The notes beneath the pieces were generated by a model. The model was not told where the DNA came from. It was given only the letters and a program-made list of their open reading frames with translations, and ran no database searches. From contig OZ243938.1 of assembly GCA_965214095.1 (NCBI GenBank), forward strand, positions 5,142,210 to 5,206,209: DNA of 64,000 bases, written 5' to 3'. Position 1 is the first letter of the stretch. Each line of letters starts with the position of its first letter. This stretch comes from Candidatus Poribacteria bacterium. GTDB taxonomy: Bacteria > Poribacteria > WGA-4E > WGA-3G. A program made the translations under genes and the position numbers. This document shows, one piece after another, positions 1 through 64,000 of the stretch.

Positions 1-88
1 TGTGAAGTACAATAATATATTTCAATATAACATTCTTTCAAAGAACTATTTCAATGACTAAATATTGTCATATACAGGAGTGACCAAT

Positions 89-1210
89 ATGCAATTGACT
101 TTTCAAAAAGACGAACTTTTACACACACTTCAGATGGTGCAGGGAATTGCTGGGGGACGAAATACCTTGCCAATATTGTCAAATGTACTCATACGCGCAC
201 AAAACGGGAACATAGAATGTGCTGCGACTGATTTAGAAGTTGGCATTAGAATAAAAGTTTTGGGGGACATCAAAGAAGAAGGTGCTATTACCGTCTCTGC
301 AAAGAAATTATCTGACATCGTACGTGAATTACCTGATGCGCCGATTGAACTGGTAACGACAGCAAATGACAGAGTCGAAATCACATGTGGTGAAGGTGTC
401 TACAAAATAATTGGACTCTCCGATGAAGAATTTCCTGAACTCCCATCTGCAAATGGGGTAGGTATTCCTATTGATGGTGAAACTTTATGCTCTGTTATTC
501 ACAAAACGCAGTTTGCTGCATCAACGGATGAAGTGCGATATACATTGAACGGTTTGTATTTCAGTCTTATGGATGACAAAACTGAAGTGGTAGCAACGGA
601 TGGCACAAGACAGCTCGCTTTAACTTATTGTCCTTCCTTAAAAAGTTCGGATGAAGTCGCAGGATTTATCGTTCCATTGAAGACAATTAGAGAGGTTGCG
701 AGAATTTTCGCGGAATCAGCTGAAGTTAAGATTTCTCACCAAAAAAACCAGCTCCTCTTTTCCGATGAAAACACGACACTAACGACACGTCTAGTTGAAG
801 GTGAATATCCACCATATCAGAAACTGTTTCGTGATGCTTCTGATGGACGGACAGTTATCTCAAAAGAGGCTATCTTACGCGCCGCAAAACGAGTCTCTTT
901 GCTCTCAGACCCAAAGAACTTCCTAATCTGCTTAGAAATCGATACAGAACAGATTCGGATTTCAGCGAAAACACCAGAACTCGGTGAGGCACATGAGACA
1001 GTCTCTGTGGAATCTGGGACTGGCAGTGTACGCATCGGTTTGGATGCACGTGTGCTTTTAGATGTATTGACGCATATTGAAACTGATTCACTCATTTTTG
1101 AGTTCACTGGAGAGTTTATACCATTGATCGTGAAACCTACAGGAGATATTGAGCATACTTGTTTTATCATGCCTATGCGTTTAGAACCTGCTTCACCATT
1201 GGAATCTTAA
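89..1210 (+). CDS. dnaN: DNA polymerase III beta sliding clamp, paralog 1
   Basis: Motifs RNTLPILSNVLI, ATDLEVGI, RLVEGEYP and C-terminal IMPMRL. ATG at 89 is preceded by AGGAG at 76-80. Confidence 0.92.
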   Translation: MQLTFQKDELLHTLQMVQGIAGGRNTLPILSNVLIRAQNGNIECAATDLEVGIRIKVLGDIKEEGAITVSAKKLSDIVRELPDAPIELVTTANDRVEITCGEGVYKIIGLSDEEFPELPSANGVGIPIDGETLCSVIHKTQFAASTDEVRYTLNGLYFSLMDDKTEVVATDGTRQLALTYCPSLKSSDEVAGFIVPLKTIREVARIFAESAEVKISHQKNQLLFSDENTTLTTRLVEGEYPPYQKLFRDASDGRTVISKEAILRAAKRVSLLSDPKNFLICLEIDTEQIRISAKTPELGEAHETVSVESGTGSVRIGLDARVLLDVLTHIETDSLIFEFTGEFIPLIVKPTGDIEHTCFIMPMRLEPASPLES

Positions 1211-1307
1211 TTCCTGCTTATATTTACCGATTGTACAGTATACTTCCTGTATGCAGTTCGCATAAAGCATTCATTATAGCAATTGATTAATAATAGGAGA
1301 TTTCTAT

Positions 1308-2417
1308 ATGGAACTTGCCTTTGAAAAAGATGAACTCCTTGATAACCTACAAACAATCCAAGGCGTAACAAGTGGACGCAACACTTTGCCGATACTTGCA
1401 AACATTCTCATTCGCGCACAAGATGAGGGAATAGAATGTGCCGCGACCGACTTGGAAGTTGGCATAAAAGTAAAAGTAGACGGGACGATAGCAGATACAG
1501 GTGAAATTACCGTCTCTGCAAAAAAACTCGTTGACCTCGTGCGGGAATTACCTGATAAACCAATTAAACTCGTTACGACTGCAAATGATAGAATTGAACT
1601 CACTTGTGGCGATGGCACATATAAGATAATCGGACTTTCAAGTGAGGAATTTCCACCAGTACCGTCTACTAATGGAGAAGGATTAACTATTGATGGTGAA
1701 ATGCTAAACTCCGTTATCCGAAAAACTATTTTTGCAGCATCTACTGAAGAGGTACAATTCCTTCTGAACGGTCTCTATTTCAACCTACTTGAAGATAGAA
1801 CAGAGGTGGTCGCAACCGATAGAAACTATCTGGCATTAGCACATTGTGCCCCACTGCAGACATCTGAAGACGTTGAAGGGTTTATAGTGCCTTTGAAAGC
1901 AGTTAAAGAGATTGAACGCACGTTTGCTGATTCAGAAAGTGTGAGGATCTCTCTCCAGAATAGCCAACTGCTGTTCTCTGATGAAAATGCGACGCTGATG
2001 ACACGATTAGTAGATGGGAGATATCCTGAATACCAAACGATTATCCCGGAGTCTACAGAAAGCCGTGCTGTTGTATCAAAGGACTCATTTCTGCGCGCAT
2101 CGCGCCGCGTGTCCCTTCTTTCCAATCCAAAGAACAATGCAATATGTTTAGAGATAGATAGTGAAAGAATTCATCTATCTGCAAATACTCCTGAACTTGG
2201 TGAAGCACACGAGACGATTGCAGTGGAATCCAGTACTGGAAGTGTGCGGATAGGACTGGATGCTCGGATGTTAACAGATGTGTTGTCGCATATTGAAACG
2301 ACATCTCTCGTTTTAGAGTTCTCAGATGATGCCTCACCCTTCTTAGTCAAACCTGAAGGAGATGACGGACATCTATGTATCATTTCACCGATGCGATTAG
2401 ATGCAATCCACCAATAG
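1308..2417 (+). CDS. dnaN: DNA polymerase III beta sliding clamp, paralog 2
   Basis: Colinear with paralog 1 (RNTLPILANILI, ATDLEVGI, RLVDGRYP, ISPMRL). AGGAG upstream. Confidence 0.92.
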   Translation: MELAFEKDELLDNLQTIQGVTSGRNTLPILANILIRAQDEGIECAATDLEVGIKVKVDGTIADTGEITVSAKKLVDLVRELPDKPIKLVTTANDRIELTCGDGTYKIIGLSSEEFPPVPSTNGEGLTIDGEMLNSVIRKTIFAASTEEVQFLLNGLYFNLLEDRTEVVATDRNYLALAHCAPLQTSEDVEGFIVPLKAVKEIERTFADSESVRISLQNSQLLFSDENATLMTRLVDGRYPEYQTIIPESTESRAVVSKDSFLRASRRVSLLSNPKNNAICLEIDSERIHLSANTPELGEAHETIAVESSTGSVRIGLDARMLTDVLSHIETTSLVLEFSDDASPFLVKPEGDDGHLCIISPMRLDAIHQ

Positions 2418-2440
2418 AATATGCTGATGTTTACATCATT

Positions 2441-2612
2441 CATAGACGTCAATTTAGCGTCCTTCCAAGTACCGGTAGGTTCGGTTTCCTAACCGAACCG
2501 GCTTTGTGCCAAATACCTTCATAGAGGTTCTCGCGTAGGATCCGGTTCGGTTAGGAAACCGAACCTACCGTCCTGGGGAAAACGCCTAATTTACACTAAA
2601 TTGACGCTTATG
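2441..2612. mobile_element. MITE family A (172 bp) with 17-bp TIRs, internal inverted REP pair and 20-bp flanking direct repeat
   Basis: TIRs CATAGACGTCAATTTAG / CTAAATTGACGCTTATG. Direct repeat ATGCTGATGTTTACATCATT at 2421-2440 and 2613-2632. Near-identical copy at 38238-38408. Confidence 0.85.
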
Positions 2613-2631
2613 ATGCTGATGTTTACATCAT

Positions 2632-2734
2632 TATAGTGAATTATAGATATAAGTTGACACTTTCGACCCACGGTAGGCGAGGTTTCCTAACCTCGCCGAT
2701 GCTGAGTGCTCAAGTAATTTCAAAATCTACTATA
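2632..2734. repeat. MITE-like family B (TATAGTGAATTATA...AAATCTACTATA) carrying one GTAG REP hairpin
   Basis: Near-identical copies at 52481-52583 and 55464-55566. Core GTAG-GCGAGGTT-TCCT-AACCTCGC. Confidence 0.8.
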
Positions 2735-2842
2735 ATATCAAATCTACTTTAGCTGCCTGATGTAATACAGTCAAATGTCCACATCCATCCCGCATATACA
2801 AAAAGAGTTTGAATCTGGTAAATTTGTTGTTAAGTTTGTCTT

Positions 2843-2990
2843 ATACAAATTCTATTTGTTCTTATCTCATTTTTTCGTAGGTCGGGTAGAGGCACGAAAC
2901 CCGACATGATGACTACAATCAAGACGTGTCGGGTTTCGTGCCTCTACCCGACCTACAGAAGAATGAGGTATTATTAATTAGAAATGGTAT
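2843..2990. repeat. MITE-like family H carrying an inverted REP pair (GTAGGTCGGGTAGAGGCACGAAACCCGAC)
   Basis: Long inverted repeat at 2877-2956. End TAGAAATGGTAT is shared with the copy at 41833-41980. Confidence 0.7.
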
Positions 2991-5713
2991 TATTTATTGT
3001 CTATCTCCCAAAGAAACACAGAACCATTATTACAACCGCTAACAAGGGTTTTTCCATCAGGACTAAACGCGATACTATCAACCCGCCCTATATGACCCAT
3101 CAGTGTTTTCTTGTGTTCGCTGGTGTGTGTATCCCATAATTGAATCGTGCCATCTCCACACCCACTTGCGAAGGTTTTTCCATCCGGACTGAACGCTAAA
3201 CACATCAAAAATGTATCTCCGCTAATTGTAATTTTGATTTTCCATGTGTCTATATCCCATAGATGGATAATCCCATCATTGCCTCCACTTGCGAGGATTT
3301 TTCCATCCGGACTGAACGCTAAACCTTCCACCCAATCATTATGTTCGGTAAGTACGATTTTATTTTCACCAGTTGCAACATCCCAGAGACAAATAGTTTC
3401 ATCATTACTTCCGCTTGCAAGGATTTTACCATCCGGACTGAACGCGATACTATTGATCAACTTCTTATGTCCAATAAGTGTCCTTTTATGTTCGCCAGTG
3501 TGTGCATCCCAGAGGTGGATAGTATCGCCATCTTCACTTGCAAGTATATTTCCATCCGAACTGAGTGCTATATGCTTAACAAAACTGGTATGTCCAGTAA
3601 GTATCAATTTGTGTTCGCCAGTGTGTGCATCCCAGATGTGGATGTCATCGTCAGTCCCACAAAAAAGAGTTTTTCCATCAGGGCTGAACACTATACTGTA
3701 AGCCGATTCTATCTGTCCATTTTTAGGCTCGTTAAGTGTTCTTATGGGTTGCCTTGTATCCGCATCCCATAGACGAATAATTCCACTGGCATCCCCACTT
3801 GCGATATAGTACCCATTCGGATTGAACGCAACACTGTGTACCTCCTGCGAATGTCCAGTAAATATTTTTTTCGCGTTGCCGGTGTGTACATCCCAAAACC
3901 GTATGGTGCCATCGCCACCTCCACTTGCAAGTGTTTGTCCACCCGGACTGAACGCTAACCCACCGCGCCCTACATTTCGCGGGTGCTCGGTGATTATTTC
4001 CCTGTGTGTGCCAGAGTGTACATCCCACAGACAGATTGTTTCATCGCCATAGGACGTAGTAGCAATTGTTTTTCCATCAGGACTAAACGCTAAGTGGATA
4101 ACGTGATCCTTATGCTTAGAGAGAATCATCTTGAGTTCGCCTGTGTTTAAGTCGTAGAGATAGACAGTGCCACTTACACTACCAACAGCGACTATTATTC
4201 CATCTGGACTTAACGCAGCACTAATAGCAGAGCAATCAGGGTGCATAGCAAAAGTTTTCTTGTGTTTACCCGTGATCGAATTCCAAAGACTGATTTTGTC
4301 TCCCCTACTCATACTGACAAGAGTCTGTCCGTCTGGCGTGAATGATAAATCAGAACCATTATACGGATCATTCGAGAGTGTATACTTTTCCTCTCCAGTG
4401 ATGGCATCCCATAATCGGATAGTGCCTTGCCGATTATTACTCGCAAGTATTTTGCCATTCGGGCTGAATGTTAAGCATGTGATATACTCTGTATTACGTC
4501 CAATGAGCGTTTCTTGCGTCCCTGTGATTCTATCATACAGGGTAATATTACCATCGGCATTTCCACTTGCTAAGATGCGTCCATCTGGGCTAAAAGCAAG
4601 GTGGAAGGCATGACTCGTATCAGCTGTGATTAGACTTGCCTCTTGATGTACTGTCACATCGTAAAGCCAAATACCGATGCCACTCGCAACAGCCAGCAAC
4701 TTACCGTCAGGAGAATATTTTATATCGGCTATATACCCTTTACTGAGGCGCACTTTAGCATCTTCAGGCAGGTTCCATTGCATAGCATCTTGTGTTAGGT
4801 TGTTTTCCACGGTTTTTGTTCCTTTTGTTAAACCGTTGTTACTGTTTTTGCTGAGGTTAGTACCACCAACCCGGTTTTTCAATTTGGGTTTTGATTGAAG
4901 ATTCAAAATAATAGGCGCGTCAACTATTTCAATTGTGGGTTCTGATTTTGCGTCAACGCTATACGGGCTCTGAAAATTAGCGGTGAATTGCTTACTTGCT
5001 CCCATCAACAAAATAACCAAAATAGCAGATGCGCCTAAAGCTGCAAACGGTAGCAACGGTTTACTTCCTAATGGAGATGTTTGTTTGATTGTGTCAATAC
5101 GTCGTATGATGTTTTCAGTTAGATCTGGACTTAATGGGATGCTGCCGAGGGTTTCCCGAATTATGGACTCTTCGTTCTGTAAACGTTCTCGTGCCCGTTT
5201 AAGTCGACTTTTAACAGTGTTTGAAGATACACCTAAAAACTTGCTAATCTCTTCACAACTCATTTCACCGAGGTAGTGCAGGACCATCACCGTGCGTTCA
5301 CTTTCTGGAAGTTTTTCCATGAGCTTCTGCACGATTTTACGTCTGTGTTCAACGGCTGCGTCCTCACGCTGTTCACAGACATAGTCCGCATAAGCAGTTT
5401 TTTCAAGTGTCTTTTCACTGGTGGAATCCAAGGATTTCATGTCCATCCGCTTCTTTCTGAACCATGCTTTGCATTGTCGATTGGCGATGACGTAAAGCCA
5501 ACCAGCAAACTGACCCGGATTTTTCAACGAGGCGAGTCTTTGGTATGCCAGTAGGAAAGTATCCTGTGTAATTTCTTCAGCGATATGGAAATCACCGATT
5601 TTCCGCCAGGCAAGCGCGTGAACGCTTTTTTGATATTTCTCAACTAACGCACTGAAAGCAGTTTCGTCACCTGACAATACTTCTTGAATCAGTTCAAAAT
5701 CATCTCTTTCCAT
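2990..5713 (-). CDS. ECF sigma-70 factor fused via a TM helix to a WD40-repeat domain
   Basis: N-terminal sigma region 2 (AEEITQDTFL, FAGWLYVIA) and region 4 (LPESERTV...EISKFLGVSSNTVKSRLKRAR). Hydrophobic segment LLPFAALGASAILVILLMGA, then roughly 14 GH...AFSPDG...WD repeats. Confidence 0.9.
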   Translation of the reverse strand: MERDDFELIQEVLSGDETAFSALVEKYQKSVHALAWRKIGDFHIAEEITQDTFLLAYQRLASLKNPGQFAGWLYVIANRQCKAWFRKKRMDMKSLDSTSEKTLEKTAYADYVCEQREDAAVEHRRKIVQKLMEKLPESERTVMVLHYLGEMSCEEISKFLGVSSNTVKSRLKRARERLQNEESIIRETLGSIPLSPDLTENIIRRIDTIKQTSPLGSKPLLPFAALGASAILVILLMGASKQFTANFQSPYSVDAKSEPTIEIVDAPIILNLQSKPKLKNRVGGTNLSKNSNNGLTKGTKTVENNLTQDAMQWNLPEDAKVRLSKGYIADIKYSPDGKLLAVASGIGIWLYDVTVHQEASLITADTSHAFHLAFSPDGRILASGNADGNITLYDRITGTQETLIGRNTEYITCLTFSPNGKILASNNRQGTIRLWDAITGEEKYTLSNDPYNGSDLSFTPDGQTLVSMSRGDKISLWNSITGKHKKTFAMHPDCSAISAALSPDGIIVAVGSVSGTVYLYDLNTGELKMILSKHKDHVIHLAFSPDGKTIATTSYGDETICLWDVHSGTHREIITEHPRNVGRGGLAFSPGGQTLASGGGDGTIRFWDVHTGNAKKIFTGHSQEVHSVAFNPNGYYIASGDASGIIRLWDADTRQPIRTLNEPKNGQIESAYSIVFSPDGKTLFCGTDDDIHIWDAHTGEHKLILTGHTSFVKHIALSSDGNILASEDGDTIHLWDAHTGEHKRTLIGHKKLINSIAFSPDGKILASGSNDETICLWDVATGENKIVLTEHNDWVEGLAFSPDGKILASGGNDGIIHLWDIDTWKIKITISGDTFLMCLAFSPDGKTFASGCGDGTIQLWDTHTSEHKKTLMGHIGRVDSIAFSPDGKTLVSGCNNGSVFLWEIDNK

Positions 5714-5752
5714 CAGAGACCTCCATAATCAATTTTGGCTTACAATTATCGG

Positions 5753-5781
5753 TGACGCGTTTTTTCGGTGGATAGGTTGCA
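5753..5781 (-). promoter_or_regulatory. Candidate ECF promoter TGCAACC-N15-CGCGTCAC
   Basis: Same motif with the same spacing lies upstream of both ECF-WD40 genes. It resembles AAC...CGTC ECF promoters. Confidence 0.5.
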
Positions 5782-5881
5782 GAATTGTCATAATTGAAAC
5801 AAAACCTGTCTTTTTTGTGTGTAGACGAAACACGGACAATGAATTGTGCAGCTACCAACGTAGGTATGATGAATTGGGACA

Positions 5882-8623
5882 TTACGGATTTATTTCCCAG
5901 AGCAGCACAGTGCCATCATCACTACCACTAACGAGGGTTTTGCCATCAGGACTGAACGCGATGCTTCTAACCCAAGCTGTATGTCCAGTCAGCGTTTTCT
6001 TGTGTTCGCCAGTGTGTGCATCCCATAAGTTGATGATACCGTCTACACCTCCACTCACAAGAGATTTTCCATCAGGACTGAATGCCAAACTGAACACCCA
6101 ATGTGAATGTCCAGTGAGTGTCATCTTACTTTTGCCTGTCCCTATATCCCATAGGTGAATGATCTTGTCACCACCTCCACTAGCAAGGGTTTTGCCATCA
6201 GGACTGAATGCAACGGTCTTAACACCTTCAAAACTGTATCGACTATTCTTATCTTCTAATTTCTCGGTATGTCCAGTGAGTATCATCTTGGTATCGCCAG
6301 TGTCAACATCCCATAGTCGTATCGTAGCGTCCTCACTACCACTGGCGAGGGTTTTGCTATCCGGACTAAAGGCAACGCTATAGACTCTGTGCTTATGTCC
6401 GTTGAGCGTTATTTTATGTTCACCAGTATGCATATTCCAAAGTCGTATAGTCATATCCTCGCTACCACTCGCGAGTGTCCTTCCATCGGGGCTGAGTGCT
6501 ATGCTATGGATACCCCACGTATGTCCGGTGAGTAGCATTTTGTGTTCTCCGGTGTGTGGATCCCAAAGACGGATGCCATCGTCAGTCCCACAAGCGAGAG
6601 TATTTCCATCAGGACTGAAGACCATACTTGATGCTGCGTCATTAAACTCTTTGAATGTTCTCATTTGGTGTCCAGTCTTCGCATCCCACAAACGAATAGT
6701 GCCATCGGCATACCCACTTGCAACAATTTGCCTATTGGGGTTGAACGCTACGCTATAAACATAGTCCGAATTTCCAGTGATTGCAGACTTTTGGTTGCCG
6801 GTGTTCATATCCCAGAAACGGATGGTGCCATCTCCACTTCCACTACTTGCGAGTGTTTTCCCATCAGGACTGAATGCTAAACCCCAAATATCTCCCGTGT
6901 GTTCAGTGAGAATAATCCTCTGTTCACCAGTGTGCACATCCCAGATACGTACTGTTTCGTCTATATATGATGAACTTGCGAGTGTTTTCCCATCCGGACT
7001 AAAGGCTATGCTTTGAACGTCCACAGAATGTCCTATGAGTTTTCGCTTGAGTTCACCTGTGTTTAAATCTGAAAGGTAGATAATACCATCTCTACTGCCA
7101 ATAGCAACTGTTTTGCCATCCGGACTGAACGCTGCGCAAAATACACTATCAGTATTTTCCACTTTGAATGTTTTCTTATGTTTACCAGTGATTGCATCCG
7201 ATATACAGACTTCGCTACCCCCAGTCACACTAACAATTGTCTTGCCATCCGGGCTGAATGAAATATAACCGATATTTTCCGGGAGTCCAGTGAAACTATC
7301 CTTATGTTCTCCGGTGATAGTATCCCAAAGTTGGACAGTATCACCGTCTCCACTTGCTACTATTTTTCCATCAGGACTGAATACAATGGTTGTGTGCGAG
7401 TTCGTATGACCTATAAGTGTTTTTTGTGCACCTGTGCTTCTATCCCACAGAATAATCGTCCCATTCCAGTCTCCACTCACAAAAGTGTGTCCATCCGGAC
7501 TAAATGTGAGGCGATTGACTAAACCCGTATGGTCTGTGAGCAGGGCGACCTCTTGATGTGTTGTTGCGTCGTAGAACCAAATTCCGACACCACTTGCAAC
7601 AGCAAGAATTGTCCCATCAGGAGAATACTGTATTTCACTTATCATACCTTTACCAAGGCGGGCTTTAGCATCTTCAGGTAGGTTCCATTGCATAGGGTCT
7701 TGTGCTAAGTTGTTTTTCACTGTTTTTGTTCCTTCTGTTAGACCGTTGTTACTGTTTTTGCTGAGGTTAGTACCACCAACCCGGTTTTTCAATTCAGGTT
7801 TTGATTGAAGATTCAAAATAATAGGCGCATCAACAATTTCAATAGCAATTTCTGATTTTGAATCTACACTATACGGCTTCTGAAAATTTGTGATGAGTTG
7901 TTTGCTCGCGCCCATCAACAAAATCACCAAAATAAAGGATGTACCTAAAGCTGCAAACGGTAGCAACGGTTTACCTCCTGATGGAGATGTTTGTTTTATG
8001 CTGTCAATACCTTGCATGATGTTTTCGGTTAGATTTGGAGGTAATGAAACACTGCCGAGTGTTTCCCGAATTATGGACTCTTCGTTCTGTAAACGTTCTC
8101 GTCCCCGTTTAAGTCGACTTTTAACAGTGTTCGAAGATACACCTAAAAACTTGCTAATCTCTTCACAACTCATTTCACCGAGATAGTGAAGGACCATCAC
8201 CGTGCGTTCGCTTTCTGGAAGTTTTTCCATGAGCTTCTGCACGATTTTACGTCTGTGTTCAACGGCTGCGTCCTCACGCTGGTCACAGACATAGTCCGCA
8301 TAAGCAGTTTTTTCAAGTGTCTTTTCACTGGTGGAATCCAAGGAGTCCATGTCCATCCGCTTCTTTCTGAACCATGCTTTGCATTGTCGATTGGTGATGA
8401 CGTAAAGCCAACCAGCAAACTGACCCGGATTTTTCAACGAGGCGAGTCTTTGGTATGCCAGTAGGAAAGTATCCTGTGTAATTTCTTCAGCGATATGGAA
8501 ATCACCGATTTTCCGCCAGGCAAGCGCGTGAACGCTTTTTTGATATTTTTCAACTAACGCACTGAAAGCAGTTTCGTCACCTGACAATACTTCTTGAATC
8601 AGTTCAAAATCATCTCTTTCCAT
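5882..8623 (-). CDS. ECF sigma-70 factor fused via a TM helix to a WD40-repeat domain (tandem paralog)
   Basis: Sigma domain nearly identical to that of 2990..5713. TM segment followed by WD40 repeats. Confidence 0.9.
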   Translation of the reverse strand: MERDDFELIQEVLSGDETAFSALVEKYQKSVHALAWRKIGDFHIAEEITQDTFLLAYQRLASLKNPGQFAGWLYVITNRQCKAWFRKKRMDMDSLDSTSEKTLEKTAYADYVCDQREDAAVEHRRKIVQKLMEKLPESERTVMVLHYLGEMSCEEISKFLGVSSNTVKSRLKRGRERLQNEESIIRETLGSVSLPPNLTENIMQGIDSIKQTSPSGGKPLLPFAALGTSFILVILLMGASKQLITNFQKPYSVDSKSEIAIEIVDAPIILNLQSKPELKNRVGGTNLSKNSNNGLTEGTKTVKNNLAQDPMQWNLPEDAKARLGKGMISEIQYSPDGTILAVASGVGIWFYDATTHQEVALLTDHTGLVNRLTFSPDGHTFVSGDWNGTIILWDRSTGAQKTLIGHTNSHTTIVFSPDGKIVASGDGDTVQLWDTITGEHKDSFTGLPENIGYISFSPDGKTIVSVTGGSEVCISDAITGKHKKTFKVENTDSVFCAAFSPDGKTVAIGSRDGIIYLSDLNTGELKRKLIGHSVDVQSIAFSPDGKTLASSSYIDETVRIWDVHTGEQRIILTEHTGDIWGLAFSPDGKTLASSGSGDGTIRFWDMNTGNQKSAITGNSDYVYSVAFNPNRQIVASGYADGTIRLWDAKTGHQMRTFKEFNDAASSMVFSPDGNTLACGTDDGIRLWDPHTGEHKMLLTGHTWGIHSIALSPDGRTLASGSEDMTIRLWNMHTGEHKITLNGHKHRVYSVAFSPDSKTLASGSEDATIRLWDVDTGDTKMILTGHTEKLEDKNSRYSFEGVKTVAFSPDGKTLASGGGDKIIHLWDIGTGKSKMTLTGHSHWVFSLAFSPDGKSLVSGGVDGIINLWDAHTGEHKKTLTGHTAWVRSIAFSPDGKTLVSGSDDGTVLLWEINP

Positions 8624-8683
8624 CAGAAACCTCCATAATCAATAATTGCATAGGAATTGCATAGGAATTGCATACAATCTATA

Positions 8684-8713
8684 GTGACGCGATTTTGTAA
8701 GGGATGGGTTGCA
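8684..8713 (-). promoter_or_regulatory. Candidate ECF promoter TGCAACC-N15-CGCGTCAC
   Basis: Minus strand reads TGCAACCCATCCCTTACAAAATCGCGTCAC, matching the motif upstream of the paralog. Confidence 0.5.
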
Positions 8714-8747
8714 AGAATGTCAAAGTTGAAAGAAAAAATCTAAATTT

Positions 8748-8885
8748 TATAGTAAAAATCATAATTATTTACACACTACGGTAGGTTCGGTTTCCTAACC
8801 GAACCGGTGTTTGTTCAGTGTTATAGATGCGGTTAGGAAACCGCATCTACCGTGGAGTGTGCACGTATTTTTACATTTCACTATA
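8748..8885. repeat. MITE-like family D (TATAGTAAAA...TTTCACTATA) with an inverted REP pair
   Basis: TA-ended inverted termini. Related, interrupted copy at 33582-33885. Confidence 0.7.
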
Positions 8886-9075
8886 AAGAAAATACCCAAT
8901 TAACGAGATAAATCCCGATAATTGGGTAATATCAAGAAGGAATAGCAGGTTTGCAGCAACTTTTATAAACAGACAATTTCGTCCAATAAAAGTTAAGGTA
9001 TATCTTTCTATGACGTTTCGACAGAACTAAAGATACCTGTGAAACATTTGCTATAAGAATCGCATCTCTGTGAGG

Positions 9076-9993
9076 TTAACTAACTTCTGTGCCAGACATT
9101 TGCTCTAAAGCCAACAGCAATGCTTGCGTTCCTAAACGTCCATGTCCTTGTGCTTGCACAGCAGTGTAAAGTTGATGCACCAAGGCAAGTCCCGGTAGAC
9201 TCAGGTTCATTTTTCTTGCTTCATCCAGTGCAATGCTCATATCCTTGATGAAATGTTCCACAAAGAAACCAGGGTCAAAGTCGCGCTTGAGAACCCGTGG
9301 GGCTAAGTTATCCAACGACCAACATGCAGCTGCTCCACCGCTGATTGAAGATAGCATCGTCTCCAAATCCAAACCCGCTTTATGACCATAAATCAATCCT
9401 TCACACACACCGATCATCGTGCCAGAAATGGTAATCTGATTGCACATTTTGGTATGTTGACCAGCACCAGCACCGCCTTGATGAACGATGTTCTTACCCA
9501 TAGCGGAAAATAGCGGCATAATTGCTTCTACCGCTGAGTCATCACCCCCGACCATGATAGAGAGTCGTGCTTCTCGCGCACCAACATCACCACCTGAAAC
9601 AGGGGCATCTACAGATGATACATTCTGTTCACTTGCAGCAGCATATATCTCCTGTGCAAGAGAGGGTTCAGTAGTCGTCATATCAACGATAATACTACCT
9701 GATTTTGCGCCATTCAGAATACCGTTTTCACCGAGATAAACCTCTCTCACATCGGGTGGAAACCCAACGATTGTAAAGATGACATCTGAAACTGCAGCAA
9801 CTTCACTCGGTGATTCTGCCCATGTCGCACCATCATCAATAAGAGGCTGTGCTTTTGATTTTGTGCGGTTATAGACCGCCATTTCATATCCGAGATCCAT
9901 CAGATGTTGACACATCCAACGTCCCATTACACCAGTTCCAATCCAACCTAATTTTGTTTTTGTAGGTTCTACACTCGTTATGTTGTCTGCCAT
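9076..9993 (-). CDS. NAD(P)-dependent beta-hydroxyacid dehydrogenase (3-hydroxyisobutyrate/tartronate semialdehyde reductase family)
   Basis: Motifs [16 protein letters not shown] and [11 protein letters not shown]. Confidence 0.9.
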
Positions 9994-10104
9994 GATTCTC
10001 CTTTCTGAGTTACTGTGATAATTGATTCTTTATGATGAACAAATGATTCGAACAAGTCCTTAGAAGTTGTTGTAGAACATGCCAACCATATCCACCATAT
10101 TAAC

Positions 10105-11232
10105 CTATGTTCCCTTTTTATCCTTGAGCTTTGCTATTGTAGGTGCTTGAATTTGCGGTATAGCATCTTCTTGGATATCCTTTTTACTTCTTTTTATATC
10201 TTTTGCCAATTGCATTGCGATTACAATACCACCAGCAATAACCCCACAATAGACACTAAAAAAACGATTCAACAATACAAACGGTGTAATTAAATTCGCA
10301 GATATTAGACTCTTCATTAATACACTTTTTGTCCCTTCTGCAAACCCACTTGCACCAGGTGTTGGCATGAATAGGACAACAAAATTGTACAACATTTCAA
10401 CAACACATAAGTCCCATAATGACGCATTAGCATTAAATGATCTGATTACAAAGTAGCCACCACCAACCCGTGCAAAAATGAAACCAAAAGTAAGAGCCAA
10501 ACTCAATAGATAAGTCCATTTGTGATTGCGAAGAATGTTCCTGGCAAAAGCACTGTGTTCCGTAGTAATTTGTTCTACTTTTAACTTAGCTCGTTCTAAG
10601 TATGGAACAGAAGGACTAAACCTTCTTCCTATTTGATCGGAAATCCAATAAAAAATACGAGATACGAATGCTGGTTTGAAAAGTAATAGAAGAAATGCCA
10701 GAAAAACGAAACCAAATATTAGAAAACTAAACAAACTTATCCAAGTTGTATCTTTTGGGATCAGTCTGGGGTCTAATAAAAGTATGCTACATGCTGAGAA
10801 AAAGATAACGATTAACGTCGAAAGGAAGGCAGTAATTCCAGCTGTAATAGCCCCAGATAGCGGCACGCCAGATCTCGCGTATATATAAAGATGACCAACG
10901 CCCCCTGTTTGGAATGGTGTAATTGCGGACACACAGGTTGTTGCTAAAATAGCACGGCAACTATCACGAAATCTAATTGAAGGACTAACTATTCGAATAA
11001 AAATGTGGAATCTGAGTCCGCCGCACAACCAATCCAGTAACATGCATACACTTGCAGCAAGTAGAAATTCAAACCTTATTCCATAAAATACCTGCAATAA
11101 CTCTTCTGTCTTGTTTTCTATACTTTTTTGTGTGTCAAAACCCAAAAAAATAACCAAAAGCCCAACCAACGTAAATAAAATGAAAAGAAGAACACCGCGA
11201 ATCATTTTTTCGCGGCTCATAGGGGCTAGCAT
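10105..11232 (-). CDS. Lysylphosphatidylglycerol synthase TM / flippase-like membrane protein
   Basis: Multiple TM helices, with ITPFQTGG and PTPGASGFAE motifs. Confidence 0.75.
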   Translation of the reverse strand: MLAPMSREKMIRGVLLFILFTLVGLLVIFLGFDTQKSIENKTEELLQVFYGIRFEFLLAASVCMLLDWLCGGLRFHIFIRIVSPSIRFRDSCRAILATTCVSAITPFQTGGVGHLYIYARSGVPLSGAITAGITAFLSTLIVIFFSACSILLLDPRLIPKDTTWISLFSFLIFGFVFLAFLLLLFKPAFVSRIFYWISDQIGRRFSPSVPYLERAKLKVEQITTEHSAFARNILRNHKWTYLLSLALTFGFIFARVGGGYFVIRSFNANASLWDLCVVEMLYNFVVLFMPTPGASGFAEGTKSVLMKSLISANLITPFVLLNRFFSVYCGVIAGGIVIAMQLAKDIKRSKKDIQEDAIPQIQAPTIAKLKDKKGT

Positions 11233-11285
11233 TAATATATATTACCTTTTGTTCTTACGTGTTTCTTCTTGCGTCTATGGATCAA

Positions 11286-12131
11286 CTATCTATCAACAAG
11301 CGTTAACGTCAAACTGATGTCCATCGGCATGGCAGAATGTGTCAATGCCCCAACTGATATATAGTCAACTCCAGTTGCAGCAACTGCTTTCACTCGATCC
11401 AATGTAATCCCACCAGAAGCTTCTGTGATTGCAAGATCTCCGACTCGCTGGACTACTTCCTTCATCATCTCAATCGACATGTTGTCAAGCAGCAAGATGT
11501 CTGCTTTTGCTTCAAGTGCTTCATTGACCTGTTCAACGGTTTCAACCTCTACCTCAATCTTCACTGTATGCGGTGCAGCCAATCTTGCTCGATGAACAGC
11601 TTTAGTAATTCCACCAGCAGCAACTATGTGGTTATCCTTAATGAGAACGCCATCATACAGTCCAAATCTGTGATTCTGTCCACCCCCGATGCAAACCGCA
11701 TATTTTTGTATCGCACGCCATCCAGGCGTTGTCTTCCGTGTATCCACAATCTTCACATCATAGTCTGTAACAGCATTGACAAACTGCGAGGTTAAAGTTG
11801 CTACACCGGAGAGTCGTTGTAAGAAGTTAAGTGCAGTTCGCTCACCGATGAGAATTGTCTTTGCATCTTCCTGTACCTCAGCAATCGGAGTTCCTGCCCT
11901 AACCGCATCACCATCATTGACAAAGGCTGTGAAGGTCAGACCAGAATTTAGTTTCTCAAAGGTCCTTTCTGCAACGGGTAGACCTGCAATAACACCATCG
12001 GTTTTTGCCAGAAGTGTCCCGATACCTATTTGAGCGGATGGCACTGTTGCCTCTGTAGTAATATCACCGATACCGATATCTTCTTCAAAAGCAAGTTCGA
12101 TTAATGTATCTACAGAACTGAGGTTAAGCAT
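11286..12131 (-). CDS. nadC: Nicotinate-nucleotide diphosphorylase (quinolinate phosphoribosyltransferase)
   Basis: Motifs ERTALNFLQRLSG, DTRKTTPG, LIKDNHI, LLDNM, EASGGI and ISVGALTHSA. Confidence 0.96.
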   Translation of the reverse strand: MLNLSSVDTLIELAFEEDIGIGDITTEATVPSAQIGIGTLLAKTDGVIAGLPVAERTFEKLNSGLTFTAFVNDGDAVRAGTPIAEVQEDAKTILIGERTALNFLQRLSGVATLTSQFVNAVTDYDVKIVDTRKTTPGWRAIQKYAVCIGGGQNHRFGLYDGVLIKDNHIVAAGGITKAVHRARLAAPHTVKIEVEVETVEQVNEALEAKADILLLDNMSIEMMKEVVQRVGDLAITEASGGITLDRVKAVAATGVDYISVGALTHSAMPMDISLTLTLVDR

Positions 12132-12226
12132 GTTTACTCGATGATTAAATGAGTCTCTCTAAATGAATGTATACGTCTTGATGTCGATCCTTAAACTAGC
12201 CTTGTGCCTTCCTATTTATATCCAAA

Positions 12227-12685
12227 TTAATATGAAACTCTAAGTCCTTTTATAGTCCCTTCTTCGTCAATTTTGATCATTGCCAAACCCAAGGCATTTG
12301 ATAAATCATAACTTGCACGCCAAAATGATTCAGACAAACCATCCCAATTTTCTACTAATTCCTCAAGCGTTGTAGTTTCATAGTCGTCTATAGGTAGTTC
12401 AAGCAACTCGTCTGGTGTAGTATCTTCAAAATAAAATATTTCATCTATACCAAGTTTCCACTCGCGTTCTAACTCACGCTTTTCATCAATTGTTAAAGTA
12501 TAGGTCTCAATTACTTTCTCAAATATATCCTGAGTTTCTTCTTCAAGTTCTTTGAGTCTGTTTAATCTCTTCTCTTTTTGCCTCCAACTACTTTCATTAT
12601 AGTCGTCAACCTTCTGATTTCTTATTTTTTGTTTGCGAGAGGCAACACCGCGTTTTCGGTTTTTCGCTTTTCTTCCTTTTTTCAC
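12227..12685 (-). CDS. Hypothetical protein (basic N-terminus, acidic C-terminus)
   Basis: 152-aa ORF in line with the minus-strand gene run. No recognised motif. Confidence 0.65.
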   Translation of the reverse strand: MKKGRKAKNRKRGVASRKQKIRNQKVDDYNESSWRQKEKRLNRLKELEEETQDIFEKVIETYTLTIDEKRELEREWKLGIDEIFYFEDTTPDELLELPIDDYETTTLEELVENWDGLSESFWRASYDLSNALGLAMIKIDEEGTIKGLRVSY

Positions 12686-12749
12686 TGGATTAACCTATCA
12701 ATGTTCAGGCGCGGTCTTAAACCGCGCCTACTCAACTTAACAACAATCC

Positions 12750-13664
12750 CTAATATCTTTCTAAATAGGGTGTAAGGAATTTTTTCGCATCTTCCGTAAC
12801 ATCCCAGGCGTTTGCCCAGAAACAGAGATCAATAGAGAACCACTCCCCATCATAACCCGTTTCATCCATGATGACAGGAATAATAGCGTCAAAGTCCAAC
12901 ACACCTTCACCGAAAGGTGCGTGAGTACTTGTTTCATCATGATGCAGCGTATTATCAGAGTCAATGAGATGGAAATGTCCTATTTCTCCCTTCAACTGAC
13001 GTGCAAGTTCAATTACACCGTTGTCACCCAAGGTCTCCTTCTCACCCACCTGTCGTGAACCAACAGTAGCACACATCTGCGCGTGACAGGTATCAAACAT
13101 TACCTTGAAATTCGGGTGATCCACAGCCTTCGGTAAATTGATTATATCACTCGGTTTATTGAACATAAAACCGGGTTCAAACTCCCACAGCATCAACACA
13201 CCGTGATCTTCAGCGACTTGTGCACAACGTCTCCAAAGTGAAACGATACGATCCCAAGCTTTCTCACGTTCAACTCCCTCTACTTCTTGCTCAGCATCAG
13301 ACACAGTGTCAACACGGATTGAAGGTGAACCGAGATCAAGTGCAAGCTGTAGATTCCGCCTAAATAACTTGAAGTAAAAGTCGTCTTCTTGTGCTTCGTC
13401 CGATCCGGGTGCTGGATGTGACCAAAAATCTGCTGCCAAACCAGAGACTTCCAAACCGTAGTAACTAATCAATCCTTTGACAGCATCTCGATCACTCTTC
13501 ATCGGATAATCGTTGATGTCTATGTGCGGTTTAAATGCTCCGATTTCAACACCATCAAATTCAAGTTCACCCAACCGTTTTACGACATCGTCGAATGGTA
13601 CAGGATTATCTTCATAAGGTCCAAATGCATAAGCCCAACTGCCAATTGACAATTTTTTTGCCAT
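12750..13664 (-). CDS. Sugar phosphate isomerase/epimerase (xylose isomerase-like TIM barrel)
   Basis: Metal-binding motifs FDGVEI, WEFEP, FDTCH, HFHLIDSD and H.PFGEG. AGGAGG RBS. Confidence 0.85.
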   Translation of the reverse strand: MAKKLSIGSWAYAFGPYEDNPVPFDDVVKRLGELEFDGVEIGAFKPHIDINDYPMKSDRDAVKGLISYYGLEVSGLAADFWSHPAPGSDEAQEDDFYFKLFRRNLQLALDLGSPSIRVDTVSDAEQEVEGVEREKAWDRIVSLWRRCAQVAEDHGVLMLWEFEPGFMFNKPSDIINLPKAVDHPNFKVMFDTCHAQMCATVGSRQVGEKETLGDNGVIELARQLKGEIGHFHLIDSDNTLHHDETSTHAPFGEGVLDFDAIIPVIMDETGYDGEWFSIDLCFWANAWDVTEDAKKFLTPYLERY

Positions 13665-13725
13665 GTTATCCTCCTACAGGAATAAAATTATAATTTACTT
13701 CAATCAATCACAATGTTCGCTTGAA

Positions 13726-14940
13726 TCATATACCAGCAACCAAATTCCGTACTTCTGTCTCAAGTTCAATCGTAATTTCTTCTACTGTCTCTTTCTTCTG
13801 TGTCTTGTATGCCTCGTAGTAGTTCAAGAGATTTATCGGTTCACCAGCACGTATTGATGCGACACGAGGTCCCCGCATACTTCCCTTACCAAAAACTTCT
13901 TTTTCCAACCTAAATATTACCTCAAGATAACGTTCCGCAGAAGGCTCCTCTGCTACATATCCATCGGTAATCGCAATAAAATTTATCAATCGTTCCAAAT
14001 CAGGATAGAACTGTTGAAATTTTTGAAGTTGTTCCTCATGTATTTTACGTTCATATTCTGTCATCTGATCTATATCTCTGTATACCTCGGCATCAACGAT
14101 GTTTTTCAACGCACGAACACGGGTAAGGATATCGTTCTCAGATCGGATACCTAATATTTTCTCAACATGGGTTAATATCTGTTCCTTGAGTCCTTGAATA
14201 TGTTGGTTCAGTGATGCTGTGGGGTCTACTTTATATTGATATTCATCTGCCAATGTAGAAAGAATGGCGATGCCGATACGTCTAAGACGTTGATAACGTT
14301 CAGCAGGCGTACGTGCATCAGACGGAAGTATACTTCGCTCTAAGTTCGCAAGTGCAGTATCAATAACGTTCCACATATCTTGTGTATAACGATATTTGAT
14401 TCCCATCGGAACAACAAATAAGGGTGTCTCAATTTCACCCTTTTTCATATCGTCTATTGCCCAGAAACAGAATTGCGCGACACCTCTTTCAAAACGCATC
14501 ACGGTATCATTCTGGTGAGATATTTCCCCTTCTCCAAAGATAACAAGTGGCCATTTCCCCTCAACTAATATTTCGCGTGTTGTTCTGAATGCGTTTCTAT
14601 CAGCAGTTCCACGGACCACTGAATAAACACCACATCGCTGCATCACAGCACTGCGGATTCCAAGGAAATTTCCTCTATCAAATACCTCTCTTGCTGACAT
14701 ATAGTAAAACGGTTGAGATAAATGTTTTGACAACAAGAACATGACATAAGGGTCATCTGAAGCCGCATGGTTGGGAGAAATTAACGTAGGAATGCCACGT
14801 GTTGATTCTAACCTTTCAATTGTTTCCTGGTCAATGTCTAACGTCATCCCTTTCAGATAGAACCGGTTGACGATCGGCATGATTGCTTTGACAACCTTTA
14901 TGACGGACATGTTCGGTTTTGGAGGCTTAAAGTCTAACAT
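13726..14940 (-). CDS. Glycerolipid acyltransferase (PlsC family)
   Basis: NH(X4)D motif NHAASDD and IFGEGE motif. Confidence 0.85.
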   Translation of the reverse strand: MLDFKPPKPNMSVIKVVKAIMPIVNRFYLKGMTLDIDQETIERLESTRGIPTLISPNHAASDDPYVMFLLSKHLSQPFYYMSAREVFDRGNFLGIRSAVMQRCGVYSVVRGTADRNAFRTTREILVEGKWPLVIFGEGEISHQNDTVMRFERGVAQFCFWAIDDMKKGEIETPLFVVPMGIKYRYTQDMWNVIDTALANLERSILPSDARTPAERYQRLRRIGIAILSTLADEYQYKVDPTASLNQHIQGLKEQILTHVEKILGIRSENDILTRVRALKNIVDAEVYRDIDQMTEYERKIHEEQLQKFQQFYPDLERLINFIAITDGYVAEEPSAERYLEVIFRLEKEVFGKGSMRGPRVASIRAGEPINLLNYYEAYKTQKKETVEEITIELETEVRNLVAGI

Positions 14941-15013
14941 TACGTGCTACCGTGGGGTAACTCGGCGTGCACCTACCGTTGCGTATCACGTCACACGGTG
15001 TGCGATACTTTTC

Positions 15014-16120
15014 TTATAGTTCAGGTGGATAACAACAGATCACTTCCAGCGGTTCATCACCAGTGCTGACGATGGCGTAACTGGATAAACATCTCGGTAT
15101 GAAGAATGACTTACCACGTTTGATGGGAATATCTTCAAAATCACCACGCAGTACACCTTCACCACCTAATGTGACAAGTGCATAGAAACCTTTACCTGCA
15201 GGCATGCTGAGAGTTGATGTCACGGTCAAACGTGAACATCCAAAGTATTGTAACGCTTCCTCAGGAACGATTCGGTCTTCACGGTTATCACCTTCTGCTC
15301 TCACAAGTTCAGGTGTCCGTCTGATATAGTTGTTAAGATAATCTAACTCAAGCTTGTCAAATTCAGCAGCATCCACTGCCAAATCCCAACCGAGTCCAAG
15401 GTGTCCATCTTCCTTATCATAAGGAAAACCTTCCCATTCGGCAAGTATATTCCAATCTGTCGGTTCTTGTGGTTCAAGGACACAAAGTCCTGTTCCGAGT
15501 GAATGCACAATCGGTGTCCGTAGGAAATAAACTTCTCCAACCTTCGGTTCAACGACATGCAAAAGACTTCGTAAGGTTTCAATATCTTGTGCTTCCATCA
15601 AATCACGGAAATCGGATTTATCTATCGTTTCTTTCCATCCAATCCATGCCTTGGCACCAGGACGCGTGCCGATTAATATCCACGCTTCGTTCTTGCCAAA
15701 AGGAGAATTGAGGTGTTCTAACGCAAAATCTGGATTCGGATGCCAGTGGATCGGAATGTGTGCTCCTTCGCCAACATCAAAAATCTTGAGAAGCACGCCT
15801 AAGTCAGTACCAAATTTGTCAACGTGCGCGCTACCAAGTGTATCTTCAGGAAATGCGTCCAAGAGTTCTTTTAATAAAACAATCTCTCCACTTGGGAGTT
15901 GAACAAGACTGAAACCTTTTTCTGGAGGGTTATCTCTACCGGGTGTAATCGCTCTATTTGTGGAAAAAATCCATTCTTCTGAGTAATAATCGTCTTTCGG
16001 ATCGGGTTCACCCATAAATTCTGCCCGAAGTTTGCCACCGTTATAGAAGTGCAAGTATGTGTTCGGTGCTAAAGCAATGGGTGCGCTTAACATTGACTGT
16101 AATTCTGTTTGTGTTGCCAT
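15014..16120 (-). CDS. Class I mannose-6-phosphate isomerase-like cupin
   Basis: Motifs SEEW, LLKIFD, PIHWHP, GKNEAW, VHSLG and EPQEPTD. Confidence 0.8.
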   Translation of the reverse strand: MATQTELQSMLSAPIALAPNTYLHFYNGGKLRAEFMGEPDPKDDYYSEEWIFSTNRAITPGRDNPPEKGFSLVQLPSGEIVLLKELLDAFPEDTLGSAHVDKFGTDLGVLLKIFDVGEGAHIPIHWHPNPDFALEHLNSPFGKNEAWILIGTRPGAKAWIGWKETIDKSDFRDLMEAQDIETLRSLLHVVEPKVGEVYFLRTPIVHSLGTGLCVLEPQEPTDWNILAEWEGFPYDKEDGHLGLGWDLAVDAAEFDKLELDYLNNYIRRTPELVRAEGDNREDRIVPEEALQYFGCSRLTVTSTLSMPAGKGFYALVTLGGEGVLRGDFEDIPIKRGKSFFIPRCLSSYAIVSTGDEPLEVICCYPPEL

Positions 16121-16296
16121 ATTGCTGTCCTCTCTTTATCTTTATGATGTAATTCTATCATTTTTGAGGCGGTTTGTCAAGAGTCTTTTAGGAGTCCCAG
16201 GGGTATTTAGTTTTAAGGATTCGTAGCCATTAAGGTTAGCTTAATGTTAAATCCCTAAATCGGACTAACCAATGGATTTGTTGGATTTATTGATTC

Positions 16297-16352
16297 TTGT
16301 CTGAACCAGGATTTTCAGGATTAGCAGATTTGCAGGATTGTGAGTTTGGGAC
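16297..16352. repeat. Repeat family F (TTGTCTGAACCAGGATTTTCAGGATTAG..., ~9-bp CAGGATT periodicity), single arm
   Basis: Matches the arms at 17007-17168 and 41677-41770. Confidence 0.65.
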
Positions 16353-16561
16353 TCCAATGTTCCTATTCAAAGTGTGCCGTCTATTTTTCTGTGTTTCAAA
16401 AGCGCGAATACGAACAGAGAATTGGGGTTGGTTGTTTTTTCTATTTTTTTGTGAGTCGCTCTCCTGCTTGTTGTGGTAGGAGTTTGTTGGAGCTTTTTGT
16501 GTTGGTCGGTTTTTTGAAAAAACAACCAATGTCGCTTTTCTTGTTTATTTTCTTTTGATGT

Positions 16562-16837
16562 ACTATAGTTTGGACAATTTCTCTCGGTTGCATACTGATA
16601 TTTCTAGCATTTTCAACATTTTGTGAGTTTTCAATAGGATAATAACTTGACGAAAATGAGTTAGAATATCAAAATGAGCAGCCCCAGCGGGGCGAAATGT
16701 GTCCAGCACATCGTGACAAAACGATTTATAGCCCCAGCGGGGCGACAGGTGTATCATTGAAGGAATAGGTCCGATGACTGTGATGCTCCTTGTCCAGACT
16801 ATTATTCAAGTCTATAAAAAACTGTCCAAACTATAGT
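16562..16837. mobile_element. MITE-like element G with 15-bp TIRs
   Basis: TIRs ACTATAGTTTGGACA / TGTCCAAACTATAGT. Internal duplicated hairpin AGCCCCAGCGGGGCGA at about 16680 and 16730. Confidence 0.65.
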
Positions 16838-17006
16838 TTAATGTAAGAGGCGCGATAAATTGCGCGACTACAAGCCTGTCTTTTGTTGTTGTTGTGATGC
16901 GTTGTCATTTGATTATTGATGGGTAATATTATATGTTATGGTGGGATGGGTGTGTAGGGTTTTTTGGGGAGGAACAATGGATGACCAAGTAATTTGGGGG
17001 TGGATT

Positions 17007-17168
17007 TGTTTGAATCTGGATTTGCAGGATTAGTAGATTTTCAGGATTAGGGTTTGGTATATCGTATGTTCTTTGCAATGAAGAAACTTCTATTTTTGAT
17101 TGGCAGTTTGGAGAGACAAACTCATAATCCTGCAAATCTACTAATCCTGAAAATCCTGGTTCAGACAA
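17007..17168. repeat. Repeat family F inverted pair
   Basis: TTGTTTGAATCTGGATTTGCAGGATTAGTAGATTTTCAGGATT...AATCCTGCAAATCTACTAATCCTGAAAATCCTGGTTCAGACAA. Confidence 0.75.
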
Positions 17169-17275
17169 TTAAGGGTGGTTGAGGTTAGGGTGTGTGGAAG
17201 GTGTATCTTTACTAATCTAACGATGATGATCTTTAGTATTCGATAATCAGTAAGGAGACTGTCTTTCTATCACTG

Positions 17276-19369
17276 CTATTGCTGAGGAGGCGTTAACATT
17301 GCGGCGATGTCTGCGGGGATTTTAATGTTGTTTTTCTGTTCAAAGTCTTTAACATTTTCATAGTCGTTATGGAATGACTGGATAATATCATAACCCATGT
17401 TTTTCGCAGTCGTGAGGTCTGATTTGGCTTTTTCCCATTCTTGAAGATGCATCCAAGATTCGCCGCGATTGCAGTAGGATTCATAATCCTCTGGATTTAG
17501 TTCAATCGCCTTGTCATAGTCTTGAATTGCTCTATCATAATCCCCCATTTCCGAGTAAGTAAGACCTCTGATATTATATGCTATATCGTCCTCTGGATTT
17601 AGTTCTAACGCCTTGCCATAGTCTTGTATTGCGCTATCATGATCACCTTTTTCTGAGTAAGCAATACCACGTTTGATATATGCTCTACTATCCCCTGGAT
17701 TCAGTTCTATCGCCTTGGTGAAGTCTTGCATTGCGTTTTCATAATCATCTATTTTCGCATAAGCATTACCACGGTTGAAATATGCCTTAGTATCATCAGG
17801 ATTCAGTTCAATCACTTTACTAAAGTCTTGAATTGCGCTTTCATAATCCCCCATTACCGCGTAAGTAAGACCTCTGATACTATATGCTATATCGTCCTCT
17901 GGATTTAGTTCTAACGCCTTGCCATAGTCTTGTATTGCGCTATCATTATCACCTTTTTCTGAGTAAGCAATACCACGTTTGATATATGCTCTACTATCCC
18001 CTGGATTCAGTTCTATCGCCTTGTTATAGTCTTGAATTGCTCTATCATAGTCCTCTTTTTTAGCGTAAGCATAACCACGGTTGTTATATGCTCTACTATC
18101 CTCCGGATTCAGTTCTATCGCCTTTCCAAAGTCTTGAATTGCGTTTTCATAATCATCTATTTTCGCATAAGCATTACCGCGTTTGATATATGCTTTACTA
18201 TCCTCTGGATTCAGTTCTATCGCCTTTCCAAAGTCTTGTATTGCAAGATCAACTCTTCCTTCACCTGCATAAACAAGTCCTCGACTGTGATAAACTTCGT
18301 AGAATTCTGGATCAAGTTCAATTACCGTGTTAAAATCTTTGAGAGCCTGATCGGAATCTCCTTTAAGGAAAGAAACACTCCCGCGTAAACACTGCACAGC
18401 AACATTTGATGGGTTTGACTCTATTACTTTACTAAAATCCTCAATAGATTGATCCCAATCTTTCTTAACAAAGTAAGCCATCCCTCGATATCGATATATA
18501 TCAGAATAATTTGGATCCAGATGAATCACTGTGGTGAAATCCTCAATTGCGCTATCTACATCTCCCATGCTGGCGTAGATAATCCCTCGATTCCTATAGC
18601 TTTTCAGGAAATCCGGCTTCAACGTTATTGCTTGAGTATAATACTTTATAGCTTCAGCAGCAGCATTTTCCTTTTCAACAGAGTCTGCTTTTCTGCCGAT
18701 ATTCTGCAAGGACAATCCACTGTAATATTTAGTGTAGGCATCTCGATGTATTTCCTGTTTTCTTATGAAACTGTAAAGATCGTTTAACACTGTATCTGTT
18801 GAGATGTCGTGTTCTCGCCTGAGATGTTGTAGTAGTGGTTGTTTGAGATTGGCTGGAATAGTGACAATCTGGGATTCGTCTGGTTCAATGAACCCTTGTG
18901 GTGACTGGACAAATACTATTCCTTGGTTACTGACACGATGTCGTGGATTTTTAGGCTTTAGCATCCAGTCTTTAATCGTCTCAGTTTTCTGCACAATAAC
19001 TCTACCATCTTTAGCAGCTGCCCCATAGCAAGCAAAGAAGAGTGCTATCAAATGGTTAGACGTGAAGTCTATCAGATTGGTTTTGCCACCGTAGTGTTGG
19101 AGTTCAGCTAAGATATCTAAGTCGTCCTTTTTGTAAAGATACTGTTTGGCTTCATCTATCATATCTCTTTGAACGAGTTCCAGATCGATCAACTCTACAT
19201 CACAATCGGCAAATTCTCTATAAAGACTTGAGGAGACTTTACCAGCATTTTCTGACTCACCACGATAGATACATTCACTATCAGCCGATATTGTCTCTAT
19301 CTCTTCAATGACTTCAAGAGCAGCGTCTTGTTGGTTGTCTTGAGAATTTTGTTTCTTTAGCATGTTCAT
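17276..19369 (-). CDS. FRG-domain protein with C-terminal TPR array
   Basis: YRGE, LQHYGGKTNLIDFT and ALFFAC motifs, followed by about 12 TPRs (AY..RG.AY...D...AIQD..KAIELNP). Confidence 0.88.
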   Translation of the reverse strand: MNMLKKQNSQDNQQDAALEVIEEIETISADSECIYRGESENAGKVSSSLYREFADCDVELIDLELVQRDMIDEAKQYLYKKDDLDILAELQHYGGKTNLIDFTSNHLIALFFACYGAAAKDGRVIVQKTETIKDWMLKPKNPRHRVSNQGIVFVQSPQGFIEPDESQIVTIPANLKQPLLQHLRREHDISTDTVLNDLYSFIRKQEIHRDAYTKYYSGLSLQNIGRKADSVEKENAAAEAIKYYTQAITLKPDFLKSYRNRGIIYASMGDVDSAIEDFTTVIHLDPNYSDIYRYRGMAYFVKKDWDQSIEDFSKVIESNPSNVAVQCLRGSVSFLKGDSDQALKDFNTVIELDPEFYEVYHSRGLVYAGEGRVDLAIQDFGKAIELNPEDSKAYIKRGNAYAKIDDYENAIQDFGKAIELNPEDSRAYNNRGYAYAKKEDYDRAIQDYNKAIELNPGDSRAYIKRGIAYSEKGDNDSAIQDYGKALELNPEDDIAYSIRGLTYAVMGDYESAIQDFSKVIELNPDDTKAYFNRGNAYAKIDDYENAMQDFTKAIELNPGDSRAYIKRGIAYSEKGDHDSAIQDYGKALELNPEDDIAYNIRGLTYSEMGDYDRAIQDYDKAIELNPEDYESYCNRGESWMHLQEWEKAKSDLTTAKNMGYDIIQSFHNDYENVKDFEQKNNIKIPADIAAMLTPPQQ

Positions 19370-19443
19370 TGTTCTTGGGAATCTGAATCCCTCCTACAGA
19401 AATTGGTTTATCGTTGGGGATCGGAGTTCACTCCTACAGTCAA

Positions 19444-19743
19444 CTAACTGTCTAAGTTTCTTCCGTGCTTCATAATAGTGTCAACTATTATATTGCGTCT
19501 GCGTTGCTTAGTTTCCTTCACAGAAGTGAATGTGCTTTCTTCTGCATCACGTTTGACAGCATTGGATATCGCATTACGCAATTTATTTTTACCATCTGTT
19601 GGAGTAATATCTATATCGGGGTTCTTTATAGCGTTGAAAACTGGATCGCTTAACATGTCTTGAACATCTCTTGAAGATAGGAATTCGTCTGTTTGCATAC
19701 TCTTGCTTTCTGTGGAAATCGCTGCTGCTTTCTTGTTTGCCAT
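19444..19743 (-). CDS. Hypothetical protein
   Basis: 99-aa ORF with a strong GGAGG RBS, between the two FRG-TPR genes. Confidence 0.65.
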   Translation of the reverse strand: MANKKAAAISTESKSMQTDEFLSSRDVQDMLSDPVFNAIKNPDIDITPTDGKNKLRNAISNAVKRDAEESTFTSVKETKQRRRNIIVDTIMKHGRNLDS

Positions 19744-19912
19744 TAGCCTCCCTCCATTTTAAAATGTAATTAATCACCAGAGAATCACTATGAATCATTG
19801 GAATCGCATGTATTCGAATTTCAACAAAATATACATAATACTTGAAAAGATGTCAATATAATTTCATTGAATATGTGATCAGTTTCTATTTTAGATATTG
19901 GTAACGGTGTAA

Positions 19913-21622
19913 TCATATATTTTCACTTTGCCTTAGGATCACTTTGATGTCCTCTTGTAATGTAATATCAGTGTTCTGTTCAAACGCTTCAATGCTACCG
20001 AAATCGTCCTTGAATTTCTTAGCAACTTCTATCCCATTAGTTTCTGCGGATTTAAAGTTGTTCTCGGCTTCTTTCCAACGTTTTGATTTTAACAAAACAG
20101 TGCCTCGATAGTAATAGGCATTACCGTCACTTGGATTAAGTTGTATGGCTCTGCCAAGGTCTTCAAGGGCTTCTTTCGAGTCGTCATTCTTCTGGTGTAT
20201 TAAACCTCGGTTGATATAGGAACTAGTATCATCCGGATCCTTTTCTAATGCTTCGGTATAATTATCTATTGCCCCATCAAAATCACCCTTACCAAAACTT
20301 GCAATGCCGAGGTCTATATATGCTTCAGTGAGGTCTGGATCAAGTTTCGTTGCCTTGGTGCTTTTGTCAATTGCAAGGTCTAAGTCTCCACTGTTCAGAT
20401 AGGCGTTCCCGAGTTGATTGTAAGCATCAGCATAGGCAGGATCAAGTTCTGTTGCATGGGCATAGTCTTCTATTGCCTTGTCAATATCACCCTTCCCATA
20501 GTGGATTAGACCTCGGTGGACATAAGTCTTAGCAAGATCTTGTTTTAGTCGTTTCGCTTTGCTGGGAAGATTTTCAGATTCAGTATCTATCATCTCCTTC
20601 TTCATGTCAATTGCCTTGTTAAAGTCTTTTATTGCTAAGTCTACAACATTTTGACTGGAATCTTCTTCATCTAAATAGGCGATGCCGCGATGGTGATGTG
20701 CCCAGAAGAGAATATCTATATCTGCGTCTTGTTCACCTGGTGGAGGGGATATAACTCTTGTATAGCAACTGATTGCTTCTAATCGCTCTCCCTTTTGATG
20801 TGCCTTAATACCTTGCTGTAGATAACCTTCGGCATCAGGTTTAAACTCCTGTTTACTTTGGACATGTAATCTTGCGAAACCATCAGCATCAGGATAGATC
20901 GTTGCGTCAGTAAGACCAACGACTTTATCTAAGGTTCTCAGTAGGTCTTCTTTACCGTCCTTTTTGATGACACATTCATCTGCGGGTTCAATTTTAGCAC
21001 CACCGAAGATGAACACTGATTGCTGAGCAATAATACGATTGTTCTGACGTTTCGGTTGCCATTGGTAAAGCGGATATCTGTTATTATTGTCCACCTTAAA
21101 GAAGTGTTCAATCTTCTTATCTTCTAACAAATCGGAAGTAATTGTTCTGTATCGTGATGGATCGTCAACACGAACTGCATAGACTTTTCCATCTACTTCT
21201 TCCTTTTCGTCGTTTGTGTTCTCAACACCAAGATTGTTCTCATTGTTTAAGTCTTCTTCTTTGGTGGTGGTTTGTTCACAAGCGAACCAAAGTGCAACGA
21301 GTGCGTTACTGGTGAAATCTATTAGACAAGTGGCTGCACGAAAGTGTTGTAGTTCTGATAATAACGGCAGATCGGAAAGCCGCTCTCTGCTCAATTGATC
21401 GTGTCCCAGAAGACGAGCTTTCTCTATCAATTCCTGATTAATTTTGAGAAGTCTGACAGGATTATTCCTGCCAGTATTTGGTAGACGGCGACTGGCAGAT
21501 GGCTCAATTTTGTATGTCTTATCTGGCACACCACGGAATAGATATTGACCGTCGTTGAATTGTTCTGCCCATTTCAGAAAACCGCCGAGTGTTCTAACCC
21601 GACCTGGCACTTTTTTCGCCAT
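19913..21622 (-). CDS. FRG-domain protein with TPR repeats
   Basis: LFRGV, LQHFRAATCLIDFT, ALWFAC and RIIAQQSVF motifs, then TPRs. Confidence 0.88.
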   Translation of the reverse strand: MAKKVPGRVRTLGGFLKWAEQFNDGQYLFRGVPDKTYKIEPSASRRLPNTGRNNPVRLLKINQELIEKARLLGHDQLSRERLSDLPLLSELQHFRAATCLIDFTSNALVALWFACEQTTTKEEDLNNENNLGVENTNDEKEEVDGKVYAVRVDDPSRYRTITSDLLEDKKIEHFFKVDNNNRYPLYQWQPKRQNNRIIAQQSVFIFGGAKIEPADECVIKKDGKEDLLRTLDKVVGLTDATIYPDADGFARLHVQSKQEFKPDAEGYLQQGIKAHQKGERLEAISCYTRVISPPPGEQDADIDILFWAHHHRGIAYLDEEDSSQNVVDLAIKDFNKAIDMKKEMIDTESENLPSKAKRLKQDLAKTYVHRGLIHYGKGDIDKAIEDYAHATELDPAYADAYNQLGNAYLNSGDLDLAIDKSTKATKLDPDLTEAYIDLGIASFGKGDFDGAIDNYTEALEKDPDDTSSYINRGLIHQKNDDSKEALEDLGRAIQLNPSDGNAYYYRGTVLLKSKRWKEAENNFKSAETNGIEVAKKFKDDFGSIEAFEQNTDITLQEDIKVILRQSENI

Positions 21623-21970
21623 TTACCCATTCTCTCCTTTATGTTAATGATACCACAGGTTTCCATTTAATTGCCATAAAATGTTACAAATCAAGTGTGT
21701 AAAGTTTTTGACATGAACCACTTTACACACCCTTCAGACTAATAGAAATACAAACACATAATGAAATTAACGTTAGTGAATAATATTGAACAAAAATCCT
21801 AAAACTAAATATCCTGCTTCAGATATTACAAATTTGACAAAATTAACCCTTTAATGCCATAATTGCGTCACCTTAAGTAACACAGAGTGATTTGATCTAA
21901 CGCATTTTCGTTTAACAGTGACTTCGGTGTAAACTACCTACTCATTACACACCGAAAGGAGGAAATGTAA

Positions 21971-23134
21971 ATGGACACTAACGATACACCAACTGCGGAA
22001 ACCTATCGTGCAAACGCATTTGCAGATTTCAATCCAGAACATTCAGCACCGGGTGCAACACCAGAACGATTAGAACACTTGAAGGAACACGGGTTTGTCA
22101 TTATCAATGACTTTGTTGACAACCCTTGGATTCCGAAACTACGGGAGGCAGGACGGCGTGTCACCGAAGCATGTGCACCTGAAAACAAATATGATGTAAT
22201 TGACTGCTCAAAAGGGTATGTCCATCGGACAGGACAAGAACAACCGTGGGCAATTCGCGGGATTATACATCCTGCTTTTGAAGAACCCAGCTTTAATGAA
22301 TTTCACGGTTCTACTGATTTCTTAGATTTTGTCGCATCTTGGTGTGATGGACTTCAACCGGAAGACCTTACGTTTAGAGGCACGCTACTATGGGCAAATC
22401 CACGCACACACGAGAATAAACTCGGTTGGCACAGAGATGTAACGTGGTGGGGAACAGGAAAAGCATACTTCGCACAACGTGAAGTGCGAGGGGACGGACC
22501 TGAAGCATATTCTGAAGAGGTTGAGAGGATCCGTTGGAAAGAAATTCAGGAAAATAACGCTAAGAACCTCAAAGAACGTAATGGCGTGAGTATGTTTTTG
22601 GCTTTGGCTGATGACGAATGTCATGAGCTTGTTCCCGGCAGTCATGACCGATGGAGAACTCCGTTTGAACATGATGTGCTGCTGCCGAAAAACATGAAAG
22701 ATGCAGGTATACCGTATACACCCAGTTGGAATGGCAGTGACCCATTACCCAGTCAAGTAGCAATTCGCCTAAAGGCAGGGGAAGCATTGATTCGAAACGG
22801 AGCAACAATACATACGGGACATACCGTTCCTGAACGCGAACGCAATACCTTGTCTATCGGATGGTCAAAATGGTCAGGAGAATCTGAAGACGAACCTTCA
22901 GTGACAGATGTACGGCATGCATGGCAACTTGATCCAGCAGTCAGAGAATCATTGCCACACAAATGGATGCAGACTGCATGGGACCGCTGGGCAGCAACCC
23001 AAAAACTCGGTGATACACTTGAAGATCGTTATACAGGTTATGACATCAATCACATTAAATCTGGCATGGTACTCGGTTGGCGGGGAGAACTGGAACAGCA
23101 AGCAGCTGCAGCTGCGACTGAGGACTCTGAATAA
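21971..23134 (+). CDS. Phytanoyl-CoA dioxygenase (PhyH)-like Fe(II)/2OG oxygenase
   Basis: Motifs GFVII, WHRD, LVPGSH and LKAGE...TIHTG. AGGAGG RBS. Confidence 0.8.
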   Translation: MDTNDTPTAETYRANAFADFNPEHSAPGATPERLEHLKEHGFVIINDFVDNPWIPKLREAGRRVTEACAPENKYDVIDCSKGYVHRTGQEQPWAIRGIIHPAFEEPSFNEFHGSTDFLDFVASWCDGLQPEDLTFRGTLLWANPRTHENKLGWHRDVTWWGTGKAYFAQREVRGDGPEAYSEEVERIRWKEIQENNAKNLKERNGVSMFLALADDECHELVPGSHDRWRTPFEHDVLLPKNMKDAGIPYTPSWNGSDPLPSQVAIRLKAGEALIRNGATIHTGHTVPERERNTLSIGWSKWSGESEDEPSVTDVRHAWQLDPAVRESLPHKWMQTAWDRWAATQKLGDTLEDRYTGYDINHIKSGMVLGWRGELEQQAAAAATEDSE

Positions 23135-23166
23135 TACCATCACATTCGTCTGAAGGGAACGATATT

Positions 23167-23396
23167 CATAGATGTCAATTTAGCGTCCTTCCCGTGCCGG
23201 TAGGTTCGGTTTCCTAACCGAACCATGGGCGTCAATTTAGCGTCCTTCCAAGTGCCGGTAGGTTCGGTTTCCTAACCGAACCGGGTTTGCGTCAAACTCT
23301 TTGATAGAGGGTTCCCGCGGCAGATCCGGTTCGGTTTCCTAACCGAACCTACCGGTCTGGGATTATAGCGAAATTCCCCTCAAATTGATGCCTATG
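23167..23396. mobile_element. Nested or rearranged MITE family A (two left ends, one right end)
   Basis: Left TIRs at 23167 and 23224, right TIR ending at 23396. The second left TIR directly follows the 20-bp REP hairpin at 23204-23223. Confidence 0.75.
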
Positions 23397-23418
23397 GGAC
23401 AAAAACGATATAAACTCA

Positions 23419-24516
23419 TCACTTTATCACTGGGACTTTACGCCATCCTTGTCCCTGTGTGAACTCTCGCACACTCAAACACCATATCACAACTCGTTTT
23501 CCTTTCATATTATCGCGCCTACGAAACAGATTCAATCGTGATGGTGTTGCGCCAGAACCACGAACCGCTACTACATCAGCAGAAAATCCGAGTTGATGTG
23601 CAAGATGGTCTGGTAAACCTGACGATTGCGCATGCATGTCTCCACCCAGATGAAAAACAAGATTATGGCTGTCTCCTAATAGAACAATTGGACTCTCACG
23701 CCATGATGTGCCGAACGGTTTAGTATCTGCAATTGATTTAGCATCCTCTTTGACATAACTCAGTTGTAATTGTTCCTTTGGCATTTCCTTATGACCGAGT
23801 TCTTTCCAAAGATCTCCTGTGATTTCAATAGTTCGTGTTTCAATTGTCCCTTTACGTTTTGGAATTGCGTCAATCCAAGACGGTTTTCCTATCCTTTTCG
23901 CAATCGCCTTCGCTGCAAGAACACACGCAAAGCTTGACCAGTGCGTATCCTGCTTGCAAAATAGATCACCAGCATCGGTGTAACGATTCTGAAGAAAAAG
24001 ATCGGTTAGATCCAATACGTTTACACCATGTTCCCGTAAAATGTCATAGAAATCAATATGATGTTTGTCAGTGCGTATCGTCTTACTATAATCAGAAATC
24101 AACTCAGGATAAATGGTAGCCTTTGCAGGAATCGGAACGAAAATCAAATCTATCCCAACAGTATCCAATTGTGCTTTAAAATCAAGAATTGCTGGGAGTG
24201 GATCCGCATACTCAAGATTTGATGCTTGACTAACATCCTTCGCAGCGTCTCCCCAAAATTGTCCAACAAGTAAATGTCGTAACTCAGGAATAAAAAACAA
24301 CCAGTCCTGCTTACCTGTTACCACTGAAGTGTTTTGTTCCTGTGCGTGATTCACTTTTTCAGTTAACGATTGCCAAAATATATCATGTCCAACTAATTCG
24401 GTTTCACATTCAATCAATTCGCATGTGAACAGAAAAAGTGAAAGAATCAACATCAGCAATCTACTTGCATTTGAAATTATCACGGTAATTCTCCCCAAAA
24501 GAGATCCAATAACCAT
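23419..24516 (-). CDS. AlgJ/AlgX-like SGNH O-acetyltransferase
   Basis: Motifs GKQDWLF, P.KATIYPE, DTHW and LLGDS. Start codon uncertain. Confidence 0.8.
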   Translation of the reverse strand: MVIGSLLGRITVIISNASRLLMLILSLFLFTCELIECETELVGHDIFWQSLTEKVNHAQEQNTSVVTGKQDWLFFIPELRHLLVGQFWGDAAKDVSQASNLEYADPLPAILDFKAQLDTVGIDLIFVPIPAKATIYPELISDYSKTIRTDKHHIDFYDILREHGVNVLDLTDLFLQNRYTDAGDLFCKQDTHWSSFACVLAAKAIAKRIGKPSWIDAIPKRKGTIETRTIEITGDLWKELGHKEMPKEQLQLSYVKEDAKSIADTKPFGTSWRESPIVLLGDSHNLVFHLGGDMHAQSSGLPDHLAHQLGFSADVVAVRGSGATPSRLNLFRRRDNMKGKRVVIWCLSVREFTQGQGWRKVPVIK

Positions 24517-26054
24517 GTCTCTTCATTCTCCAATTCTATACGATTGTAGCTTTCGTATTCAGTTTGTACGGATGCCCAAGATCGCAGTCGTAACTCCACC
24601 CGCTGTCCGATTTTAAGGGATGTCGCTTCTGTCCATCTATTCTTACGCATACCCCACATAAACACAATCAGTTCATCTGGAAGTTCAGACGTATCTGAAG
24701 GTTCAATATGAAGAGCAATTAGACATTCAGTATATGGCACACTACCCGGAGAAGGCGGATCTGTTTTGTCTTTGATAGTAGCATTCACGATGATCTCATT
24801 GTTAACCTCGGTCGTTTCTACCTGTTTACCCTCTGGTTTCGAATGTATTTCAGGGATCTGTAGTAGTTTCCAGTCACCTGAGAATAGTTCACGCGCCGCA
24901 AATTGATATACGACCACACGTTTCCCCATGAGACGTTCCGGTTCCTTTACAAGCGTTTGCCGAGTTGTGAGTGAACCACCATCATTGACGACAATCTTAT
25001 CTACCGGACGGGAAAGTTCTGCACTGAGATGTTCAACGAAACCGGCTGATTTACCCCATCCCATCTCCGCAAGTGAATAGATATTACTGAAACTATCACC
25101 GAGAAAAAGTATCTCTGCATTACGATCTGGTTTCCATGTTTCACCTGACTGAGTCTGGATTACATGTGTTGTGACATGCTCCTTTGGAAACAATGCTTGG
25201 TTCTTACGAAGATTCAGCATTTTAGCGATGTCACCTATATTTATGACTTCAGTTGCCGTTTTGGTGTAAATAGCGTTAGGGTTATTGACGAATTCCACAT
25301 TTTCGGATATGAAAGCTGCAAGCTGTTTTGCCACATCTTCCATTGTTTCTGGCTTCCAATGCGTATCTGTTCTAAGATACTGAGCATTCTGTTGAGAAGC
25401 ATCAAAAATATATGATGTTGGGTCATATACCAGAATATCATGAGAAGAGAGATTTGCAACTATTTCCGAATATGCTGGATTATAGATAGGTGAAGACAAG
25501 TTTTGGAATCGTTCAGAAAACTTATCTGAGTGGATAGAAGGTTTAACAGGTGTGGGCATTACAATCAGTTTGATGTTGCGTTCTGCTAACTGCCGTTTAA
25601 AATCTACAATCGCTTCAACTGCATTACCAGAGGAAGTTGTTTTGTCAGGCAAATTAAAATTAGTACTAATATTCGCTATTAGTGAGTCAATATCAGCACG
25701 GTAGAACAACCAACCATCACGACCTACATAAGCCTGTTCATTTCCTGTTCGAAATAGACTCGTCAAGAATGTCTGAACATTGGGTAACAACCAATTCGTA
25801 AGTACGGATTCATTTTCTAATGTATCCTCAAATTCTTGAAAGGATTCACGTTTTAGATCAGAAATTACCCCGACTGTGCGAAAAACCTGTGGTAACTTAC
25901 CCCGACTAATTTCGGATACAATCTGACAGAAAGGCACTGAAAGCAGCACAACACCAAAGACTATTAGTACAAATATGCACACGTCTCTCTTCACATTCGT
26001 GCTGCCAAGGTCTTTTATGGCTGTTTCTCTGCGGTGTTCTGCTAAGTTTCGCAT
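24480..26054 (-). CDS. AlgJ/AlgX-like SGNH O-acetyltransferase with extra C-terminal domain
   Basis: N-terminal TM helix, then GRDGWLFY, RTDTHW and LGDSFS. Confidence 0.82.
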   Translation of the reverse strand: MRNLAEHRRETAIKDLGSTNVKRDVCIFVLIVFGVVLLSVPFCQIVSEISRGKLPQVFRTVGVISDLKRESFQEFEDTLENESVLTNWLLPNVQTFLTSLFRTGNEQAYVGRDGWLFYRADIDSLIANISTNFNLPDKTTSSGNAVEAIVDFKRQLAERNIKLIVMPTPVKPSIHSDKFSERFQNLSSPIYNPAYSEIVANLSSHDILVYDPTSYIFDASQQNAQYLRTDTHWKPETMEDVAKQLAAFISENVEFVNNPNAIYTKTATEVINIGDIAKMLNLRKNQALFPKEHVTTHVIQTQSGETWKPDRNAEILFLGDSFSNIYSLAEMGWGKSAGFVEHLSAELSRPVDKIVVNDGGSLTTRQTLVKEPERLMGKRVVVYQFAARELFSGDWKLLQIPEIHSKPEGKQVETTEVNNEIIVNATIKDKTDPPSPGSVPYTECLIALHIEPSDTSELPDELIVFMWGMRKNRWTEATSLKIGQRVELRLRSWASVQTEYESYNRIELENEETWLLDLFWGELP

Positions 26055-26056
26055 AT

Positions 26057-27460
26057 CTAAAATATGAAATAGATGAACGGATTATAAGCTTGTGTTGACA
26101 TAATTGCAAGAGAGATTAACAATAGTAGGATACACACACCCATTCGGATAGGAGTTAATCGTTGTGTCCAATCCCACGTCTGTGGAAAACACCATACGAC
26201 AATTCCTGCGATACACATTGTCAAAATGTAATAAGGTTGATATATTATTCCAGCAATCAGATTCGTAGATGCATGTATATTAGCACTGCTAAACATACAT
26301 TTCAAGAAGTTAAGCACATGCGGAATATCACTACACCTGAAAAAAACCCAAGTGATAAGGACAAGCAGGAATGTCAGTCCAATTCGTAATTGTCTTGGTA
26401 GCGATTCATAGTAGCTTGACTTCCCTCGATTTCTTTCTATTGCAAGCATCCCACCATGAATTCCACCCCAGATGACAAAATTCCATGAAGCACCGTGCCA
26501 TAATCCCCCAAACAACATTACAAGTGCTAAGTTGATATAAGTTCGCCTACTACCCAGACGGTTTCCGCCAAGTGGAATATAGAGATAGTCGCGTAACCAA
26601 CTTGATAGTGAAATGTGCCATGTCCGCCAAAAGTCTGTAATAGATTCTGAACGATAAGGAGAATCAAAGTTCTTAGGAAACGTAAACCCCAACATCAACC
26701 CTAATCCTATCGCCATGTCAGAATAACCGCTGAAGTCAAAATAAATTTGAAAGGCGTAGGCGATTGTTCCATACCACGCATCAAGTGTGCTGACCACCCC
26801 TGCGTCAAACACTGTGTCCGCACATTTACCACAAGGGTTGGCTAACAATATCTTCTTTGCCATACCCAGCGAGAAGAATGCAATCCCGCGTGCAAACTTT
26901 TCTAATGTGTGCGTTCTTTGTTTGAGTTGATCCGAGATTTCTGAAAAACGGATTATAGGACCAGCAACAAGTTGCGGGAACATTGACACATAGCAAGCAA
27001 AATCAATGAAATTGCGAATCGGCTTTGCATCACTACGATACACATCTATCGTATAACTCATCGACTGGAAGGTGTAGAAACTGATACCGAGAGGCAGTGT
27101 GACTTGAAGAACGGTTTCCCATATCGGCATTCCTAACCAATCCAGAAGTGTGTTAAAGTTGGATATGCCAAAGTTGAAATACTTGAAAAAACCTAATAGT
27201 GATAGATTTGAACAGATAGAAATTATTAGGGCAACTTTTCGATTACGGTGATTTTCGCTGCCAGAGATGACACGGCCACATGAATAGTCAACCACCGTTG
27301 AGGCAAACATCAACAACACAAATGGTGGATTTGCCCAACCGTAGAATAGATAACTTAGGAGTGTGAGTCCAAAATGTTTCGCTTTACGTGGCAGTAGGAA
27401 ATAACTAAGTAATGCAATCGGAAGGAAATAGTAGACGAAGATATGAGAACTAAAAACCAT
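26057..27460 (-). CDS. algI: MBOAT O-acyltransferase (AlgI/PatA family)
   Basis: Motifs MVFSS..F, LPLGISFYTFQ, FPQLVAGPI, YFDFSGYSDMAIG, WHISLSSWLRDYLYIPLGG and GLWHGA. Confidence 0.92.
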   Translation of the reverse strand: MVFSSHIFVYYFLPIALLSYFLLPRKAKHFGLTLLSYLFYGWANPPFVLLMFASTVVDYSCGRVISGSENHRNRKVALIISICSNLSLLGFFKYFNFGISNFNTLLDWLGMPIWETVLQVTLPLGISFYTFQSMSYTIDVYRSDAKPIRNFIDFACYVSMFPQLVAGPIIRFSEISDQLKQRTHTLEKFARGIAFFSLGMAKKILLANPCGKCADTVFDAGVVSTLDAWYGTIAYAFQIYFDFSGYSDMAIGLGLMLGFTFPKNFDSPYRSESITDFWRTWHISLSSWLRDYLYIPLGGNRLGSRRTYINLALVMLFGGLWHGASWNFVIWGGIHGGMLAIERNRGKSSYYESLPRQLRIGLTFLLVLITWVFFRCSDIPHVLNFLKCMFSSANIHASTNLIAGIIYQPYYILTMCIAGIVVWCFPQTWDWTQRLTPIRMGVCILLLLISLAIMSTQAYNPFIYFIF

Positions 27461-27484
27461 AGCAAATTCTGTTGTAGATTATCA

Positions 27485-29188
27485 TCACTTACGACGTTTT
27501 TTAGTATTAAGTAGCCTAACTTTTTCAAGTTCTTGTGTCAACTTTGTTGCACCGTGCGCGTTCAGATGGTCAAGGTCTTTGAACATTTCAGATGTAAAAT
27601 CGTGGTTTCCACCCTTGATAAAGTCAACGAAAACAAGATTGGGAAATCGTTTCTCTAAGTTTCGTAATTCTTTAACCAATTCACGATACCCTTTCTGTGT
27701 TGTGCCATCATCATCCACAACTGCTTCTCCCCGCATGATAGGATGGAAAGGGGACAGATATAGCAACACCTGAATGTCACGTTCCTTTAATGAAGTAATC
27801 ATCGCTTTAAGTCGGTTCCACCTTTTTTCAGATATTTCCCATTCTTCATCAAAATCGTCCTTTTCAGGATCTTGCCAGACTTCGTTTTTATATTCCCAAC
27901 CCCATGGACGTTCAGACCAATACACACCCACATAAGGGATAGCAGAGATTTCATCTGTTGTCTTTTTCTTATCATTGTCATCGGATGGTCTCCAGAGAGT
28001 TTTAGCATGTTTCTGATCAAATTCAAACCCATCGCTTCTTCGCAACACTCTATCGGAAGATTTTTCAAAATGGCGATTAACCACACGCGGGGACATCTGA
28101 TAAACCACCCACTCTAAGTTAGGAAGTTTCAACAGATATTCATCTACAACAAGTTTCTGTACCTCTAATGAACCCCCTGAAATCGCGAGATTGTATGCGA
28201 CAGGCGTCTTTTGATTTTCCTTACCGTAGAATAAACCGGTCCTTACTCCACATTCACAACGTGAGTCCCCCAAAGCAACAAGTTTGAGTTGACCCTTCAA
28301 TTGCCAAAAGACAGGCATCTTTTCGGAGAGAATGGAATCGTAATCAAACCTATCATCTATAGAACGGTCTTCAAGTATTTTTTGTCCAAAATCGTGATAG
28401 AGTGGTATGTCCAAGTCTAACTCAAGTGTATCACTTGTATAAATACTTTCAAGTTCTTTGAATTGTTGATATGGATAAAGTTCTAATGTCCGTGAAGTTC
28501 CAATTTTGGCTTCCCCAATTGATTGCGGTTGGTTATCATATATTGCCCAATGTGCAACACGAAGTTTCTTTCCTTTGAACTCACCATCAAGCCGTTTCTT
28601 GAGTTTATATTCATAAAATACGAGTGCTTCCCGATATGGAGATATATCATCAAGAGTCGGCAGTTTAGATTTCGCAACTAACTCTACTCTAAGTTCAATA
28701 GGATCACTCATGTCTATATCTATCAAAGTGCCATCTTGTGCAATCTCAAGTTCGATCTCTACACCCATATTGTCAACTTCAATATCAAAAAAATCGGTTT
28801 TGCCAAGTTCTGATTTCCGTTCTATATCGTCAATTTCCAAGGTTCCAACGTGCCGACGAACTGTATCTTGAACAGGTTTGGGAAGTTCAGAAAAAGAAAT
28901 TTCCTCAGTTATATCTCTCTGCTTGAATGTGCCATCTTCCATAATCTCTAATTCAATTCTAATTCTATCATTTTCCGCTTCTACATCATATTCAATCTCA
29001 CCGTCATCTTCATCTCTGTCAATATCGTCGATTGGAACGTCCCCGATTTCTTTCAGGACGATTTTCTGTATGGATTTTGGTAGCTCATCAAATTCTATGT
29101 CTTCAGAAAATCCATAGTAACTGATGAAAACGAAGCATAGTAAAATACAAAATAGTCGTTGTTTTGTATGGAAACGATTTTTCATCAT
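27485..29188 (-). CDS. Secreted protein: PepSY/BLIP-like repeats, uncharacterised middle domain, SGNH-like C-terminal domain
   Basis: Signal peptide and two ELP..VQ..V...I.DI.R repeats. ALGDS and DLDHLN.HGA motifs in the C-terminal part. Confidence 0.7.
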   Translation of the reverse strand: MMKNRFHTKQRLFCILLCFVFISYYGFSEDIEFDELPKSIQKIVLKEIGDVPIDDIDRDEDDGEIEYDVEAENDRIRIELEIMEDGTFKQRDITEEISFSELPKPVQDTVRRHVGTLEIDDIERKSELGKTDFFDIEVDNMGVEIELEIAQDGTLIDIDMSDPIELRVELVAKSKLPTLDDISPYREALVFYEYKLKKRLDGEFKGKKLRVAHWAIYDNQPQSIGEAKIGTSRTLELYPYQQFKELESIYTSDTLELDLDIPLYHDFGQKILEDRSIDDRFDYDSILSEKMPVFWQLKGQLKLVALGDSRCECGVRTGLFYGKENQKTPVAYNLAISGGSLEVQKLVVDEYLLKLPNLEWVVYQMSPRVVNRHFEKSSDRVLRRSDGFEFDQKHAKTLWRPSDDNDKKKTTDEISAIPYVGVYWSERPWGWEYKNEVWQDPEKDDFDEEWEISEKRWNRLKAMITSLKERDIQVLLYLSPFHPIMRGEAVVDDDGTTQKGYRELVKELRNLEKRFPNLVFVDFIKGGNHDFTSEMFKDLDHLNAHGATKLTQELEKVRLLNTKKRRK

Positions 29189-29207
29189 AACGAAATTCCT
29201 ATGATTG

Positions 29208-30365
29208 TTATAGTTCCTTTCTCAAAATCACTATACGATTGCTGTTCGTGCCTTTGTTGTTGTTAGCAACACCCCAACAATTTGCTGTTTTCGTGAAATC
29301 CTGGGTGTTAATCATCAATTTTTCAGGTATAAATCCTGCATCAAGAGAGGCTTTTGCAACAGCATTTTCTAAGAATATTTCACCTTTACGTACCTCTCCC
29401 ACTTCAAAAGCAATTCTACCAGATGGTTTTAGTACGCGATGTAACTCAACAAATACATCTGTCATCCGTGCAACCCAATCATCAAGTGACTTTAATTGCC
29501 AGATTTTACCTGCTTCTATTGTTATATCACAAAACCACATTCGTAACCAGTTGTCCTGTTTATAGTCAACAGTATCAAGAAATGGAGGAGAGGTTACAAC
29601 TAAATCAACAGATTCGTCAACAATCTGAGGTGTATCATCAGCGGATCCTGTTATGAGAACTGCATCATCACGCCAATAATAATCAGGGATGTCGTGTCGT
29701 AACAACTGTTTTGATTTACGTAGTATCAATTCTTTTGTGTTGCGGTATTCTGGGATCTGATTGCGTTTTTCGTTTATTTTCCGTTGCGAGTTTACTGATG
29801 CCGCAAGATTCGGAGGCAGTGTAAAAACAGAGAAGAAACCCGAGGAATGTCCTGTGAGACGACTACATGCGACCATTTGTAACCACGCATCTATTCTATC
29901 AAACCGTCCCTGTTGAAAATATGTTCGCCAACCATAGATTTCTCTGAGTGTATCTTCGTGAAAAAAGACTAATAAATCAGGGTCAATTTCTTCATCATAA
30001 GATAGGTCTATCTCAGACAACCTTTCCTCAATTTCCGCTAAAGCCGGTGGATTGAGTCGTGGAGATGTCAGAACTAATGAAAGTGGGTTAATATCATTTC
30101 CGATGACTTTATGTCCGTGGAGTTGTGCCTCTATTAAGGTCGTTCCGCGTCCCATAAAGGGATCGTAAACGACAGATTCAGATTTACAAAACTTTTGGAT
30201 AAAATGTGCGGGGAGTTGTGGTTTGTAGCAGGCGCGGTATGAGATTTCATGAATTGAATGTCCAGCACGTTGTTTTGCTGTCCAAAATTCGCCTATCTCA
30301 GTAGGGACATAGACAGAATAACTATTGGGACGATTGAAGTCAAAGGCTAATTGTACTGAAGGCAT
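29208..30365 (-). CDS. DNA amino-methyltransferase (N4-cytosine-like), apparently orphan
   Basis: DPFMGRGTT (motif I) followed by VTSPPF (motif IV) and RVLKPSG. Confidence 0.85.
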   Translation of the reverse strand: MPSVQLAFDFNRPNSYSVYVPTEIGEFWTAKQRAGHSIHEISYRACYKPQLPAHFIQKFCKSESVVYDPFMGRGTTLIEAQLHGHKVIGNDINPLSLVLTSPRLNPPALAEIEERLSEIDLSYDEEIDPDLLVFFHEDTLREIYGWRTYFQQGRFDRIDAWLQMVACSRLTGHSSGFFSVFTLPPNLAASVNSQRKINEKRNQIPEYRNTKELILRKSKQLLRHDIPDYYWRDDAVLITGSADDTPQIVDESVDLVVTSPPFLDTVDYKQDNWLRMWFCDITIEAGKIWQLKSLDDWVARMTDVFVELHRVLKPSGRIAFEVGEVRKGEIFLENAVAKASLDAGFIPEKLMINTQDFTKTANCWGVANNNKGTNSNRIVILRKEL

Positions 30366-30467
30366 GGAATAAAACCAATATACAGGTTATTCTAAAGATT
30401 CTCATAAGTGGTCAGTCGGTAGGAGCGATCTCCAAATCGCGAACTAAAATAAAATGTTGACTAAGCA

Positions 30468-30598
30468 CTAGTGTTCTGTCTACACTAATCTTGTCCGTCG
30501 GGTAGAGGCACGAAACCCGACAGGCAGCCATTTATCATCAATAAAGGCGGGGGCGTGCCTCTACCCGACCTACAATGTCCGAATGGACACAGCACTAG
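30468..30598. repeat. MITE-like family C (CTAGTGTTCTGTCTACACTAATCTTG...GGACACAGCACTAG) with REP pair
   Basis: Copies at 38180-38501 and 59830-59961, and an internally deleted copy at 33607-33655. Confidence 0.8.
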
Positions 30599-30629
30599 AA
30601 TACATATTGAAATTATATCTTTTGAGAAC

Positions 30630-32198
30630 TCAATCTGATAGAAGGGATTCAATCATACAAATTAACGGTTGTCCGTTCACGATATGCGATCCCTTGAACG
30701 TGTATTGCCAATACCCGTTTTTATCAATTAAAATAAAATGCGGGATGGCTCTGACGTTATATGCCTCAGCAAATTCCCAATCTGGATCAAGCAAAACAGG
30801 CCAAGGCGGGTTATGTTCATCTAAAGACTTCTGCACTTGCTCAGGCTTTTCACCATTATTAACTCCCAAAAAGACGAAATCTTTGCTCATGCTAAAATGC
30901 TCGTAGACGAGTTTGAGTTGAGGAACTACCAAGTTGCACGGTCCACACCACGATGCACTTACATCAAGCAATACTACTTTTCCAGACATATCTGATAAAG
31001 TGTATGATTCACCATCCAGCGTTTCTAAACGAAAATCCTCTGCCTTCTCATTTATTCTTTTCGACAGCACTTGTTGACAGATATGTATACGGTCCGCTTC
31101 TTTTCGGATTTCGTATTCTGCTTCGGTGTCTTTGAGAAATGCCTCAAAGGTTGTCTTGGGATTTCTTTTCTTTATCTGTTGATAGACGCGTTTTAAACCT
31201 GATTGCGCATCAGGATGGGGAGTAGGGGCAAAATGTGCATCCACATAGTAGTACTTTGCTTTTTCCCATTGTTCAATACCTTCTGCAGATCGTCCAAGCA
31301 TATAAAGATAGTCTATCGTTTCCTCGCCAAACCTTGCCCAAAATGAATCCAGAAAATCCGGTGCGTACTCGTTGAGGTGATCATGTGCTTCGCGCCACTT
31401 TTCTTGATGGTAGTAAACTTTCCCACGTAAGCGCGAGATCTCTTCGTAAGCATATTCTAAGCTTCCCTTTTTCCTTTCAAGCCATTCTTGTTCTTCCTTC
31501 TCTTCTAATCTTATTTCAGCACGATCTAAAGTTTTCAATGCTTTATCTAATCGGTTGCTAAGCTTAATTCGATATTTTACTGCGTTCGTATATGCCCATA
31601 TGTGCTTTTGCTGAGTCTCGTTACAATAATATAGATGTGCATTCATGAGATCATCAATCAGTTCATCAATGTAGACACCGTCTGCAAGAGAACGATTCTT
31701 CTCTACTAACCGCAGCATGTTTTCATAAGCCAGCATATACCAAGTAGTTGGACCATCTGTAATAGTACATTCATTGATGACACGTTCGTTATAGTGCCAC
31801 TGCTGATCTTCGTCTTCATTCAGTTCTGCTAACTCTAATAGTGCTGCCAGATATGTGTCGGTTCCTGGGTAATTTAACATCTTGTTAAATATCTCTTTTG
31901 GAACATTCTTGGCACGGCCAGGAAGACGTGTATATCCCATATAGACAGTGAAATATAAATCCGATGATTCTGGGTGTGTTTGTAATACCATTTCGATTTC
32001 GGGATAGATTCGCTCTTTCGCTTCTGTTTCTGAAAACATTTCGGTCATTAGTTCCCAGCGTGTATTGTAAGCCTTCAAATCCGGTGGATTGGATTCTAAG
32101 ACCTGTTCGCTGATTTCTAATGCCTTGTCAAATTCACGTGACCTGGACAGGTCATTAATCTGTTCCGATAAACTCTGTTGTTCTTTATTTTCTAACAT
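30630..32198 (-). CDS. Helical-repeat (TPR-like) protein with C-terminal TlpA/redoxin domain
   Basis: DFRLETLDG, GKVVLLD.SASWCGPC and AIPHFILIDKNG motifs. Confidence 0.85.
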   Translation of the reverse strand: MLENKEQQSLSEQINDLSRSREFDKALEISEQVLESNPPDLKAYNTRWELMTEMFSETEAKERIYPEIEMVLQTHPESSDLYFTVYMGYTRLPGRAKNVPKEIFNKMLNYPGTDTYLAALLELAELNEDEDQQWHYNERVINECTITDGPTTWYMLAYENMLRLVEKNRSLADGVYIDELIDDLMNAHLYYCNETQQKHIWAYTNAVKYRIKLSNRLDKALKTLDRAEIRLEEKEEQEWLERKKGSLEYAYEEISRLRGKVYYHQEKWREAHDHLNEYAPDFLDSFWARFGEETIDYLYMLGRSAEGIEQWEKAKYYYVDAHFAPTPHPDAQSGLKRVYQQIKKRNPKTTFEAFLKDTEAEYEIRKEADRIHICQQVLSKRINEKAEDFRLETLDGESYTLSDMSGKVVLLDVSASWCGPCNLVVPQLKLVYEHFSMSKDFVFLGVNNGEKPEQVQKSLDEHNPPWPVLLDPDWEFAEAYNVRAIPHFILIDKNGYWQYTFKGSHIVNGQPLICMIESLLSD

Positions 32199-32631
32199 AT
32201 ATCTCCTCAATTAGTTCGCAGCCAGTAAATTGCGAATTTCTGTCATTGAGTTTAATCGCTAAATTAGGAAAGTTTCCTTTATTGATACAAGATATCATTT
32301 TTTCTCAAATGGGAAACTCTCAAATTTGTCAATTAAGAGAAATTAATGCTTTTTCTTATACAAGTCAGAAAAGAAATGATAAATAGAATAAGTCAATATT
32401 GCTTTGATTCAAAAAGCGTAAGCTGCTTGGAAAAAGTTGGATGAGGTAGTCCTGTTTGTCCGTTCCCCTAAATTGCTTCTAAGTTCTCAAGGCATGAATA
32501 ATCCTTGAAGAATCGGGTGATGTCATCTGCTTTCCTCTGTTCTGCCAGTTTCTCTTGAAGGTGGATCAATACGCAGTCGGTTAAAAACACGAGGTGTTTG
32601 TTTTTTTAGAAACGTAAACCAAACTCTCCAA

Positions 32632-33126
32632 CTAAACAGTATAATGCTTAGCAATATCATCGTCCAGATTTTCTAAAATATCTTTGGCATCACGTTTCGG
32701 TGTTTTTTCCTTTTTCACTTCTGCTTCAAGAAATCCGTTTTCTTCAATAACCTTTTCATCAACATATATTGGCACTTCACATCGGACTGCAAGCGCAATA
32801 GCATCACTAGGTCGTGAATCTAATTCGAATTTCTCTCCGTTCAATTCAAGGGTCACCTCTGCGTAAAATGTAGAATCTTCAATAGAAGTGATACAAACAG
32901 AATCCACCTGAGCGGAAAATGTCTCAATCACGTTCTTGAGCAGATCGTGTGTGATGGGACGTGGTGGAGGTGTCTGTTTCAGTTGGTTTTCTATCGCCCA
33001 CGCTTCGGATTCTCCGATCCATATCAGCAATATCCGTTTAGATTCCCCTTCTCTTTCTTTCAACACAACAAGGGGAGTGCGAGTGTTTCGATCAATTGTT
33101 AGAAATTCAATATTTACTTCAACCAT
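32632..33126 (-). CDS. Bifunctional nuclease (DUF151/BFN) family protein
   Basis: Motifs LIWIGESEA.AI, PRPITHDL and DSRPSDAIALA. Confidence 0.9.
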   Translation of the reverse strand: MVEVNIEFLTIDRNTRTPLVVLKEREGESKRILLIWIGESEAWAIENQLKQTPPPRPITHDLLKNVIETFSAQVDSVCITSIEDSTFYAEVTLELNGEKFELDSRPSDAIALAVRCEVPIYVDEKVIEENGFLEAEVKKEKTPKRDAKDILENLDDDIAKHYTV

Positions 33127-33538
33127 CTTTTTTCTCCTCTTCAAGGAAACCGTGTTCTTCTAAAACACCTTCATCTACAAAGATTGGGGCATTAAATCGT
33201 ATTGCAACAGCAATTGCGTCACTGGGACGCGAATCTATGGCAATTTCTTGTGTACCTGTTTTAAGACTCAACTTCGCATAAAAGGTTGACTTCTCAATTT
33301 TGGTGATATAGACCGCATTAACGGTTGTCGAAAGTGCATCTATGATATTCTTGATAAGATCGTGAGTCAATGGACGTGGAGGAGACATTTCATCCAAATA
33401 TGATTTTATTGCGTTTGCCTCCGCTTCTCCGACCCAAATCAATAACCTTCGTATAGGAGCACCTTCTTTCTGTTTTAGAATGACGACTGGTGTTCCATTA
33501 TTGTTTGTGGAGATATAATCTGCTTTTACTTCAACCAT
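33119..33538 (-). CDS. Bifunctional nuclease (DUF151/BFN) family protein, tandem paralog
   Basis: Motifs LIWVGEAEA.AI, PRPLTHDL and DSRPSDAIAVA. Confidence 0.9.
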   Translation of the reverse strand: MVEVKADYISTNNNGTPVVILKQKEGAPIRRLLIWVGEAEANAIKSYLDEMSPPRPLTHDLIKNIIDALSTTVNAVYITKIEKSTFYAKLSLKTGTQEIAIDSRPSDAIAVAIRFNAPIFVDEGVLEEHGFLEEEKKDG

Positions 33539-33581
33539 TGGGATACTCCATTGTTCAAAATATCTTCGGTTTAATGTGTAT

Positions 33582-33885
33582 TATAGTAAAAACCAAAATT
33601 ATTTGCATAGTACTGTTCTGTCTACACTAATCTTGTCCGAATGGACACTCCACTACGGTAGGTTCGGTTTCCTAACCGAACCGGCTTTGTGCCAAATACC
33701 TTCATAGAGGTTCTCGCACAGGTTCCGTGCAGTTAGGAAACCGAACCTACCGGCCTGGGAAAACGCCTAATTTACACTAAATTGACGCCTATGGTTCGGT
33801 TTCCTAACCGAACCGGTATTTGTTCAGTCTCATAGATGCGGTTAGGAAACCCCATCTACCGGGGGGTGTGCACGTATTTTACATT
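33582..33885. mobile_element. Composite repeat: family D shell containing an empty family C shell and a left-truncated family A element
   Basis: Family A right TIR ends at 33793 and is followed by GTTCGGTTTCCTAACCGAAC (33794-33813), which duplicates 33662-33681. Confidence 0.72.
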
Positions 33886-33902
33886 AGTTGAAGCTGCAAA
33901 TT

Positions 33903-35771
33903 TTATTCAGAAGTAGGCTCGGATTCAGAAGTAGGCTCGGATTCAGAAACTGTTACTGAATTCTGATTAAGACCTTTAGCATAATCCTGAATCGTCTGTC
34001 CAATTTTTGCAGTATCCAGACCGCTGAAGTTAACGAGTTCTTTCAAGAGTGGCATTGCAGCTCCAGCATTGATTATAGAACCGAGGATGCGACTCATTCC
34101 ACCTGAATTACCATTACCACCATTTCCACCTAAATCAAGTACACGGATACTTTCAATACGTTCTGCAGGTTTCATCAACTCACCCGTAACTTCAGGTAAT
34201 GCCTCAACAAGTGCATGCACTGCATCACTGACAAGCACCTGTGGTTCAGCTTGGTTTTTGGCAGTAATTAAGGCTTCTTCGCCATCAGCCTCAGCCTTTG
34301 CTTCAACAAGCAAAGCCTCAGCAAGTATTTTTGTTGCCTCAGACTTGACTGTCGCTGCCTCCAGTTCCGCTTTTGCTGTTTCAACGATGGTGTATGCCTC
34401 AGCATCAGCCATCTTCTCCTTAGCAATTCTTTCTTCGTCTGCTTCTTGTTCTGCACGAATCAGTTCAATTTTGCTTTCGCGTTCAGCCTTTTCTATTGCT
34501 TCAGCAGTTTCAACGGCGGCTTCAGCGCGGGCTTTTTCTGCAGAAACCGATAACAGATCGATAAGGGCAATCTCACGTTCTTTCTCTTTCAATGAAACAA
34601 GAATAGCGTTTTCTGCCTCAGCTTCTTTTTCTGCACGTTCCTTATCAATCAATACAATTCTACGTTCAATTTCTGTTTCTTTGACTGTAGCCTCTTGTTC
34701 AATCTTAGCTTTTTCAATAGTGAGGTTACGCTGGATTTCTGCTTCCTCAACCGCTTGCAGTTGTTGTACTTTTGCAAGCTCAACTGCTTGCTTTTGAGAG
34801 ATTTCACTTTCTTCAACCTGACGTTCCTGTTCAATCCGTTCCATCTCTATTTTTTGAGTTTGCGCAATTTCAGCAGATTTTATAGCCTGTTCTTGCATAA
34901 TTCGTGCTTCTTCAACCGCCTGGAGTTGTTCAAACTTATGTGCTTCAACCTGACGTTCCTGTTCCGCCTTGTTAGTAGCAATTTCCTTACGTTGTGCTTC
35001 TTGGGCGAATTCAAGTCGTTGCTCTACCTCTAAACCTTCGGTCTCTGTTTCTTCTTCACGCATCTTGATCTCAAGTTCAGCTTTGAGACGGTCTTCTTCA
35101 CGTTTAACTTTATTTTCGTGTTCTATCTTAGCGGTTGCAGTCTGTTTCTCTTCAACTTCCTGCTTGATCGTCTGAATTGCGACAACATCAAAACGGTTGT
35201 TTTCATCAAGTGAATCAAGTGGGGTTTGATCAAGGTTGGTAATAGCAACAGTTTCAAGTTTGAAACCGTTCTGCTCAAGATCTTCAAGGCATGCTTCTTG
35301 AACTTGATCAGAGAATTCTTGTCGTTTTTCATGGAGTTCCTGAAGTTCCATGGTCGCGGCAACACTTCGTAAAACACCTACAAGTTTACCTTCCAGCAAC
35401 GTATTCACTGCTTCTGGAGTCAAGGTTTTATCTCCAAGACTTGCAACTGCTTTAAGCACATCTTGTTCATTCGGTTCAATTTTAACATAGAATTCTGCCT
35501 GAATGTCAACACGTAAACTATCCTTTGTAATCAGTGCCGCTTGACCTTCACGTTCAACAGGCAGCTGTAAGGTATTTAGTGAGATAGTTTGCGTTATGTT
35601 TGTTATTGGGTTCACAAGCGTTCCACCAAATACAACACGTTTCTTATTGCCACCTGAAATCACCAACGCGGCATCAGCAGGGGCTTTTTTGTAGAATGAT
35701 TTATAGATTAACACAAAGATTACGAATAACGCAATCAGACCACCAACAATGAGGATAAAAAGTTCACTCAT
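33903..35771 (-). CDS. Flotillin/SPFH (YqiK-like) membrane protein
   Basis: N-terminal TM helix, SPFH motifs (LITKD..RVD..AEFYV, LRSVAA.M), long E/A/Q coiled coil and KPAERIESIRVL. Confidence 0.9.
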   Translation of the reverse strand: MSELFILIVGGLIALFVIFVLIYKSFYKKAPADAALVISGGNKKRVVFGGTLVNPITNITQTISLNTLQLPVEREGQAALITKDSLRVDIQAEFYVKIEPNEQDVLKAVASLGDKTLTPEAVNTLLEGKLVGVLRSVAATMELQELHEKRQEFSDQVQEACLEDLEQNGFKLETVAITNLDQTPLDSLDENNRFDVVAIQTIKQEVEEKQTATAKIEHENKVKREEDRLKAELEIKMREEETETEGLEVEQRLEFAQEAQRKEIATNKAEQERQVEAHKFEQLQAVEEARIMQEQAIKSAEIAQTQKIEMERIEQERQVEESEISQKQAVELAKVQQLQAVEEAEIQRNLTIEKAKIEQEATVKETEIERRIVLIDKERAEKEAEAENAILVSLKEKEREIALIDLLSVSAEKARAEAAVETAEAIEKAERESKIELIRAEQEADEERIAKEKMADAEAYTIVETAKAELEAATVKSEATKILAEALLVEAKAEADGEEALITAKNQAEPQVLVSDAVHALVEALPEVTGELMKPAERIESIRVLDLGGNGGNGNSGGMSRILGSIINAGAAMPLLKELVNFSGLDTAKIGQTIQDYAKGLNQNSVTVSESEPTSESEPTSE

Positions 35772-35821
35772 TTCATTTCTCCTTGACTTTTGTTATCATG
35801 TTTATTTTTGGTAATTTGTAT

Positions 35822-36616
35822 TTACTGTAGTTCCATTTCTACTGGTTTCACATCAAAAATCCGTTTATCAGAATCATAGTTTATAAGAATAACGGTATCT
35901 CCTTTTACCGGAAACGTTTCATCAGGTTTTACACGACATTTCACTGTCAATGTATCCCCATTAGGGACAACAACACGTGCTGTTCCAAAAGTAGAAGTAA
36001 CTTGTCCACTTATCACTCTACCGCGTAAGCCGAGTAGATGCATATCTTTTGTTGCTGGATCACTTTCTGGAAAGATCCTTGAAAGAGTCAACGATAGATA
36101 TCGCGTGCTTAACACACTGCAGACAAAAGCAACTGAACAGGATATGCCAAAGAACAGACTTGTTGTGGAATCAACACGAAGGATATTATTGACGATTAAC
36201 CCGGTGAAACTCCAAGTCGTAAAAAGGGACATTACGACAATCATAAACGGGACCCTGCCAATATTCAAGAAACCTAATACGTCTCCAAAGACACTACCAG
36301 CTGCACCAGAATCCGTGGTAATTTCGGTATCTGCATCGGCATCAACATCCATATCAACATCAGCGTCAACATCCATGTCAATATCCGCATCAACATCTAA
36401 ATCTAAATCAACGTCAACATCCGCATCAACGTCAAAGTCAACATCTGCATCCACATCAAAGTCTGCATCCACATCTGCGTCAACGTCAGCGTCAGCATCT
36501 CCGAAGTCCAATCCACCGAGAACCAGCCGAAAAATGGCAAACAGGAAAACGACAGTAAGTGGTGCAGTAAACCACACATTATAAGGTACTACAAGATATT
36601 TCCAAAAAGCACCCAT
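35822..36616 (-). CDS. YqiJ/NfeD-like membrane protein with Asp-alternating low-complexity loop
   Basis: TM helices, [11 protein letters not shown] motif and C-terminal OB-like GLRGRV...G.ARV. Sits upstream of the flotillin gene. Confidence 0.82.
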
Positions 36617-37002
36617 TAGTTATACCTCCCAATCTGTTCGGTGATAAATTGCTGGACATGCATCGCCTCATGAAAACTCATGTTATCTATCCAGTAAATA
36701 TTACGTTTGACATATATTTCAAGCCGCGCTTGTCCAAATAACCGATGTTTCAGCAGACGCGCAAGTTTTACAGAACGTATATCACTAAAAAACACATTAC
36801 ACCGTATATTTGCATAGGAGACAGCGATATTCCCCATAAACTTTTCATCTAATACGAGGACACGCAGCGATGTGATAAGAACAAAATCTGGACGTAACAA
36901 TGAGGAACGTCCGAGAACACACAGATAGATTTTCTCATCCTGTTGGAGTTCTGCTTTTGCAAGTTGTTGAATACGTGTGGGTAAATTTCCAAATTCAGCC
37001 AT
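36616..37002 (-). CDS. Bacterial PH-domain-like protein
   Basis: [18 protein letters not shown] and FSDIRSV patterns. ATG at 37002 with GAGGA upstream. Confidence 0.6.
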
Positions 37003-37088
37003 CGTGCATCGTCCTCTTATACTATTGAGACATTGAAATGAGGAAAGATAGCAAGAAATGTCAGATTTGATTGTTGAAAATGTAAATG

Positions 37089-37128
37089 ATAACAATAAAC
37101 ACACAATCTCTTGTGTGTTTATTGTTAT
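37089..37128 (-). terminator. Hairpin downstream of tmRNA
   Basis: Perfect stem ATAACAATAAACACACAA-TCTC-TTGTGTGTTTATTGTTAT. Confidence 0.65.
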
Positions 37129-37130
37129 GA

Positions 37131-37481
37131 TGGAGGTGGCGGGAATCGAACCCGCGTCCGAAAGCAGATTGATAAAGGTCTCTACATGCTTATCCCAGGT
37201 TTTAAGTTTCGCCAGTTAGACTCCCCTGTGCAGGATTCATAAATGACTATCTCAAGTTTAGATTCGCAGGATGTCCCTTGAGAACAACCAAACTGCTAGC
37301 CTGTATTGTGACGCTTTTACCTCCCTGACAGACAACAAGTCAGCAAAGCGTAGCCGCTTAAGCAGCTAATGCTAATTCTTGATCAGCAATTATAATTGTT
37401 CCGCCTATTTTACGAGGCCTGCGGAGACCTCGGCATGCAACCCAGATCGCAATTACCTCCGTCGAAACCTGTGTCACCCCC
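37131..37481 (-). ncRNA. ssrA: tmRNA
   Basis: 5' end GGGGGTGACACAGGTTTCGAC and 3' end GCGGGTTCGATTCCCGCCACCTCCA. G3-U Ala acceptor pair. Tag frame GCT GAT CAA GAA TTA GCA TTA GCT GCT TAA (ADQELALAA). Adjacent to smpB. Confidence 0.95.
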
Positions 37482-37499
37482 AGAATATATCTCGTGGGT

Positions 37500-37970
37500 C
37501 TATGTATAAGAACGTATTTCACGATCCGCATGATCGCGATCTATTTTTTCACGTTTGTCGTAAAGACGTTTCCCTTGTGCTACTGCTAATTCTAACTTAA
37601 CCCGACTACCTGTAAAGTATGCACGGGTTGGAATTAACGTCAAACCTTTGGATTTAACAGCCCGTTCCAGTTTTCTGATCTCGCTACGATGTAACAGCAG
37701 TTTCCGTGGACGTTTCGGTTCATGGTTCATCTGATTACCTTGGTCGTACAAACCGATGTAAGCATCAACCAGAAATACCTCGCCATCTGTTATCTGTGCG
37801 TAACTATCTGTCAGATTGAACAGCCCGTTCCTTATTGCTTTGACTTCAGTCCCTTGCAAAACGATACCTGCTTCATATCGGTCGCGGAGATGATAGTCAT
37901 ACCGTGCTTTCCGATTGACTGTAATTGTTCCGTTCTGCGGGGAATTCTTCTTCTTTTTCACAATAACCAT
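37500..37970 (-). CDS. smpB: SsrA-binding protein
   Basis: Motifs NRKARYDY, EAGIVLQGTEVKAIR, RKLLLHRSEI and GKRLYDKR. Confidence 0.97.
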   Translation of the reverse strand: MVIVKKKKNSPQNGTITVNRKARYDYHLRDRYEAGIVLQGTEVKAIRNGLFNLTDSYAQITDGEVFLVDAYIGLYDQGNQMNHEPKRPRKLLLHRSEIRKLERAVKSKGLTLIPTRAYFTGSRVKLELAVAQGKRLYDKREKIDRDHADREIRSYT

Positions 37971-38179
37971 TATTGTAACATATAAATTTCCTGTATGCAA
38001 GGAAATTGTATAAGGTGTCAAGGTTATTTATGGTATAACAATATAGGGCGTACTAAAGATGTGAAAAACGCAAACATCCGATAAACCCGATGCCTACGCA
38101 ATTTAGTCAAAATTACCGATGGTCACTTTTTTAGTACCCTCCCCTAATTGGATGCCTACAATTTATTGTCAAATTACAA

Positions 38180-38501
38180 CTATTGTTCTGTCTATACTAA
38201 TCTTGTCCGTCGGGTAGAGGCACGAAACCCGACATGCCATAGGCGTCAATTTAGCGTCCTTCCAAGTACCGGTAGGTTCGGTTTCCTAACCGAACCGCTT
38301 TGTGCCAAATACCTTCATAGAGGTTCTCGCGTAGGATCCGGTTCGGTTAGGAAACCGAACCTACCGTCCTGGGAAAAACGCCTAATTTACACTAAATTGA
38401 CGCCCATCAGGCACGAAACCCGACATGCAGACATTTATCATCAATAAAGGCGGGGGTCGTGCCACTACCCGATGGACAATGTCCGAGTGGACGCTCCACT
38501 A
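38180..38501. repeat. Family C element interrupted by a family A insertion
   Basis: Removing 38238-38428 restores a sequence colinear with 30468-30598. Confidence 0.82.
38238..38408. mobile_element. MITE family A (171 bp) with 20-bp direct repeat
   Basis: TIRs CATAGGCGTCAATTTAG / CTAAATTGACGCCCATC. Direct repeat AGGCACGAAACCCGACATGC at 38218-38237 and 38409-38428. Confidence 0.88.
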
Positions 38502-38947
38502 TTGCTGTGTCCACATCTTATTTATGGTGAAGCATAGAATTATATCTACACTTTCTATCAACGGTAGACGAGGTTTCCTAACCTCGCCTCAGCAATGTAT
38601 AGAATCAAATTCAATAATTTACCAAAATATCCGATATTTACTCAATTTGCGTTTAATTGCTAATTGGTAAAATTGGTAATTTTTTGTTCGGAAGAATCCA
38701 GTCATAGACAAGATCCGTGTACAGAAAAAATTACCAATTGCCTAAAAGTATCAACACTATATCACTCTAATTGACATTTGGAAACGATTTTGTCTGAACG
38801 ATCCGCAGTCCAAGAACCGCTACCTAACGACCTCAAAGGTAGGGAACTCCGATTCCCGGCTGCAAACGGGGCGCGATTCGGAGATCGCTCCTACAGTGGT
38901 GTGTCCAATTATTTTCATACTTCACCATAAATAACCCTGGAATTTTA

Positions 38948-39171
38948 CAGGGTTATTTTGTTTTAATAAATTATCAACATCAGGATTTACTGAAAGTTAA
39001 TACTCAAAGCGGTAGGTGCGGTTTCCTAACCGCACCGAAACCTGTGAAAAGACCTATTATGAAAGGTGTTTGACACAAATCCGGTGCGGTTAGGAAACCG
39101 CACCTACCGGCTTGGGGAATTTAGCATTTGTGAAAGAATACACAAGAAAAACCTAAAACTAAATAACCCTG
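38948..39171. mobile_element. MITE family E with CAGGG termini and internal REP pair
   Basis: TIRs CAGGGTTATTTTGTTTTA / TAAAACTAAATAACCCTG. GAATTTTA flanks both sides (38940-38947 and 39172-39179). Confidence 0.75.
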
Positions 39172-39383
39172 GAATTTTATATGACAAATTTACAGAAAAA
39201 TGCTATACTTGTTAATATAGTAAGTTGCAATTTAGGATTTATGTCAATTTCACGATTTTTTTAGCATATTGGTATAATGGTTTAATTTCAGACGGTTTCT
39301 GCAATTACAACGTGCCTACCGATTGTACGTAAGTCCTGATTTCTAACGTATCAATTTCCAACCGATAGGATTAAACACGAATT

Positions 39384-48232: not shown

Positions 48233-51211
48233 ATGCCGACGTATACAGAAGAAAGATTTGAAGAACACATTGAAGCACACCTGAATCAGTCTGGATACAG
48301 TTCTTTACAATCTTCTGACTATGATAAATCCCGTTGTCTGATACCTAATGAGGTGGTGAAGTTTATTCAGAACACGCAATCGGAGGAGTATCAGAAACTG
48401 GAACGTCAATATGGTGCGGATACGTCTGTTAAACTGCTTGACCGTGTGAGTATACAGATTGAACGGCATGGGGTGCTGGACGTGCTGCGGAAAGGCATTA
48501 AAGATCGAGGGTGTTCCTTTGACTTGTCCTATCCGTATCCGTCAAGTGGTATGAACCCTGACCTTCAAAGCCTTTATGCTCAGAACCGTTTTTCGTTAGT
48601 TCGGCAGCTGCATTACTCACAGCAGAATGAGAATTCGTTGGATATAGTGTTGTTTCTCAACGGTCTACCGTTGGTCACAATGGAACTAAAAAACAGTCTC
48701 ACTGGACAGACGGTAGCGGATGCGGAGAAACAGTATCGGACAGATCGGGATCCGAAAGAACCGTTGTTAAAATTTAAGCGGTGTCTGGTGCATTTTGCGG
48801 TAGGCAATGAAAAGGTTTCCATGACAACGCAATTACAACGTGACAAAACACGGTTCTTCCCGTATAATAAGAATATTGAAAATCCCGTGAACCGTAAAGG
48901 ACACAAAACTGCATACTTGTGGGAAGACATCCTACAACCTGCTAATCTGATGACGTTAATCTACAACTTTATTCATGAGCAGGAGGTCACAGAGAAGGTC
49001 TACGATGACAAACTTGAAGCATTGAAAGATGAAAAGCATAATGTGCTTATCTTTCCGAGATACCATCAACTGGACGTAATTCGTCAATTAGAAAAGACGA
49101 TTGTGAAAGAAGGTGTTGGGCACAACTATCTCATTCAACACACGACAGGGAGTGGAAAGTCGAACTCAATCGCGTGGTTGGCGCATCTGTTAACACATCT
49201 CTACAGTGATAAAACCGAGACAAAACGCATTTTCGATTCTGTCATTGTTGTGACGGATCGGAAGGTGCTTGATAGCCAACTCCGTGAAACGATTAAGCAG
49301 TCAGAACAAGTTGAAGGGGTAGTGCATCCTGCAGATAAGAACTCAGCACAACTCAGAGGTTACCTTGAATCCGGTAAGAACATCATTATCTCAACGATTC
49401 AGAAGTTCAATTTTATTTCCGAGACGATAGGTGCGCTCAATAGTAAAACATTCGCGGTGATTATTGATGAAGTGCACTCGTCACAGACTGGTGAGTCTGC
49501 ACGAAACCTCAGAGCCTCGCTCTCAAGAGGAGTAGAGGAAGGGATAGAAGATAATGATCCCGACGAAGTAGAGTCAGACATAGATGCAAAAATTATTGCA
49601 GTTATGGAACAACGTAGAATGCAAGATCACATCTCCTATTTTGGTTTTAGTGGTACACCGAAGAACAAGACTTTAGAACTGTTTGGACGAAAAAATAAAG
49701 CAGATAGTTTTGTGCCGTTTCATGTCTATACCATGCAGCAGAGCATCGGCGAAGGTTTTACACTGGACGTGTTGCAGAACTACACGACATTTAAGCGTTA
49801 TTTTCAACTGGTAAAAAGTGTTCCTGAGGATAAAGAATACGAAAAATCTCGGACGTTGCGGGCATTAACCAGTTACGTTGATTTACAACCCCATAGTATT
49901 GAGATGAAAACCAAGATTATGTTGGAACACTTCACTGAAAACACAGCAAAGACTATACAAGGCAAGGGACGTGCAATGCTGATTACGCCTTCCCGATTGC
50001 ACTGCGTCAGATACAAGCAGGAGTTTGACAAACAGATGCGGGAGATGGCACTTCCTTATGAGTGTCTGGTGGCGTTCAGTGACACAGTGACCGACAAAGA
50101 TAGTGGCAAGGATTACACTGAAAACGGGATGAATATGTTGCCTCCAGGGGTTAAGACTGAGGATGCCTTCAAGGAACCGCAGTATCGTATTTTGATAGTT
50201 GCGAATAAATTTCAGACGGGTTATGATGAACCCTTATTACAGACGATGTATGTTGATAAGAAGTTAGAGGGGTTGCAATGTGTTCAGACACTGAGCCGGC
50301 TGAATCGCGTTACCTCCGGTAAGACAGATGTGCTGGTACTTGACTTTGTAAATGACCCAGAACAGGTGCAAGAAGCATTTCAACAATACTATGGGACCAC
50401 GATACTTGCAGAGGAAACAGACCCAAATAAGATATATGAACTACAAAGCCTGTTAGGCAGTTTTGAATTATATGATGAGGAGACCATTGAGAAATTCTGC
50501 AGTATTTTTTATAGTCCGAATAAACCTGACGAATTGCTGCAAGGAATCCTTGATGGTGTGGTTGAGAATTGGTCAGAACGTGAAGAAAATGAAAGAGAAG
50601 AGTTTCGTACTGCATTACAAAGTTATATCCGTCTTTATGGATATATTTCACAGTTGATTACTTTTAGCGAAGTGACGTGGGAGAAGTTATATATCTTTGG
50701 TCGCCACCTCAACAAGAAACTACCGAAGCGAGAACACACAAACCTACAAGGTCTCATTGAGTCTGTAGACCTAGATTCCTTTCGTGTGCAAAAGATCCAT
50801 GAAAATGTGGACATTTCACTTGACCCACGTAATAGTGAGATAGGAGGTATAGGCAGCCTTGTAGGAGGAATCAGAGAACGCGAACAGGATATTCTCTCCA
50901 ATATCATTAGCATGTTGAATGATGCCTATCAGACAGATTTTTCTGATCAAGATAAGGTTGATATCGCAGCGATTAACCAAAAGGTACAGGATAACGAAGA
51001 ACTACGGCAGGTGATTGAGGGAGATAATTCTCCAAGTAACAAAGAGTATAAGTTCAATGCGGTGATTGATGAAATTCTATTGGAATTTGTAAATAGCAGA
51101 ATAGAACTCTTTACAAAATTATCAAAACCAGAGATCAATGCTGATCTCAAGCAACATCTCTATCGAGTCTATCGTCAGCAGATGTCCTCCACCGCGCAAA
51201 GGAACAGTTAA
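48233..51211 (+). CDS. hsdR: Type I restriction endonuclease subunit R
   Basis: Motifs DIVLFLNGLP..TMELKN, Walker A HTTGSGKS, IIDEVHSSQ, GTPK and KFQTGYDEP. Confidence 0.95.
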   Translation: MPTYTEERFEEHIEAHLNQSGYSSLQSSDYDKSRCLIPNEVVKFIQNTQSEEYQKLERQYGADTSVKLLDRVSIQIERHGVLDVLRKGIKDRGCSFDLSYPYPSSGMNPDLQSLYAQNRFSLVRQLHYSQQNENSLDIVLFLNGLPLVTMELKNSLTGQTVADAEKQYRTDRDPKEPLLKFKRCLVHFAVGNEKVSMTTQLQRDKTRFFPYNKNIENPVNRKGHKTAYLWEDILQPANLMTLIYNFIHEQEVTEKVYDDKLEALKDEKHNVLIFPRYHQLDVIRQLEKTIVKEGVGHNYLIQHTTGSGKSNSIAWLAHLLTHLYSDKTETKRIFDSVIVVTDRKVLDSQLRETIKQSEQVEGVVHPADKNSAQLRGYLESGKNIIISTIQKFNFISETIGALNSKTFAVIIDEVHSSQTGESARNLRASLSRGVEEGIEDNDPDEVESDIDAKIIAVMEQRRMQDHISYFGFSGTPKNKTLELFGRKNKADSFVPFHVYTMQQSIGEGFTLDVLQNYTTFKRYFQLVKSVPEDKEYEKSRTLRALTSYVDLQPHSIEMKTKIMLEHFTENTAKTIQGKGRAMLITPSRLHCVRYKQEFDKQMREMALPYECLVAFSDTVTDKDSGKDYTENGMNMLPPGVKTEDAFKEPQYRILIVANKFQTGYDEPLLQTMYVDKKLEGLQCVQTLSRLNRVTSGKTDVLVLDFVNDPEQVQEAFQQYYGTTILAEETDPNKIYELQSLLGSFELYDEETIEKFCSIFYSPNKPDELLQGILDGVVENWSEREENEREEFRTALQSYIRLYGYISQLITFSEVTWEKLYIFGRHLNKKLPKREHTNLQGLIESVDLDSFRVQKIHENVDISLDPRNSEIGGIGSLVGGIREREQDILSNIISMLNDAYQTDFSDQDKVDIAAINQKVQDNEELRQVIEGDNSPSNKEYKFNAVIDEILLEFVNSRIELFTKLSKPEINADLKQHLYRVYRQQMSSTAQRNS

Positions 51212-51235
51212 GAAAGGCAGGAAACAGAAAATACT

Positions 51236-52450
51236 ATGCAACAAAATCCAACAAATATCCCTTTCTGGCGAGATGTTCGCGTTATTCAAGTATTATTACA
51301 AATTCTTTTTATGCTTGGTGTATTCGCGTTAGCAGGGATACTCTACGCAAATATGCTTGTAGGGTTAGACAATCTCGGCTTGAATCTCAAACTTGATTTT
51401 TTGAAAAATGAAGCTGGATTTGATATAACCGATAGTGCGATAGAATACGAACCCTCGGATACGTATTTGAAGGCGTTTTATGTCGGTGTGCTGAACACGC
51501 TAAGGGTTAGTTTGGTAGGAATCTTGTGTGCGACAGTACTTGGTCTGTTTTTTGGGATTTCTCGTTTATCAACCAATTGGTTGGTACGAAACATTGCGGC
51601 TACATATATTGAGATTTTTCGTAATGTGCCGCTCTTGCTTCAGATATTGTTTTGGTTTACCGTATTCGGTGCACTGCCTTCAGCGCGCGATAGCATTGGA
51701 CTCTTCAACACAGTCTTCATCAATGACCGATCGATATATTTTCCCGCTATTCAACAGACAGCAGGATTCAGTAGTTGGATTGGGTATCTTTATGCTGCAG
51801 CTATTTTGTCAGTTATCTCTATATTTGTCTTGGCATTTATTTTCCATCGCAACCAGGTGCAAAGGATGGAAGAAGGAGTTGACAACGGATATTTTAAGCA
51901 TATATCCAGAGCCGCGAAGTGGAGTGCTGCCCCTGTTTTCTTGATAGTCGCTATCATAGGCTGGATTTTTGCACCAGAGAGTCCATTCGTATTGGCACCT
52001 GCGGAATTTCAGAGGTTCAATTTCGTTGGCGGGGTACGTTTTTCGGCACAATTCATTTCTCTACTAATTGGGTTAAGTGTTTATACCAGTGCCTTTATTG
52101 CTGAAGTGGTCAGAAGTGGTATACAAGCAGTATCAAAAGGACAACGGGAAGCAGCGCGGGCAGTTGGTCTGAGTGTGGGACAGACGTTACGTCTAATCAT
52201 TTTACCACAAGCAATTCCAATTATTATTCCACCACTTACAAGTCAGTATCTCAACCTTGCTAAGAACTCGAGTTTGGCAACAGCAGCGGGTTATGACGAC
52301 CTATTTCGTATTGGAAATACTATTTTGACTCAAGCTGGAAAAGCGATCCCAGTTTTTGCGATGGTCATGGTAAGTTACCTGACAATGAGTCTCACAACAT
52401 CAGCAGCAATGAATTGGTATAACAGTTGGGTTAGCCGTTTTAACCGGTGA
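51236..52450 (+). CDS. aapQ: Amino acid ABC transporter permease
   Basis: Motifs PFWRD.R, GVLNTL, EIFRNVPLLLQ, AFIAEVVRSGI and YLNLAKNSSLA. Confidence 0.92.
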   Translation: MQQNPTNIPFWRDVRVIQVLLQILFMLGVFALAGILYANMLVGLDNLGLNLKLDFLKNEAGFDITDSAIEYEPSDTYLKAFYVGVLNTLRVSLVGILCATVLGLFFGISRLSTNWLVRNIAATYIEIFRNVPLLLQILFWFTVFGALPSARDSIGLFNTVFINDRSIYFPAIQQTAGFSSWIGYLYAAAILSVISIFVLAFIFHRNQVQRMEEGVDNGYFKHISRAAKWSAAPVFLIVAIIGWIFAPESPFVLAPAEFQRFNFVGGVRFSAQFISLLIGLSVYTSAFIAEVVRSGIQAVSKGQREAARAVGLSVGQTLRLIILPQAIPIIIPPLTSQYLNLAKNSSLATAAGYDDLFRIGNTILTQAGKAIPVFAMVMVSYLTMSLTTSAAMNWYNSWVSRFNR

Positions 52451-52480
52451 TTCATAGCAGTCTTGTATCTCCTATGAACG

Positions 52481-52583
52481 AACAGTGAATTATAAATATA
52501 AGTTGACACTTTTGACCCACGGTAGGCGAGGTTTCCTAACCTCGCAGATACAGAGTGTTCAAGTAATTTCAAAATCTACTATA
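52481..52583. repeat. MITE-like family B
   Basis: Near-identical to 2632-2734. Confidence 0.8.
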
Positions 52584-52612
52584 ATACATTCTAAGACAAA
52601 GGACATCATAAA

Positions 52613-53860
52613 GTGGAAGAACAAGTAGATATTCAACAAATTAAACCACCAACTTATGCGAAGGGACCTGTAGGGTGGCTTAGAGACAATCTGTTTAATT
52701 CTTGGTTTAACACAATTCTAACTTGTGTTGCCTTGTTGTTTCTCTATTTTGTCTTTAAGGGACTATTAACATGGGCATTCACAGAAGCAGAATGGGCTGT
52801 TATTCCTGCGAACCTACAACTTTTTATTATCGGAACCTATCCACGGGATCAAGTCTATCGTATATGGATTTGCCTCTATTTATTGACAGTACTCTTAGGT
52901 TTGAGTGCAGGCGTTTGGGGTGGGATAGTTCAACGATGGACATTTATTGTTGGTAGTATTTTTCTTATATTTCTGGTTATACCTTTTGAGATTGTTCAAC
53001 GGCAAGATAGTGATATGGTTTCAATTGAATTTAGGTTTAACTTGATCTGGCTAATCTTTGAGTCACGAAGATGGCTATTAGGTAATATAGCATTGCTGAT
53101 AGGTGCATTTTTTCTTGGACAGCGTATTACCAGTATGCGTCCTTGGATATTCGCTGGATGGGTGCTTTCGTTTCCGATAATCATGATTGTACTACACGGT
53201 TTCGGAGAAAGTGCTGTTCAGACAAGTAGGTGGGGTGGATTAATGCTCACATTAATTCTCGCTGTCGTGGGAATTGTCGTTTCATTTCCACTTGGTGTGT
53301 TATTAGCACTCTGTAGGCAGAGCAAACTTCCAGCTATCAAATGGGTATCAGTATTTTATATTGAAACGGTGCGTGGTGTACCGTTGATAACAATTTTATT
53401 GATGGGAAGTGTCTTGATAACCATCTTTATACCTTATTTTACTATAGACCAAGTTATAAGGATGATGATATGTATAACTTTATTTTCTGCTGCATACATG
53501 GCAGAGAACGTCCGCGGTGGTCTCCAGTCGATCCCCAGAGGACAACATGAGGCTGCTCAGGCTGTAGGACTCAACTACGTTCAGAGTATGCTGTTTATTG
53601 TCTTACCACAGGCATTACGTTCTGTCATCCCAGCAATTGTTGGACAATTTATAGCACTTTTTAAGGATACATCTTTAGTGTATATCGTTGGTCTCATTGA
53701 ACTGTTAGGTATAGCAAAAACCGTTATTGCAAATCCTTCTTGGTTAGGACTTCACGTTGAAGTCTATTTATTCATCGCCTTTATTTACTTTATTTTTTGT
53801 TTTGCAATGTCTAAAATCAGTCAGGAAATTGAAACATCACTTGGTGTCGGAAAAGCTTAG
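52613..53860 (+). CDS. aapM: Amino acid ABC transporter permease
   Basis: Motifs WLRDNLFNSW, WGGLMLT, RGVPLI, AYMAENVRGGLQ and FKDTSLV. Confidence 0.92.
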   Translation: MEEQVDIQQIKPPTYAKGPVGWLRDNLFNSWFNTILTCVALLFLYFVFKGLLTWAFTEAEWAVIPANLQLFIIGTYPRDQVYRIWICLYLLTVLLGLSAGVWGGIVQRWTFIVGSIFLIFLVIPFEIVQRQDSDMVSIEFRFNLIWLIFESRRWLLGNIALLIGAFFLGQRITSMRPWIFAGWVLSFPIIMIVLHGFGESAVQTSRWGGLMLTLILAVVGIVVSFPLGVLLALCRQSKLPAIKWVSVFYIETVRGVPLITILLMGSVLITIFIPYFTIDQVIRMMICITLFSAAYMAENVRGGLQSIPRGQHEAAQAVGLNYVQSMLFIVLPQALRSVIPAIVGQFIALFKDTSLVYIVGLIELLGIAKTVIANPSWLGLHVEVYLFIAFIYFIFCFAMSKISQEIETSLGVGKA

Positions 53861-53896
53861 CATTCTATACAAAGTGTGCGTTTAAAGGAAATTGAA

Positions 53897-54658
53897 ATGA
53901 CTCAGAATGAAAATGTAACGAATGACCCAATTATTATATGTGAAGATGTGCACAAATGGTTTGACGATTTCCATGTTCTCAAAGGGATTACCACGTCTTT
54001 CAAAAAAGGTGAAAAGGCGGTTATATGTGGTCCATCAGGATCGGGAAAATCTACATTTATTCGCACCATCAATCGCCTTGAAGAGCATCAACGCGGGACA
54101 ATTGTTGTTGATGGTATTGAACTCACGAATGACCTCCGTAATATCAATCTCATCCGTCAGGAAGTCGGTATGGTGTTCCAGCAGTTTAATCTATTTCCAC
54201 ATTTGTCGAACATAAAGAATATATCTTTAGGTCCTATGAAAGTGAGAAAACTGTCAAAACGTCAGGCAGAAGAAGAAGCATTAGCATTGCTTGAACGGAT
54301 GGGTATTGCCGATCAGGCGTATAAATATCCATCAGAAATTTCTGGTGGTCAGCAGCAGCGTGTTGCTATTGCGAGGGCATTGGCAATGGAACCCAAGATA
54401 ATGCTTTTTGATGAACCGACGAGTGCACTTGATCCGGAGATGATCTCTGAAGTGTTAGACGTGATGAGGGAACTTGCTCATTCAGGTATGACGATGTTGG
54501 TTGTTACGCATGAGATGGGATTTGCCCGAGAAGTGGCGGATCGGGTCATGTTCTTTGATGAAGGTGTGGTTGTAGAGGAGGCAGTACCTGCTGATTTCTT
54601 TGATAACCCACAGCATGAGCGCACAAAACTTTTTATATCGCAGACGTTGCAGCATTAG
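53897..54658 (+). CDS. aapP: Amino acid ABC transporter ATP-binding protein
   Basis: Motifs [33 protein letters not shown] and [10 protein letters not shown]. Confidence 0.94.
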
Positions 54659-54680
54659 GATATTAGTATGGTGAACCTTT

Positions 54681-55439
54681 ATGCGGTTAAAAGATAAAGT
54701 AGCCATTGTCACTGGAGCAGGACGCGGTATCGGTAAAGCCATCGCTATACGGTTTGCCGAAGAAGGTGCTAAAGTTGTTGTTGATGATGTTAACGATGAC
54801 ATCGGCACAGCGACCGTTGATGCTATCACTGATGCAGGCGGTGAGGCACTATTTGTAAATGCTGATGTGTCTGATGCTAAAAAAGCAGGCGAACTCATTT
54901 CTAAAGCGGTTGATGTTTATGGAACAGTTGACATCCTTGTCAACAATGCAATCTGTTCAACTGAAGATGTCTTGAACAACAACTGGGAAGCAAACCTATC
55001 AGTTGCACTTCAAGGCACGAGTCATTGTAGTAACGCTGTGATACCAATTATGCAACAGGCAGGTGGTGGCAGCATCGTCAACATTGCATCTGTCAATGGA
55101 CTCATCGGGTTGCAAGGAATTCACGCGTATTCTGCTGCGAAGGGTGGCGTTATTGCATTAACTCGCTCTATGGCAGTAGCACACGGTAAAGACAATATCC
55201 GTATCAACTGTATCTGTCCCGGCACCGTGCAAACTGAAGTGTGGGAACCGATGATTGAACGAAATCCGAATATATTGGACGAAATCACGCCTTGGTATCC
55301 GTTGGGACGTATTGGAACACCTATAGACATTGCGAATGCTGCACTATTCCTTGCATCCGATGAAGCAAGTTTTGCGACTGGCGCAGTTTTTGTGATTGAT
55401 GGTGGGTTGACTGCTGGCAATCATCAGTTTCCGATTTAA
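54681..55439 (+). CDS. Short-chain dehydrogenase/reductase
   Basis: Motifs TGAGRGIG, NNA and YSAAK. Confidence 0.93.
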   Translation: MRLKDKVAIVTGAGRGIGKAIAIRFAEEGAKVVVDDVNDDIGTATVDAITDAGGEALFVNADVSDAKKAGELISKAVDVYGTVDILVNNAICSTEDVLNNNWEANLSVALQGTSHCSNAVIPIMQQAGGGSIVNIASVNGLIGLQGIHAYSAAKGGVIALTRSMAVAHGKDNIRINCICPGTVQTEVWEPMIERNPNILDEITPWYPLGRIGTPIDIANAALFLASDEASFATGAVFVIDGGLTAGNHQFPI

Positions 55440-55463
55440 TGACCGTGGACATATAAAGACATT

Positions 55464-55566
55464 TATAGTGAATTATAAATATAATTTGACACTTTCGCCC
55501 CACGGTAGGCGAGGTTTCCTAACCTCGCCAATGCAGAGTGTTCAAGTAATTTCAAAATCTACTATA
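55464..55566. repeat. MITE-like family B
   Basis: Near-identical to 2632-2734. Confidence 0.8.
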
Positions 55567-55592
55567 ATATCAAATGCACAAGGAGGAACACA

Positions 55593-56444
55593 ATGGCAAC
55601 ACAAGAACAAGTTGACTTTTTTCAGGAGAACGGATATCTAAAGTTTGGCAAAGTTTTAGATAGTGATGGCGTTGAAGTCATGCGCGATGGATTGGATGCA
55701 ATCATAGAATTGGAACTCAACGAAGGCGACGATTCATCACCAGAATTCAAATATGGGCATGACCGAAAAGGAGAGGAACTCAATAGAGGTAGAGGACATC
55801 CGCGTGCAATCCATCAATTTGTGAATATGTGGAAGCGCGAGGCAAGTTATGAGGCAGCCATCCATAATCCGCTAATTGCAGGAACAGCGCGAGCATTATT
55901 GGAAACACCCGAAGTGCGACTCTGGCATGATCAAGTCATTTCCAAACCACCACAAGATAACGGACATTTCGGATTTCATCACGATTTCTTCTTTTGGCCC
56001 CTCAGTCCTCCGAATATCGTGAGTTGTTGGTTGGCATTGGATGATGCTACGGTAGACAGCGGCTGCATGCACGTCATGCCGAAAAGCCACAAAGACGAAC
56101 GTTTCTCAGTTGAAGCGAAAGCAGCGTTTGATGCTGAAACAGCAAAAGCACAAGAAGAAGGACGCGAACCGCCTCCGAATCCTTGGTCGGAAAGACGGAG
56201 TTTGGACATCAGCCACGGTACTCCGGTAGAATTAAAAGCAGGTGAATGTATGTTTCATCACTGCCTAAATTGGCACGGCACTCCACCGAATGTTACTGAT
56301 CATCAACGTCGTGCTTTTGTCATGATCTTTATGGCACAAGGTGTCCAATACAACAATGCACAATCCGCTGGACATGTCCTTGTTCCGACTATTGAGGTAG
56401 AAGATGGTGAACCGCTTGTTGGTGATGCATTTCCGGTAGCATAA
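55593..56444 (+). CDS. Phytanoyl-CoA dioxygenase (PhyH) family protein
   Basis: Motifs FQENGYL, FHHD, WLALDDAT..SGCM..MPKSH and WHGT.PN....RR. Confidence 0.9.
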   Translation: MATQEQVDFFQENGYLKFGKVLDSDGVEVMRDGLDAIIELELNEGDDSSPEFKYGHDRKGEELNRGRGHPRAIHQFVNMWKREASYEAAIHNPLIAGTARALLETPEVRLWHDQVISKPPQDNGHFGFHHDFFFWPLSPPNIVSCWLALDDATVDSGCMHVMPKSHKDERFSVEAKAAFDAETAKAQEEGREPPPNPWSERRSLDISHGTPVELKAGECMFHHCLNWHGTPPNVTDHQRRAFVMIFMAQGVQYNNAQSAGHVLVPTIEVEDGEPLVGDAFPVA

Positions 56445-56462
56445 TAAGATGTGGGAACTGAG

Positions 56463-57725
56463 ATGCAAGATTCAACGTTTATTAAAAGAGTCATTCTAAA
56501 GAACTATAAGAGTATTGCAGCATGTGATGTGCAGCTGCAGCCGTTGACGTTTCTCGTAGGTCGCAACGGTTCGGGGAAGAGTAACTTTCTTGATGCATTG
56601 CGGTTTGTTGCGGATGCCTTGAATACATCGCTTGACCATGCAGTACGTGCGCGTGGTGGTATTAACGATGTATGTAAACGATCTGACAGATCTTTATCTC
56701 AGTCAAATCATTTTAGCATTCATCTTGACTTCACCCTAAACGATGGATCTACCGGTTCGTACGCTTTCCAAATCGAGACACGTTTGACAAGGTATGTTGT
56801 ACGATCAGAAGACTGTAATATTCATATTCAGAACTCTAACACTCCTGATATTTACTTCAAAGTTGTTAATGGTAATGTGACAGACACAAGTGTTGATGTC
56901 GCACCTGCAGCTGCACGGGACCGTCTCTATTTAGTGAACGCTTCAGGCTTACCTGAATTTCGACCAGTATACGATGCATTGTCACAGATGGGGTTTTACA
57001 ATCTCAACCCTGACATAATCCGAGACCTACAAGACCCCGATTTAGGTGAAGTGTTGATAGAAGACGGAAGCAACTTAACCAGTGTTTTCAGCGAATTATC
57101 GTCTGAAGTAAAAACAGATATACAAGAATATCTACAATTGATTGTCCCTGGTGTACAAAGCGTAAATATAAGCAAGTTTGGACCGAAAGAAACATTGGAG
57201 TTCAGGCAATATGTAGCAGAGGACAAACGTCCCTGGCATTTTCTTGCGAACAGTATGTCTGATGGAACACTCCGTGTGTTGGGGATTTTGGTAGCTCTTT
57301 TTCAAGGAGATCAAAGCACACACAATCGCGTACCACTCGTAGGGATTGAGGAACCAGAAATCGCACTTCATCCTGCAGCATCAGGTGTTTTACTTGATGC
57401 ACTTCGGGATGCTGCGTACAAAAAACAGGTCATCATCACTACACACAGTCCAGATTTGCTTGATGATAAACATTTGGATGTGAACTCAATTCTCGCTGTC
57501 GAAGCGCATGACGGAAATACAATTGTTGCTCCAGTAGACAAAGTAGGTAAATCTGTCCTACATGATCAGTTGTGCACACCAGGTGAATATTTACGTCTTG
57601 ATCAATTTCAGTCTGATCTTACACAGATACCTAAAGGTCATGGTCCGATAGTGAGACAACTTGAACTAATTGATCCTAACGATAGCGATTCTGACAAAAT
57701 AAAGGAAAAAGGAACGCTTGAATGA
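56463..57725 (+). CDS. AAA_21 (ABC-type) ATPase
   Basis: NYKSI, Walker A GRNGSGKSN, MSDGTLR, IEEPE.ALHP and TTHSP. Confidence 0.9.
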   Translation: MQDSTFIKRVILKNYKSIAACDVQLQPLTFLVGRNGSGKSNFLDALRFVADALNTSLDHAVRARGGINDVCKRSDRSLSQSNHFSIHLDFTLNDGSTGSYAFQIETRLTRYVVRSEDCNIHIQNSNTPDIYFKVVNGNVTDTSVDVAPAAARDRLYLVNASGLPEFRPVYDALSQMGFYNLNPDIIRDLQDPDLGEVLIEDGSNLTSVFSELSSEVKTDIQEYLQLIVPGVQSVNISKFGPKETLEFRQYVAEDKRPWHFLANSMSDGTLRVLGILVALFQGDQSTHNRVPLVGIEEPEIALHPAASGVLLDALRDAAYKKQVIITTHSPDLLDDKHLDVNSILAVEAHDGNTIVAPVDKVGKSVLHDQLCTPGEYLRLDQFQSDLTQIPKGHGPIVRQLELIDPNDSDSDKIKEKGTLE

Positions 57726-58339
57726 AGGTCAATATAGGATGTGTTGTTGAGGGAAAAGGAGAGGTCAAAGCCGTGCCAATATTGATTCGACGCGTGGCAG
57801 CATTCCATTTTCCAGAACTCGACCTTGGTATACCGACTCCTATCCGATTTCCTAGAAATAAAGTGTCGCAGACAGGTAAACTTGAGCATGCAGTTGGAAT
57901 AGCAATCCGGAGCATAAACAAACAAGGTGCTATACTCATTATTTTTGACAGTGATGATGACTGCCCGGCAGAATTGGCACCAACATTACTACATCGGCTA
58001 TCACCAGTTTTTCACAATATACCGATTGCAGTTGTATTCGCTAAACATGAATTTGAGTCTTGGTTTCTTGCAGCGGCAGAATCCCTTCGTGGAAAGAGAG
58101 GATTAGAAAGGGATATTAGTCCTCCCGATAATCCTGAAATTATCCGTGGTGCAAAAGAATGGTTGCGTAGTAGAATGCAAAGAGGTAAGACATATAGTGA
58201 AACACGCGACCAACCCGCATTTGCAGCACAATTTGACCTTCAACAAGCACGGAAAGCAGACTCATTTGATAAATGCTACCGAGATATTGTTCGTCTCCTT
58301 GAGGAATTGCAAAGAGTTGATGACTCTACAAGTGAATAA
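57722..58339 (+). CDS. DUF4276-like (TOPRIM-like) protein
   Basis: Motifs VVEG.GE, DSDDDCP and EFESWFLA. ATGA overlap with the ATPase. Confidence 0.78.
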   Translation: MKVNIGCVVEGKGEVKAVPILIRRVAAFHFPELDLGIPTPIRFPRNKVSQTGKLEHAVGIAIRSINKQGAILIIFDSDDDCPAELAPTLLHRLSPVFHNIPIAVVFAKHEFESWFLAAAESLRGKRGLERDISPPDNPEIIRGAKEWLRSRMQRGKTYSETRDQPAFAAQFDLQQARKADSFDKCYRDIVRLLEELQRVDDSTSE

Positions 58340-58379
58340 ACATTTGACCAAATTTACTAACTAAAATGGAGAACATAAT

Positions 58380-59783
58380 ATGGATAACAAACCAAATGTA
58401 ATTTTTGTTCTAACCGATGACCAAGGACCTTGGGCAATGGGTTGTAGCGGTAACGACGAAATCCGCACCCCCTATATTGATCAACTTGCAGCAGAAGGTA
58501 CACGATTTCCCAACTTCTTTTGCACGAGTCCTGTCTGCTCTCCTGCACGCGCAAGCCTGATGACCGGACGTATCCCATCAGCACACGGTGTACACGACTG
58601 GATCCGTGATGGAAATATGCCACCTGACCCCGCTCGTTATCTTGAAGGATTGACATGCTATAGCGATGTGCTTGCTGAGAATGATTATACCGTAGGATTG
58701 AGCGGAAAGTGGCATCTTGGAGATAGCCTAACACCTCAGCACGGTTTCAGTCACTGGTTCGCTTTACCTACCGGTGGTAGTCAATACAATGACGCGAATA
58801 TGATCCGAGATGGGAAGGTAGAACAACAACCCGGTTACCTCACCAATGTCATCACAGATGATGCATTGGAATTCATTTCAGCTAATAGCGAGGGACCTTT
58901 CTACCTCAGTGTCAACTATAACGCACCACATACCCCGTTTAATGGACACCCACAAGACATCGTAGATTCTTACGACGATTGTCCGTTCAAGACCTGTCCA
59001 CAAGAACCACTACATCCGTGGGCAGTGCAGGGTGCTGCAGCACACATGGGAAATCGCGAGTCGTTGAAAGGCTATTACGCTGCGATAACAGCACTCGATC
59101 TAAACGTCGGTCGCATTTTAGATAAACTTTCAGAGTTAGGTATCCGTGAAAACACACTTGTCGTTTTCAGTAGTGATAACGGCTACTCCTGCGGACACAA
59201 CGGATTTTGGCACAAAGGCAACGGCACATTCCCGCTGAATATGTATGAAAATTCGGTCAAAGTTCCCTTTGTCATCAGTCAACCCGGACGTATACCTGAA
59301 GGACGTGTGAGTGAAGCAATGGTAAGTCAATATGACTTCATGCCTACACTTCTTGACTATCTCGGTTTGCCTGATCCGAATGACGATATGTCACCCGGCA
59401 AGAGTTTCGTCCCCGCCTTAACAGGAGAAACAAACGATGGCCAAGATGAGATCGTCGTTTTTGACGAATATGGACCTGTGCGCATGATACGTACGCAAGA
59501 GTGGAAATATGTCCACAGATACCCCTACGGACCTCATGAACTTTACAACTTAGATAAGGATCCAAAGGAACGTAAAAATCTGATTGATGAGAACGAACAT
59601 AATGCACTTATCGGTGATATGAGACAACAGATGGGTGCGTGGTTTGAGCGATATGTTGACCCAGAATTGGATGGAGCAAGGTGTTCAGTCACAGGCGGTG
59701 GACAAGCAGCGAAACTTGGAGACGGTAATTACGGTGAGAATTCCTTCCATCCAAGATATGCACCACCCCGAAGGAATGTTTAG
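58380..59783 (+). CDS. Formylglycine-dependent sulfatase (no signal peptide)
   Basis: Motifs PNVIFVLTDDQG, CSPARAS, GKWHLG and SSDNG. Confidence 0.95.
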   Translation: MDNKPNVIFVLTDDQGPWAMGCSGNDEIRTPYIDQLAAEGTRFPNFFCTSPVCSPARASLMTGRIPSAHGVHDWIRDGNMPPDPARYLEGLTCYSDVLAENDYTVGLSGKWHLGDSLTPQHGFSHWFALPTGGSQYNDANMIRDGKVEQQPGYLTNVITDDALEFISANSEGPFYLSVNYNAPHTPFNGHPQDIVDSYDDCPFKTCPQEPLHPWAVQGAAAHMGNRESLKGYYAAITALDLNVGRILDKLSELGIRENTLVVFSSDNGYSCGHNGFWHKGNGTFPLNMYENSVKVPFVISQPGRIPEGRVSEAMVSQYDFMPTLLDYLGLPDPNDDMSPGKSFVPALTGETNDGQDEIVVFDEYGPVRMIRTQEWKYVHRYPYGPHELYNLDKDPKERKNLIDENEHNALIGDMRQQMGAWFERYVDPELDGARCSVTGGGQAAKLGDGNYGENSFHPRYAPPRRNV

Positions 59784-59829
59784 GTCTTCTAACCTTGCAA
59801 TAGGCATCAATTTAACTGATTTAAAGGGA

Positions 59830-59961
59830 GTAGTGTTCTGTCTACACTAATCTTGTAGGTCGGGTAGAGGCACGAAACCCGACATGCTGCCATTTATCAT
59901 CAATAAAGTCGGGTGTCGTGCCTCTACCCGACCTACAATGTCCGAATGGACACTCCAGTAG
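59830..59961. repeat. MITE-like family C with REP pair
   Basis: Colinear with 30468-30598. Confidence 0.8.
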
Positions 59962-60016
59962 GCATAGTTCCTAATTGATCCAATATCTATTTTGTAAAAA
60001 CGGACAAAAGATTGAC

Positions 60017-61564
60017 ATGTCAAATCAAGACAAAACCATAAGCACAAATATTTCACGCAGAAGTTTCTTGAAGAACGTAGGTACAGGTGCTGTAGCTGCT
60101 GCGGTCACACCAACTGTATTACTTGGAGCAGAACAAACAGGAGGAAATCAAATGGAAAACCAGCCAAACGTAATCTTTATTCTAACCGATGACCAAGGAC
60201 CTTGGGCAGCAGGTTGTGCAGGAAACGATGAGGTGCGAACTCCTTTTATTGATCAACTCGCATCTGAAGGCACACGATTTCCCAACTTTTTCTGTACAAC
60301 TCCTGTTTGTTCCCCAGCCCGCGCAAGTCTGATGACTGGACGTATTCCATCTTCACACGGTGTGCACGATTTTTGTCCTGTTGGAAACTTGCCTCCTAAT
60401 CCCATACGTTATCTTGAAGGACTGACATGTTATACAGACGTGATGGCAGAAAATGGTTACACTGTCGGACTAAGTGGCAAATGGCATCTTGGCGACAGCA
60501 TGTCCCCTCAACACGGCTTTAGTCACTGGTTCGCTTTGCCGAGAGGCGGTAGCAAATATAACAACGCAGACATGATCCGAGATGGAAAAGTTGAAAGGCA
60601 TCCCGGTTACCTCACTGACGTAATTACAGATGATGCGCTAAACTTTATTTCTGAAAATAAAGAGGGGCCCTTCTATCTGAGTGTTAACTACAACGCACCC
60701 CACACCCCGTTTAATGGACATCCACAAGACATCGTAGACTCTTATGATGATTGTCCGTTTAAAACGTGTCCACAAGAGGCTTTACATCCGTGGGCAGGTC
60801 GTGGCACAAACCAACACATGGGTAATCGCAATTCGTTGAAAGGTTATTTCGCAGCAATCACAGCACTTGACCTAAACGTCGGAAGGATTTTAGAGCGACT
60901 CACTGAGCTTGACATCCGTGAGAATACACTTGTCGTATTTAGTAGTGATAACGGTTATTCCTGTGGACATCACGGATTTTGGCATAAAGGCAACGGTACG
61001 TTTCCGCTGAATATGTATGAAAATTCGGTCAAAGTGCCTTTCATCATGAGCCAACCCGGTAAGATACCAGAGGGACGCGAAAGCGAGGCGATGGTGAGTC
61101 AATACGATTTCATGCCGACACTTCTGGATTATCTCGGTTTACCAGACCCGAATGACGATATGTCACCCGGCAGAAGTTTTGTCCCCGCATTATCCAGAAA
61201 AACCAACGATGCCCAAGATCGTGTGGTTGTGTTTGATGAATACGGACCTGTGCGTATGATACGCACGCAAGAGTGGAAATATGTCCACCGCTATCCTTAC
61301 GGTCCACATGAGTTGTATGACTTAGTCAATGACCCCAGAGAACGAAAAAATTTGATAGATGACAAGTCTAAGAACGCACTAATTACTGATATGCGCAGAC
61401 AGATGGGGGCATGGTTTGAACAGTATGTCATCCCACGATTAGACGGCACAAAATGTTCCGTAACAGGAAGAGGACAAGCCGCGAAGATTGGTGATGGAGT
61501 ATATGCTGAAAATGCTTTCCGTCAAAGGGACACTGAGACCCGACAGAATAGACGAAACAGATAG
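60017..61564 (+). CDS. Formylglycine-dependent sulfatase with Tat signal peptide (alternative start at 60152)
   Basis: SRRSFLK plus a hydrophobic stretch, then CSPARAS. Close paralog of 58380..59783. Confidence 0.92.
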   Translation: MSNQDKTISTNISRRSFLKNVGTGAVAAAVTPTVLLGAEQTGGNQMENQPNVIFILTDDQGPWAAGCAGNDEVRTPFIDQLASEGTRFPNFFCTTPVCSPARASLMTGRIPSSHGVHDFCPVGNLPPNPIRYLEGLTCYTDVMAENGYTVGLSGKWHLGDSMSPQHGFSHWFALPRGGSKYNNADMIRDGKVERHPGYLTDVITDDALNFISENKEGPFYLSVNYNAPHTPFNGHPQDIVDSYDDCPFKTCPQEALHPWAGRGTNQHMGNRNSLKGYFAAITALDLNVGRILERLTELDIRENTLVVFSSDNGYSCGHHGFWHKGNGTFPLNMYENSVKVPFIMSQPGKIPEGRESEAMVSQYDFMPTLLDYLGLPDPNDDMSPGRSFVPALSRKTNDAQDRVVVFDEYGPVRMIRTQEWKYVHRYPYGPHELYDLVNDPRERKNLIDDKSKNALITDMRRQMGAWFEQYVIPRLDGTKCSVTGRGQAAKIGDGVYAENAFRQRDTETRQNRRNR

Positions 61565-61611
61565 ATTACTCGTATAAATGGTTTATAGTTTTAGTGATAG
61601 AAAGGAGTGAT

Positions 61612-62457
61612 ATGGCAAGTGCGTTTGCACCCGGAAACATTTCGAGTGTCTTTAAAATAATACCACACACAGACCCAGCGCGTATGCATTCTCTCGGTAT
61701 GGGTTTCACGATTCAAGAGGGAGTAGAAGCAACCGTTTCTGAACATCAACATACACAGGTATTCTTCAACGGACAAGACATCAATTTTCCAACTGTTCTG
61801 TCTGTGGTTGAACGGCTAATCCAAAACACAAACATATCTGGTATAAAGGTAAATCTCATCTCTCCGCTACCTCTTGGATGTGGCTTCGGTTTGAGTGGTG
61901 CTGCTTCGCTTGCTACAACGTACGCTCTCAACGAACTTTTAAGAACAGATAAAGATAATGAAACATTAGCAATGATCGCGCATGTGGCTGAAGTTGAAAA
62001 TCGGACAGGATTAGGTGATGTCTGCTCACAATACCATGGTGGATGCCTCGTTAAGTTAAAGGAGGGCGCGCCGTTAGTTGCCGACACATTGCCTATACCT
62101 GAACAACCTATTTTTTATAGATACTTCGGACCAATTCAGACGAGTGAAGTACTCAGAAACAAGGAACAGGCAAAACGTATCAATCGTGCTGCGGATAATG
62201 CGTTAGCCGTTTTGCAAAGTCTTACCAGTACAAAACCGAATCCAGAATTGTTTACATCATGTTTTGCTGTTGCGAAACAATTTTCAGTAGAAAGTGGCTT
62301 ACTCACTGATTCTCGCGTGATAGATACGATACAAGAAATTGAGAAAACAGGTGGTGTCGCCTCAATGATTATGCTGGGAAATGGTGTCTTCAGCACACAC
62401 GCATTTGATGGTGCAACGGAAACCCTGCTCTCAAAAAATCCCGCACGACTCATCTAA
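61612..62457 (+). CDS. Pantoate kinase-like GHMP kinase (archaeal type)
   Basis: Motifs AFAPGNIS..F, SLG.G, PLGCGFGLSGA and AH.AEV...TGLGDV..Q..GG. Confidence 0.8.
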   Translation: MASAFAPGNISSVFKIIPHTDPARMHSLGMGFTIQEGVEATVSEHQHTQVFFNGQDINFPTVLSVVERLIQNTNISGIKVNLISPLPLGCGFGLSGAASLATTYALNELLRTDKDNETLAMIAHVAEVENRTGLGDVCSQYHGGCLVKLKEGAPLVADTLPIPEQPIFYRYFGPIQTSEVLRNKEQAKRINRAADNALAVLQSLTSTKPNPELFTSCFAVAKQFSVESGLLTDSRVIDTIQEIEKTGGVASMIMLGNGVFSTHAFDGATETLLSKNPARLI

Positions 62458-62516
62458 AACACCAATTTTTCGTCTAATACTCATCTAATGCTTAACACAC
62501 TGTTTCTGGTGTTGCC

Positions 62517-64000
62517 ATGAGAACAATCACCACATTCATCTATGTCCTTGTAATTGCATCTTCAGCCTTCTGTACAGTGGAATTTGAGGATGTGACCTTT
62601 GGATTTAACAATGGATACAAATCAGGAAAATGGACACCGTTGACTGTAAACCTGCGGAGCCAGAATGAACTCGCTGTGTTCAACGGAGAACTCACGGTTG
62701 AAACCCGTAATATATACACGGATGAACCTATTTTTCGTTATGCCACACCACTACAGTTGAGTAAAACTGATCGGAAACAGAAAACATTATATATCTACTG
62801 CCCAAAAACTAAATTTAAACTTCATATTGAATTAGAGCACATAGACGAATCCGCTAAGCAAATTGCGACATCTATTTCAGTACCACATGTGACGCACGAA
62901 ATTACACCACCGTCATCAATCGAAAGCAAAGACTATCTTGCGTTAGTATTAGCCCCAAGTGGAGATAAGTTACAAAGGATAATTGATAGTAAACAATTAG
63001 ATGACGAAGACACACAGGCGTATGTTGATTATCTACAAAATTCCCGCGCGATGCCAACAAGGTGGATTGGTTATGATGCTGTTGATCTGGTTATTATTCG
63101 TGAGGTATCACTTACAGAAAAACGCGTATTAAAATCACAGCAGTCAGCACTTTTAGATTGGGTGCAACGTGGTGGGACACTTATTTTATCAGGCGGCAGT
63201 AACTTTCAATTCCTAAAAGATAGTTTCGTTGAACACCTTCTTCCTATCAGGTTAATACGTGAAGAAACAATCCATAGCATTCCAATGGTTTTACGAAAAC
63301 AACTGGGATTAAATTCTGAAGATAAATCATCTAAAGACGATGCAGTATCCACCTTCAAGAACATTCATTTTGAACTGAAACAAGGATGTCAAACACTACT
63401 TGGTACCGATGAACAGATATACATTGCGAAACGAGACTTTGGCAGTGGTCAGATTATATGCTTCTCTTTTGATTACAATGCACCGCCCTTATCTGAGTTG
63501 AAAGTAGGTGAAACTTTTTGGCGTTGGCTACTTAACACACACGGAAAATCACAGAAACTACAGGCTGAACGGTACGCGCCATTTCGACAACATGAAGAAA
63601 AGTTGCATAAACAATTTCTTGCAAAAATGCCGACACAGATTCCTATTATAAAACTACTATCCATAGTACTGCCGATATATCTGTTGAGTTTTGGTGGTTT
63701 TCTCTTTTATATCGGAAAGCGCGGCAAATCTGCACAAAAAAGAAATCGTCGTTATTGGATTGGCGGGTTTATTTTCGTCTTGGTATCCGTTAGTGCTATC
63801 GTTGTAGCACAGACAGTAATACCTAAAAAAATAACCGCTGAAAGGTTTTCAATATTATCTATTTATTCTGAACGGAAAAATGCTCACTTGGAAAGTTATG
63901 TATCCGTAAGAACTGCTGCACGCACAAATACTTCAATGCCACTATCACTAAACTCCTTTATTCGTCCTTTGAGAATGAAAAGTATTGCCAAACCGCCACA
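62517..64000 (+). CDS. Exported/membrane protein with glutamine amidotransferase-like domain (runs off the window end)
   Basis: Read by hand: MRTITTFIYVLVIASSAFC signal, GFNNGYKSGKWTP, GYDAVDLVII and ALLDWVQRGGTLILSGG, then TM helices. Not in the ORF track, presumably because no stop lies in the window. Confidence 0.72.
   Translation, partial: MRTITTFIYVLVIASSAFCTVEFEDVTFGFNNGYKSGKWTPLTVNLRSQNELAVFNGELTVETRNIYTDEPIFRYATPLQLSKTDRKQKTLYIYCPKTKFKLHIELEHIDESAKQIATSISVPHVTHEITPPSSIESKDYLALVLAPSGDKLQRIIDSKQLDDEDTQAYVDYLQNSRAMPTRWIGYDAVDLVIIREVSLTEKRVLKSQQSALLDWVQRGGTLILSGGSNFQFLKDSFVEHLLPIRLIREETIHSIPMVLRKQLGLNSEDKSSKDDAVSTFKNIHFELKQGCQTLLGTDEQIYIAKRDFGSGQIICFSFDYNAPPLSELKVGETFWRWLLNTHGKSQKLQAERYAPFRQHEEKLHKQFLAKMPTQIPIIKLLSIVLPIYLLSFGGFLFYIGKRGKSAQKRNRRYWIGGFIFVLVSVSAIVVAQTVIPKKITAERFSILSIYSERKNAHLESYVSVRTAARTNTSMPLSLNSFIRPLRMKSIAKPP

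Follow-up and report, generated by a model that had tools for sequence, protein, structure and literature searches.

The length of the target duplication is used as a family-level character of insertion sequences (IS) and depends on how far apart the two active sites lie on the target DNA. The IS4-family fold is a Tn5-like RNase H fold with an insertion domain, and IS231A has the target motif GGG-N5-CCC. Table 1 of the IS4-family survey (PMC2266710) gives 7–13-bp duplications throughout the subgroups, with about one helical turn as the family hallmark; the supplementary IS tables of the survey might list exceptions. Passages of the same survey report a slack of plus or minus 1 bp in the duplication length of IS4-family elements, assign the end signature CAT-------AA--TAA and 10–12-bp duplications to the IS231 subgroup, and cite MIC231, the non-autonomous IS231 cassettes of the Bacillus cereus group, short derivatives that are moved in trans. 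They also give variable-length repeats, from 8 to 514 bp, for IS1634 and IS1549. IS that target REP sequences are known in five families, IS4 among them, according to the relevant section of PMC1525189. We found no paper in the open-access literature that ties the IS4 family to ~20-bp duplications, and none on Poribacteria insertion sequences. Here, we describe a MITE and an IS4-family IS from a Poribacteria genome that are an otherwise ordinary pair with one unusual property: their target duplications are ~20 bp long, about twice the published range for the family.

The window is a 64,000-bp stretch (C1:5142210-5206209) of a 5.2-Mb assembly with 41% G+C, and two copies of the MITE in it are flanked by perfect 20-bp repeats. 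Copy 1 (2441–2612, plus strand, 172 bp) has the termini CATAGACGTCAATTTAG ... CTAAATTGACGCTTATG and is flanked on the left (2421–2440) and right (2613–2632) by the 20-mer ATGCTGATGTTTACATCATT. Copy 2 (38238–38408, plus strand, 171 bp) lies within a unit of a second REP family, has a mutated right terminus (…GCCCATC), and is flanked by AGGCACGAAACCCGACATGC at 38218–38237 and 38409–38428. At both copies, the bases immediately beyond the repeats are unequal, so the repeats are exactly 20 bp. These are the two copies of a 171–172-bp element with TIRs and perfect 20-bp direct repeats that the first-pass annotation had described, and its coordinates are exact. The termini of the two copies read CATAG(G/A)CGTCAATTTAG … CTAAATTGACGC(C/T)(T/C)AT(G/C); the left terminus of the MITE is CATAGGCGTCAATTTAG and the right one is CATAGGCGTCAATTTAG plus TG, 17–19 nt in all. 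Allowing up to 3 mismatches, the terminal 16-mer occurs nine times in the window, versus a mean of 0.62 in shuffled sequences, where at least nine occurrences were seen in 0 of 100 shuffles. One further terminus match at 59799–59814 (2 mismatches, AATAGGCATCAATTTA) stands alone, with no partner end; it could be a lone IS end or have arisen by chance. Across the genome, the MITE is 171–173 bp long and without coding capacity. The interior of copy 1 holds two REP hairpin cores (2479–2498 and 2545–2564) in inverted orientation, and doublets of two inverted REP hairpins equivalent to this interior also exist without the termini, as blastn matches that span positions 32–137 only.

We scanned the genome for the 16-nt terminus with up to 3 mismatches and paired the nearest inward-facing ends. 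The ends numbered 113 in one orientation and 102 in the opposite one and yielded 59 pairs with two main classes of core-to-core spacing (30 pairs at 160–169 bp and 13 pairs at 1,470–1,479 bp). Flanking repeats were counted as scorable when, after subtracting 3 for each mismatch, their length was 8 or more. The first-pass annotation had proposed such a tabulation of repeat lengths. A perfect 20-bp repeat flanks all 13 pairs of the long class (1,487–1,488 bp), and a single pair of 1,550 bp has no repeat and is probably a chance pair. Among 33 pairs of MITE size, 18 have a 20-bp repeat (11 of them perfect), three a 19-bp repeat, and one a 21-bp repeat, with 11 not scorable. The remaining 12 pairs, of other lengths, comprise three with 20 bp, one with 19 bp, and eight with none. 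Most copies that lack repeats are nested, truncated, or part of an array. A separate 32,066-bp contig of the assembly, C2, has 64% G+C versus 41% for the chromosome and is possibly foreign or mis-binned.

The long class is an autonomous IS: a longer copy with these TIRs around an ORF, as the first-pass annotation had proposed to look for. The 13 copies are 98.3%–100% identical to each other, lie elsewhere on the same chromosome, and have the ends CATAGGCGTCAATTTAAGGA… and …TCACTAAATTGACGCCTATG and a single ORF of 439 aa (one example is the copy at C1:1206256-1207743). The 439-codon frame is open at the expected offset in 11 of the 13 copies, while two copies of 1,487 bp are out of frame. Compared with the right-end type of IS terminus, the MITE has 17 nt in common at its left end and 19 nt at its right end, and nothing beyond. 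The earlier view of the 171–172-bp element as non-autonomous is supported. It is also true, for this element family, that no transposase lies in the window (13/13 IS copies are outside it).

The IS transposase is a member of the IS4 family. It matches Pfam DDE_Tnp_1 (PF01609; 1.9e-22, 80.5 bits, cut-off 23) and the NCBIfam model for IS4 family transposases (NF033592; 9.3e-58, 195.9 bits, cut-off 115), and reaches only 29 bits with the NCBIfam IS1634 model (cut-off 100). A phmmer search against PDB sequences gave no match at E up to 1. We aligned the transposase with nine database homologs that are 48%–90% identical to it, apparently a Poribacteria clade, and three distant sequences. D119, D191, R320, E324, and K331 are invariant among these 13 sequences, and D119, D191, and E324 are the catalytic residues. 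Their spacings of 71 and 132 residues fall inside the D(60-110)D(100-150)E range that PMC2266710 gives, in the part that treats the motif, for the IS4 family. The Y(2)R(3)E(6)K motif is incomplete: its Y position (residue 317, L001:256-1572) is an alanine here and an alanine or valine in most Poribacteria relatives, and the tyrosine is kept in one of them (P0028) and in the short-duplication relatives described below. At the DNA level, the left end of the IS fits the IS231 end signature, and the right end departs from it at position 17. The duplication length lies outside the 7–13 bp of the family, with 20 bp in 13/13 IS copies and 17–21 bp in relatives.

Orthologous empty sites confirmed that the 20-bp repeats are target-site duplications, as the first-pass annotation had held. 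For the IS copy at C1:4265783, the alignments of the left and right flanks to same-genus genomes overlap by exactly 20 bp in G005, and by 19 bp in G003 and 13 bp in G001, where the alignment ends are trimmed. For the copy at C1:4200153, the overlap is 20 bp in G005 and 19 bp in G001. In all five orthologous sites, the 20-mer is present once, and both IS copies lie in unique sequence. For a third IS copy (C1:4400707), no flanks could be found in any of five relatives. The empty-site check thus came out for two IS copies but not for the MITE, for which an orthologous empty site was found at none of four copies (window 2441, C1:731401, C1:4860441, and C1:2225222). Alignments of MITE flanks to the relatives end 60–100 bp before the insertion site, and a search of 1.5 kb did not recover the right flanks; divergence of the intergenic flanks in the relatives accounts for this. 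For the MITE, the evidence of duplication therefore comes from paralogous REP units and from the perfect repeats. One such unfilled unit, of the family interrupted by MITE copy 2, lies at 59835–59960 (plus strand) and contains the 20-mer once, at 59868–59887; in a MAFFT alignment, only the right half of this unit aligns well.

To determine the target preference, we compiled a logo of 33 unique sites with a 20-bp repeat and no more than 2 mismatches (13 IS, 18 MITE, and 2 other). G is present at position −1 in 28/33 sites and at position 1 in 31/33, T at position 2 in 28/33, A at position 19 in 25/33, and C at positions 20 and +1 in 29/33 and 27/33, respectively. The resulting consensus is G|GT-N16-AC|C. 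One REP-like palindrome, (CGGTAG)GTKCGGTT-TCCT/AGGA-AACCGMAC(CTACCG), accounts for 22/33 sites, and its core is found in the genome as 219 and 214 20-mers (up to 3 mismatches) in the two loop orientations. When REP-targeted IS copies are read left end first, the REP has the same orientation in 9/10. At eight of the 11 non-REP sites, the best perfect stem is 3–4 bp (none of at least 5 bp), versus a mean of 3.7 in random 40-mers; symmetric complementarity over the 11 sites is 6.5 pairs of 20, slightly higher than the 5.1 (SD 2.0) of random 40-mers. Hence, hairpins are favored but dispensable, and the stagger does not change when one is absent. In the window, the 20-mer duplicated by MITE copy 1 holds a 6-bp stem, and the duplication of copy 2 sits off-center in a REP hairpin of a different family. 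Of the first-pass statement that the element targets hairpins, the strong preference for a palindromic REP-like sequence remains, but eight of 11 non-REP targets lack a stem of at least 5 bp. The stronger wording, a structure-targeting enzyme, is not supported: non-palindromic sites are used and still duplicated by exactly 20 bp.

The genome has other REP-related features. The second REP family (…GTAGGTCGGGTAGAGGCACGAAACCCGAC…) forms inverted doublets in the window at 2859–2974, 38185–38500, and 59835–59960, and it is this family, rather than the GTKCGGTT one, that is the main target of sister IS clades in other Poribacteria (for example, L013 and L029). Five matches to Y1_Tnp (PF01797) lie at C1:81623-81976, 2170036-2170389, 2385609-2385962, 4230081-4230434, and 2666075-2666299; four of them are 141-aa open frames, and as candidate REP-associated tyrosine transposases the five may serve one of the REP families. 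An Rfam search with the long hairpins returned only sub-threshold miRNA-precursor matches, which we took as meaningless.

To place the 20-bp duplication in the family, we collected loci of transposase relatives, fixed their ends at CAT…ATG with the CATAGG terminus as anchor, and determined the repeats on either side. All relatives at 43%–90% identity are in Candidatus Poribacteria MAGs. In a first set of 39 loci, 38 were scored (one had no ends): 10 had 20 bp, 13 had 19 bp, eight had 18 bp, two had 17 bp, and five had no repeat, so that 33/38 carried repeats of 17–21 bp with no more than 2 mismatches. In a second set of 35 loci, 23 had 19–21 bp with no more than 2 mismatches (14 with 19 bp, eight with 20 bp, and one with 21 bp), three had 20 bp with four mismatches in a flipped loop, and nine had no repeat. 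Individual lengths are uncertain by up to 2 bp, because many duplications read G…C beside the …ATG and CAT… ends. Within one genome, the duplication made by one IS type is 20 bp where the REP loop has 4 nt and 19 bp where it has 3 nt (L129-131 versus L133, and L013/20/21/22 versus L014/16), which indicates that the cuts follow the REP arms to within 1 bp. The stagger that the first-pass annotation had called fixed at 20 bp is thus fixed in this genome, but in relatives the loop of the REP decides whether one and the same IS duplicates 19 or 20 bp. At three loci of relatives (L103, L134, and L153), the loop is the sole difference between the two flanking 20-mers: its 4 nt in one are the reverse complement of those in the other. 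Such a pattern points to either recombination of IS copies located in REPs of opposite orientation or inversion of the loop.

Long duplications extend to more distant relatives outside the Poribacteria. A Chloroflexota MAG relative at 37% identity (L171) has a 21-bp duplication, one on pHAU01 of Herpetosiphon aurantiacus DSM 785 (Haur_5171) at 35% has 19–21-bp duplications, and one on a Ca. Chlorohelix plasmid at 34% has the 20-bp duplication GGGTGCTAAAACCAGTGCCC. The relatives at 34%–35% identity, at L173 (CP000876.1 252585-254014) and L174 (NZ_CP128402.1), have ~20-bp repeats that start with GGG and end with CCC; their hosts are cultured or enriched Chloroflexota and could serve as experimentally tractable models. 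Relatives at 25%–30% identity, from Prolixibacteraceae and Clostridiaceae, have similar CATAGCC… ends and repeats of 11, 11, 11, 9, and 7 bp (for example, GGGTTAGACCC); two further distant loci have no repeat, and TIR detection gave no ends for a Bacillus mycoides relative (L175). Overall, transposases at 34%–90% identity go with 17–21-bp duplications and those at 30% or less with 7–11 bp. In a maximum-likelihood tree of 29 transposases, an unrooted tree of hand-chosen rows in which kin share labels, one branch with 100/100 support splits the 24 long- from the 5 short-duplication rows. One conceivable cause of the long stagger, loss of the YREK tyrosine, was rejected: P0028 keeps the tyrosine, and its IS still has a 19-bp repeat (2 mismatches at L009 and perfect at L010 and L011). 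The tyrosine does not track duplication length.

The MITE/IS pair is real: the two elements have common termini, equal duplication lengths, and a common target preference, empty sites exist, and the transposase belongs to the IS4 family. The 171–172-bp element is short, non-coding, and present in many copies, and its genome contains an autonomous element with matching termini and duplication length, as expected of a MITE. It is very probably the MITE of the 1,488-bp IS, mobilized by the IS transposase and directed to targets by the symmetric G|GT-N16-AC|C preference. We infer that the MITE is mobilized in trans by cut-and-paste chemistry, and also how the rearranged copies arose. In the mechanism we propose, the IS provides the transposase in trans, and this enzyme would bind the MITE ends and excise the element; the two 3′ ends would be joined to target strands 20 bp apart, and gap repair would duplicate those 20 bp. 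The target would be picked by a symmetric sequence preference that the abundant REP-like palindrome satisfies best. The first-pass annotation had instead proposed an integrase that it could not name, and had listed Cas1-type casposons and some IS1182, IS1634, and IS30 members as known sources of longer or palindrome-linked duplications. These families are not the relevant ones. The IS that matches the MITE in termini and duplication length, present in 13 copies, encodes an ordinary IS4-family DDE transposase. An integrase unrelated to the IS (Cas1-like, tyrosine, or HUH) that recognizes DNA structure could in principle draw on the five Y1_Tnp proteins, which could act on REP-like hairpins, and on the REP doublet that forms the MITE interior. 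We regard it as very improbable, given that the MITE and IS match over 17–19 nt at their termini and produce the same duplication at the same consensus; moreover, HUH (Y1) and tyrosine recombinases are not known to make target duplications. Still less credible is that the 20-bp repeats do not stem from insertion at all, with the element simply sitting between tandem REP cores that were already there. Such cores are very abundant (219 + 214), and tandem arrays of them occur, but the same-genus orthologs of two IS sites hold a single 20-mer, unique non-REP 20-mers are duplicated too, and at filled REP sites the left repeat keeps only the left arm and the right repeat only the right arm.

A further question is what sets the 20-bp distance. 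We lean, by a small margin of confidence, toward a distinct and so far undescribed IS4 subgroup in which the stagger has roughly doubled relative to IS231-like relatives, from ~11 to 17–21 bp (about one extra helical turn), with the G-rich and C-rich half-sites kept at the cuts. This subgroup would be present in Poribacteria MAGs, a Chloroflexota MAG, Herpetosiphon, and Ca. Chlorohelix, and in Poribacteria it would have specialized on REP palindromes whose arms fix the cuts within 1 bp. The stagger might instead be imposed by the DNA, if the transposase recognized an extruded hairpin or cruciform and cut at fixed places on the stem, the duplication being the span between the arms. The shift from 20 to 19 bp with loop length in relatives and the palindromic nature of 22/33 sites in this genome speak for such a reading. 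Nevertheless, it is unlikely: the non-palindromic GGTATGATTATATAACGCAC is duplicated over exactly 20 bp and has an orthologous empty site; the duplications at the two window copies are also exactly 20 bp; the stems at eight of 11 non-REP sites do not exceed those of random sequence; and slack of plus or minus 1 bp is already on record for the IS4 family (PMC2266710, Table 1 and Fig. 3 legend). A specific cruciform model, in which two cuts meet at a four-way junction, was set aside because non-palindromic sites give the same 20 bp. If the doubled stagger is true, the synaptic or target-capture geometry would be unlike that of Tn5/Tn10-type complexes.

Self-targeting could account for the rearranged copies. 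In the window, a 57-bp partial unit (23167–23223, plus strand), made of the MITE left end and a 20-bp hairpin core, directly precedes a diverged MITE copy (23224–23396, plus strand) that is 80% identical to copy 2, has no clean flanking repeat, and is nested or rearranged. A left-truncated MITE (33656–33793, plus strand) starts exactly at the internal hairpin and ends at the right terminus, which adjoins the preferred target, the REP hairpin core GTTCGGTTTCCTAACCGAAC (33794–33813). Reading the sequence confirmed the earlier observation that the junctions at 23224 and 33793 both adjoin this hairpin. Three mutually identical 58-bp units at C1:2057240-2057412 have the same architecture as the unit at 23167–23223, the 57–58-bp units consisting of the MITE left end (38 nt) and a 20-nt hairpin core; these three also have an unusual CTTATG terminus in common. 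With two target hairpins inside it, the MITE is a target for itself, and this would account for copies that are nested, truncated, or partial and in tandem. Insertion into the hairpin of a resident MITE, followed by recombination between the duplicated 20-mers, would yield both partial units and truncated copies; unequal crossing-over would also explain them. The copy at 33656–33793 could have arisen by recombination of the MITE's left hairpin with a duplicate of the target hairpin.

These elements bear on both mechanism and annotation. A whole IS4-family clade has ~20-bp duplications and is separated from 7–11-bp relatives by one fully supported branch of the 29-transposase tree, so that the two groups can be compared to ask how the stagger of a Tn5-like transposase is set. 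The pair is also a concrete case of an IS and its MITE specializing on a host REP family, a specialization that keeps insertions out of genes and yields nested and tandem repeat arrays. For annotation, a large share of the intergenic repeats in these genomes of sponge-associated-type bacteria (Poribacteria) can be traced to the MITE/IS pair.

Among described systems with long duplications, the IS1202 group (16–28 bp) differs in having an unrelated TnsB-like transposase and TGT…ACA ends, and no target preference was found for its long-duplication members, according to the portion of PMC10132070 on this group. Casposons with Cas1, IS1634, and IS1549 make long duplications too, but no Cas1 is involved here. 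Insertion into REPs at a fixed position, and often in a fixed orientation, is a likeness to ISRm22 (IS4 family), IS1397/ISKpn1, ISPsy8, ISPpu9/10, and ISPa11, as these are presented in sections of PMC1525189; the same sections give these IS duplications of 0–6 bp (ISRm22 6, ISPsy8 3, and ISPpu9/10 2), whereas here the whole inner 20 bp of the palindrome are duplicated. The IS231 subgroup is also similar, with a single-ORF DDE transposase, an end signature that the left end CATAGGCGTCAATTTAAGGA fits, and a symmetric G…C target preference. Relatives in 699 Bacillus plasmid records are ~28% identical to the IS transposase described here, and Bacillus and Clostridium relatives have only 24%–30% identity and 7–11-bp repeats. 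The transposase here is shorter than these relatives, being without a 17-aa insertion and ~30 C-terminal residues, and the Y of its YREK motif is replaced. It duplicates 20 bp where the IS231 subgroup duplicates 10–12 bp.
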